DNA from: Rhodosorus marinus CCMP1338
Lineage: Eukaryota; Plantae; Rhodophyta
Direction: 5' to 3'
Length of the DNA: 64,000 nucleotides
NCBI GenBank assembly: GCA_029953675.1
Contig: JAMWBK010000006.1
Coordinates: forward strand, 1,612,001-1,676,000
The notes below the pieces were generated by a model. The model ran no database searches and was not told where the DNA came from. It saw only the letters and a list, made by a program, of their open reading frames with translations. Positions within the stretch are counted from its first letter, which is position 1. Each line of letters opens with the position of its first letter. A program made the position numbers and the translations under genes. Shown piece after piece: positions 1-64,000 of this stretch.

Positions 1-2000
1 CAGCTATCGGTGCTACTAGATTCAAAACCTCACTGAGCCTAATCATTCCGTTAAGCTTCACCTCAAGCAATGGGAACACGCTTCGAGCAGTGTTCGTATA
101 CTGAGAACTGCTCCAACTTAACGACTCAACAAATACTCTCATGTGTTGCATCAGGCTGCATAAAGATTTGTCGTTTCGCCGGAGCCTATTCTTCAACTCC
201 TCGATAATCAAGGGATCTTGCGGCCCACCTGTTGGCGGGGATAGGACGCAAAACTCAGTTGCCGAAGACGATTGTGGGAAAGCGGGAAGGAAGATGCAAA
301 TTCTGCACATCTACCTCGGTGACCAAAGCCGTTGACTTGACTGTTCGTTTCTATCATGCGATTTGCGAGTAAAGATATGACATCCGCCAGTGCTTCACAT
401 ATTGGTCGCATGTACTCGCCTTTAGAATTAAGCCTTAGAGCGCGAGAGCTCAGCCCTTGCGCGTAGGTCAGAATACGCTCGTCAACCTGATCATCACCGC
501 CCAGCACCATTTTTCGAAGTCGCTGAATCCACATAGGCAACGAATCGTAGCATTCTCCCATAGACAATTGTAAGTCGAGGCAATGCTCTCGTATTCCGGC
601 CGGCGAAGAGAAGTATTCCGAGTTGCGTTCTTCGGTAGTTGGTAAAAACACTCTCCGATTCAGTGAACAAGTAGGAACATATGGGAGTCCTTGTCGCTTC
701 ATCCTACCAAGACCATCAATAAAAGCTGAGCATTGGTCTTTGTACAATGCCCTTCCTTGTGGTGAAAGGTTCTGTACAATTCTGCCAGCCAACAAGACGA
801 CCCCAGCACAGAGACGCGAATTGCACTTGTGGCTGTTGACAAGCAGTATGGACTGACAAAAAAATAACAATTCATTTGTTCAGTAGAGGTCTTTAAGCGG
901 GCTGCAACTGGCAATTCCGAAGACGGCGCCCACGCCATTAACGGAGGACTATATTCACCTCTGGAACTCTCCGCTTGCGACTATGGACATGGTGGCAGCG
1001 TAAAACTTCAAGCGAAGCCTGTGCTACTGATGGACTCCATCCCCACCAAACACCGAGTTTTTCGATATTCGGGATTATTGTTTTATCCCAATCGATGTTG
1101 AGGAACCTCCAATTGTCACGAAGCAGTTGGCCCACAAGCACCCACCCATCATGATCCTCAGGAAGGCGCACTGTACCTGCGCATTAAATATCTTAAGCAG
1201 AACGAAGTCGATCCCACAATAGAAATTCTCTTGATATATGGCTAGGGCTACTCGTCTCACCCGAAACTTCCACAACGCGAGAGAGCGGATCTCTGGTTGT
1301 CAGTGAATAAGATCCGATAGGACCCCAGCTCATAATGACGGTCCATACAAATTTCGAAAACCAGTTTTCCTCTGATGTGGGCTTGCTCCAGCTTCTCTTC
1401 GAGGTCTTCAGCTTTTTGATCACTCTCCCAAGTACCGTCCAGAATCGTTCGCCGAGATCCTCACAAACCTCCCGGACGCGAACTAATAGGGCGAATCCTG
1501 AAAGGTCTCTACCGGAATCGTTTGAGGAACTGCTCGGATAAATGTGCTGTCGCGGGTGGTTGTAGCAAAGTATCAACAGCTCGGCCAAGAGGGACTCGAT
1601 GTAAGAAAAAAGGCTCGCATCGCGGTTGCGGTGCAAAATCAAAAGTGTTCTATGCTGAGAAGAGTATCGGTGCTGTAATTCTGCAACGGTGTATCCATGC
1701 TCTACGAGTGTCCCCGCAACCAACAACCAGCTTCCATTTTCAAAGTCGATTTCGCCTGTTACATATACAACTCCGATCAATTCGTTAGCATCAACCAACA
1801 CAGTCATGTCAACATGGACTAGAGACTGTACCACTTTCTGGAGAGTCCTGCTCCTCAGCGCCAATCTCTCTATTAGAGTTCAAATGTAGTACTATCTCAT
1901 AAGCCCGGCGCCTAGATATCTGATGCTGCCTCCGCCATTCATCATCTCTACAATAACCGAGCCCTTCGTCATCCACGGACTGGTCTACAGCGGCTTTCAT
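1..2000 (-). CDS. Uncharacterised multi-exon helical protein; 3' end runs off the left edge of the window
   Basis: ATG at 2000 follows a C/A-rich upstream tract. ORFs 1809-2000, 1193-1864, 938-1171 and 208-870 join in frame through GT-AG introns (e.g. VVEVS/GTVRLPEDHDGW and RRVPE/SILLVNSH). The last frame stays open to position 1. Family not recognised. Confidence 0.7.
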
Positions 2001-2388
2001 TTCATGTCATCAGCCCCAGCTCACTTCCACGTCAGCTCAGTATCATGAAAAAAGCTGAATGAGGAAAGCTGGACCCCAAAAACAGCAACACTAGTGCCAC
2101 CATGCGCATCGTACAGACCGCCTAAAAGCTTCAAACTCTTTTAGAGGAGTCTAGTCATAAACCCCCCCCCTCGGAAAAATGAAAATAGACCAAAGCTGTA
2201 ACACTTCCAAATTCCACCTTCTCCACGCCCTTATCCCTTCCTCGACCTATTGCCATGTTCAAACCCACCAACTGCGGACTACCCACAACCCGTCACTCCT
2301 CATAAAGACCTGAGAAACAAACAAAAAGTTTCACCCCCCAAAATTTCAAGGGAGTTTTTCATCAAGAAGGAAAACAACTCCATATCGA

Positions 2389-2410
2389 ATATATATATAT
2401 ATATATATAT
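2389..2410. repeat. (AT)11 microsatellite
   Basis: Read directly from the sequence; lies in the divergent promoter region upstream of RPL18. Confidence 0.9.
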
Positions 2411-3035
2411 GGACATAGATATATGGATATATATATGTGTTGAGCAAGGAATAATTATAAGCTTTTTCAAATACTTGTACAACTTTTTACGAACACTTCA
2501 CAGTAATTTCCGTTTGACGCGATGTAATGGGGACCAACCGTATGTTGAAAATGTGTCCCTTCCTAACTCTTGGATACAAAGGAGTTTTTATTAACCGTTG
2601 GATAATTTTGATTTGTTAAAAAACGAGGTAGCAAATATAATTGGTTAAAATCAATGTGTTCAATCCAAAAGCCGGGTAGGTGTTGTACTAGGATTCTATT
2701 CGTTGCTGAGAACACGTGTAGAGAATTTGTTGGACTATATTTAGAATTTCCTTTTGCTATTTGTGGCGTAGATTTGGATTTTAATTCCTTAACTTGGAGT
2801 TTCGGCTAGAATTTGCCGCAGCTTTTCGTTTTTTCGTCGGCGTCGTCGAGGCTTTTTGTTTTTCTGGATTATTTTGCGAGGTTTTCTGGACCGGGGATGA
2901 TGAAGGATGGCGAAAATCGATGAATAGAGTGATTCCCGTGGTGAGAGAATGCTCTTCAGGAGAGGGAAGGTCAGTGGGCGAGTGTGGGAGGGGAAAGTGG
3001 TCAGGGACCTTTAGCTCAGAGATTCAGATCTAAAG

Positions 3036-3816
3036 ATGGTAAGTTCAGATTGAAAACGTTTTGCTTGATCTGTTCTGATGGTTTTGAGCGCCCGGCTGGC
3101 GGGCGGGGAGTATTTGCCGATGTGGGAGGTTTTCTAAATGGGTTTTGGCTTTGCCTTGCGTCGTTTTTCCGTAGGGTATTGATATCGAGGCAGGAGGAAG
3201 GCTGAAGAAGGCGAGGAGGGATTCTCCGCGGAGTGAGAATCCCTACGTCCGGTTGCTCGTCAAACTGTACAGGTTTTTGGCAAGGAGGACGGACGCCAAG
3301 TTTAACAAGGTTGTGCTTAGAAGGTTGTTTATGTCCAGGACAAATCGCCCCCCGATTTCGCTTTCCAGAGTTGCGAGGTAAGAAATTGTTTTAAGATGGT
3401 TGCAGCAAGTATCCGGTCGTTGTAGATCCTGAACAAAGGGCGGGTCGGGTTACTCTTCTAGGTATATGAAGCCATATGAGGGCAAGACAGCGGTTATTGT
3501 AGGAAAGGTTCTCGATGACGAGCGTCTTTTGGATGTGCCGAAGCTTTCTGTGTGTGCGTTAGCAGTAACTGAGACTGCTAGGGCCCGAATTGAGAAGTCC
3601 GGAGGTGAAGTTATTACCTTCGATCAGTTGGCCCTGAGGTCCCCAACCGGTGAGAGCACTATGCTTCTGCGTGGAAGGAAGCATCAAAGAGAAGTATACC
3701 GTCATTTCTTCGGTGTTGCCAAGAACGTCAAGCCGTACGTTCGTGCAAAGGGACGAAAGTTCGAGAGTGCTCGAGGACGAAGAGCAAGCCGAGGTTACAA
3801 GAAGAAGTCCGCGTAA
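3036..3816 (+). CDS. RPL18: 60S ribosomal protein eL18 (L18), 3 exons
   Basis: Exon 1 is only ATG (3036-3038, then gtaagt). Exon 2 from 3175 reads [12 protein letters not shown]...LYRFLARRT...[14 protein letters not shown]. Exon 3 reads [14 protein letters not shown]...[24 protein letters not shown]. These are classic eL18 motifs. Confidence 0.97.
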
Positions 3817-4121
3817 TTTTTGCGGCGATCATAGTCGAAGTACTTTTGAATGCCGGCGGTACCTAATTTTTTTTACAAGCTCTATTCTGTTAAAGATCCT
3901 TCAGCCTATTTGGTGAATAAATCTAGAAGCCAAGCTGACCCGCGATATCGTGAGTGTGATGTTTCCTCGCCTCTTGTGTTTTTGATTTTGTTGTCACTCG
4001 GGCAGTCCAAATTCCACAGCTACTGCCTCAGCCTGATTGTCAGAGAAACTTGTTCATCCCTGAACGTACCTTAGAGTACGTTCAAAGCGTTGCCAAAGTC
4101 AACATAACCGTGTAGTGTACC

Positions 4122-5005
4122 TCAGATACGAGGGCTGTTTCGTAATCGACGACTGTCCGAGATCGGGTGGAGGATCATACAGTTTACTGAATGCAAACTT
4201 CGCGGCGGGCTGTGACAAGCATGAGAATGAATTTCGACTGCTTCATCCTTTTTGAAGATCACGTAGCTCAAGTCCTCGCGTGAGAATGGCACTAGCGCCC
4301 TCGAAATATACCAGCGAGAAGTCAGGAACTGTCTGGAGGTGCCAGCCCTCCAATGCTGAACAAGTTTAGGAATCCGCTACGAGCCCAGGACGTGAGCTAT
4401 GGAGATTCTCTTGGCACTCATTCTTTACACTTCGAAGCCATAGACAAGCCGAAGTCCAAAAACAAAAAGCTCATATATCATCTCAACGCAACGACCTTAA
4501 GCACTGAATCAAAAAAGATGCTGGCGTCGTGCTGTCTGTTTAAAAGGGGTGCTCAAAACCACAACAGAACCGGAAGAATCAGTCCAGAAAACTAAGAATT
4601 CGTATATGGCACGCCAGTGAAACAGCTCCGCAATCAGCACGACAAACACCCCAAACCATGCGAACCTTCAACCCAACAACTGAGCCCAGTGCACTATTAG
4701 GGCCACCCCCAAAAGGAAGAGTTTGACGACTGCAAATTGTCGCTGGATCAGTAGACCTGCATACGATGGGGCAAGCATGGTCGCAATGGATCATTGCCTC
4801 TGAGTTTAGAGCAACAAGCTGATGTCCAAAGCCCAGTTGCTAGCCATAGTCAAACGTGCCCTCATAGTTCCCGGAAAGCTCGGACTCTCCTGGTTGGGTG
4901 CCCCCGTTGGCTTTCAAACTATCCGCAGCTCACTGGTTTGCATTTTGCTGCTATTAAACTGGTCTTTCCAATTGTAAAGCAAAATCTATAGAGCAATTCG
5001 AACAT
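4122..5005 (-). CDS. Possible unannotated multi-exon small membrane protein
   Basis: Exon-like fragments bounded by GT/AG (MFELLYRFCFTIG; LLIQRQFAVVKLFLLGVALIVHWAQLL; MIYELFVFGLRLVYGFE; HWRAGTSRQFLTSRWYISRALVPF). A complete in-frame splice path could not be fixed. Confidence 0.3.
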
Positions 5006-5676
5006 GACACAAACCGCGACCCTGTCCAGGAATGACCTTAGTACTAAATACTATCATATATTTTTATTCTTTTGGGCAAAAATGCTTACTAGTACAAACG
5101 TGGCTTCCGGGTGAATTGATTTCAATGTGGAAAAAGGCTTTTTGGAATTGTTAGTTTGGGGAAGAGGATGGGGAGCTATACTTGCTCTAAGAGTTTGGAG
5201 AGGGAAAGGAAGGAAGTTAGTTGGGGTGCTTTGTAAGAGTGTCATAGGCAAACTTTATATAATTTTCCTCGCTTTTCCGTGGGTTTGCTTTTAGTCTGGT
5301 TTTTAGGCTTTGAAGAGGAGCCAGTAGGAGGTGTTGTTTTTTTTCGGGTTGGTTTGGCAGCCGTTTGGGTTTTGGGGGTGAGGGTGGGGGGCCTGGAGTT
5401 CATTCTGGGTTGTGATAGTTTCGGAATTTTGTGAATTTTGCTCTTGGATTAGTCCTGTTTCTTTGGAGGATCTTGTTTTTTTCTGTTGAGGGAAGCATTT
5501 GTAGTTGGATTTTTTCTGCTTTTGTTCTGGGGAGAGGTGGCTTCGTGTACGGACTTTTGGGAGCAGGGGGAGCAAGGTTTTGCAATAAGGGCGGCTGGAG
5601 TTGGATTCTCTACGTGTTTTGGACGCGCTGAGCTCTGGTTTGGTCAGTGCATAGTTAATCGCGGGAGGAGGAAGAG

Positions 5677-6482
5677 ATGCAGGAAGAAAATGGGGCCCGT
5701 CCGGGTGGGATTACAGAAGGTCATATATCTACTGATGCAAAGGAGTTGCTTCCGAGTGAAAAGTGCGTTGAACTATCTCGTCCTGCTCTATATTCTTGTT
5801 CCGTTGAAGCTGTCTCTCTCTGTCATCGAATGTGGAAGTGGAGCAGGATCTCTCCATGTTCACTACTGATTTTCAAATTGCTTGTTTGAATTCGGGCTTG
5901 TAGGTTGAGGGAGCTGCTGAGTGAGGTTGCGCCAGGGGAAATTCTTGATCCAGAAGTGGAGGAGGTGAGAAATTCTTATACCTTAGCGCTCGAACAAGCC
6001 ATTGAGTCCACACCAACCGGAATTCGAGCTGACAGTGATTCGGAGGTTGACATCTTTCAAAATTCTGACCGACCACAATGTTTTCCCATTGCTTTTGGGT
6101 CTCAGTTCCTCCAAGAGCATGCGATAGGTTTTGTGGAAAGCGTAACCGAATTCGCTTGCAGAATTGCGAAGAACCGGGAAAGTGAAACTCTCGAGGCCCA
6201 AGACGTACAGCTCTATCTCGAGAAGACTTGGAACATGCGCATTCCAGGGTATGTAAAGGCTTATTTCTTACTTTTAAATACAATGTCACGCATAGCGTGA
6301 CGGAGTGGGCCCGCGGATAATTGCTAACTATCCTACTCCTCAACCTTTCACCATTGATCAGATATGGAGACGCGCGTAAACCGGTAAGGAGATTCGCTCC
6401 TTCCCCTGCCCACGCGTCACGAATGCAGATGGTGAACAAAGCAAAGATGCAGGCGGCCGCGAATAACGCGAGTAACAAGTAG
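5677..6482 (+). CDS. TAF12: TFIID/SAGA subunit TAF12 (histone fold), about 4 exons
   Basis: Spliced product contains RLRELLSEVAPGEILDPEVEE, FVESVTEFACRIAKNRESETLEAQDVQLYLEKTWNMRIPG and AHASRM, matching the TAF12 histone fold and its C-terminal AHKQRM-like motif. Confidence 0.92.
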
Positions 6483-6577
6483 GCGATTGGGGAGTTAAGA
6501 TTCTGTAAAGGTTGTCATCGAACACGCATGAAATCTGCGCTTGGCAAACACGTTCGATCACAAGCCATTAAGAGCAC

Positions 6578-8512
6578 TTATCTCCGCCGTCTCTTCGGTT
6601 TGGGTTTTGAGCCCCTGTGATGATCAGCGTTATTTGCTTCGCCTTCCATGCTGGACATCCGCTTCCCTCGCTTGGAGGACGTGAACTCCCGCATTTCAAA
6701 CGCCGCAAGCCTCTGGGCCTCTGAGATTCGCCTGAGCGGAAGAAGAACGAGGAAACACGGGCTTGAGTAACAAATAACAACTCGCTGGGATGAGAATCCC
6801 ACTCAAATTAAACAATCGAAGACATAGAACTAGCCGCCCATGGACCACTTCGTCATCAATCCTTTCACAGTCACAGCTTACTCCTGGAGCATTAGAACAA
6901 TGCTAGACTCCGCCTTGTACTCATCTAGTTTCTTTCCAATCAACTGCTCAACTTTTTGATACAACTCGACGTCGTACTGGCTCACTAAACTTATAGCTCG
7001 ACCAGCTCTACCGGCTCTCGCTGTTCTTCCAACCCTATGGACATAGTCCTGCGAGAGCAAGCACGGGCACGCTGAGGCCACCTTTGAATTGCATATTTGT
7101 CGATATATATAGGGATTAATTGCGCACCTTTCCGTGCATAGGGATATCGTAGTTCACTACAAGGTCCACAGAAGGAATATCCAGACCCCTCGCGGCGACA
7201 TCGGTGGCAATCAGTATGTTCCTCTCCTTCGCCTTGAACTTGTGCAAGGCTCCCAGCCGTTTCGGCTGCGTCATTCCTCCGTGAATACAGATCGCCTCGA
7301 ATCCAAGCTTGCGGAGAACCAACGCAAGCCTCTGACACTCGTTCTGAGTGTCGCAAAACACAATGGTAGAGTTGCCAGCAAACTCGTTCAGAAGAAAGGC
7401 CAAATAGCAGTCCTAAACAGAAAGTAAACCCACGACGGGGAGCAGGGAAAGCATTCCGCTCGTTAGACCAAGGTCAAGTAGAGAGAACGGGACTGTGCTT
7501 TGATGTGGAGCACCACTCTCCTTCTCTCTTTTTCGGACGCTTTCCTGTCCTCACCCACGGAGTCATGGTCGAGCCGGTGCATACAGTGCATCATTGAACT
7601 CTCGAGAGATCTTACCTTGTGCTTTGCCGGGAGGAAGATGTAGTTCTGCACAAGCGTATCCACGGTTGAATACTTGTCTGAAACTTCAACCTTGGCTGGG
7701 TCCGCGAGGGAAGCTCTTTGGAGCTTTCGTACTTTGCTCGTCATCGTTGCCGAGAAGAGGTAAGACCGTCGGTCACGGGGTAGCACAGAGATTACTTTGT
7801 TGATTTCCTTCTCGAAATCCATGTTGAGCAGCCGGTCCTGAGGTGGCGTATGCGGAATTGGTGCAGAGTTTTTCGTAAGAGGAAATTCGCCTTCTGAGAA
7901 TAAAGGCAAACGGTAGCTTTGCATACTGCCTCGTCTAGGATAAGGTAACGGGCTGATCGCAGAGAGAAACCCTTGGTATGCTCGAGGTGGTCTACTAGTC
8001 GGCCAGGAGAGGCGACGATAACGTGTGGACGTTTTGCCAGCGCTACCGCCTGCGAAACCATGTCAATACCTCCCGCTATAGCCACGCTTCTTAGTCCAAT
8101 TTCAGATCCAAGAGCCTTGGGTCAGACAAAAGCATGAAAACCAACTTTCAGGAGGCCGAAGGACTCCAAAATGTTTCGAAGCGCGTCTCACCGCGAACTG
8201 CTCGTGAATCTGGAAAACGAGCTCCCTCGTAGGAGCAATGACAACAGCAAAAGTACCTTTCGGTGTTGGCTTCGTTGTGATCAGGTCATTCAAAACGGGC
8301 AGAGCGAACGCGGCAGTTTTTCCAGACCCGGTCTGTGCCAGGCCGATGATGTCCTTCCCGGTCAGGGCCAACGGAATCGTTTCTCGTTGAATACTCGTTG
8401 GGGCCTTGTAACCCATTCGTTTGCACGCGGAGCAAAGCTCCTCCACCAGCCCTAGAGACTCGAAGGTTACGTCGTCCTCGTTCTTCTCCTCCTCGTCCTT
8501 TGCGTCTTCCAT
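6578..8512 (-). CDS. DDX47: DEAD-box RNA helicase DDX47/RRP3
   Basis: Q motif ([10 protein letters not shown]), [37 protein letters not shown] and [15 protein letters not shown], plus the Rrp3-type C-terminal EAQRLA motif. Confidence 0.95.
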
Positions 8513-8932
8513 GATTTCTCTCTCGTTTCAGACCAAGGGTCCCACAGAAAGGCACGAAAAGCTAGACAAAAGTGAGACAGAGCGAAAGAAAAAGGAGGCT
8601 CCTCTCTCCAATTCAGAACCAAACCAACCCAAAGCAATAAGCTGCTTATCGCCTCCACTCCTCCTCAAGAGATCCAGGACACCACACAGTAAAGCTTTCC
8701 TTCACCCAACTGCTCCGAAGACTACGGGATTCCGGATGCAGACGCCGACGGTAAAAACGACATATAAAATATAATATAATATTCCAAAGTACAATCTATA
8801 TCTAAATCAATATTAGCAATATTCAATCTTTATATATGTTTATTTCAAAATTAGGAAAATAAATATATCGTAAGTTTAGACAAATTAGTATTATATTGAT
8901 TGAGGGGACATTTAAGAGTGCGTTGACCAATG

Positions 8933-10243
8933 TCACTTGGACTGGTTTGGTATCGCTGGCTGTTGGTTGTTTGTTCGTGGGCCTGATTTGTCCATTCGAG
9001 ATCGGTCTCGTCTGGAATGGAGTGGTTTGATCCCGCGGAGTAGGTCCTCTTCGATTCTGATATCAATCTGATCGATTTTGGTTTTGGTGGATGAGGCCCT
9101 TCCTTCAAGCCTCTGCCTTGCCGATTCGACCCTCTTTTCCCAGAGTTTTTCCTGTTCTCTACTGGCGAGATATGCGGGTGGAGGCCCCGAATGGATTCCA
9201 GTCGGAACCTTCTCGAGGAGTCCAAAGAGGTCTTCTACGAACAGGAACACGTTGGCCCTATTTACCGTATCCGCCCAAGGGATTTCTAACCGAAGGGGTG
9301 AAGAAGCTTCATTCAGGTTTTTGTTCGCCCAGTGAAGGATACGGTTACTCCCATGATTCGTTCGGGACTAGCACTATCGATTCAGTCGCGGAGGCTTACC
9401 TGATTTACACATGTGGATGAACGTGTCGCAAAGTTCATTGTAGCGACTACGCGCTCCAGTGGTACCTCGTAATCCTCCCTGAAGTAGTCCGAGGAGTTGC
9501 TGCGGGCTGGCACTGGGTGACTTCAGCACTGCCCTCAGGGAGAACACAGCGATCGCGGCTGAGACGCTCTTAGGATCTCTCCCTTCCAACAGCGACATTT
9601 TCTTCGCCACAAGCAGGACTTTGTCAAGCATCCAAAGAACCTCAACTTCGGGCGGAGGCTGCAAGCCCACTCCGTCCTCAAGATGCTCTCTTAGCAGAGT
9701 AAGATATCTCCTAACGAGTTCATCTACGCTAGGCGGTGTTGTTTCCACTCCGAGCACGGGTTTCAAGCGTCTAATGGTCCTCAGGATGTTGCCTGCAAAG
9801 ACGTTCGATGCCTTTGCAACATCTTCAACTGTAATCGAAGGATCATGCTGCCTCGCCGCACAGTACACACAAACAGCAGCTCCAACATTGGAATGCCCTT
9901 TCCAACTCTTCCCTATGCACCTCGCAAGCCGCTGAGCTTCAACATTAACCTGAGAGCTGAGCCCCATCGCACTCACCAGCCATTCAGTCCTTTTCAGCGT
10001 CTTACACGGTACGCCATTCCCACTCAAAACTCCCCGAGGAGCGTGCCTACCCCCAATCACAGCAGCGGGTGCACTAGTCCATTCCGCCGGCACAAACTGT
10101 CCATCGGGACTCCAGAACCCCGCACGTTCCCCAAGCTGCGTGGTTCCGGAAGAGTCAACTCGTCCACACCGTACACATACCCTCACATGGCCTTCCTCGT
10201 CATCCTTCACTTCACCGTCGCAAACCTCACACCTTCTGTCCAT
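8933..10243 (-). CDS. TFIIB-related Pol III factor, BRF2-like
   Basis: N-terminal Zn ribbon (CEVC...CVRC), cyclin repeat 1 (AAVCVYCAARQH) and repeat 2 (LLEGRDPKSVSAA). Intron 9400-9286 joins HMCKS to EIPWADTVNRANV, followed by GPPPAYL. Confidence 0.8.
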
Positions 10244-12237
10244 GCCGATTTAGGAAAAAGAAGAAAACAAACTCCGGCTACCCCCTGAGCTCCTAGCTGG
10301 CTTGATAAACCTGGTCGGCCTATCCTAAGAATACCAAACGCAGTTAGCGCTGAACTCGCTCGCCCTGCCCACCCTCCTGCAGATCTTCTCACCCAAAGCC
10401 TTACACAACCAAGCTGCCACATCAGAACACCACATCTTCTGACCTCGTTTGGCCAGTGGCGCCTTTGAAGCTAAGCGGAAAAGCCTTTGCTCATCTCGAG
10501 ACCCCTCGAGACCAAAGTGAGTAGTTACAGAAAGAAAGCTATCACGACGTGACGACCCTGTGGAAGCTGACTCGAACCAGCACATTGTACGCACCTTCGA
10601 CATCTCAAAAGCTCCAAGAGCATCGCGGATGGCTGATGTTCTGGCTGTTAGCTTGATCGAATCCTTGTCTCATTACTTGCTTTGGATCGTATTGGAGTAT
10701 TGGTGCTGAGTACATGTATTCGCTATCATCTGTAGGTAGTAGAGTTTTAAGAGCGCAACGGGATTTATGAGCTGTTTTATGTGCTCATCTTGTCTGCACG
10801 CATTCCTCTTGGTACCTTCTTATGATCGTCGTGGTATGCACCTCGGACATCGCTGCAATCTCCAGAGACGAGTAGGATGTGGTAAAAGCCAGGTTCCACA
10901 GGAGACATCGCAAGCAGTCTAACTCGGAGTACTTCCTCGTTTCGTCATTGTTTGCTGCCCCACATAGTAGCATATCAGTTCCACGAGTCAAGGTTAGCAA
11001 GAGTCCCGCTGACAAAGCTCAGGAGCTGTTGTTGGCGTCCAGCTGGGACTTGACGAAGCTTTGGAGCCGTCATTGGAGTCCAGCTAAGGCTTGACAAAGT
11101 TTAGGCATTCCGTCCATCCAGCTTGTTTGTCAAGTCTAACGGCCCAAAACCTTGCTTCGACTCGGGAGAGGATGTCTCAAGGAGATGGTCGCGGGTTGGA
11201 AAGCCTTTCAGGTCTTGCACCGGACAAAGCTAGCTAACCTTCCATCCGCCTACTAAAGCGACGTCATGAGTACCTTCCGGCTACGGTTAACACCATCACG
11301 ATGGTTAAAATTTCTGCTTTCTATACCGTTCAGGTGGTGTGCAACGTTTTACATGTCGGTGTGGAAGAGACCGCCGGCGTGGGAGCGGGGAGGGGAAAAG
11401 CTCGGAGGGCAATGGATAGAGCTATGTAGTGGTAGACAAGACTCGTCAGGTCCATACGATCGTGGTATGTGGATGTAGACGTAGACAGTTCTCATTTGTA
11501 GATCAGGAAGTTTGAGGGTCCGAGCGTTTTCTTAATCTGATTTGTAGTTTGTGGGCTAGGGTTCATCCATCTGGATTGGAAGTGGTCTTGCGATGATGTT
11601 GGAAGAACGGATCCGCCTTCTGGTTGGGCTGAACTGCAGCTTTTGAGAGGGGATGTACATCATCGGTGGTAAGAGCGCACAAACTGGGTCTGTTTTTTTT
11701 TTTCAAGAGTGGGGTTTGATGTGAATTTTGGCCACTTCTTGAGAGAAGCGTTCGGCGAGGATGGATAATAGTCCCAACCGAGCTGCTCAGGGCATGCAGA
11801 TGATGATTGCGATCACAAAACAAAACATACGACTTTTCCTTCTTTTGAAGCTCTAGGGCCGTGTTATAGTATATCGCTTTTGGCCGATGCATGTTGGAAA
11901 AAATCCCTCGATTTTTTTTTTGTTCCTGTCTCTCAAGCCCCGTGGTCATCATCAGCACCAAGGGTGCTCCGACGATCTGTTCTCTATGTTCTATCTCAGT
12001 CAAACAAGCTGATAAGAAGTTTTTGAACTCAATGTCATGCAGGATACGGCAGGTGACGACGATGTCTTTGTCCTCTGTGGTGCAGATTAGACCTCGGGAA
12101 GAATTCCGTAGGCTCCAGAGACACTTTGTGAGAATCGAATACTAGTTCGACCGGAGTTATTTATAAACAAGGTGTAAATTAGTCTGGCTATCGCTCGTAG
12201 AGAATTAAAACAGGCCAGAGAAAACATAGACTTTCGC

Positions 12238-14707
12238 CTACGCGGTGGCAAAGCCAAAAAGCTCTGAATTTTGAGCCTTTTCTCTACGATCCTCTACTCG
12301 CTCCCTGTAAGACATGATCGATATAATAATCCCAAGGATTACGAGAAGAACTGAGAGAACGATAGTTATGCCCAGCATCTGGCCTCCTCTTCTTTGTAGA
12401 AAGTATTCCATCCACCAGCTTCCCGTTCCATCTCCGGAATCAAGCCTAATTGAAACGAGGACAGGTAGGAGTACAGGCGTTCAGCTAGAGCACCACCTTC
12501 TCGATCTGAAAGTCGGGAATGTGTTTGGAACTAACCAGAGAAGAGCCATCGAGTTCGGCATCAAACCTGACCAAGTTCGAGTAAGACCTGCTGCGCCGAC
12601 AGACATTTGGCTCACATAGTTGACCACCCTCCTCAACCCGAAGAAGCAATTACACCTTTGCAACGGAAGGTAGGACTTTGTACGAGAAGAACGTGCAAAT
12701 CGGAAACGATTCAGGTGATACTTGCACACGAGGAGGTGGATGCTTGCATATACATATACATATTTGCTTACTGATTGTGGGCATTGCGAACACGACCGAA
12801 ACTCATGCCCATGCTCATCATCATAGACAATCGAAACTGTGTTGCCCGGAACTGGTGCAAAGGGCTTCGGTTTCGTGAAATATGAAAGATTGCTGAGACC
12901 CTGGCGTCAAGGGAAATACGCATAGTTAGCGTGCTCAGTTAGGCACACAGCAAATTCTAACCGGCCAAAGTGCCTGCTGTCCATTTGTCTCATCTCACCG
13001 TTGTCTTGAAGAACATTGCATCGGAACCACCTTTGATTCCGTTCCAAACAAGTTGTGTCCTACCTTCCCCTTCTATGACGATAAGATCCTGCCTCCCGCT
13101 GTCATCCGTATCGAACGACGCTGCCGCCACTATGTCTCCTAGCTCCTGGTTCAAATCGATGAGGTCGTAGGGCTCAAAACGCACGGTTGAGTTTTTATCG
13201 TGCTCCTTGATCGTATTTCTCCACAGCCTTAGCTCTCTGGTGGAGCCATCAACCGCGATTAGGTCCGTTGCTCCGTCCATGTTAAAATCTCCCGAACGCA
13301 GTGAAGCCGGAATTCTCTGTGGTGACGGAAGATAGCAACGACGGCCGCGATAAGTTTGACCAACTCTTCAGCACAGTGAACTAGTCAGGATCTCGTAGCT
13401 TACAAAATAGAATGAAACCTGTGTGTCGGCAATCGCAACGTCTTCCAGCACAACGCTGCTCACCAGCGTCCTGCAGCAAACGAACAGGAAAGGTACTTGT
13501 TAGAAAGTAAGAAATTGCTCCGCTTCTATGAGAAAATATCAGAGTCACTTGGACTACCTACCATTCCGGGTCCAGGTCGCAAATGGCTCCGTATTTTCTC
13601 GGTTTTTGTACGTTGCTGAGCATGATGATCTGCTTCAATTCATGGTTCGGAAAAACCAGGTCAGCACTACCATCGCCGTTGAAATCGGCGAACAGAATCC
13701 TTCCGTGTGTTCGTTGGTCATATAGGCTGGCATCAAACACCTTGTAGATTTCAGAATCGCTCTCAGACATAGACCACATCTTCACTTCCCTAGGAGCCAC
13801 TCTCGCTGGACTTGACCAAACCTGGCATTCGTACAAGGAGAGAAGAGGTTTATATGTTTCAGGTTCTGATATGTTCAGCCAGAGCTGTGGTTGAGCAGGA
13901 TAGATATGGGAGCAGCTATGCTCGCACCTCCAGTCCGCATGTTGACACTAAGACTAAATCTGCGTGACAGTCTCCATCGAGATCCACATGAGCGTTAGAA
14001 CTTGGCTCTAGGATATTACAGTCCGGGTGATATCCCTCCCTAGAACATGAGATTTTTGTAGCGACGGCTTGAGGCCTTCGGATTCGGACGGGTTTGGCAA
14101 ATGGCGGACAAACTAACCACTTGTGATATGCGAATTCTCCAGGAGGTGAGTTGCTGTGGAACCCGCGTTCTCCAGATGACTCGACCGTAACGAAAATGTC
14201 CGGGACGAGGTCCTTATCCGCGTCAAGAACGAGAAAGCCGGGACTGAAGGGTTCCAATGTAGGTCCAGCCGTGAAGACCCCAGTGCTATTCATAGAGTTG
14301 TAGAATATATGTCCTTTGCCATCGTCCGTGGACACCACGATGTCCAAAATTCCGTCATTGTTGAAGTCTCCAGAGTCAAGCCCGTTCATGTTTCCAAAGT
14401 TAAGTTCGACACCGCTCCCCAAGGGCTCGAAGCGATAATCAGCATGATTCCATCGTCCGAGCGACAGCTTTCGCATTTCTTTATCAACGAAGAGGATGTC
14501 CACCATGTAATCAGCATCAAAGTCGGCGAAAAGAACAGCCTCCCCAAACTCGCGGAGGTTGACGTAGTCGGTCTGGAGAGACCAGGGAGCGCCTCCCACA
14601 GAGGGACCTCCCTTACCGTTCCCTCCACCGAAAATGGAAGCGATACATCCATTGGGCACCCTGCTTAAGATCAGAACTATAAACAGAATACCCCATCTTC
14701 TATCCAT
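12238..14707 (-). CDS. ITFG1: ITFG1/LINKIN (TIP) FG-GAP-repeat type I membrane protein
   Basis: Signal peptide, then repeated FG-GAP-like motifs (LFADFDADYMVDI, GDFNNDGILDI, VDLDGDCHADL, FADFNGDGSADL, FDTDDSGRQDL). C-terminal FFGL..VNYV..MSVG...TWSGLMPNS, a TM helix (GITIVLSVLLVILGIIISIM) and the tail ERVEDRREK...FGF. Confidence 0.85.
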
Positions 14708-15926
14708 CGAAAAGAATCAGCAGGCGGATCACAAGGAAACCAACCAGCCTGGCCTGCTTCTTCACACCTTCCGCAGCGTTCACAGTCTTCAATCCAAGCC
14801 TTTCATTACTTTTCGAAGCTCGTTCTTTTGAATAGCAGCAAAACAAGACCAAAAAAAACAAACCAAAGGAACAGCACATCAGTTCCAGCAAACAGCAGAG
14901 AGATCGCCAACTGATCGCTCGCTGGCCTGAAGTCTGTCTCTTCCTCCTCAGCAAAACTTTCCGTGTAGCGGGCTGTCCCCCACACGGAGAATTTGGATCT
15001 TTGCTGAGGATGGTGAGCAGTGTTCGCTTTCAACATATGAACAGAGCTGTGGATATATCGAATTGACTTTTCACGACCCCAGAGATTCCGTTTCTTCTTA
15101 GTAGGTATCCTCTTGACCCGTTTTGGACGGACCCGCTTGTGAAGTGGGGGATCGTGACCGTGAATTTAGGTCACCATTGGTCACCGTTACACTGTAACAG
15201 GGCATACCCAGTTGCAAAAAGTGAACCTAAGAGCTACTGAATTCGTGCTCGGACTGTACATATCTGCCTTTCACCGTCCGAGCAACTCTCTCCACCTTGA
15301 CCCGGACACACGTTGTGTTGTGGTTAAGCAAGGCAGATGGTACCAGCGGAATCTCTGCTTTACTTAGCTGATCACTACTAGTTTAGGTAGGATATATTGT
15401 GGTAGCAGCTTTCGCCCTGGTCCTTATCCTGAGTGGTTGTTTGTGTTCGCCTGACTTTCACCTAAGCTGATATGCCCTCAGACACGTTTCCTTTGGGTTT
15501 CATGGACTCTGGAAGTTTGTAGTAGATGAGTGTTGAAGATATTGTATACCGTCCTGGTCAGTCGCAGGCCGATTTTGCTTTGCAGCGAGTGGCGGCCTTC
15601 AGTTAATTTTTTCCCAGGACTCTTTGCTGTCATCAGTACTTCAGTACAAACTAGTTGGGCTTGGATGTCCTCGTGAAGTATCGTATTTCCTCTTACAAAC
15701 AATCCTGTCGTTTCTGATCCACCTTCCTTCGTCTCTATTTTTCAGACAAGGCAGCCAAGTATCCCCACTTCCTCATTCCATCATGGACGCTTCACACTTT
15801 TCAGATCTGATGCTGGTAGGGGTTTGGAGGCAGCCGGGGGCTGTGGTGAGCGCTAACCGGCGGACCAGTGGACTAATGCTTCCAAGAGAACGAGCTGGTT
15901 TTTCCTGAAGGAAAAGCTGCTCTGTC

Positions 15927-17510
15927 ATGGAGTCGCTTGTGAACAAATACGTGAAGAGAACAAGCCCCACTTCGCTTGTTATCGGGAAGGGGTTTGTCCC
16001 AAACATGAACGTGCCCGGGAAGGTCTTTGCAAACTCAACTCTGGAGAAGCTGCTTCTTGACGAAGCATCTGAGATAGCCAGCGGAAGTACGGGCAGTTTT
16101 ATACCGTCCCTGGCGCAGGTAGCTAATGTAGCAGCTCTCCCTGGCATTGTGGGTGAGTCGATCGCGATGCCTGACGTCCATTCTGGCTACGGCTTTGCTA
16201 TTGGCAACGTTGCCGCTTTCGACATGGATAACCCCTCCTCAATCGTTTCACCTGGCGGGGTCGGATTTGATATAAACTGCGGCGTACGCATGTTGAGGAC
16301 GAACCTGAAAGAGGAAGACGTGCGGCCCGTTCAGGAGCAACTTGCGCAGAATCTGTTTGATCACGTTCCGGTTGGTGTTGGCTCGAAATCACTCATTGGA
16401 GCCAGGACGTACTCCGATATCGATCAAATCCTAAACTATGGCATTGATTGGGCTCTGAGAGAAGGGTAAGCTACTCTCTACCCGCTTAAGCGTGCCCTCC
16501 CATCTGAGCTGACTATCCCGACCAATTTTTTCCGCAAACAAAGATACGCGTGGCCGGAAGATAAAGAGCTGTGCGAAGAACAAGGACGCATCGTCAAAGC
16601 AGACGCGAACCATGTTTCGCAAAAAGCTAAAGGTCGTGGTATGTCTCAACTGGGAACCCTCGGAGCTGGAAACCACTATGCCGAAGTTCAAGTCGTGGAT
16701 GAGGTATTCGATGCCACGTCCGCAGCGGTTCTCGGGTTGGAAAAGGGAACTGTCTGCATGATGATCCATTCAGGTTCAAGAGGGTTGGGGCATCAGATTG
16801 CATCGGAGACAGTGACCAAGATGGAATCCCTTCAGGAGCAAATGGGTATACAAGTTAACGATAGACAGCTGGTGTGCGCAAGAATCCAGTCCAAGGAAGG
16901 GGAAGAGTACCTGTCGGCCATGAACGCAGCTGCCAACTTTGCGTATGCGAATCGATCCATCATGACCTTCCTAGCGCGGCAAGCGTTTGCGAAAACATTC
17001 AACGCTACCCCAGATGATCTGGATATGAATCTAGTGTACGACGTGTCGCACAATATAGCGAAGGAGGAGATGCATCTCTTGAATGGAGAGGTTCGAAGAC
17101 TGCTGGTGCATAGAAAAGGTGCCACTAGGGCCTTTGGACCGTTCCATCCTTTGATTCCCACTGCATATCAGACTATTGGCCAGCCTGCGTTGGTGGGTGG
17201 AACTATGGGGACAGCATCGTATGTTCTCTTGGGAACCGATGAGGGCATGAAGACAGCTTTTGGCTCAACCTGCCACGGTGCCGGCCGTGCACTCAGCAGG
17301 AGCAAGAGTCGTGCCATGATAGATAGCATGGACGTGGCCGAGCGTCTTCGAGAAGCAAACGTATCCGCGAGAGTTGCTTCTTCTCACCTTCTCGCCGAGG
17401 AAGCTCCACAGTCCTACAAGGACGTGTTCGAGGTGGTGCAGACATGCGAGGAGGCTAAGCTATCCCGGGCTGCTGTGAGGATGAAGCCGGTGGCTGTGGC
17501 GAAGGGCTAG
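15927..17510 (+). CDS. RTCB: RtcB 3'-phosphate/5'-OH RNA ligase (eukaryotic HSPC117 type), one intron 16466-16543
   Basis: [71 protein letters not shown] and [10 protein letters not shown] are all intact. N-terminal KGFVPNM is typical of the eukaryotic form. Confidence 0.97.
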
Positions 17511-20460
17511 ATCAGAGGCCAGCAAAACGCAATTTCGCAAGTTTTTTAGGTTGCGGTAGATCGCGAAACCACTGCCTCCCCGTAGCCTCGGAGAGCAAGA
17601 GCTTAAGCGCATTATAGCTTAGCATGTCAGTTGGGTACGCTTTGGACACTGACTTCAGGTGCTTCCAAGGTTAGGCACTGTCCACGGGCCATGACAACAT
17701 TCGGGCTGATACAATTGTTGTGGTGGAGGAAGCACTTTCGATTTTGTCGGTCATCCGCAAGGTTGGGGATGGTACGGAAAGAATCGAGACGGATTACAGG
17801 AATTTTCTACTTGTCTTCAATTGCGAATCAAGATGTATTCTGATCTGGACAGGACAACCGAGGAGACCCATGAAAACGTACCAGCGAAACTGTCATCAAG
17901 GCAGCCTGGGCTCGTCCCCAAGTAACAGAGGGCTGGAACGGAGGGGCAATCGGTAGAGCAAACGGACGAGTGTTAGTGGAGAGATGCACCCACCTTCCAA
18001 ACGGTATACTATAGGAATATACCAACGCTCAAATTAAGAGACTATGTCGCAACCAAGCTAATACTCCTCGGTAAATACTCTTTTCACCAACCTCTTCCAA
18101 AATCTAGGGAAGACCTTACAAAACAAGTGCCTTATGCCATGGACGTGTCCATCCTTCAGATACCGTTCAGAACTTCAAAGGCGGTAACGGAATCAAAGAA
18201 TCAGAGTCGGTATCGAAATGGGCGGTCAACGCGTGTGTGCTCGGGGGGAATGTTGCATAGACAACAGAAGATCTGTCAAGAAAGTCGCTGACAATCCATA
18301 TCGTGCCCCCTTCTTGTGACGTGTGTGCTTAGTGAAGGCATCTTAACTCCGTAGCGGACTTATTCACCATAAATCACAGTCACATGGAGCAACAGCTCAG
18401 GTCCAAGTCTGCCCCAAGTGGTCTTCCACCTTAAAATAGAGTGAGGGATGCTTCGGTTTACGTTTGAATTCAAATGGATCCAAGACGGCCACATAGGCGG
18501 CCAGAGTTACGCAGTGCTTCCATAAATTGTGCTAATAATACGTCAACCGTCAGCCTTTTGGCGTGCCGGACTTGTTGGGACGGATATAAATCTCAACACT
18601 TTCCGCAAGCCACGCGGCCACTTTCGGCAGCCCCAACACCGCTTCCAAAACCCTATCAACGGGATCCGATCCTTCCCTAAACAACCTACATTCCATCACA
18701 GCCTGTCCATCAGAAGGAGTGAAATTCGAAAACAAAATGGAGTACCCTATTTTTAAATACTAAACAAAAACAATTTATATTTTACAAGCAATAAGGGGGG
18801 GCAGGGAGAAGATTTTCTAAAATTGAATCAACGCAGATGGGCATATTTCAAAAAATAAATCAGAGTTATTTGAATTTCACGAATACGTTTGCAACGTCTA
18901 ACCCTGGGACAAAATACACGGAATAGTTTTTGTTTGTTCTTTTTCTTTTTTTTCAAAGGTGCCCTTAATTTGGTAGGTCTGAGCCTGCCAACCGAGGAAT
19001 CTGGGCTTTCTTCCTTTTTTTGCTGATCAACTTTAGGATTCATATTTGTTTTGTGAGTGAGCAATATTTATACGTTTACATGTATGAAAATATTATTGGA
19101 AAACTCGTTGGTTGCAGAAGTGCGTGGACAAATTGTCTTAAAACTAGAAAATCTCTATCCGTAAAAAAACTTTGTTTTTGGCGGAGCAGATAAAAAACCT
19201 TAACGAGATATCGTTTCGCGGCTTGTTTAAAGTCGAACCACATATCATATACCCTTTCACACAAAATGTTTTATACTCAAAACACATTTTTCTTTAAATC
19301 ACATTCACCTGGATCCGACCAAAGTCACATTTTCTACACCCTTGTGGACTTTCAGTTTCTAAAAAGATGGAAACTCAGAAACGTCGATTTGATTTTGTTT
19401 TTTCTTGGCCAATCATTTGCTCTCGAACAAAACGCGGGGTTGTAGAATGAGGACGAGAAGCAAGTATCCAACCTCCGTGAGAAAGATAGTCAGAATTTCA
19501 AACCGTTCAAAAACCCGTGGCAAAAGGTTTCTTTCCAGGCCCCCTCTGAGGGATGGTTTTACTTTTTTCACGTGAAACTACCCAAGGGGGTTCGATGGAA
19601 TGTACATACACTCTGCTTTATAACAATAATCCATTTTTCATCAATAATTTTATCGTCCTTTTAACTCCACAGAATTCTCTCAGGGGTATAAATGATATCG
19701 CGATAGAAAACGTAACGAGCCCGCGACATGTTCTGAACCCCATCCACCACGGTGCCCCGGTTGAATGGTTGAATGAGATTTGCAGCTCTTGAGCTACTTA
19801 ACCCCCTACTCAACCCCTGCCTACCCTGCATCACATGCAAACCAAAGGAATTTGCCCGCAAAAAGCTAAAAATTTATTCACAATGATCGTTTTTGTCTTG
19901 GGGTACATGAATTCAAAAATGGTCCCATAAAAAAATGAAAACGAAGTGTGCCATTGTGTCCCATCAAGACGTTGAACACCCACCGCGAGGAGGGCCTCGA
20001 GTTTAAGACTCTGTTACTTACTGGCCTACTACCACCTCAACCTCCAAATACTTTCTTCCCCCCCCTTCAAGATTGAGTATCAACCGACTCCTTCATAAAA
20101 ACCTGTCAAAAAGAAGTGGAAAACAGGGAACATCGAGGGGTGAGGGATCAAGAAAAACTGGAGGGATGTTTCTGAGATTGTTTTTTTTTGAATTGTGAAA
20201 AATGCTTTATGTCAGCTTTCGCGGCAAAACTTGTTAGTTTGTATTTTTCCTTTATTGTGCCGAAAAGGGGAGGGGGGGGGGATCGGGGTTGTCCTACCTC
20301 TCGAAAACGGGGGCATAATCGGTTGTTGTGCTAAAGGTTTTTCATATATGAAAGTTTCAGGTGCATCTTTCGAACTTGTTTGCCGAGGGGAGAATTGGAG
20401 AGGATTATGGCTTAGGGTATTCCGATTAGAGTAAAGAGAACGTGGTTAGTGTATGCGTGT

Positions 20461-20487
20461 GAGAGAGAAAGAGAGAGAGAGAGAGAG
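20461..20487. repeat. Interrupted (GA)n microsatellite in the 5' region of the Hint-protein gene
   Basis: gagagagaaagagagagagagagagag, flanked by GT-rich dinucleotide runs. Confidence 0.8.
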
Positions 20488-20538
20488 GTGTGCATGTGTG
20501 TGTGAGAAGGAAGACTATTCTTCCTCAGGAGAATCGCG

Positions 20539-23043
20539 ATGGGTGAGAAGATGAGGGTTTTTTTCTTGCTGTTACCGTTGCTGTGTGTGGGGTTGTCGGT
20601 GGCCGTGAAGATTCCTAGTGAACTTCTCCCTGGTGAAGATTTCCAGAGTGTAGCCAGAACATGGGCGGATAGAATATCTGTATTGCACACTGTTGCTGCT
20701 CGTCAAGGCGGGACGTGCGTCGAGGAACAGGAGGAGCGGTTGAGTTTTGATACTCCAATCGATGATCTTCCGACGAGCTTTTCTGAAATCCCTCTAGATT
20801 TCACCGTCTTCAGACCAGAGGGCGGTGTGTGTGCGGACGGGTCTCCGTACAATTTCATCTTTGTCAAGCAGAGTTCAACGAGATTGAATATCCATATAAC
20901 ACCCGGCGGATTTTGCTACGACCCCACAACCTGCTGCGGTCCCAATGCGTCCCAATTTTACACTTCTTCACTTCCTGATGAAGAATTTTGGGCGGCTTTG
21001 ACGTGCAGTCCGCCTCTGGCCAGGCAGCTCAGGCTGCTCTCTCTTCAAGGAATTTTCAGTCTTGTTCCTAGTAACCCGATGGCCGACTACTCGCATTTAA
21101 TTGTTCCTTCGTGTTCCGGAGAAGGTGCACTTGCGGATACGCAAGTTGACTACAGCGGGGACGGTATCTCTTGCTCGGTCGAGCATAAAGGATCAGGGAA
21201 CACGCAGATAGCAATCGATTGGGTGCTCAATTTGATGGGATCGGATCTAACCCATGTCACGTTCAGCGGTGCTGGATCTGGCTCCGTTGGAATCAAGTTG
21301 CATGCTGCTAAGGCAATGGAAGACCTCAAGACTATTCAACCGAATAACTCGGTCATTTCTACAGTACTCGCTGATGCTGGTGTAGGAATGCTTGTGGTTC
21401 CGGAGACTTGGGACATCTTGAGCCAAGGCATATACCCCCAAGTTTTTCAGCAGTCATCGGTGTTTCCGGATTTCACAGGTTTTGTTGAGGCTGATGAAAG
21501 CTTGAGTGAGGTGCAGGAAAATACTGCGGAGATTACCGCGGGAATTCTGCGTGACTCGTACACGAACATTTACAACTACTTTGCCGACTCCTCTCAAGTT
21601 CTCGAGACAACGTTTCTACAAGACACTGTCCAGATTGCGGATGCGATTTCGAGTACTCAGGCAAGTACTGGTTCGACGAGCTGCTCTAGTGATCAGACCT
21701 GCGCGCAACTATTTCCCGAAGTTGCAGAAACGTCTATGCGGACGGGAGCGACGGATGTTCCAGGTCCTTTCACGGGCTTTACAGCTCCAGGAACGCAGAA
21801 CGTGATTATAACTACTCCCGAATTCGAGGACCAAGTTTACGCTGCGTACAGGGGTGGGGGCGAGACCACGACAAGGGCGTTTTCAATTCTGAGTCAAGCA
21901 GTGGACAGAACAATGCCAATGCCTGTACAGCCGTCTTTTCCTCCCACAGCGAGCCCCAGTGCTTCCCCGACCCCGGGAACCAGCACTCCCACGGCGAGCC
22001 CCAGTCCTACTACGACTCCTGGAACCAGTACTCCTACCGCGACCCCGACCCCGGGCACCCCTACTGCGACCCCGACCCCGGGTACTCCTACTGCGACCCC
22101 GACAGAGGCCACACCGACTGCGACGGTATTGCCGATCACGCCAACACCAAGTTCGACATCAATCACATCGACACCAACGGCGACAGAGGGTACACCGACC
22201 GCCACCGCCGAGCCAGTGACGGGGACGCCTACTGCGACAGAAACAGCTTTTCCAACGGGTACAGAAACAGGTTTTCCAACGGGTACTGCGACGGAGACAC
22301 CTGTTCCAACGGGCACTGCGACGGGAACAGTTCTTCCAACTTCTACGCCAACAGAGACCGGTATGGAAACGCCGACAATGACATTGAACCCGTCCGAATC
22401 TGAGAGCATCTCGGAATCTGTATCTGAGTCTATCAGCGAATCTGTGAGCGCAAGTGAATCTGCGAGCGAGTCAGCGACTGCATCGGCAACTCCAACGCCG
22501 TCACCTGATGCTGCATGTTTCCCCGGTGATGCTGTTGTCGAAACTAGGGAGGGTTTCATCCGAATGGAAGATTTGCGAATCGGTGACAGCGTACGCGTCG
22601 GAGCGGACCAATTCAGCGAGGTTTACATGTTTACTCACCAAAATGCGGACGTGGTGACATCTATGATTCGGGTTGAGGCTGGAGGCAGGGCTTTAGAGCT
22701 AAGCCCAACTCACTATATACCCGTGGAGGGGGTTTTAAAGACAGCCAAGACCGTACAGGTTGGAGACTTGCTGGACGAGGTGAATGGAACAGCAGTAGAA
22801 ATTAACTCCGTGCAGCTGGTTGAGAAGAGAGGACTTTACAACCCTCAAACTATGGATGGCAGAATTGCGGTGAATGGATTGATCCTTTCAACCTTCACGA
22901 AGACGGTCCATCCGATCGTTGCGAAGGTTCTCTTGCTCGTGCCTAAGATGCTCTACAATCTGGGACTTCCGAACCCATTCGCTCGTTTGTTCCTCATGGA
23001 TAATAGCTTCGCATCAAAATTGGTGCCGAGAGGCTTTGATTAG
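20539..23043 (+). CDS. Secreted pectin-acetylesterase/Notum-like domain + Thr/Pro/Ser mucin-like stalk + C-terminal Hedgehog-type Hint (Hog) domain; intronless, 834 aa
   Basis: Signal peptide (VFFLLLPLLCVGLSVA). PAE-like motifs CADGSPYNF, PGGFCYDPTTC, NPMADYSHLIVPSCSG, VEHKG and DAG. Hint domain starts ACFPGDAVV (Cys codon 22516-22518) with LRIGDSV, LSPTHY and GLYNPQTMDGRIAVNG. Confidence 0.9.
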   Translation: MGEKMRVFFLLLPLLCVGLSVAVKIPSELLPGEDFQSVARTWADRISVLHTVAARQGGTCVEEQEERLSFDTPIDDLPTSFSEIPLDFTVFRPEGGVCADGSPYNFIFVKQSSTRLNIHITPGGFCYDPTTCCGPNASQFYTSSLPDEEFWAALTCSPPLARQLRLLSLQGIFSLVPSNPMADYSHLIVPSCSGEGALADTQVDYSGDGISCSVEHKGSGNTQIAIDWVLNLMGSDLTHVTFSGAGSGSVGIKLHAAKAMEDLKTIQPNNSVISTVLADAGVGMLVVPETWDILSQGIYPQVFQQSSVFPDFTGFVEADESLSEVQENTAEITAGILRDSYTNIYNYFADSSQVLETTFLQDTVQIADAISSTQASTGSTSCSSDQTCAQLFPEVAETSMRTGATDVPGPFTGFTAPGTQNVIITTPEFEDQVYAAYRGGGETTTRAFSILSQAVDRTMPMPVQPSFPPTASPSASPTPGTSTPTASPSPTTTPGTSTPTATPTPGTPTATPTPGTPTATPTEATPTATVLPITPTPSSTSITSTPTATEGTPTATAEPVTGTPTATETAFPTGTETGFPTGTATETPVPTGTATGTVLPTSTPTETGMETPTMTLNPSESESISESVSESISESVSASESASESATASATPTPSPDAACFPGDAVVETREGFIRMEDLRIGDSVRVGADQFSEVYMFTHQNADVVTSMIRVEAGGRALELSPTHYIPVEGVLKTAKTVQVGDLLDEVNGTAVEINSVQLVEKRGLYNPQTMDGRIAVNGLILSTFTKTVHPIVAKVLLLVPKMLYNLGLPNPFARLFLMDNSFASKLVPRGFD
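21949..22500 (+). repeat. Coding low-complexity repeats forming a mucin-like linker
   Basis: 27-nt tandem units at 22036-22103 (TATPTPGTP), a 24-nt tandem pair at 22237-22284 (TETA/GFPTG) and an SESISESVSES run. Confidence 0.9.
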
Positions 23044-23223
23044 AAAACCACCGAGTGTTTTGCCCTTGGTCATGTTTCTTTTTTTTGTAGGCTGATCGTT
23101 GTGGGTGTGATATTCTGAACGAGTCCTCGCGCCCTTAATTAAAATAAAATAGATTGATGCTTGGTAATACATTCGCACTCAGGACGGATATTGCACTACT
23201 CTCTCGGGACACCGATTGTCCCG

Positions 23224-23450
23224 CTAGTAAGAAGATTCCCGTGGCCCATATTGCGGGCACCATGGCGGCCAGTTGTTCGTCCTGAGCGTGAAACGGAAAC
23301 ACTCCAGAAAACACCAAGGCAGTTTGTTGTTAGTTGTACCAACAAAAAAAAGGTTTCACGCGTTTTCAGCACAGGAGGAAAACGCTCAGATCGATTATTT
23401 GGAGGACGTCACCTTTCTATCAGATTGTTCGAGCCTGACACACAGCCCAT
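23224..23450 (-). CDS. Candidate spliced micropeptide, 31 aa (MGCVSGSNNLIERTNNWPPWCPQYGPRESSY)
   Basis: Exon 1 23450-23413, intron 23412-23282 (AG/gtgacg donor, actaac branch point, ctcag acceptor), exon 2 23281-23224 ending in TAG. Phases match, and the upstream composition is like other 5' regions in this window. Confidence 0.4.
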
Positions 23451-25202
23451 CTCCAAAACGAATACATCCTCCCTATTCCTTGAAAATAGGAAAACCTAGC
23501 ACCACCCATCAAGCACGAACCGCACCCCCGTTTCATCCAAACCCAATCAATAATCACCCGCAGACACAAAATCCCACTCTATTTTTACCCTCAACCTGGT
23601 CAGGGTTTCTTTTTTTTTACGATTTATCTGTTTGGGTTGTTGTTTGCCATCGTGCTTTTTCGCCTGGTCTCGTATATGTGTTTTTTCTAATTCCAAAAGA
23701 TGCCGCCGCCCTCACGCCCCCCCCACTTCTCCTTTCCAGACTTCTTGCCCCGATCAATGTGCTCGGAATTAAATGATCGTTTTTCTCAATCAACACTAAC
23801 GATCTCATCTTGACTGGGCAAAAATCTGAAACCGAAAATCATGAAAATACAATTTTTTACCATGTAGTCAATCATTTATGGGAAGGGTTTTCCGGGCTTC
23901 GATGTGGGCAGTCGTCAGAGCTAAAAGAAAACACTGCGGGGATATATTCCCATCCCCACGTGTTGTTGAGGGGGGGGGGGAACAAAAAGAAAAAGAAAAG
24001 ACGGGCTTTTTTTTTTCTTTTTGGCCTCCGAGCCAATGTTTGCGTCTGTTAAAAAAATCGAGTATCTCGATATCTATTGGTCAATAGTTTAGATAACATT
24101 CCAGAATTTTCTTAAAACAAGTGCAGGGCTAAAAGTATGTGCCTTCGGTTATCCAATATATTTTGTTCTTCGAAGCTTTTGATAGGCACAAGTCAACTGA
24201 TTCAACGTCTTTGATTAGATTAAGTAGGAAATACGTAAGTATAACTTTTTTATTATATCACAAGACAGCCCCATGCCCATCCTTACTAAGTTCATCCTGG
24301 ATATACCCGTGGTAATATATGTGTTTTCTGGTTGGTGAACGCTAATAAAAGAACATAAAAACCAAATATCTGAAGGTCTTGAGGATATTTTACCCCTTAG
24401 GAAAACCGCAGATCCCATCCTTCAGGCTTTTAATAGGCTTTTAGAATAGCCAATAGGAAAGTGCATATCTCACGATGGTATTTCATCCTTCTGGTTCCTT
24501 TGCTAGGCGAAAACAAGGAGCGAGAGGGGGGTTAGCAATACCGCCCTGGTTGTGGGGGAGCACGAAACTGGTCCCATTCTCCTGTAAAATCTGTCTACAT
24601 CCATCGCACACCCATATTATCGTGGTTGCCGGGGGGTGAGGGGGAAGGAAAGATGAGGGGGGGAAAGTGTTAATTTTTTTGCGGGTTGTGCTGGGAGAGA
24701 AAAATCCTCGGGATGTGGATATTTGGAGTTGTTTGTAAGGGTTTGGGTTGAAACCCTATTTTTTGGGGACTTTTGAGGTGAAACTGTGGAAAGCGTTGAT
24801 CAAATCAAGTGTTTTTTTCGGTTGAAGGTTTTCTTTGTTTTCCAGATGTGTAGTTTTTATTTGTGTTTTGGTTGTTTTTGGTTGTTTTTGGTTTAGTAGG
24901 GTATGAGAGTCGGGTGCGTATAAGAAGTGAGTAAGAGGAATCGGTGAGGTTTCAAGTGTGATGGAGAAGGAGAGGAGACTTGTGTTGGGGATGTGTCTGA
25001 GTTTGCTGTGCGGTGATTGTTTTGGTGTGGTTTTCAAGCAGGAGTTTTTTCTGGTAGCTGGCTGTGTGTGATTTTGTTACTTGAGAAAGGAAGTTGCTTT
25101 TTGGATAGCGTCGAGGAACTGTCGAGCTTTTTTTGGGATTCGTAAAGATGAGCACTGGGTAGGTTGTGCGAGCCCGTTTTTTCTTGCTGTGTGACGGCTG
25201 TT

Positions 25203-25547
25203 ATGGATTACATTGTTTCTAATTCTTTATGTGCTCACGTTTCCACCGAAAGCAGAGATGATGATGGGAGGTCGAAGAGCATTTTGTCTAAGAGCTTGCC
25301 GGCGAGCCCAATTTTTCACCTCATGAAGTACCCGGCGTCGCCGAAGATTGATTCAGATGGGGGCATGACGATGATGAAGAACCGGTTGGATTCTATGCCG
25401 GACTCTCTGCAGGACTCCATGCCGGAGTTCACTCTTGACTCCCCCCCGGTAGTGCCTCAGTCGGCTGACGCCCTGCAGAGGGGCTCGAGTGTGAAGAAAA
25501 CGGCCAAGGCCGTCATGGATTACAAGGATATCTGGCTCTCTCCGTAG
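25203..25547 (+). CDS. Hypothetical Ser/Pro-rich protein, about 114 aa, intronless
   Basis: ORF follows a long G/T-rich 5' tract, has GC3-rich coding-like codons and ends in KDIWLSP. No family recognised. Confidence 0.55.
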   Translation: MDYIVSNSLCAHVSTESRDDDGRSKSILSKSLPASPIFHLMKYPASPKIDSDGGMTMMKNRLDSMPDSLQDSMPEFTLDSPPVVPQSADALQRGSSVKKTAKAVMDYKDIWLSP

Positions 25548-25910
25548 AGAATGTTGGTCGGAGGCTGTGGTGTTTGGAGCCTTTAGCAGTCTCTAAGCTA
25601 TCTATTGCGAGTTGTTAATTTTGTGTCGTCTCATGATTTGGTTTTCTATCAAGCGTTATTTGTTCAAGTCTAGGAGTGGGGAGGGTTGTGTGTTCTGTTT
25701 ATATTATTCGCGTCAATAAATCGACTTTGGTTTGATTTTCTCAAGTATCTGAGCTCCGTGCTGTCAACAAGACTCGACGACACAGACAGCAAGCACGACT
25801 CAAGTCAAGGTCTAAATTCTTTCTTCTGGGGCTCCATGCCCGTTGCTCATTGTCACCCAAATCAGCGTTCAGCAGTATCAGATGAGGGAAGCACTCTTTT
25901 AATTTCTATT

Positions 25911-26543
25911 TTAGACCGAGGAAGAATACGCCATGTCCCAAAAGGCTGTCTCTAGAAGCGCGATCTTGAGGAAGTGATCTTCGACTTTCTTTTTTTCATC
26001 TTCGGTTAGTGTTCTCATGCTCTTGTCGGCGGCCTCCCGGAGCTGAATTGTGTACTCCGTGAAAGAGTCAGCACCCCATCTCGCGGCAAAAGTCTCAAAA
26101 GCTGGTGCAGAGGGTGTAGCCCCCTTCCATGCAACGTTGTAGACATATTCTATCGCCCAGAGGCACATGATTTGGACATTGTACGGCTCAGACCGTATAG
26201 ACCTCAAGAAAGATACGTATTCCGCACATGCTTCTTGCATTGGAACACCAAGCGATACGTTCCTCTCTGCAGCTTTTTCCTTGAACCACAAAACCTCATC
26301 CCAAAGTGCCCAGAGCCCACCATGAATTAATTCATAGTCCTCATCTGGGCATTCAGCAAGAACAGCCCCAACAGTCCTAGAAAATTCCCTCGCGAAATAG
26401 TAATCCTGACTCAACCAGGTGTAGAACTGACTCAACTCAAGCTTTCCAGTCTTCACACCATCCAAAAATCTGTGCTGAGTCGCCTTCTCCCAGGCACCAG
26501 CATGCTTTTCTAGCAACTCAGTACATGTAGCCATCGTTTTCAT
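25911..26543 (-). CDS. tenA: TenA/THI-4 family thiamine-salvage protein, TenA_E type; intronless
   Basis: ATQHRFL, WLSQDYYF, WAIEYVYNVAW (no catalytic Cys, as in plant TenA_E), ARWG and LETAFWDMAY. Confidence 0.9.
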   Translation of the reverse strand: MKTMATCTELLEKHAGAWEKATQHRFLDGVKTGKLELSQFYTWLSQDYYFAREFSRTVGAVLAECPDEDYELIHGGLWALWDEVLWFKEKAAERNVSLGVPMQEACAEYVSFLRSIRSEPYNVQIMCLWAIEYVYNVAWKGATPSAPAFETFAARWGADSFTEYTIQLREAADKSMRTLTEDEKKKVEDHFLKIALLETAFWDMAYSSSV

Positions 26544-27849
26544 CCCGCACACACAAAACAAATCCAACCTCCGGTGTTCTTGATCAACCTGTGGTACAAC
26601 AGACAGCAACTCTCCACCAACTCTCCGAATGCTCTTCAGCCTGAGTCGAGGAAAAAGACAGACCTTTTTTTGGTAGTGACGATCCCACACTTTTCGTTTA
26701 GGATTTGAAGACTTTCTGGCAGAGCTTCAATCTAGAAACTTACCCTGCATTTGTGAGTAGATTGCTGCTGAACCACCAATCTGTTTTCAGAGGTGGAGAT
26801 TCGGTATCGATCGACAGTATTTGCCGAGTATTACAAGTCGGTTCTTTCACCTCGGATGAAACCCATCCGATGTGAGACCCTATTCTTAGTCTTGAAGGGC
26901 CTGTTGTACCCCTTCATATGCTGCAGCTTCGTTGTCATTCGGCTTGACTGTTACTGATCGGTGTCCCGTTTACAGTCAAACTCTATCTCGATACGATAGC
27001 GCTTAATAGGCCTCTTGTTTTTGTGTTTTGTAACTTCAACTGACCAGTTCTGGAGTTTGATATCTTATCATTCAGATTTGGTGGGCTTGAACGGGACAGA
27101 GGAAGTGTCGTGACAAAGCTTCAGCCCTGCTCCCCTCCCAGTAGTCTGCTGACGGCTATATCTTATTTCCGGCATTTCGAATGTCATTTTTAGGCTTGGG
27201 CGGCTGCATCAACAAATGACTGGAAAAAGGCCCAATTAGAAGAGAAAAAATTAGGTAGGTCTTGAGGGACACCTTATAGAACTAGATTTCTTCTGCTTCT
27301 ACTTCATCCTTCTGCTTCAATGTCATATCGAAGGTTGGCAGTCTACGATTTGAGCTGGGTCACGTTTTGGAATTGTGCTTGTGTGGCCCTTTGATAAAAA
27401 TCGCAATGAGCGTGGCATTTACTTCCATGATGAGCAGTATACCGGCTACTGTATCTCCAACTCTGCGCTGGAGAATAACACCTTTTGAAAAGTGGTACCA
27501 ACCCTAAGGGCTGCTGGTAATTATTTGGTGCGTTGGATAGGTTCAACTCTTGGCGAATCGTCGGCAACCCTGTTAAGGAGGCACTCTATTTAACCTCTTG
27601 TCTTATGATTCTCTAGGAATCCCGTCCATAAAGAGGCTTCAAGGAATCACTTGCGTCACTTGGTTCAGACATCTGCTGGATCAAATCTACAGTGTTCCTC
27701 TCCCTCCGTTGCGGCTTCTTCCAGAGAACGGTTTTAGACTAGGAATTATGGTACTTTTACTTCTTCTATTGATAACGTTGACACTCGCTCACAGTCAGAA
27801 TGCAATATTCTTAGTTGCGTGTATGCCCCACCCATTCTTGTCCGGTTGA

Positions 27850-28467
27850 CTACTTGAACTGGTTCGGAATTAGTTTCAAAAATGCGTCATAGTTGGAGTC
27901 GAGTTTCGCAAGCAGGTCGCTTATGTTTGAGTTCGATTGCTTGCGGCTCACAAGGAGAGCCTGATGGTCAAGGTCCTCCAGGGACTTGGTCATGACCTTG
28001 TACGCCTTAACTGCCGAGGAGCGCTTGTCACCAACCTCCGGGGTGTAGTTCGCGAGGTAGTACGATACTTTTCGTATCTCCATGAGAGGAAATGATCGGA
28101 ACTCGTACCTCAATTCTTCTAGTCTGTCCTGCTCGACGAGAGTATGCAGCTCCTTAATCCCTAACCACAACGGAGATAATTACGGCCGAATCGCTGCTTA
28201 GTTTTCAGTTCCAAGGCGCTCACGCAACGGGAAGAAACCCGCAGCGTTTCGGAACTTACTCTGTCGAATATCTAGAGCAATTCCATAGTACTCTAATCCC
28301 TTGGGCTGTTCCTCAACTGCAAACACAGGAGCATCACCAATGTTGGCCAGGACTGTCCCAGAAACCACTACGCCAATGGCCCGCATCGCTTCTCGACGAC
28401 TGCAAGCCGCGCATTTTGTAGTCGACCGATCAAAAGCGTAGACGGTTGAAGGTATAAAGCCAATCAT
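27850..28467 (-). CDS. Thylakoid-lumen PsbQ-like four-helix protein, 2 exons
   Basis: MIGF transit peptide, Tat-like SRREAMR...hydrophobic...VFA signal and a gtaagt donor. The mature part is helical with KAYKVMTKSLEDLDHQA and LDSNYDAFLKLIP, resembling PsbQ/CyanoQ-like bundles. Confidence 0.6.
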
Positions 28468-29149
28468 ACTCTACAATAGTTCAGTTCCGAACATGTTCCC
28501 AACCGTCCGTCACAATCCCTCACGATGCACTTATGTCCACGAATTTGTTCAGTCATGATAAGCCAGTCCCTTCTCGGCGGCGCGGGTGGAGCGCCTTCTG
28601 CATGGGCCTTCACTCAAAAATCATTGGTGACATGGCAATTAAAACTGGAGCATATATGAAGGTCAGTCCCAAGAACAAAGCAAGGAATTGATGACGACGC
28701 CTTTACTTTGTCCGTGATGCAGTGATTGGTGCTTGTCCCAACCCAGCTTGGTCATGCGATAACGTTGCTGAGAAGGCTATCAACGCTGGCGATGATGAGA
28801 TGGTCAGTCCCAGGAAAAACGATGTGAAAAGATACGAATGAGACTCCTTGTAATGCAACGATTGTCCTTTTCGTTAGCTCTTCAGCTTGGTTGAGGCGCT
28901 CCCTCTATTCTCATCGTTGCCCTGAGCAAACTTGCATGACCACGGCTACAATACAAATTCGTGGACTAGATTGCTTGCAGCACTGGGGTAGGGGAGGCAG
29001 GGAAGCGAGCAGTTTTTACAACGAATTTCTTTCAGAGTAGGCTTTATGTCTTCAAAAACCGGACAGAGACTATAGCCTACCGATTTGTGCCGGTTGAGGA
29101 TCTTGCTCTCAAGCTAGTGCTTTTTATTACGCTGCAACATGAACTTTGG

Positions 29150-30188
29150 AGCGCCTGAGCTTCGATATTGATGTCCGTGCGGACTTCTGAGCTGGTGGAG
29201 TTCACGGCCATGCGACAAGGATTGACTTTTTCTGCGCGGAAAGCCATGGTGGTGAACGAGCACAGATTCGGTTCAGGTGAATAGTGGCAAAGAGATTCTC
29301 TGGCCTGTCCAGCTTTTGACCTATGTCCAATCTAGACACTCACACGTACATACACATATCGTGTGGAACATCATCCTCCTCTATGATCAAGCCGCGAGTT
29401 TTTGGAGATTGGCCGGAGAAAACTCTCGTATCCTTAGCTAGTGCAGAGATTGTGGAGCCACCGAGTTTGTCGGTCGTCATCTGAAGGTCACTACAAACCC
29501 GGACGAAACCTCACAAAGCATACACGCCAGTACCAGACTATTCCAAACGTTTGCAGAACTTGACGAGCGGAGGCTGGACGTCCTAAAAGTCAAAGAATAT
29601 TTGCTTCTATATACCCACAAACGTCCCATTAGCATCTCCTCTTAAAAACCTGATGTAAGGCATACACGCCAGCCGGGACAAATAGTACACTTGCTAACAT
29701 TGAAAGGAGAAAATCAAACTTTGCAAGCTGGAAGTCGTTTTGAAAAGCTGAGGGAAAGTTTTTGATAGCTAGATCGCTCTTCCTCATATCTTACCGACCC
29801 TGCTACTGCGTCCCTCCCAGTGCCCTCGGCCCCCCGATCACGTCGTTGCGGTGAGCTCAGCTCCAATTGCGCCGTGCTGTCCTCAGGCGTTGTTCTCAGG
29901 ACACAGTATCTTCGTCCTTGTTAGTTGATAGCGACTTAGCGTTGTGCTTCAGTAAGCAGCGGTCCAGGACATGTTGTCGCCAAGGGGAGCCCCTAGTCCC
30001 TCAGCGAATCCATCCCAGTCCGCCCCAGAGATGCAAGCGCTGCGCCCCCCACCCACTCCAAAAAGCCCCCGAACTCGCAAACCGAAAATGATTCTTGAAA
30101 TTACAAAATAAAAAATCTCAGAACACGCGTCTCTCACCAATTTGAAAAAACTCACTCTTTCATCGTCTTCCTCGAGAACCATTGCCAT
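29150..30188 (-). CDS. Possible multi-exon hypothetical (membrane) protein
   Basis: First exon MAMVLEEDDERVSFFKLVRDACSEIFYFVISRIIFGL lies next to an AT-rich promoter. Further GT/AG-bounded fragments (WRQHVLDRCLLKH; LAKFDFLLSMLASVLFVPAGVYALHQ) and an AATAAA near 29140. Full model not resolved. Confidence 0.35.
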
Positions 30189-31068
30189 TATTCTTATATT
30201 TCAAATATAAACATAGGCATCCATTGGCCAAAAGAAGAGATTACGGACACGTGTCAGTCGTCTATTAGATATATGACGATATTTTCCCAGCCCCCCAACT
30301 CGAGCTCCGTTTACCATGTTGACTGCAGAAGGCTGAAAATATGAATTAATTTGCAGAATAGTGATTGACTTAGTCAATTACACAAAAAAGTTTTTCAGTT
30401 ATTTATTTTCCCTTAATGGAGAGAGAGGTCAAAAAGTCTGCTGGGAGGAATCGAGAAGCGAGCTTCAGGGCAATCGAGATTATCCTAAAAATTCGTAACT
30501 TCAACGGATCTGGGAAGAGGTGAAATCCTTTTTTTTTGGATCGGTTTTTTTGATGTAGCGTATTGCAAACAAGTTAGTGGAACAGTTGGGGGGGGAGAGG
30601 GGCGTGAGTACATGATAATCATTTGGTATAGTTCGAAAAAATATGAGGGGTATAAGTATTTGGGAAACTGTGATTTTTCATTATTAAGAAGACTAAATTA
30701 TGGTTTTTGGGTGGGTAAATCGAGGGGTGTACTTTGAGGAGAATTGTTTGGATAGGATTTGGGGGGATTCTTCTACCCCTGTGAGAGATTGAATTTTTTT
30801 TGGGGGTGAAGTGTGTTGGTGAAGGATTCTGGATGGGATTTGTTGTTGAGTTTGCTTGGGTTTTTTGGGGGGGATTGGAATCGGAAATTTGATGTTTATT
30901 GAAGATGAGGTAGGAAGGGAAGCTTAGCGGGAGGGAGGCTGGGACGGAAGGGAGGTTGCGGTGGGTGAGGGCTTGAGGTGTCTCATTAGTGTTGTGGAGG
31001 CTTGTCTATAGTGAGTTTGAGGATTTTGCGTTGTTTTTGGTTTGTTTCTCGTAAGAAGATAACGCAAG

Positions 31069-31437
31069 ATGTTCGGTTTCGTAACTGGTTTGAGTGTTTC
31101 TGGTTTGAGGGCTGGCAGTGCTAGGTGCTCCTCATTCACTGGCATGAAGTCAGCTGTTCCGGCTCGTGCTAGGTCTGTGAGTACGGTGATGATGGCGTTG
31201 CCGAAGCCGCCAGAGCCGGCGGTTCTCGGAATTGGAGAGAAGATCCCGGGATCTTTCTTCCTTATGCTGTCGATTCTCTGCCTGTTCGTGGGAGGCTACA
31301 GCGTTACCGAGAGCAACCTCTTCGACCCGTTGACCGCAGGTTCCGTGAAGCCGCTGTACGTCCTAGGATCTCTTCTTCTGCCGATCTCCTGGGGGTGCCA
31401 TGTTGCCGCTTGGATCCAGTTCAAGAACGGTAATTAA
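31069..31437 (+). CDS. psaR: Photosystem I subunit PsaR (Psa28)-like, nucleus-encoded, intronless
   Basis: Red-algal-type transit peptide (MFGFV...VMMA), two hydrophobic segments and the C-terminal SLLLPISWGCHVAAWIQFKNGN, which I recall as the red-lineage PsaR motif. The family assignment needs a search. Confidence 0.65.
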   Translation: MFGFVTGLSVSGLRAGSARCSSFTGMKSAVPARARSVSTVMMALPKPPEPAVLGIGEKIPGSFFLMLSILCLFVGGYSVTESNLFDPLTAGSVKPLYVLGSLLLPISWGCHVAAWIQFKNGN

Positions 31438-31568
31438 ATGGCTAGAAGTTTCTTGCGGATTGAGCTCTAATGCAGAGAAATTAAGTTTGATAAAGCCGAA
31501 AAGTTTCCCAAGCAAATCATTCAGCGTTCGTGTGTGTAGCCTGTGAAGAACCACGGTCCCTGGGTTAC

Positions 31569-32560
31569 TTAAATCTGTAGTTTAGAAGAGTCCGTTTCCT
31601 TGTTCTTGGTTTCGTGATTCCGTGAAGCTGCTTTCCAGAGGCAAGATCGAGGAGACCTTGAGATGATGTAACAAAGCGCCTTTTGCCTGATGGCGAGGGA
31701 TACAGCCTCGGAGACCACAGAGGTCCAGCAATGCGGCTCAGAGCATTCGCACGCCGCGAAAGCAACCACACATCCATCCAGCTTGCTTTTAGGTGATGTG
31801 CAGCGCACACGCATGGTAATTTTCCTCGTCAAACTGATGACGTGACCGCACAGTCCGAGACCCTTCACGCATAGGTAGACATGAGCGGTATAGACATGAA
31901 TAGCTTCGAGTGCCAAGCTGTACCGCTCCACCAAAAGAGCCTGAGTACTGGCCGATGAACGGGACATGGCATCCTGTCTGGTATTTTACATACATATTGT
32001 AGTCTGTCTTCGGTTGGGCGCATTTAGAACCCCCAAACCGGCAGAGGAAATTTATCGCCAAATGGTGACAACGGGTCCTGCGCACGAGATTAGACCAGGA
32101 GTGTCATAGAAGGATGCCACAAGTTCAGGTCTTCCTGCCACAGCACCTCTTGAAGCGGAGATCTCGCCAATCGCCTCCATTGCGGCAAACTAAAACTTGC
32201 CAAATGCAAACCCAGCTTTGAGCGATCGCCAGATGCCGCTCGAGGCCAAGCTGATGAAACCTTTTCTAAACAAAGGCGAGGACCGTCAACCCAGCACCTG
32301 ACCTGACCTGGTCTGTTTCCGGCTCCCGCGTACCCATTGACATTCCAAAGTTCCCGACAGCCTGGGACTTTGTTGCCAACCATGCCATGCATGGGGGCGG
32401 AAGCGGGGAGCTAACTGTGGGCTTATCAATTTTCTGGACAACTGAGTCATCCAGCTTCGCTTCAGTCGTGAACGGAGCACTGTAGCATTGACCAAAGAGT
32501 CAATCCAGGACCTCCGCCGCCGGCTCAACATCAAACCATGAGTCCCCACCGCAGCCAATG
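31569..32560 (-). CDS. Hypothetical multi-exon protein
   Basis: In-frame joins across GT-AG introns (…NFGMSM/EKVSSAW…SPLQE/DPLSPFGDKFPLP/DAMSRSSASTQALL…). The 5' end is uncertain. Confidence 0.4.
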
Positions 32561-33026
32561 AAGATCATTATTGTTATGACAAAACAAGAAAACGAAATAG
32601 TCGCAAAAAGTGGTTTCTCTGATGGACAGCAACAACTATATTATAATTATTATAACAAAACGATAAATCCCACCGGCTGGAAGAAAACCCTTTGTATCTG
32701 AGCAACCTCAATGACTTCACTTGATTCAAGTTTTGATAGTATTTTCATCAGATATCCGGTTTGCTTTGATAAGAAAGCGTTTTCTGGGTTATCATGGAAA
32801 AGAGAATTTATTTGTTGGCCAAGTTTTGGGGGGGGCCCGGAGGGAGAGGAGGGGTACATTGGCCAGCTGTATGAAAAGCGCTTATGGCGATTGCCTGACT
32901 GGACGGACTGTGGTTATCTTTAACAGTAGGGGAAGCCTTCGTCTACAGGAACAAAAGGACGGAGAGGAAAAGGATGCCTAGGTCAAAACTAGGATGGAAA
33001 GTGTAGGATGAAAAGAGATTGCACCA

Positions 33027-34017
33027 ATGGATGTTCTTCAACGATACTCGCCTGGAAAGCAGAATTCTCATTGCGTATCGATTCTAAACGAGTTCTGTCA
33101 GAAGCTCAGATTTTCCCAGCTTCCGGAGTAAGCGTTTTTCTCTTTGCCTCCACCATTTTCATCGGTCCTTTGCTTCCTGAGATCTCGTCGTTTGGTGCCC
33201 CTGCTCCCTTTGTCTTTCCTTTATTGTGTCTCGAGACGTTTCACACTTACGGATCTTGGCCAATGCGTGTTCATACTTATGGATCTTGTCCAATGGTTTG
33301 CTAGAGTTCTCGACCGTTGGAGCTTGGCCACCCTTGGATCCTCCTTGTGCTCTTTCTAATCCCGACTATGTCTTTCGTTTCCCAACCTCCAATGCTCCTG
33401 TCAGGTACAATTTTGGCCAGGAAAGTCCGTACTTTTTCTGTAGAATATCGCTTCCAGTGGACTCCGGTGTAAGCAAGGTGTTTGAAGGGAAGGATTTTAC
33501 CAAGAAAGCAGCGAAAGCGAAAGCTGCTGTGCATGCAGTACTCTATCTCCGGGAGAGGTTTGATTCAGGAGCACTAGGCCCAGGGTCTATTCAAAGGGGT
33601 CCTTTGATGCCTAGTGCTGAACCTGCCAAGGTGGAGGTACTCAGATCGTGAGACAGGCATGATCGGCAGCTGTGATTGGTGCTGACATCTTGTTTGTTTG
33701 GATGAAAACAGCCGTCGATCATAGGAGGGCAAAAGCACGCGTATGGTGGCTTTGACAGAGCCGTACCCGCGGTACCAGTCGGATCTGCTGTTGGACCGTC
33801 ACCAAGAATCCCGGGTGCGATGGCTTCTGTAGGACCGTCACCAAGAATTCCGAGTGCGATGACATCTATAGGACCGCCGGGTCCGTCAATGCTTCCAACT
33901 CCTGCAGCTTCTAGTACTCCGTCGGGGTCGCGATTGCCGAGCATGCCCGTCAAAACGGAACCAGTGAGTCAAATCGTTTCCAGTTTCCTGTGCTCTCCAG
34001 AAAGACTAGTGATCTGA
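33027..34017 (+). CDS. Single dsRNA-binding-domain protein with a Pro/Gly-rich repeat tail
   Basis: Exon 1 33027-33127 and exon 2 from 33405 give CVSILNEFCQKLRFSQLPEYNF...FFCRISLP...FEGKDFTKKAAKAKAAVHAVLYL, the dsRBD alpha-beta-beta-beta-alpha consensus. The 3' end is uncertain (34009, 34017 or further). Confidence 0.75.
33790..33867 (+). repeat. 39-nt coding tandem duplication (VGPSPRIPG/SAMA/TS x2)
   Basis: Units at 33790-33828 and 33829-33867, with a partial third unit. Confidence 0.9.
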
Positions 34018-34577
34018 AAATGCGCGATGGCTCTAAGGAGATTCTACACACTCGTTCTCGGTCTCAATATATACATCGGAAAAACTCATAACGGATCTCG
34101 CAGTCACTACAGGTTGCTGCAGGTTACCATCCCACATTTTCATCAGAACAAACTCAGAAGGAACATCAGCAGGTACTGCCGAGCTTGTCTAACCTTGAAC
34201 TAGGTATCTCCAATACACCCAAGACCCGGAAAACATTCGACGAAAGTAAGCAGGTCACAACTGACAGCAACCCTCCCATGCCTTTGCAATCTTGAACAAC
34301 GAATTCTCACGGAACCAGAAGCGCCTGGCGAGAACAGTAGTTCGGTAAGTTCACTCTTCGATTACGCATGCATATGAACAAGGCAAACAAGTCAGATTTC
34401 GCTCTTTGTTGCCTTTGTCATTGGCAATAGAAGCCCATCAGGACTCCCACATCCACGGAAAGGGTTGAGACGAAGGGGAGCAAAAGTAAGCCACCGCAAG
34501 ACCGAGGACTGATCAGAACTCGGTACAAATTCTTTTCTGACTCCCGTTTTATTTGCGCGGATGTAGAACCGTCTGTT

Positions 34578-36539
34578 ATGTATGCATCGAGTGACATGGG
34601 CGGTGAGCTCCTGTTGAAAGCTTTGAGGAATGTTAGGAAGGAAACCGGGGTCCATGTCAACGTTCTCATGCAAGTATTCGAGGATCCTGAGGATGAGAAG
34701 GGGGAGGAGGACCGAATGTGTGTTGTTTTCCACACGCCCAGAGGGACGAGTGTAAACCTTGTAATGCTGAGCAAGCTCAGCGCTTTGACTGTGCAAGGCC
34801 TGGTCCAGTTTCTCAACTGTAGCGCGAGAGTCTGCGGCTATGACTTGACTCGTGCGGCAGCGTTTATGCACAACAAGTACGGAGTTGTGCTCCAATCATG
34901 GTGCGACGCTCGCTTCGTTGTACAGTTTCGGCCAGATGAGTTCAAGGCCATGAGCAAGCTAGCATCCCTTCTACAGAACGGGGTAGGATCATCCACTGAA
35001 TCTTGGGACTCCGTGTGCGAGAGAGCGGCAGAAGCATTCGTTGACGGAGTCGAGATGTTGGACTTGTATTCCGAGCTAATTGTAGCACATGAGAATCCCA
35101 TGCTCGGAGGACTGACAGGGGAGAAAATGAGTTCCTTCTCAGAGCGGATTGCTTTCGCCCGGATTCATCCCAACACGTACACCATGATGTCCTACCCGGT
35201 AATATTCTGGAGGGACAATGACAACGACATAGACAACGTACATGTTGAGGTTGAAGAAACTTTTCAAGGCCTTTCTGACATTCTCCCTGAGTCTCTGAAG
35301 GCAGTATTTAATGAGATATCACAGCTTACCGATATCATCCTTGCCGTCGGAAAGAAACCAAGCGTGCTCGCTGGAGGGATGAAGCAATCACTTGATCACG
35401 ACATCATTACCACCCAAGATATCGCTCAAATCATAAAGAACGAGGACAAACGGATGAAAGGTACGGAGAGTGGGACTCCTGGAAAGTTGTCCCGTTTGTC
35501 CGTCGTAAGAAACAAGGGCTACGTTCCCTACTCCATCACTATTAGGTGCGGCCTGTGCTGAGTTTTGGGTAACCCACAAGATGGAGAGGTCGCATGCTCT
35601 TGAGAACCTAAGCCGATGGCTCTTCTCTTGTGTCAACAAATGCCTAGGAACGCATGTTTGGTACGGGGAATTTCGACTGTGATTTTGGATCTCATCTCGA
35701 GCAAGAAGTCGATTCTGATAGTGGCCAAGCACCCTGGTGGGAAAACGACTTTCCTTAGGGATATAATACGACAGACCTCGAAAAGTGCCTGTGAGAACGT
35801 TTGTGTAATAGACGGTGGGTAAGTTCAAAAACCCGTCCTCAAGCCAGGCACTGAGCAGGAGGCATCCAGGAGGACTCATGAACTGACTCTCGGCGACGAA
35901 AACAAACGTTTGAATTTGCAGGAATGAGTTAGGAGGAGACAGCATTTATACACATCCATTTCTGGGGGATGTTATTCGGTTCATGGGAGGATGCAACGAC
36001 AAGCAGATTGATGTTGTGGAAGAATGTCTGATAAATCACAATCCGACAATTATCGCGGTTGACAATCTGATTGCAGCTGATGCTCGACAGTCTTGTCAAA
36101 TGACGAAGGACCACGGTGCGAAACTTTTTGCAACAATGCACGGTACTATTGAATCAGTCCTACGGGGAAACGATGCACTCGGTAAGCGATCTTTCCGGCC
36201 CGCGCTGAGTTGAAAGCGCGTAGCAGTCCAATTCATCTGATCATCAATAGTTGACCCGTATCCTCGTCTCTGGCAGCGACCGTTCGTTCGTATCCTAAGA
36301 GACGAAGAAAGACAGCAGAAGTCCGCGATGCTCCGCATGGAGTTGCTGCAGCAGTGTTCGATGCTGTAGTTGAACTCAACTATCCGAACACCAGTGGAAA
36401 CTTTAGCGTATCTATCGTCCACTCACCAATTGCTGCTGTGGAGGAATTTAACTGTGGAAAACCGTACCAAGTTGAGGTCCGAACAATACAACAAGATGCG
36501 AAACTGTATTCTATGCGAACAACTTCCAACGACCTCTGA
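34578..36539 (+). CDS. Ycf45/SpoIIIAA-like AAA ATPase with an uncharacterised N-terminal region
   Basis: LSRLSVVRN...ITIR, KSILIVAKHPGGKTTFLRDI (Walker A), VIDGGNELGGD..THP, QIDVVEECLINHNPTIIAVDN (Walker B, E to N), FATMHG and FDAVVEL follow the Ycf45 motif order. Confidence 0.8.
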
Positions 36540-37036
36540 AACGTTAAATTGATGCAAAGGTTCCACTGCAACTGTCGATTTGGGAGAGATTGACCGTTGG
36601 ACGTGCTTACCGACCTATGGGGACACAGTTCGTGATTGTTAGCATCAGATCTATGTCTACGGTTTGAGCTGGAGAGAGTTGAAAATTGCTGATGAGAGCA
36701 GTTCTTCAGTCTTGGCAACCAAAACCGACTATCCGCTGGGGAATGTGTTGAGCCTGTCTGAATGGTGTTTCATTCCTTCTAAGAGACTGGACCAAGAACG
36801 AGTCCGCGATTTCTTCAAATGCGAGCGCCGTTGAGAAACCTTCGTGGTTGAAGGGGTACATAACAGTTTTGATTGGTTCGTTTTTAACATATTTGAAGGA
36901 CTTTCTCGCTTTGGTATTCTTCACCAGACCAAAAGAAAACATCTCATCAAAAGAACTCAAGCATGCTACAAAAAAAGAAAGAAAAATGTGCCAAGCACTC
37001 CGGTCCCATCAATCATTAGGCGGCACCGTGCCCTTC

Positions 37037-40000
37037 CTATGCCCTCCTCCTTTTCAGTCTTTCTAAGGCTCCCATCGGAGCATTCCGGACGGGTTCCTTC
37101 TCATCTTCCTCCCCGTTCTCACCGCCTTCTTTTACGAGTCCGCCGAAAACGGCCGCGGGGACCGGCTTTTCGGTTATTTCCATGTCCGTCGCTGGCCTCT
37201 TCCTAGTAGTCTCATCTACAGTTGAAGGTTGCTCTGGAGCTTCCGCTTTCTGAACCTCTTCTACATCTTCATCTTCATCTTCATCTTCATCAAGATCGAT
37301 TTCAATCTCTTCCTCGTTCGTTTCTGGGACGACCTGAGCGCTGTCCTGAGCTTCCTTCTCCAGCGCTTCCAAGGTGCCTTCGCCGGACACCTGATCACAA
37401 ACGAGATGCAATGAACACGAATAAACGTGGGCTTAGCTCCCGTCCAGCCCGCAAGACAAGGCAGTCGTCCTTTCTCATGCTTGGCGCAACAAACCTGTGG
37501 AGCACTCCCATCAGCCGGCGTCTCTACTGGTTTGCTCGCAGCCGACACGTTTGCAAAGCTGTACTGAGTTGTCACTGAGCGTTTGATCCTTAGCATCTCA
37601 CGATATGTGTCTTCGGAACCATGAGCAACCTCGAATTCATCCCATAGGGCCCAAAAATTGCTGAACTGCTGGGCCCCATCGGGATCAGCAAACTGCGCTC
37701 CATGTGCATAAATTGATCTCGCACGATCGATTTCCCCCAGTGATATCTCAATTGATGCGAAGCGTGTGGTGAATTCCACCAGAGCTGACTTATCCGTCAG
37801 GGTCTCCAGGGCATCCTCGAACACCGTCCTCGTTCTAGTCACACCAAACATCTCCACAGCCTTCGCAGCGTACACCCTGTACAAATCGGCACGCTGCTTT
37901 TGGGGAATTGCCTTCGCTGCTCGAGCATAAACGTCCATCGCTCGCTGAGCGAGGCCAACTTTTTCCTCCATTTCCGCGTAGAGCATGTAGACCATCAACA
38001 GGCGAGGATCCTCAGCTGGAGCTCCTCTAATTGCCTGTTCGAAAAGCTCTCTTGCACGCTCGAGCTTCCTCCCCCCGAAGCGATCTGATGCATACAAAAG
38101 TGGAGTAGGGGACAGGAGAAGCAAAGCGATTCTTTAGTCCCTGGAGACAACTGGACAGTGTAGCGTCCACCTTGTCCACCAACATCTTCTACTCACCAAC
38201 AAACTTTTTCGTATAGCGAAGATACACCGGCAGAACAGCCGGCCATTTGAACAAGGCCATTCCGCGTTCGTAAATTTTAAATGCATTCTCGAAGTGTTTG
38301 TTTTCCTCGAGGTTTCGTGCTGCCTCCAGAACGTTATCTACGGTAACAATCTTCAGGTCCGTCATGGATTCATATACCTCCATTGCGGCGCTGACCCCGT
38401 TGACAGACTCTTGAAAGTCAGCGAACAAGCTCCACAACCTCGTCGATTTCCACGCGCCCAATGCGGGCAAGTCTGGGTTGCAAACCGATAAGAAAGGAAA
38501 ACAGGATAAGGCCTAATTCTAGCTTGAAAGAGCTCAGCCTATACTTTTCGAGCATTCTCCTCTCACAAACCAGTGCTGAGGCGAGACGAGTACCTTTGCT
38601 ATAGTTATGAGTGATTGCATGTCCACCCGATCCGGCCCCAAGCACGACCTTTGCGTTTCCACGAGACTGTACGCATAATCTTTTCGCCTGCCTGGGTTCC
38701 GTGGTCGCCCTCCGGAGAAGAGATTCCGTTTTCTCATAATCCCCGTGCCGTAGCTCAAACTCTGCGTATTCACACCATACCGCCGCGAGGTCCTCTGAAG
38801 ATCTGTACTTATCGAAGGACGCAACAGCCTGCGAAATGACACCACCGGGCGAGCCTTTTGCGTCAGGAAACAGGCTTTCGCTAAATATGTCGTTATCAAC
38901 CCTCTAGAAAAGCTCTACCTTCTCATAGACCTTTCTCGCCGAGGCAAGGTCCTTATGATTCTCGTAAAAGTATGCAAACGCGAGCCATAACGTGTGACTC
39001 TTTCCGTTCGCAGCCTTCCAAGGATCTACAGTTCTAACCGCCTGTGTGTAAGCATTGACCTGGAGAAAAGCAACATCGAGCAAAGGCACACAACGAAGAG
39101 CGTGCGTTAGTGATTCAGACGCGCTAGCCCGCGCTTCCCCAGAGTTCATTCCTAGGATGGGCACTAGCTTCTCCGGATGACTTACGGCTCCCACAGTATC
39201 TTCGTGTTTTATGTACAGGCGAGCCCTCTTGTGCCACTCGTGGACGTTGTGGGGGTTCTGACGGAGGATTACAGAAGACAGCAGGTACGGTCTCCTCTCA
39301 GTAAGGCGTTCTAACCTGCAGACTAGAATCTCGAGATCCATGTTTTTCTCCTCATCCGGCTTTTGAAAAAATTGAAAACAAAGCACGAAGAAAAGCGTAG
39401 CATCACTGGGTTAGATGTCTTCTCTATTCCTCCAGCCTTTCCCCTTCCAGTGACGTCGTCAGACTTCAATAGCCTCACCTGGTTTGGATCAATGGAGCCG
39501 AGTTTTGATGTGATCATAGCCTCCTCAAAGCTTGAGTAGGAGTCGAAGATTACGGCAAAGTCTCGTACGGTTGTCACGGACTTGAGAGCCTCTTCGTAGA
39601 CGTCCCTAGCTCGTTCAAAAATGCCGCTCCTTGCATAGTATTCCGCCAGAGAAACCCACAAGTCTCCGCTTTCCTCTTTCGCCGCCCTGATTCCTCCCCG
39701 AATGAACGCATTGACGTCGATCGAGACGATTTCCTTCGGATGCTGAACCGACAGCTTCGCGAGATCGTTCCAGAGTTGCTGCCTTGTCTTCTTCTTTCCC
39801 TTAAACTCCGGATTCTCCAGCGCTTCAGCCAAGATCTCTGCGGCCTCATCGTACTTCTCGCTCGATTCCAAAAATCCGAACAGCTCCTCCACACCCTCGT
39901 CAGGGTCAAGCTTGCAAAACCTCCTCAGTACGCGTGCCCCAGTCTCACCAACACCAACTTCCCTAGCAAGTCTAAGATAGATAGGCCAGATTCTGTGATG

Positions 40001-40753
40001 CTGAGTCACTGGCAGGGCTCTCAGAGCACCATCACACGCTCGCCTGTTCGACAAAATAGCCAGTTCGATGTTAGTGGTAGGGTAAGCTGCAAGCAGCAGC
40101 GAACAACATCAAGCATCGAAAGATCATCATCAATCCCTCAACTGGGATGAGATGTACAGCTAAAACCCTAAGATCACATGAAGAAAAAAGCAAAGAGGCC
40201 GACGCCAACGGGACACTTGCACAGGAGCCAAACCCCAGGGCGTGACGCAGATATCATTGGACTATTCTGCCCCAAGGGATTACATTCTGCCATATTACTC
40301 AAAAGAACTGTGGAGGATCTGCTATCCGCCTTCTAGTATGTTCCTCGTGACCTTATGTCTTGAAAGCAAAGGCATTGGATTGATTGATCCCTACCTTGCC
40401 CTGGTCCATCTTCTCTGCTCAACGAGATTGGTACAATAGAGAACCCAAATAACCGGCATCTTATGCATATACACGATAGCTCTCTCGAAGACGGTGTCCA
40501 TTCGATCAAAAGCTGGAGAATCCGGGTGTTTTCCCTTCACTTGAGCACGCCGTTCGGTGAGGTACGCGAGCCAAAGCTTGTACGACCCAGGCAGTGTCGC
40601 GAGGGCTCTTTCGTAGATTAGAAATCGACGGTCTGGTAAGCTCCCTTCAAGGGCCTGAAGATACGCGAGCCACGCCTTGAGAACGTACGGACGACGAAGG
40701 ACATCCTCCTCGTGAGCAAGCTCCAAACTCGACAATCCGTTGCTGCCGTCCAT
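37037..40753 (-). CDS. SYF1: Pre-mRNA splicing factor SYF1/XAB2 (NTC, HAT repeats)
   Basis: YEEDVLR-like start, LPGSYKLW, MHKMPVIW, ALPVTQHHRIWPIY, LLSSVILRQNPHNVHEWHKR, LWSLFADFQES, RFGGRKLERARELFEQA, GEIDRARSIY and HGSEDTYREMLRIKRSV, plus an acidic C-terminal tail. Confidence 0.97.
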
Positions 40754-41427
40754 TTGTTTTCTCCGTGAGCCTCCTAACCGAGCTAGGAAGGATCTCCGGC
40801 CTATACCCGGCTCAAGCGAACATCAAAAGCCCCCACAAAACAACACATACAGCACGAGCGGAGCGGAAAAACGACAACACAACCCTCTCTCAAAACGGGC
40901 AAGATTCTCCTCTAAACTTATTACCGTATTTCTTGCACACCCTGCTCAACAGTGTAGACCCTAATCAGTCCAGCCGATCGTCAAAACCAATGCCATTTAA
41001 GAACTCAAAAAAAAACACAACCGTTCTCACAAAGCCATCAACTCCGATTCGTGATTCACCGGCACGAAAGACTTAAAAACACAGGCCAAACCCCGATCAA
41101 CGGGAGGCGGGCATATCTCAAACGATGTTAAGGTTCCCAAAAAAATCAATCCAACCGCCTTTCTCAGCCCTCGAAGGAAATGCCCTCTTGAACAAACACC
41201 CAAAACCCAAGTCCAACATGGACGGAAACGCGTAAAAGCCGAGCAACAAGGTCCAACACTTGTTGCAGAGAGAAGAAAACCACCCCTTAAAAACAAAAAA
41301 CTACTCAGCCTTCAGACCTGTTAGAAAACACACGTTTTCAATCCTCTTTTTCCAGACCTTGCTCCCCAACTCTGGAACTACTTTTCCCACACCAGCAGCC
41401 GCCAAATCGCCTTCTTCGAGCTGAGAA

Positions 41428-41803
41428 AGGCCGAAAGCGTTTTTGTGAAGCACTTCAAGAGGTTAACGGTTTGGTTAGGGTTCGATATTCGGCTTCTCTT
41501 CTTATGTAGCCATCTGAATTCAATGATCCGATGATCTGGCTGGATAGAGAGCTCGATCTATAGGACTCGACTCTCTGTACAGGGTGGATGGGCAGTTGAA
41601 AGGCCGGCCACCGATGAGTATCCTAGGCCGAAAACGCTTTTATGAAACACACTTCAGAGGTTGTCGGTTGGGCTGGGTTCGATGTTCGGCTTATGTAGCC
41701 ACTAAATGCAACTAGCTGATGGTCTGGCTAGATAGAGAGCTTCATTTATTGAACCCGACTCTCTGCACAGAGGAGATGGGCAGTTAAGAGCACGACCACC
41801 GAT
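41428..41803. repeat. Diverged non-coding tandem duplication, period 197 bp (copies at 41428 and 41625)
   Basis: Shared collinear blocks: aggccgaaa, ggttcgatRttcggctt, ttatgtagcca, tctggctRgatagagagct, cgactctctgYacag, gatgggcagtt and ccaccgat. Confidence 0.85.
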
Positions 41804-42355
41804 CAAGATCGAAGGTCGAGTGATCTGTATGAACGCTTTAGAGCAAGCGCTCGGGTTGGTAGCAAAGCTGGTTATCTATTGTCGGAATTGAACGCTCTAG
41901 GGAGCTGATCTCCCGTCTTAAACGGTTTTTTTTGCCGGCTTTTGAAGACATGTCCAGAGAAGGTCACTCATCTGTAGTTTCTTACCAGCTTCATCAACAA
42001 CTCTCGCAGATGAGCCTGACAAGCAGAGCGGTAGTTCAGCTAGGTCGCCAGGCCAAAGTCCGTCCTTTGTATCGAAAATTGAATTTCTGCGTGGACCTAG
42101 CCCCTGCCAAAATACTCGATTTTGCTAATTGTTTTCGAGGACTTTTGTTTCTGGTCGTGTTTGCCTTTTGTAAGGTGGCTTTTGGGTAGGATCGGGGGAG
42201 TAGGAGGGATGATGCTGAGAAGCATTTTGTGATACGCAAATGACAATGGCTGTCTGAAAACTAGATAAGTGAAACCCCAGCTTCATCTTGACGCTTTTTT
42301 GTTTGGTGGCTGCTGCGTAAAAGCGTTTGTCCTTGTTTGTCGGGAGAGTGGATCC

Positions 42356-43320
42356 ATGTCAGGGACGTTGAGATGGATTAGCTTGACGCTGCTGGTCATT
42401 GGCGTCGCTCTGGTAGAAGCTAAGCTTCCCAGAGGATTTTCCAAAGAAATGCATTGTTCAGGTAATTTTGTTTTTGCCGCAGTGGAAACTCGTTGCTCGT
42501 TTCGGGGTATCCGGCGGCTGAATGGTTCTGTTGCTCCTCCGTTTAGCCTGTCAGAGAATCGTTCAGGAGTTCAACGAAGAAATCGAGAAGGAGGACGGAA
42601 CTGCTGAGATAGACGTATGTGAAGAGAAATCCTTTCTTGACGCCCCGGAAACCCGATCTCACCGCCGTCCTCGTCATTGTGATTCATCTTGTTCATCTTC
42701 TCTTGCAGACTGGGTCCTATCGGGTCAATAGTCAAGGGAAGCAAACAGGAAGGAAGAAGATCCCGTACAAGAAGAGCACACTTCATATCGAGAACGTTTT
42801 TGAGACAGTCTGTCCCAGGTACTCGTGGAGCGCAATGAGCGTAAACATCCTTACGGCAAAAAAGCTGAACTTGATTCGCTTTTCATGTCCTCGCCAATTC
42901 GTCGAAGAATGACAAAGTTCTATCGAAAGTCGAAAAGCGGAGATTTCTTTGTGAAGAGGGAACTATATCTAGACCTAGACCATGAGCTGAACGCTGACGT
43001 AGACGATGAACACCTTTCCAAACATCAGCTCACTAATATTTGCAACACTATTGTGGATGAAAGCCCTGACGATCTCATCGATCTGATGAAGAAGGAGGAT
43101 TCGTACGAAGCCCTCTTCCTCGAGGTGGGTGGAAGTCTTGATAATCATCACCTATAACGCTGAGCTGGCAGTCAGGACAAAGTCTCGCCCTGTCGCTGAC
43201 ACGGTTTGATTCCATTCCATCTTTCGGTGGCGTCACTTACAGGTCTGCACCCGAATGTTCGATATCTGCACTCCAGAGTCGGGAGGAAAGGGCGAAGAAT
43301 CCGGGGACGAGGATCTCTAG
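42356..43320 (+). CDS. Canopy (CNPY/saposin-like, DUF3456) ER protein
   Basis: Signal peptide, HCSACQRIVQEF, GSYRVNSQG...KIPYKKSTLHIENVFETVC, NICNTIVDE, and a last exon VCTRMFDIC ending in the KDEL-like DEDL*. Confidence 0.85.
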
Positions 43321-43614
43321 TTTCAATCAAGAATTCTCACCCGTGAACATTTCTTCCTGCACAAAAATAAACCCGCAACTCTGGTAGCAAAATAAATAAA
43401 TAAAAACAAAGGTTGGAGCCGGTGGTCCTTTAACAACTGCCTTTCAAAATGAAAGAAAGCAATCAGTCAGAGACTTCTGAAAGCAGCCAAAATGGGTTCA
43501 TGTTAAACTCATTCAGCCAACCAAGCTCCCCCTCAGTCCGCTGAGAAAGCCAAACATGGTGAAACACCCAATTAGACAATTTAACTGTCACCCTTTGGGT
43601 CATGGTAAGAGCTC

Positions 43615-43731
43615 GGTTGTACCAAGTGGGTCGGGTTTTTCGCTGTTTGCCCCTCTAAACCCCCCTGTTTTCAGGAGTTTAACCACTTCTGGGTCGTAAA
43701 CAGCGAAAAACCTGACCCACTTGGCACAACC
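43615..43731. repeat. 34-bp near-perfect inverted repeat (hairpin or MITE-like)
   Basis: Arm 43615-43648 (ggttgtaccaagtgggtcgggtttttcgctgttt) matches the reverse complement of 43698-43731 at 32 of 34 positions, with a 49-nt spacer. Confidence 0.9.
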
Positions 43732-44155
43732 CCAGTAAGAGACCCAAAATCGACGATTATTTATCGAAAACCTGATGACGATTAATATATAGCTCTCTAT
43801 CCACAAGAATTGATCCACCTGTTTAGAAACTAATGTTAACTGTCATGCACTAAGTAATGTATTAAAGAAATATTATGGATTTATTTTGATCTGAATTGGT
43901 CAGAAAGTAGATGACGGTTAATTGATAGATAAGGATATCTGAGATTGGTGGATTGGATGGATGAGAACTGAGCAGATCGGTGGGTATGATGAATTTTGAG
44001 TTGGGGAAGGTCTGAAGAGCTTGTAGACAGACCTGTTTCGTTTGTATGGATTTTTTTTGGAGAGCAGTTCCGAAAATTACTATTATTGACTGTCGCTCTC
44101 TTTACTGTTCTGTTTCTCCTGAGTTGGGTTGTGAAAAATTCAAGCTTTTTTTGGA

Positions 44156-45406
44156 ATGACGATCGGTTTTGTTCTCTGTGCGAGTTCTGGCTTCAAGCTG
44201 CGGCAGGCAGTGTCAGACAGGATGAGTCGCTCACGGCAGCCGTGGAGGTGAGCGAGTGCGAAAGACCTTGCTATTTTCTGGATCCGTCCGATATCGGTGT
44301 TTTTTTTTGTTGTTGTTATGTTGACGGAGATCGATTCTGGGACTGGTCTGGGGTTTCTAGGTCAAGCACCATTGTGGCCTATAATGTGGCTGATATATTG
44401 AAGAATCCAAAGTTTCCGGCAGAATGGCCATTTTCTCCAATGGATTTCAAGAGACAGGACGAAACGACGGATAATATGTTTTACTATCAGCCTAGATTGG
44501 TCTACCACATAGACGACGCTGCGGTGAGCGCACTTACCAAGTTCTACGCCCAGTCAATCCCGGAAAATGCGGATCTGCTTGATATGTAAGTGCCAGTCCC
44601 TGCCCTAGTTCATAATCCCGCAGCATCCTCATCTTCTGCTCTGGGCTGCTTCTCCGTTCTTCCAGATGCTCTAGCTGGGTGTCCCACCTTCCGGATTCGT
44701 TCAAAGGTGGACGTGTGGCTGGGTTGGGGATGAACGGTGATGAGCTGAAGGCTAACAAGCGACTTACGGTAACGACAACACACAAGGTCTCAATGTCGTA
44801 GTAGACTTTTCCCATATCACAACAAGCTCACCAATAGGGTTTCGAATTTGCTTATTGCCAGGAATTCACGGTGAAGGACCTGAACAAGGACCCAGTTCTT
44901 CCCTTCGACGATGCATCATTTGACGTCGTAACAAACGTCGTGAGCGTAGACTACCTGAACAAGCCGTTGGAAGTCTTCAAGGAAATCAATCGAGTGCTGA
45001 GACCTGGTGGGAAAGCTATCATGAGCTTCAGCAATAGATGCTTTCCTTCAAAGGCTATCAACATCTGGCTTTCGACCAACGATTACGTAAGGGCAACTGG
45101 CTGAGAAGCGAGGCCGTGACAAAACCCACTTGTGGAGCAGGCAGCGTCCATCCTAACTACGACTTGGTCAATTCTCAACAGGAGCATATCTTCATAGTCG
45201 GTTGCTACTTCAACTATGCCGGAGGCTTTGAAAAACTTGAGTCAGTAGATCTGTCACCAAACCCAGGCATGTCTGGTACGTAATTCCATTTCTGCAACTT
45301 TAATGCTCTGAGCCCTCAGCTGATACCTAGGCACTTTTTGTGGATTCTGTCATCCGACGTCTCAGATCCTATGTACGTCGTTCAGGCGTACAAAAAGTCT
45401 GCATAG
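44156..45406 (+). CDS. Plastid-targeted class I SAM methyltransferase (Methyltransf_11-like)
   Basis: MTIGFV transit peptide, then FKRQDET.DNMFYYQPRLVYHIDD, LLD.CSSWVSH, GLGMNGDELKANKRL, DLNKDPVLPFDDASFDVV, VSVDYL, RVLRPGG, SFSNRCFPSKA and DPMYVV. Confidence 0.92.
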
Positions 45407-45922
45407 ATGAGGCTACGACGTAGGTCCGCAACCGCCTGATCACTGTGGAGAAGAAAGCTTGCTGGTCCGCGGTTTCATGTGTAGTTTCCTAGTGGGTTGT
45501 ATTATAGAACTGAAAGTTTTTCGAGAGATTTTTCCGGGGTGCTCACGGAGTGCAGGCGTTTTGGAGTAATCGGAAGAATGAATGTGGTTAGGTTTGTGAA
45601 ATCGTGACGTTTTAGAGCAGAAATGAAAGAGAAGAATTTGTTTTAGTTTAATTGGTTACCTATACATGACTATAAGAAAGAAACAGCAAAAAAACTCCAA
45701 GAAAATAGCAATACAAGCGGCTCGGGAGCCCTGCAAACTGCTGGCAGACCAAGCGAGAACGGTGCCCGGAAACTATCTAGCCCTTCGCGCTAGTAGTGCT
45801 TCGCACATTGCAGCTTCTCCCCACAAAGAAACTTGACTCGAGCCCAAAAACCTCGCTGGTTGGTGGGACTTCTACGGAGCCAGCTGGATGGTGTCGAATT
45901 GAACAGGGGGCTTGTGAACCAG

Positions 45923-46777
45923 CTACTTAATTGAGACAGTTGACAGCTGCAGCATTCTCAGCTCTTCCTCCAGCCGGAGGTTCTCCCTGTCCATCGATTC
46001 CATAAGCTCGTCAACAGCAGCGAAGCTCCTCTCAATTTCCTCCTCGTCGTGTTTTAGGTCATCATATTTCATCGGAGAGTTTCGCAGGAAGTTGATTCGA
46101 AGTTTTGCGAAATGCTTCCTCACAAAGTTGCGCTGCTCCGCGACCTCGAAAGTTTTGGCTTCATGAGTACCGGGTTTGATCTGCTCAAGGTTCACAAGGA
46201 GCCTCTTCATTGTCTCATCAACAACGATGGCATTCAGCCTCTCTCGGGCTGGAAGCAAAGCAGTTTGGTCACTCCTACCGGTGAGAGCATAATGGACCTG
46301 AACGAGGTAGCTCTTGATTGCATGCTTTTCTTGCTCGGACAACACGACTTGGGACTTCAAAAAGTTGACTTGCTTTTTCGTATCAATCACATCGCAATTC
46401 AGCTGAGCAGCCTGCTTCATACAACCGTTCTTCTCTGCAACAAGCCTACCCATGCCAGTCCTTGTATTCTTCAACTGAGTGGCAAGCTCCCTATTATCCG
46501 ACCGAAGCTCCTTGACCGTCTCTTCAAGCTTTGTGACGTCATCCTGCAGCAGTTCCGCAGACCTCCCCTTATCAAGAGCAGTTTTCAGTTCCTCTTCCAG
46601 CGCTCGAATCCTCTCCTCGTAGCTTTCATTCTGCTCCTTGATCTGGTCGAGTTCAATCGGAGAAACATTCTCATTTGCCTTCCTCTGCTTTGCAAACCTC
46701 AGCTCATCTCCAAACTTCTTCTGGTTCTGGGCCTTCTTCACATCAAACTTCCCCCGAAATCTTTCAAAGACTTCCAT
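45923..46777 (-). CDS. Coiled-coil protein, 284 aa, intronless
   Basis: Heptad-rich, E/K/L-rich ORF downstream of a C/A-rich promoter tract. No family recognised. Confidence 0.75.
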   Translation of the reverse strand: MEVFERFRGKFDVKKAQNQKKFGDELRFAKQRKANENVSPIELDQIKEQNESYEERIRALEEELKTALDKGRSAELLQDDVTKLEETVKELRSDNRELATQLKNTRTGMGRLVAEKNGCMKQAAQLNCDVIDTKKQVNFLKSQVVLSEQEKHAIKSYLVQVHYALTGRSDQTALLPARERLNAIVVDETMKRLLVNLEQIKPGTHEAKTFEVAEQRNFVRKHFAKLRINFLRNSPMKYDDLKHDEEEIERSFAAVDELMESMDRENLRLEEELRMLQLSTVSIK

Positions 46778-48516
46778 GATCGTCCTCTAAAACTACCAAC
46801 AAAAACATTCGATCACCCCTCGTCAGCCCCAGCCCGGATATGACTCAACAGATAAAAGGTGCCTCTCTACTACTCCATCTCTGCTTTATTTCATAAAATC
46901 CAATCGTCCCATTCACGAATTATAATCAAGACTGCATCCTATATTCTCTCAAATCCTTTCAATCGTTCCTTCAACTCCCACACTACCACTATAGTGAGTA
47001 GCTCCATTTCACAACCCCTTCCCCATTCCCACTCGAAACCCTCCATCAACGCCATCCTTTAAATAACGGCTACTTATCATCAATCACAGAAAGAAAAACC
47101 GGTCTCCGTATTTCCCGAAAATTACAAGAAAAAAACACCATCCAGTTCTGTTCTCCATCAAAAGTCGCTGTGCGATAGAAAACTCCGTTTCCCCGGCAAA
47201 ATCGATTTTTTTGTTTTTCCGAAAAACTAAATTCAACACGTGGAGAGTAAAAAACGGGTAACATGGGACGTATAAGTCTGCGGCCCGGAAACTTTTTACT
47301 AAAAAACAAAACTTTTTAAATGGATCTCTAAGAACTAAAAAGGGCCCTGCTGCTGCGTTCCCTGTGGAGACAGCTGATCACGTTTATTGGAGAACTTGTT
47401 TTTTGGTTGTTTTGTCACGCAGTCCATCAAATCTGGTCGGAAGCTTTTACTATAAATGGGCTGACGGCTGGAGATTTGTATTACGATACTTTTTATGTTG
47501 ATTCCGAATGACCGTTTCTACTTCAACGGAGAGGCACACAATTGCATCATTCAGCACCCCTCTGGGGAATTTCTACCGGTGAACTCTGAGGAGAATCCAA
47601 GAATTTTTTTTTTGGGGGGGGCCCTGTAGAGGAAATAGTGTGGTTTGTTTTACTTCAAAAGAATATATTGCTAAGTATTCGTTGGGATTACCCCTGCGAG
47701 AATTATGTGGATAGATCTGGCGAAGCAATCATGAGGGGTGATGTGACCGATATGGCCGTATTCACATCCACTCCAGTATTCAGGGTTGATCATTAGTACA
47801 AGTACTGCTGTACTAATATCCTCGGTAGGTAGGTCGGTGATGTAGGGCCGACCTGCACATGGGTGGGCGGGCGGGGGGGCGGTTAGCAGAGTTCCTTCGT
47901 TGAGACCGTAATGTGACAGTGAGCGAGGTTTTTAGAGAGCATTAGAAACGTAGGTTCCTATCGCTCTCAAATGTTTCGTTTTGCGTTCATGGCATTGTCA
48001 ATAGGACTGAACGAACACGCGCTCTGAAGCGTCGTCTGGATCCTAAATTGTCGTTCACTCCTTTGCTCGCACCTGCGGTAAGTCAGCTTTTGAAGAATCT
48101 AAAGAACAGAACCATGAAGCTCGTGAGGCTGCGTGCTCATGTTCTGGATTCTGGAAACATGTTTGTTTATCTGGTTCATCATTCCGTCGGACAAAAAGTG
48201 ATCTTCTGAAACGGAGATGGCCGGAAAACTGCGTACATTATTGTCGTCAATCGTTTCACCAATGCGTGCAAAAGACGCTGAACAGCAATATTGTAGATAT
48301 TCACAACAGACGGCTGGTTTGTGTGACCTTAAGTACCAGAAGACTACGGAGCAGCAGTCTCGATCGCGTTGAAAGAGTTGTTTTTTTTGTCTTCGTCGAT
48401 TACATATTGGAATCCTGATGTAAGCTCTCTATACACAGATCAACCATCTGCGCTTCGTGCAATGGCGACGTCGGTACGAGACACAGAGGTATTGCATTCA
48501 ATAGCATTCACCGCAT

Positions 48517-49775
48517 CTATGTATGATAGAAGTCCTCCCATACAGGTAAGTCATCCCTTCCATAGAGATGCAGCACGAGTCGTCGAAGCATTCGACTAGA
48601 ATCTAAGTAGAGCTCTGTGTGCAGTTTGTTGCCTATGTAAGTCTTATCGTCCAGGCTGAGTCGCTCCAGGTTCTCGCAGTTTTCGCAAGGTTGCGAGTTG
48701 ACTTCTTTCAGCTCCTCATCTGGATCCACTTCAAGGGTCCTTCCAAATGCAGCTAAGCACGGCGCAATGTGCTGGACTTCGCTCTTGAAGTCGTCTGCCA
48801 GCTGCTCGTACATGACAACACAAAAGCTCTCCGGGGGGAAGTATTTGAACCTTTTTTGGGCACGAAAAATTCTGCTGAGTGAGAAGAGCGCATACGGCCC
48901 ATCATAGAACACAAATCAAGACCTCGCACGGATTCGCTCTCTTTAAATACTCCGGATTCCTAGACTAGAGAGAGAGATCCACGAAAACAGTTGTTTTTGG
49001 ACTACAGTACTGATGCTCAAACTTACCAATGCAGCAGCATTGGCGCGTAGATGCCATGTGAGAAAATCTGCTGGAGTCCAGTTATATGTCTGGCAACTAT
49101 TTTGTTTTCCTCAATGTTGACCTTAGCGTCTTTGTAGAACTCGGCATTCCTAGTCATGCATTGTTTGAGCAATTGCAGGGGGCCATCTTGCTGGTTCATA
49201 CAGTCCACGATGATAGCTGGTATGTACTTGACCATCAAGCTGTACGAATAGTCAAAATCCTTGAATGCCCGTCCATGTAGTTCTTCTGCGAGAAACTGCG
49301 CGTGGATATGTTTGTACCAAGAGTATGCTCGCGCAGCTGGATCTCGGAAGGATATAATAAAGCGCACCCGCTCAGGGTCCACGGTATTCAACATTCTTGG
49401 TGGCACGTAGCTTGCAGCTGCATAGTCTGGAGTAGCATCTATTCCGAGGTCCTCCGAAGTGTTCCTTACACCGTAGCCGCCTGAGTACCATTCAAGCCCG
49501 CGGCCGAACTCCACGTCAAAGAAATGTGGTTCCTTCCGTCTCCACTTGGGTTCGGTGATTCCCTCCGCCATCCGTATGTCCAGAGTTCTGTGAAACGCCA
49601 GAAATACCCATAACGCAGAAGAACCGGCCTTCTGAACCCCGATAAAGAACAACTCCGGACAGAGATGATCCCCAATCCTCCTTCGCGTACAAACATTATC
49701 CCGAGCACCGAATACTGCAACCTCAACAAGAATACCAAGCCCCAGTAGCACCCCGAGCAGTCTCTTTCGATTCAT
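48517..49775 (-). CDS. Type II membrane PAPS-dependent sulfotransferase (heparan-sulfate 3-O/NDST-like fold), 2 exons
   Basis: N-terminal TM segment, 5'-PSB loop FFIGVQKAGSSAL, KEPHFFD, DATPDY, 3'-PB motif FRDPAARAYSWY, and the GIYAPMLLHW/FKYFP splice join. Confidence 0.88.
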
Positions 49776-50084
49776 CTGCTTCGCGATCGACTGGTTAATA
49801 AACAAAACGAAAACACACTGCCTCCAGGACCCCACCACTACAGACGACAAAAACCCGGGCAGTCAGCTCACCCAACCATCGCGTAGATTTTTATCCTAAA
49901 CCCGGCATAGTACAGCGTGAGTTCATACCACAGAAAAAAGAAGCCTTCCGTTAGATAAATGACCTCCAGGTCAACAGTTCGAGTAGTCCGAGATTAGCTC
50001 CTCTGCTGCAACCCCAACCTTCCGGACTAGGTTTTAAAGAGAAGATCCTCTTCACGAAGTAAGTCGTAAGCCTCGGTCAACTTA

Positions 50085-50500
50085 GTACAAGTAAAACCTG
50101 TATAAATAAAATAATTGAGTCATTGTACGTCCGGAAAAGGTACTATATCACCAAAGACTCGTCCGTTCTTAGTACAAGCTCCAGACATGTATTACTAAAA
50201 TAATTAAATACAATGTGTACCGTAGTAATGTACTATGTACGAAAACCGTTTACACGACAACGTATGAACTAGTACAGAATACTATTCTGTATAGATAAAT
50301 ATTTTTTGTGTATTGTACAAGTATTTTTTTTGGCCCTAAGAACTGATCCAGCTCTCGGAGGGTGACTATTAAAAAACTATTTTCACTTCAGATAAACTGA
50401 TAAGATTGTATTTTGGAAATATTAAATGTTTTTATCGTGTGACAGGAATATTTAGATGTCACCAACGGTGGTGGATTTGTTCAGTACTGGTACCCGGTAC
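50085..50500. promoter_or_regulatory. GTAC-enriched, palindrome-rich divergent promoter module
   Basis: Nine GTAC sites in 50085-50318 and three more in 50484-50500, plus a perfect TACAGAATA-C-TATTCTGTA palindrome at 50273-50291. Function is inferred. Confidence 0.4.
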
Positions 50501-50748
50501 TGATGCTAAGTTGGTCGGGTAGGGCCTGAGGGTGTTTGGAGAGAGTGGCTTGACTTTGTTGATCATTGTCTTAGGGGCTAATGTGTTAGGTCTTATCGAG
50601 TAAAAAACAGTTTGGTCTGCTCGAATCCTCCCTAAGCAGTGTAGCTTCTATTTGTGCGACGTGGAGGGGTGCGTTGGGTTCGCGTTTTAGGTAGGAGGCT
50701 TGTGACTTTTGTAATTGCTAGGTGAGCTTCAGTTTTTGAGGATTCGAA

Positions 50749-51477
50749 ATGACGACGGACCTGCATTTAACAAAAGGATGGGTCACGGTGAAGTCGCTTG
50801 CGGGGAAGGAAAGGAGGTGGATGGTTCTGCGAAATGTTATGCTCAGTTGCTTCGACTCGGATGTGAGTTGCGAGCATATTCTGAAATACATTGATTGCGG
50901 AAAATATTGCTCGCTGAACATTGTAATTGTTTGGAGTTTTCTATCATAACCTTAGTTTCACATTGATTCGTTGTCTTGTTTGCAGGATTCACTCCAGTCC
51001 ACGTGCTTGTGGTCGATCTGCATTGAGAATGGAAAAGTCAACGCGTATACTACAACTCACACCTTCAAGATCGTAGTGATGCCGAAAGTTACCCGTTTCA
51101 CAGTAGGCTCGGCGAAGGAATTTAATGAGTGGACTGATGCGCTCAAGGCCGTTCCAACGAAGATCCGAGAGATAAGCCGCGGCGTCTCAAGTATTGATTC
51201 CTCTGTGCTTCAAGATGTTCATGAACCTGAAAAGCAGAATGATCCAACTCACTCCGAGATTCAAAATGAGGCCAGTCAGAGTCACGATTCGTAAGTATTA
51301 ACCTGCTCGTCAAATTGGGTGAAGTGGGAAAGCTGTATTAACCAGTCGTCCCCAAAAACGACGTTAAACTTGTGCAGGACGTCAGGCAGGCCACCAGGGC
51401 ACCAACGCAAGAAGTCCTTGGGCGGTTTAATATCACACATACGTCTACCATCGTCCTCGGGAGACCCGTCAACCTAA
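50749..51477 (+). CDS. PH-domain protein
   Basis: KGWVTVKSLAGKERRWMVLRNVMLSCF (beta1-beta3) and SAKEFNEWTDALK (C-terminal helix). The 3' exons are uncertain. Confidence 0.65.
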
Positions 51478-51830
51478 CCCGTTTGCTCGGGAGGGGTGGA
51501 CTGCCCTCGGAAACTGAGCCTTCCGAGAGCTCACGAGTTGCTGCGACTTTCGATGGTAGGGGAGACGGTGCGCTGAGGAAAACGCTTTTCAGTGTTCATA
51601 TTTTGCGAGGTTCTCAAGCACGGGAAGTTCACAGCCCTTCTATTTGCAAGAGCGACTCTTTCTCGCCTTTTCCGAAAGAGGATTGATCGTAGCTTTTGCT
51701 GGGTTTTCTTTTTCCGATTACTATCTCTTTGCTTGTTTTATACACATGTCCTCGATATCGAGTAGCGTGGAAACGGTTCTATTGTCATTAATCGTACTTG
51801 TCAAAAATTTCTCATTCCATAAAGGTTTAG

Positions 51831-54619
<2,789 letters not shown>

Positions 54620-54821
54620 GTTTGCAACATCCCGTCTCACACGGGAAAAAAAGAAAAACTACCCCAGAACTGGGGAAGTGGGGGCGGGGAGAGAACACCC
54701 GAACAAAACCACTGCCCGTGTACAAAACAAACCCAACAAAATCAAAAAACAGACCAAAACACCTTTCAACTCATCACATCCATCGCTCTTCACACAAGGT
54801 ATTGGTCCATGCCTCCATTCA

Positions 54822-54845
54822 CTCTCTCTCTCTCTCTCTCTCTCT
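54822..54845. repeat. (CT)12 microsatellite upstream of the MYST gene
   Basis: Read directly from the sequence. Confidence 0.9.
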
Positions 54846-55742
54846 TCCAGAGAGAACCCTCTAGGCTTTATATACCCTCTCTAACTCTTTCCACCAAAAG
54901 TCTCCCATCATTGAATGAAAGATAACTCTGACTCATACCATCAAACCAAAAAAAAAAAAAAAACCACCCGAAAAATAAAATAAAATAATCCTTAGGCCAC
55001 TATCTTACCAGGCCGCATACCCCTTAGGTTTATTAGTCACTTAGTTGGGAGCAATTAATATTATTGAAATACTTAGCAAAAAATGTTTAGATAAGAGGAT
55101 CCTGACGTCCTACCCCTATTCGCAGACAGAATTTCTGCAAGAGTTCATGGACAGTCTGTCCTTCTATTATAAAGATTGATCCATATAAAATGATTGATAT
55201 TTAATATATCTTTGGAAAAGAGGTTTGAGGGCTTGGGGTTGGCGGTTCGGAATTCTTTCGTAAAGCGCTTGTGGACGGGCTGTGGTTTGTCTTGGAATGT
55301 TGGACCTAGAAAACCCTATACCTTAGCATGTATAGAGCCCCTTACGAACTTCTCGTGAGAGAATGCGTAACCTGAATGCCAAGGCTTCGTTGAGGTTCCG
55401 GCTCTGGTTCTGTCCCGTGCTGTGGGACATAAAGGGAATCCTGTTAATCGACGGTTTCAGGCTTGGGAAGCTGGGACACGGACTAAACAAGGTATGATGC
55501 GGATGACGTCTCTCATCCTACGCTTAAGGCTTCGTTTCTAAGAGCTAGTGGGAGACGATTAACGATAACCTGTAGTGTCTTAACGTCACCCTCCCCCCAA
55601 AAACCTCCTTCCTTGCCGTCTAATGTGTCGGGTCGTTACCTGGGACAGGACATCATGTCCATCAGGAGAAGCATAATTTGCGGGCTGCAGGAAGAGAGGA
55701 TGGTGGGATTTTCCTAGGAAAGGTTGTTCTGAGTGAGAGACG

Positions 55743-57655
55743 ATGGATGCTGGTGCAGAAGCTGCACTTGACTTGAACCACAAGGACTCTGCGGTTAAGC
55801 CACAGAGGCCTGGCTTGGATGCGGTGATCCTCGCTCTCGGAGAAGCAGATTCTGGTCTTGACGTTTTGGCCCGGGATATACCGCGAGCGCTGTTGCCGTT
55901 GGGTAATCGACCTCTTCTTTTCTACACTCTTCTTGCTTTAGAGCGATCCGGTGAGTCGAATCGATTGCGAACCTACCGCATTCCTTGTCCGAGTGCTGAC
56001 CCATAGTTCGCACGGTGACGCAGGTTTTGATCAGGCTCTTGTTGTAACCTCTAAAAAGTGGGCCTACGGGGTTTCATCATACGTTGATGAGCTATACGTT
56101 CTGGACCCGCTTGTTCGAAGCTACAGAGATTCCGTAGATCACCGTACGGAGCCTACATCTTCATTCTCGGTTGTGACTTATCCGGTTGAGGATCAAGTGG
56201 GTACTGCAGAGGCGCTCAGACAGGTGCGGTTTGAATGGACAGATTTCAAAGGCCCTCATGTCTTAGCCTTCTGAAACCATGTCTTATGCATTTTCTGTAG
56301 GCCAGCTCCAGGCTTGAAGGCGACATGTTGGTACTCACTGATGACCTAGTGACCACAGATCTTCAGATATATAAAATAGCGGATGTGCATAGAGCGACAG
56401 ACTCTAGTCTCACCCTGAGCTTTCTAGGTCTCCCGAGCAAGGCAAAGTCCAGGGATTCCAAGTCGAAATCCAAAGGAGACCCGACAGTTTCTGAATGCGT
56501 CGCGTTTGGGGTGCCTGTAGACGGGACATCTCGTGATGGACTAGCTCGCGTCCTTGCTATTCAACCCGACGCAGATGCGTACGACTCGTTCTACGTTCCA
56601 GGTTAGTTTGTAAGGATTGTAAACTTGTTTGAACTCTCGCCCCGCCGAGTTACCTGAAACCCTCCAACCGCTTAAAATTTTGTCCAATGTACCTTAGGGA
56701 ATCACCTTCGTCTCTTCCCAGACTTGAGAGTCCGACGAGATGTCAAAGATTCTCATCTGTACATTCTTTCCCACTTTGCTGTCGATCTGCTTGTGAAGGA
56801 AAAGTCTCTATCTTCCTTGAGCAGAGACTTTGTTCCGTTCCTTGTCCGCAAGCAGCATAAACTAGGGTTCGCAACGCAAGGTACGGCTTCATATAGAAAA
56901 TCCCGGAATGTCATAGCCGAAGCTTTCTGGCTGAGAACATGGAGATGTTACTGACATTTACAGGAGAGGAAGGCCATGAAAATTATCGGATTCGACAGCA
57001 CCAGATCCGCGCAACCAAGGAGGACCCAGTAGTCTGCACATCGTTCGAGGTCGGAGATGACTTTGCAATGAGAATCGACAGTATTGCGGACTACACGGCG
57101 GCAAACAGAATGCTTGTCTCCGGAGCTGTTCCTTATGTCGACGATTTGCTGCAGAGGTTGGTTTATGTATCGCTGTCATACAACGAGGAACCATGGGAAG
57201 GTGGTTTGTTATTCATCGCGAACTTTGCCTTTTTCATGCGTGACTAGGCATGGGTTTGTCCCAGGTCAGAACACGAAGATCGGTGGAGACTGTTGTATAG
57301 GAAAGAACGTGACAGTTGGAGACAAGAGCATAATCCAGAAGTCCACGATTGGAAGCAACACCAAGATTGGAAGTTCCGTGAAGATAACTAACTGCATCGT
57401 GATGGATCATGTCAGCATCGCAGACGGATGTACCATCAGCGGAGGTGTCATAGGAACTAACGTACAGATTCGTGAAAAGTATGTCTTCCCAACCAGTTGG
57501 ATTTTCTCCCTTTCGAATTGGTTTCTAAACACTGCGTGTTGATGGATCCTCCAAGGAGCTCCCTAAAAGAGTGCATCGTTGCGTCTACGGTGAACATTGG
57601 GAGCAATGAGGACCTGCGAAATGAAATTCTTGAACCTGAAGCAGGCGTGCTCTAA
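55743..57655 (+). CDS. EIF2B3: Translation initiation factor eIF2B gamma subunit
   Basis: Nucleotidyltransferase-like N-terminus (DAVILALG...IPRALLPLGNRPLL, GTAEALR, DSHLYILS), left-handed beta-helix (IGKNVTVGDKSIIQKSTIGSNTKIG), short C-terminus SLKECIV...RNEIL. No W2 domain. Confidence 0.9.
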
Positions 57656-57828
57656 GAAGACATAGTGCCATACACCTGACGGACGGATCAAATAATGGGC
57701 ATCGCTGTACGGGCTCCAAGCGTTGAAGTGGCCATGGTCCATGCCAAGCGGAGTACGAGTACGCCACACTGGGTTAAAATACATTAACAAGTATGTAGAG
57801 TTCTCTATTCACAAATATGACTATTTCC

Positions 57829-60311
57829 TCATATAGAGGCACGATCGCCGAACGAGTACAACATTCCCGAGGCGAACCCGCTCGCTTCACTCAGCGTCGG
57901 TGGTTTCGTTTCCAGTGGTCTAAACTTCTCGCGCAAGGAGCTTATGAATCTCCTTCGGTATCTTGACGGCGGATTCACGCTTATCTGCATACATTCAAAG
58001 GTTGTCCACTTGTAAGTAAACTCGTGGGTTCCTCACGGTAGTGCGTTCACGCGATTAGCACAATGCAATGAGGACTTACTCCAGAAGAACAGTACCGACA
58101 AGCTTTCCCCACAAACTCCATTTGTTTCCGCTTCGTGTACGGCTGCAAAATGTCAATGATGCCAAGGCAAATTCGGTAGGTGATGGTTCTTTCACCATCC
58201 TGGCCAACGTACTGCTGGTAGCCGAAGACCCATGGCGCAACTTTCTCGTCTTCCCCGTAAACATCTTCATGAGTCCTCTCTCCCGGTATGACTTCGCTCA
58301 AGCCCAAGAGAAGGGAGTAATCCATAATGCCCTCGTCCTCTAGAAACTCGGAATCCCTTTCGATCTGGAAGAGGCGAAAAAAAAAACCCAAGCCGAAGTT
58401 AGCCCTGTGACTGCAGATTCCTGACAAATAACCCGTGACCGCGAGTAAGTCTCATTGCGCTGCGTACAACTGTAAGGATCCGATCCAGCACTTCCGGATC
58501 AAAATATAGCGGTTCCATGTCAAGATCTTTCAGGGTGGCAAAGTCGTTCAATTTCTCCTTCTCCGAAGCCCTTCGATTGATCACAGAGCCCTACGGAGAA
58601 AAGAGGATTCACGGGTTGGATTTTTTTGAGAAAAACTGCGAGTTGCGGGAAATCGAAAAGGAAAAAATCGTTCTCAACGCAAAACTGCACCTTAAGATCG
58701 TATTTCCTATCAATGTACAGGCCCCCGCGGAATATGCTCCCCATGGCAACGAGGCGAATATGATGTCTTTGGGCAGTCTTTATGTAAAAGCTTGCCACAA
58801 ACTTTGTCAAGAGTGTGTCCGGATACCTCTTGATATGCTTCACGTATCCTGGAAGCATCAATTTTAGCTTCTTTTCCTCATCCTGATTTGACGAAGCAAG
58901 AACGATGACGGAGCTGAGGAGCTACGGATCGAGTAAGAAAGTTTCTGCAATCGTTGGGGCTACAACTACCTGCGATATGGTCTTGATGAAGTACTCCTCA
59001 TCTTCTGTAATGTAGAACAGTGCCCCGCTCCTACCCGGAGTTGGAAGCTCTCGGATTTTGGCTTCTGACGAAACGCTGTCCAGAAACTCTGCATCAGATA
59101 TACCAAACGTCTCTCGAATCTCCTTGTACAGATACGGCGCGTGATGCGCCCAAGTTGTGCGAGAGACTTCTGTTTCTCCTCCAGAGGCTGCTGCACGTAG
59201 TTCAAAAACAACTGACACTTTGCTGTCCTGTCCGTTGAGCTCCGGCGGCTTGGATTCAGAGTTCAGGAGCTCGCTCGTCTGTCTCAGTCCCACCTGCATT
59301 CAATTGAGGAAGGCCTTTCACTTCTACGAACCCATCGAAGGACATCGCTGATACCAGTTCTTACCTGGAAAGCAAGAACAATACTCCAGCTCGGATGGCC
59401 TTTGAAAACTACCACCCCATCTTTGACCTTCTTCTTCCTTCTGCGCCCCTTGTTCACCTGCTTGCCGGCTTGCTTGCCGACCTTACCGACTCGACTAACG
59501 ACCCGAAACTTGGACAGCTTATCAGTCCTCTCCAATAGGTCTTGATCTTCACTATCCCCTGCTTCCAAGTCCTTTGCCTCCGGAGGGACAACTGGCCTGG
59601 AGAGGAGTAGGTAGTTCACCCTCCTCGTCGTTAGTTGAGTAGACAGTGCTGCATGTGACGAAGAAGAATGTGGCCCTGGATTTGACAAAGTCCTTCGAAC
59701 AGAGTCCTAGGTATTCGGGGCCATTGTTTATCAGGGAAGGGCGCCAAGTCAGCATTTCAGTACGGATTTGACAATTCCGTGCTGGTACAATGGGAGGAAT
59801 CCCTTGCATCGGTGCTGAGTTTTGGCCAGGTACCTACCTCCGCTACAGAATAAAACCTCGTGAGTTCGTCCTCGTCATGGGCATTATCAACTTGCAGATG
59901 GTTTAAGTCTGGCAACGACGCAGGCTGTCTTGATCCTGACGAGATATGTGGCTGTACCTGCTCTTCAGACCGCTCCAGAGGCGTGCCAGCACTACGCAAA
60001 ACACAAAAATTGGAGATCGCTCGTAAGGTTCATTAGCAAGTCCGGGTTGTTTTGGCGGAGGACAACATCGATCTCATTTGTTTTGAAATGGAGATCTGTT
60101 TCCAATTCTGGATCATCCAAGCTGCTAACCTCGTTGCGTTCAGCCCAGTTTTTTTCTTATTTGGGTTCAGCCCCGTTAGGATTCGAGATATACTCTGAAT
60201 ACCCGTGTTTTTCTTACTATCAGCGGTTAAGGAACTATCCGCCATCAGCGGTTCACTTTCCAAGAGAACAGCATTGTCCACGTCCTCACTGGTTATCTTG
60301 AGGTCATCCAT
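57829..60311 (-). CDS. PIP5K: Phosphatidylinositol-4-phosphate 5-kinase (no MORN repeats)
   Basis: HAPYLYKEIRETFGIS, PGRSGALFY, IKTI, MLPGYVKH...TLLTKF, YDLK, TLKDLD, FLEDEGIMDYSLLLG, LGIIDILQPY and ISVNPPSRYRRRF. Confidence 0.93.
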
Positions 60312-61922
60312 TGGCCGCAGTTAAAAGCCCTCCTAACTATTTTTCTGAACAGCAGGCAGAAGCTGGAAGAAGTCCTCTGCAGATTTCAGCCAAACGCCAG
60401 AGCCTCAGGAAGATACTGCAAAGTTCCAATTCCAAAACACAGACGAAAGTATACAAAAAGTGCACCAGACAATGTCCGCACAGAAAAAAAAAAAAGACTG
60501 GGCAAAACAACCCGCCCTCTATATGTAGATAAGTCAAGTATTTAAAAAGTAATTCCCACAACCTGTTGAGCAGCGATCCCTCGCTGTTAAACCCAGCCTC
60601 ATCTCACACCAGCGGAGCAGCGTAGCACATCAACTCTCTTCACGGCATCCATTTCTTCAGTCGAACTATAATTTCATCTGGGGTAACGATCGAAATGAGT
60701 AGAAAAACAACTTCTCCGCACTTCAACCTTCCCTTGAAGTCCAGTCCCTCTCTAACCCAACCCGTCAAACCCAAAGATTCACTCCCACCATCACTGCTGC
60801 TCCTCCTTCCCACCCTATCAGCAAAACCGCGATTTCCAATTTGTTCACTTTTTCGAACCATGACATATCCTTTATTATAGAGGAACTCGTCATAATTAAC
60901 TAAAATATGAACCATGCTTCTACAATTCATCAAAATCGATCGAATTATCTAAGCTTTACGAAAAAAAGGTTTGTTTATCGTAGATATTGTCAGTTCAATC
61001 CCCAAAAAGTCAAATCGAGCAAGACGTTTACGAAATACATGACAATAATTTTAAAATGTATAAAAGTAATTTCTGGGGGCTCGCCGCTACCATCCTCATC
61101 TCCTATTCATGCATTCATTTTTTACTTTAAAAACGAGAAAAGTACACTGAGTACGGCAAAATATGAAAAAGGTACATTTATTGATGCTGATACACATTTG
61201 AAAAATACTCTTAATATGAAATATTTTGCCATTACGAGCCGGCCGCCAAAAAGTGGGAAAAACGAACGCTGCAAATGGACAATTTTCCGGTTGTGTCTTT
61301 ATTCCTTTCTCATATATATTCTGCTATTTCCTCTATTTACCCCTGTTTTGAGGATTCCATATTGGTTCATCATATGAAAATTTGAAATTAATTAGGATAG
61401 TATGTGGTAGAGAGCTATTTCAAATAAACCCCTGGGGATTTGTGATGTAAATAATAATGGTTCCAATGATATTGAGATACGTGTCCTATACGAACGGAAT
61501 TAAGGAGCTTGCCGTTCATGGACAACTTGCCGGTCCACTAGACTTTGGTCTTCGATCTCATCATGAGCACAGCCAGTCTAGTTTACACACGAGTTTCAAC
61601 ATGCGGCCATGTCAGGTGGAATGTCGTACTTTCTATCCTGGCAGAATATTAACTGTCTAAGATGACGTTGCGATAATGTATCGCGACCATGGGGGCGACT
61701 GGTAGATGGGCAAAATCTTTTCGACGGAATATTGTCGTGCTTGAGTGAAGGAGGCTAAGTGAGGAGGCAAATCCTTCAAATTTTACGTTCGCTAGTCCTT
61801 TGCCCGCAAAAACAAATCGGTATCGATATAGTACAAACGCAAACGACTGTCGTCACATCAGGCTGTCGTCTGATAGAGACAGTCTGCGATGTCATAATGT
61901 CGTTCAGACAACCGCAACTAAA

Positions 61923-63284
61923 TCAACTCTCTGAACGACTCCAAGACGTCTTGGACTCGTTAAATACCTTCTGATCCGATTGTAGATAGAAGAAGCCTAC
62001 GCCCACCATCCCATCCTCGAGAACCCGGAAATGTTTGGCGTCTCGGTTCCAATGGGCTAGCAATCTTATCAGGCCATCGGGCAGATGCTGGTATGTGTCC
62101 CGAGGAGGTTGGGTGCTCCTTTCCACGACAGTTAGTCCGGCAGAAGCTCGTTACCTGTAGGTTCGTAGTATGCTGAGCGTAGTCTTCCAAGCTGATACTT
62201 TCTGTTTCTGAAGGTACCATGTTCCGCAAAGTGTGAGATCGCCCTGTCTGGCCGAAGCTTTGCATCCTTCGCGTATGGTAGAAAGGATTGATGCCTCATT
62301 TCGAGCATCTCCTCATCTGTTGGCTGGCGCACAAGGACTAAAGAAAACGCACTTCTGTTCACCTCAATCCAGGGGAGCATTCCTGCCGTCGAAAAGTGCA
62401 TGTCGCTTGAGTTAGTACCGCAAATCTTAGATGCTCATGGAGCAAAAACCTTAGAAGATCAATGCCTACCAGTTACAGATGTCCTCAACAAAGATTCGTA
62501 TCCACCATTTTCCTCGTGCAGCTTCTTGGCTGCCGAGAGGCAGTGACGAACCGCGAGGTGCCAACCTTTCGGGTGCACCTATCATTTTCCGCGCGGAGAT
62601 TTTTTAGTTCACGTGTCCCTATTATCCCAACCGATCAGATCTTCGGGCTTTGACGTACTATTATTAGATCCCCAACCTCGCAAGGACAGCGAGGGCCAGG
62701 CACGCGCACGCCGTTCTTGAACACGTAGCCGTAGGAAACGAGTTGAGCAGCCTGACTGAAGTCGGCGCAAATGTGTGATCTAACAAGCAGAGTGTCTGTT
62801 CGCAGTTCAAGTGACCTCATCAAGTTGCTTGCTGGGTCTCCTGACATGCGATGAGCTCTTATCATATGACCCTTGAAATGCTTATCGCGCAGGTTCCCGT
62901 AGAAGTACTTCATTTTCTGCTTCTCTCGCAAGTTGATCCCGTAGCTAGCCTTAGGCGCAGTTTTGGTTTGCATCTGCCCAAAAATTTAAGGGTAAATTAG
63001 AACATGAGCTTCCAACGAAAGCAGATCACAATGTTTACGTTCCTCGGACTTACCATCCTTGGCACCGCCTCGTACTGAGTAAACCCTCGCCAAGATTCGT
63101 TGGTCGTCTTATTATCCCCGTCCAAGTAAGGAGAGTTAAAAGAATTCTGAATTTTCTGCTCATTCGGCAACCGAAATCGCACAGGCGCTCCCCTAGTTTG
63201 CTTCCATCTCTTCGGGATTCGGATCAACTCCGCAACCCCAGGCCTAAGGATCGGCGTCAATCTGTTCATCTTATCATATTTCAC
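61923..63284 (-). CDS. RPS4: Nucleus-encoded mitochondrial-type ribosomal protein uS4, multi-exon with extensions; 5' end probably further upstream
   Basis: KYDKMNRL N-terminal motif, then [23 protein letters not shown]...[19 protein letters not shown]...[14 protein letters not shown]...VGDLI (S4 domain, alphaproteobacterial-like) and LPWIEVNR...RQP. GT-AG introns are present. Both ends are approximate. Confidence 0.8.
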
Positions 63285-64000
63285 AAACCGTATGCAAAAA
63301 GAAATTTAAGAATTCTCCTCGAATTTCGTTCTCGATGAAAATCTTCAGCCCGTTAGCACCTGCCTGTCGCATAAGTCCGACGCAACTCTGCCCACATCTC
63401 CTCTCCAGTTCGCCCTCTTCACTGTTTCCGGGTCCTACGTTGGTCCGAAATAACTGCACCAAACACTAATGTCAAGCGAAGAACAGCCGGAGCTAAGTGT
63501 TCGTAGTCTGGATTAGCAGAGCGTTTAAGGATCTCCGCGTAGATGTCAGAATGTCTCGATTAGCTGAAACTCGTTTCTCAAGCAATGTTAGAATGCGATT
63601 TTTTGAAGACCTGTCGTTGTGAATCCAGGTGGTACACGACAAAGGCCAATTCAGGAGGAGAGTCTCGACCTTGAAATGAGTTTTTTTTTTCAAGCCCGCC
63701 AGATGAGAAGCTAGGACGCTGTAGAGAAGTTCGACAAGCGATTTGAAATACTCAAATTCCTGTTGAACAGTCCGTCCAAATTATTTGTCGCGAACCTCTG
63801 GAACTTCCCGGCCGTCCCTTGTCGAAGATGTTCGGCCAGCCTCCCTATAGGGCTCGAGAGGCTCGGAAGGCGGCGGGGGGCAAGAGACTTCGAGAATCTG
63901 GATCAGGTGCACCGATACGACTAGCGAAAGGGATAGGTTATCATAACGCGCCGTATTCACTTTATCAGATAAGCCGAGGCGGTCGGCTCTGAGGAGGAGC

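Follow-up and report, generated by a model that had tools for sequence, protein, structure and literature searches.

A single uninterrupted open reading frame of 834 amino acids occupies positions 20539..23043 on the plus strand of the window, the whole 64-kb stretch of DNA analysed from the red alga Rhodosorus marinus. The public gene call for contig JAMWBK010000006.1 is identical to this open reading frame. The encoded precursor is laid out as a signal peptide, a head resembling Notum and the pectin acetylesterases (PAE), a Thr/Pro/Ser-rich stalk, and a Hedgehog-type Hog domain. This order had been proposed in a first-pass annotation of the DNA and is borne out, with every motif at the residue assigned to it. 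The features are as follows.

20539..23043, plus strand: complete intronless coding sequence, 834 amino acids and a TAG stop, starting with ATG (reading of the open reading frame; public gene call)
20539..20604, plus strand: putative signal peptide, residues 1-22 (MGEKMR, hydrophobic core, SVA/VK; read from the sequence)
20608..21918, plus strand: head, residues 24-460, with a Notum/PAE-family alpha/beta-hydrolase fold after an N-terminal helix (phmmer, profile, AF2, Foldseek)
21265..21291, plus strand: degenerate nucleophile elbow SGAGSGSVG, residues 243-251, with Gly246 (21274-21276) at the Ser site of GxSAG (alignment column, AF2)
21373..21375, plus strand: Asp279, the retained triad acid (LADAGVG, equivalent of the DSG motif; alignment column)
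21799..21801, plus strand: Asn421 at the catalytic His site (alignment column)
21919..22515, plus strand: Thr/Pro/Ser/Ala-rich stalk, residues 461-659, with an acidic Ser/Glu-rich end (composition, tandem repeats)
22513..22518, plus strand: predicted autocleavage junction Ala659/Cys660 (alignment with Hedgehog C258, C1)
22516..22893, plus strand: Hint module, residues 660-785, with His700 at 22636-22638, Ser722 to His725 at 22702-22713 and Thr785 at 22891-22893 (PF01079, profile)
22894..23040, plus strand: 49-residue tail resembling an adduct or sterol-recognition region (profile alignment to the Hedgehog sterol-recognition region, SRR; hydrophobic-moment scan)

The putative signal peptide, judged by eye, consists of MGEKMR followed by VFFLLLPLLCVGLSVA. 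The head motifs begin at residues 98 (CADGSPY), 122 (PGGFCYD), 190 (PSCSG) and 214 (VEHKG), with the elbow SGAGSGSVG at 243-251. No paralogue of the head or of the Hog domain occurs elsewhere within the 64-kb window, and a search of the window for Rfam families and tRNAs gave no matches. An antisense open reading frame of 221 amino acids at 21894-22559 was rejected as a low-complexity mirror of the stalk.

The two ends of the protein differ in how readily they are recognized by family profiles. The Hint profile PF01079 matches residues 658-806 with 56.4 bits (cut-off 29.7; E 4.2e-15), whereas the PAE profile PF03283 stays below its 26.6-bit cut-off, at 12.5 bits for the full protein and 15.4 and 19.5 bits for sub-fragments. 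Of the two profiles named in the first-pass annotation, only Hint is matched above its cut-off. PF03283 is nevertheless the sole family-level Pfam match besides Hint at any threshold; an NCBIfam search with the protein gave no match, and phmmer with the head alone against the PDB returned only noise. Because the PAE score is sub-threshold, the assignment of the head is built on other evidence. An exhaustive phmmer search with the head recovers 451 relatives at E values of 1e-3 or below, many of which exceed the Pfam PAE cut-off, and proteins that pass it are reached at E 1e-15 to 1e-13. These include bacterial-type relatives (P0017, 60 bits; P0018, 68 bits) and relatives that are themselves fused to a Hog domain (P0010, 34 bits; P0016, 29 bits). 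A profile of 73 head sequences, the query included, matches Notum structures over the whole domain with E 4e-23.

Structure prediction points the same way. The AF2 model of the head, built from a multiple alignment, has a pLDDT of 85.4 and a pTM of 0.86 (a single-sequence run gave a pLDDT of just 34). The best 50 Foldseek matches of this model are Notum throughout, with a probability of 1.00, E values near 1e-11 and TM scores of 0.45-0.62. The structural Cys, Gly and Asp motifs of the fold are all kept in this protein, as seen in an alignment with 158 relatives, and the model is a confident one. The head is thus almost certainly an alpha/beta hydrolase of the Notum/pectin-acetylesterase family, and the tail a Hedgehog-type Hog domain.

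Notum, the Wnt palmitoleoyl-protein carboxylesterase, and the pectin acetylesterases (PF03283, CAZy CE13) share this fold and carry a GxSAG elbow, a DSG motif and a catalytic His. The Rhodosorus head departs from Notum at two catalytic sites, where Gly replaces Ser and Asn replaces His; it also has an additional helix at its N-terminus and is fused to a stalk and Hog domain. Together with bacterial proteins of about 350 amino acids it falls into a divergent subfamily whose conserved HxG motif is absent in Notum.

Two of the three catalytic residues are replaced. The nucleophile column holds Ser in 149 of the 158 relatives and Gly246 in the query, confirming the earlier claim that the nucleophile is lost. 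Gly246 aligns to this position without insertions or deletions, and in the AF2 secondary structure residue 246 sits at the turn joining strand 239-245 to helix 247-266. At the catalytic His site, located by the lining up of the profile segment eHtil with Notum SHEII, 138 of the 158 relatives have His, and Asn is found in the query alone. The acid is retained: Asp279 aligns with the Asp of Notum ADSG in a column where 142 of the 158 relatives have Asp. Since the His is missing as well as the Ser, the label of pseudo-esterase becomes much firmer.

Catalysis might conceivably persist in another register, with Ser247 or Ser249 serving in a slipped elbow and another His as base. Both A-G-S247-G-S and S-G-S249-V-G match the small-x-Ser-x-small pattern, and His216, a possible base, is conserved in 152 of the 158 relatives. 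Such an active esterase is very improbable, given the gap-free alignment of Gly246, its place at the strand-helix turn, and the replacement of the canonical His in the same protein. Moreover, in P0009, among the closest relatives, the elbow reads GEGAGGYG, whose G-x-Nu-x-G core lacks a Ser, and the His site holds Ser, so that the loss of both residues looks shared and tolerated. The head is very probably catalytically dead, as read from the residues at these sites, with Ser and His gone and the Asp and the fold kept.

Between the head and the Hog domain lies the stalk. Residues 481-659 are 32% Thr, 17% Pro, 14% Ser and 11% Ala, and the underlying DNA is made up in part of tandem repeats of 21-45 nucleotides. 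The linkers of relatives are much shorter, at about 20-60 amino acids. An orthologous transcript, L004, has a similar stalk. A composition of this kind suggests that the stalk is probably O-glycosylated and mucin-like. Neuroligins, cholinesterase-like adhesion molecules, likewise carry a dead alpha/beta-hydrolase head on an O-glycosylated, Ser/Thr-rich surface stalk and use it for binding. The likeness is one of function without homology, as neuroligins belong to another hydrolase family, are anchored by a transmembrane helix and occur only in animals.

L004 is polyadenylated, shares 86% amino acid identity with the query and keeps the same frame through the stalk and Hog domain. Over the Hog domain, the only part compared in this way, the dN/dS ratio is 0.18 and all catalytic positions are conserved; by this measure the Hog domain is under purifying selection. 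A decaying gene or an annotation artefact without function would account for the loss of two catalytic residues and for the repeat-rich, low-complexity middle of the protein. It is scarcely credible beside an uninterrupted 2.5-kb open reading frame, intact fold motifs with a confident AF2 model, and a polyadenylated orthologous transcript in the same frame with a low dN/dS ratio.

The combination of a Notum/PAE head with a Hog domain is not confined to this gene. It recurs in at least seven other representative proteins, P0009-P0014 and P0016/P0161, one of which is already in UniRef under an automatic name. The named carriers are the red algae Compsopogon and Rhodochaete; others include MMETSP transcripts, and P0009 and P0010 come from sample SRR22824290. 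The catalytic triad is intact in six of the seven other fusion proteins. The first-pass annotation had regarded the combination as apparently undescribed. No paper describing it was found in a literature search, and to that extent the claim stands; as an architecture, however, it already has its other carriers in the databases. On these alignments the proteins form a small PAE-Hog fusion family that is red-algal where the species is named. Scanning metagenomes for loci that encode close relatives of the head gave no match.

In 62 of 71 neighbour-joining bootstraps the Hog-fused heads come out as a single clade. Their nearest neighbour is a choanoflagellate protein, although this sister placement is weak (33 of 71), and the internal branch grouping the query with P0009 is weak as well (38 of 71). 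Choanoflagellate P0015, the closest relative that lacks a Hog domain, has a hydrophobic C-terminal tail of the kind seen in GPI signals or transmembrane anchors. This tail looks like a membrane anchor, so the head family appears to be tethered to the surface by another route too. Recent bacterial transfer or retroposition, at which the first-pass annotation had hinted, was rejected. The absence of introns is the lone argument for either, and the relatives are intronless as well; the heads group together in a separate clade, to which the choanoflagellate protein is nearest.

The Hog domain retains the nucleophile Cys and the TxxH His of Hedgehog. A family Hog profile matches full-length Drosophila Hedgehog (6td6_B) with E 2e-17, in an alignment that extends into SRR helix 1, and the best single-sequence match in the PDB is 6tyy, the D46H Hedgehog mutant. 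Its motifs are CFPGD with Cys660, SEVYMFTH at 693-700, SPTH at 722-725 and STFT at 784-787. Cys660 aligns to Hedgehog C258 (C1) and is present in all family members. In the block-B TxxH motif, T326 and H329 of Hedgehog correspond to Ser722 and His725; the His is kept, and the conservative Ser is common in the subfamily. The earlier reading that the Hedgehog Asp and Cys are exchanged is confirmed by alignment with Hedgehog: the general base D303 (D46) becomes His700, a residue also capable of acting as a general base and conserved at this site across the subfamily, and C400 (C143) becomes Thr785. The residue at position -1 of the predicted cleavage site is Ala, compared with Gly in Hedgehog.

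Beyond the Hint module, the recognition tail measures 49 residues and is shorter than that of Drosophila Hedgehog, which has about 70. Within the query tail, VAKVLLLVPKML lines up with helix 1 of the Hedgehog sterol-recognition region, and there is a second conserved motif, NPFARLFLMDN..A..LP.G. The tail is conserved among the query, P0009, P0010 and the orthologue L004.

In comparison with the animal Hedgehog precursor (HhN-HhC; 1at0, 6tyy, 6td6), the query thus has an alignable C1 Cys, TxxH His, Hint fold and SRR helix 1, and the chemistry predicted for it is the same, an N-S acyl shift followed by transesterification. It differs in its cargo, which is unrelated to HhN, in its His rather than Asp base, in Thr for C143, in Ala at -1 and in the shorter tail; nor would one expect a red alga to have the surrounding Hedgehog pathway.

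How much of this chemistry survives depends in part on the replaced residues. In Sonic Hedgehog, C143A or C143D abolishes autoprocessing, and a 2025 study found C143 essential there. With Thr785 at this site and Ser722 in place of Thr326, the query Hog domain might be inert, and the full-length protein might use its Hint fold and hydrophobic tail as a module for membrane association or interaction. This is improbable. Hog domains of red algae and mosses are already known to have, as a rule, Ser, Thr or Asp at the C143 site, the Cys of motif J (Burglin 2008, PMC2362128), and members of the present family vary between Cys and Ser/Thr there while the remainder is conserved. Cys660, His700 and His725 are likewise conserved, both in the family and in the orthologue with its low dN/dS ratio. 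Self-cleavage between residues 659 and 660 is therefore the likelier outcome, one that we infer from these residues even with Thr785 for C143, SxxH for TxxH, Ala at -1 and the short tail counted against it.

If the domain cleaves, the fate of the thioester decides what is released. Water or a small thiol might resolve it and yield a soluble glycoprotein of the wall or mucilage that carries no lipid. The short recognition tail and the absent C143 are compatible with such an outcome, and the adduct of non-Hedgehog Hog proteins is an open matter, hence the name adduct recognition region (Burglin 2008, PMC2362128). We consider soluble release unlikely, though by no means negligible: the tail is conserved from the query to P0009, P0010 and L004 with its first helix alignable to the Hedgehog SRR, plain hydrolysis would have no need of a conserved His at the D46 site, and the choanoflagellate homologue seems to be membrane-tethered.

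The His itself had been taken in the first-pass annotation as a pointer away from cholesterol, and this argument carries little weight. Cholesterolysis persists in the engineered D303H/D46H Hedgehog domain, which tolerates a wider range of sterols, and the D46H mutant processes in cells. The main sterol of red algae is cholesterol (PMC10692144). As the natural Asp-to-His exchange mirrors the functional D46H mutant, and as the sterol is at hand, a sterol adduct on the N-terminal fragment is plausible, although on balance we hold it to be a possibility in some doubt.

We lean slightly towards a mechanism in which the Hog domain frees a stalked, dead head that is lipid-esterified at its C-terminus and tethered as a binding module at the cell surface. 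In the ER, Cys660 would attack the carbonyl of Ala659 in an N-to-S acyl shift. A hydroxyl nucleophile that the C-terminal tail holds in place and His700 activates would then resolve the thioester. The likeliest candidate is a sterol, cholesterol being the main one in red algae. Head and stalk would then be released as a C-terminally lipid-esterified protein. This product would be seated in the outer membrane leaflet, and the glycosylated stalk would hold the non-catalytic module in the wall or mucilage, where its ligands may be acyl groups or acetylated glycans; alternatively, the module may serve active paralogues as a decoy. The wider reading, that red algae esterify cholesterol onto Notum/PAE-like surface enzymes by means of Hog domains, with the Rhodosorus member as a dead, stalked binding module, is tentative and, taken as a whole, doubtful.

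Several known proteins share parts of this architecture. Hog proteins of red algae and other protists also place a secreted N-terminal domain before the Hog domain, and choanoflagellate Hoglet has a carbohydrate-binding-type head, a Thr-rich stretch of about 200 residues and a Hog domain (Burglin 2008, PMC2362128), an arrangement that follows the order of head, stalk and Hog seen in the Rhodosorus protein. The nematode warthog, groundhog and quahog proteins also combine Hog with lineage-specific secreted N-domains (Burglin 2008, PMC2362128), but these are small, Cys-rich and without an enzyme fold, and they belong to another lineage. In the red-algal proteins of Burglin 2008 (PMC2362128) the N-terminal region resembled nothing recognizable, whereas the head described here has an identifiable Notum/PAE fold, is of a type that recurs in a family, and appears to be dead in this gene.

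That red algae and protists have Hog proteins whose secreted N-termini are lineage-specific has been known since 2008; here the cargo can be identified, as being of the Notum/pectin-acetylesterase type. A fusion family with live and dead catalytic versions allows concrete assays of activity, binding and localization. A natural Hog domain with a His base, like D46H, and Thr in place of C143 is also a natural experiment on the Hedgehog mechanism, and its processing behaviour would tell which steps of Hedgehog autoprocessing are ancestral. Because red algae make cholesterol, the question of whether protein cholesterylation is older than animals can realistically be pursued in them. If the cholesterol reading is true, sterol modification of a protein would be seen for the first time outside animals, and the Rhodosorus Hog domain would be a natural example that functions with a His base although it lacks C143, a residue recently reported as indispensable in Hedgehog.

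The protein is encoded on a 2.47-Mb contig that includes the window (JAMWBK010000006.1 of GCA_029953675.1) in Rhodosorus marinus, a unicellular red alga of the Stylonematophyceae according to the assembly's own paper. It is read from a single open reading frame, and each motif quoted in the first-pass annotation is found at its given residue. By inspection, the N-terminus (MGEKMR, a hydrophobic core, SVA/VK) looks like a signal peptide. The gene and its neighbours, the latter all public gene calls, are:

12238-14707, reverse strand: ITFG1/FG-GAP-like protein
15927-17510, forward strand: RtcB RNA ligase
20539 (ATG) to 23043 (TAG), forward strand: the 834-residue protein, a single ORF; the public gene call is identical
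25911-26543, reverse strand: TENA/THI-4 family protein
27850-28467, reverse strand: DUF7880 protein
from 33027, forward strand: Dicer-like protein

None of the five neighbours has an obvious functional tie to the Hog gene. Introns do occur in R. marinus, as some neighbouring genes carry them. A G10 run (20272-20281) and a (GA)8 microsatellite (20471-20486) lie ~50-270 nt ahead of the ATG, presumably in the promoter or 5'UTR.

By Pfam alone the PAE assignment of the head is unproven, since its sole family match, PF03283, stays under the cut-off (12.5-19.5 bits vs 26.6). An exhaustive HMMER search of residues 1-490 against 1.84 billion representatives gave 451 matches at E<=1e-3, several of which exceed that cut-off, such as P0017 (60 bits) and P0018 (68 bits). 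A profile of 73 heads, the query included, matches the human and Drosophila Notum structures over the entire domain (E 4e-23), and its GsSAG, DsG, and His motifs line up with the Notum motifs that carry the Ser-Asp-His triad (Asp340 numbered in PMC5465549). AlphaFold, run with an MSA, gives a confident model for residues 24-470 (pLDDT 85.4, pTM 0.86), and Notum structures account for all 50 of its best Foldseek matches in the PDB (probability 1.00, E ~1e-11, TM 0.45-0.62). Because PAE-passing relatives, profile, and model agree, the head is a divergent member of the Notum/PAE superfamily. Its subfamily, whose hallmark is a conserved HxG motif (VEHKG in the query), resembles bacterial PAE-like proteins more closely in sequence than it does plant PAE or Notum, and includes ~350-residue proteins from bacterial metagenome bins, for example Anaerolineae. 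The VEHKG histidine, His216 (21184-21186), is His in 152/158 relatives and Phe in Notum; the nearby family motif CTGD is CSGE in the query, with Glu195 where 156/158 have Asp. Another unusual fusion is seen in the bacterial P0060 cluster (1430 residues), named "predicted RND superfamily exporter" by one source, in which a PAE-like domain occupies residues 994-1236 of the C-terminal part.

The catalytic columns were read from an alignment of 158 head relatives. The acid is kept (Asp279; Asp in 142/158), and the nucleophile, Ser in 149/158, is Gly246, as the first-pass annotation had proposed. In the AlphaFold2 secondary structure, residue 246 sits at the turn joining strand 239-245 to helix 247-266, which in the model is the position of the classical nucleophile elbow. 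The base, His in 138 of the 158, is Asn421, the sole Asn of its column. This loss of the catalytic His was not part of the earlier reading and, as a second catalytic residue gone, makes a pseudo-enzyme a much stronger interpretation of the sequence. The elbow does contain Ser247 and Ser249, each in a small-x-Ser-x-small context; that the head stays active through a slipped elbow register is nevertheless very doubtful beside Asn421.

The combination of domains, which the first-pass annotation did not know as described, is not unique to Rhodosorus. Among the top eight head matches, seven have a Hint domain at the C-terminus (P0009-P0014 and P0016, whose full-length form is P0161), and the eighth is a choanoflagellate protein. 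The named fusions are all red-algal, namely P0161 from Compsopogon caeruleus (UniRef A0A7S1XGS8, auto-named "Hedgehog protein Hint domain-containing protein") and P0014 from Rhodochaete pulchella; the others are MMETSP marine-protist transcripts or read-archive assemblies. Because the triad is intact in six of the seven, the Hog domain would ancestrally have delivered an active esterase; the Rhodosorus gene would be derived and inactivated, its stalk lengthened from ~20-60 to ~200 residues. The exception, P0009, likewise lost the two residues (GEGAGGYG elbow, Ser at the His site), while P0010, from the same sequencing sample (SRR22824290), retains GLSAG, Asp, and His. Both genes are intronless (L002 1213-3186 and L003 1592-3484, on genomic contigs) and belong to one organism, suggesting paralogue pairs in which a live and a dead copy exist side by side. 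The fused heads form one clade in 62/71 NJ bootstraps, with choanoflagellate P0015 as closest outgroup, weakly (33/71). Given this separate clade and the intronless relatives, the lack of introns is no evidence for the bacterial origin once hinted at. P0015 (Microstomoeca roanoka, 511 residues), the nearest head relative lacking a Hog domain, has an intact triad (GDSAG/Asp/His) and a hydrophobic extreme C-terminus resembling a GPI-anchor signal or transmembrane anchor. The same head family may thus be surface-tethered by a different route, circumstantial support for tethering as the job of the C-terminal module.

Pfam Hint (PF01079) matches residues 658-806 well over its cut-off (56.4 bits, E 4.2e-15). 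A profile of the query Hog domain and six relatives matches full-length Drosophila Hedgehog (6td6_B, E 2e-17), extending beyond the Hint module to helix 1 of the sterol-recognition region (LAHWGLAPMRLL vs VAKVLLLVPKML). Hedgehog C258 (C1), D303 (D46), T326/H329, and C400 (C143) correspond to Cys660, His700, Ser722/His725, and Thr785. The top single-sequence PDB match is 6tyy, with LFMH at the D46 position (MFTH in the query); wild-type 1at0 scores lower. The D303H (D46H) protein retains its structure and cholesterolysis with widened sterol tolerance (review PMC9163320), and D46H Sonic Hedgehog is processed in cells (PMC12054796). The Asp-to-His change, initially read as a sign against cholesterol, is therefore no argument against sterol transfer. 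Sonic Hedgehog is no longer processed when it carries C143A or C143D (2025, PMC12054796), and thus Thr785 poses a real mechanistic question. The site is Cys, Ser, or Thr across the fusion family, with the rest conserved, and Ser, Thr, or Asp in red-algal and moss Hog domains (Burglin 2008, PMC2362128); an inert Hog domain, which the mutants would favor, is improbable beside this conservation. The C-terminal motif GLPNPF..LFL.DN....A..LP.G (22936-23040, residues 800-834), conserved in the query, L004, P0009, and P0010 though the remaining fusions do not conserve it, is a subfamily-specific piece of the adduct-recognition tail.

The orthologous transcript contig L004 (1.2 kb, polyadenylated, JGI sample 3300016967) covers in a single frame the last part of a comparable stalk plus a full Hog domain, with 86% protein identity to the query. 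Cys1, SPTH, the D46-site His, and the C143-site Thr are all retained. With dS 0.43 and dN 0.076 the Hog domain has a dN/dS of 0.18, showing that purifying selection acts on it, and the polyadenylated transcript shows that a close relative expresses the orthologue; a decaying gene, for all its two lost catalytic residues, is scarcely credible. The stalk (residues 461-659; T 32%, P 17%, S 14%, A 11% over 481-659) is encoded partly by 21-45 nt tandem repeats. A 221-residue antisense ORF there (21894-22559, reverse strand) was rejected, being a G/V/A-rich mirror of the Thr/Pro codon repeats without independent gene support.

What is shown are the domain identities, residue states, and conservation; the mechanism proposed from here on is the likeliest reading. 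The precursor would enter the ER, where the head folds and the stalk is O-glycosylated, and a thioester would form between Cys660 and Ala659. A hydroxyl nucleophile, held by the conserved 49-residue adduct-recognition tail and activated by His700, would resolve it and free the head and stalk with a C-terminal ester. A sterol is the simplest candidate for the nucleophile, because cholesterol is described as the main sterol of present-day red algae (PMC10692144) and the D46H swap is cholesterol-competent. Release by hydrolysis, leaving no adduct, is unlikely beside the conserved tail, though it deserves consideration. With an adduct, the product would be a non-catalytic binding head on a stalk, lipid-anchored at the cell surface.

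Cholinesterase-like adhesion molecules, with a dead hydrolase head and a glycosylated stalk, offer a functional likeness by analogy, implying no homology. The protist and red-algal Hog proteins come closest among described systems, together with choanoflagellate Hoglet, which has a cellulose-binding-type head, a ~200-residue Thr stretch, and a Hog domain (Burglin 2008, PMC2362128). The protein fits that class, but unlike those Hog proteins its cargo is an identifiable enzyme fold that defines a fusion family. A literature search found no description of the PAE/Notum-Hint combination; its database entries are all unnamed or bear automatic names. The first-pass interpretation was thus largely right, its dead head now better founded and its views on uniqueness, the Asp-to-His change, and origin corrected. 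Rather than a new principle, the system offers a concrete case in which to test what it is that protist Hog domains join to their cargo and whether Hog processing can run without C143.
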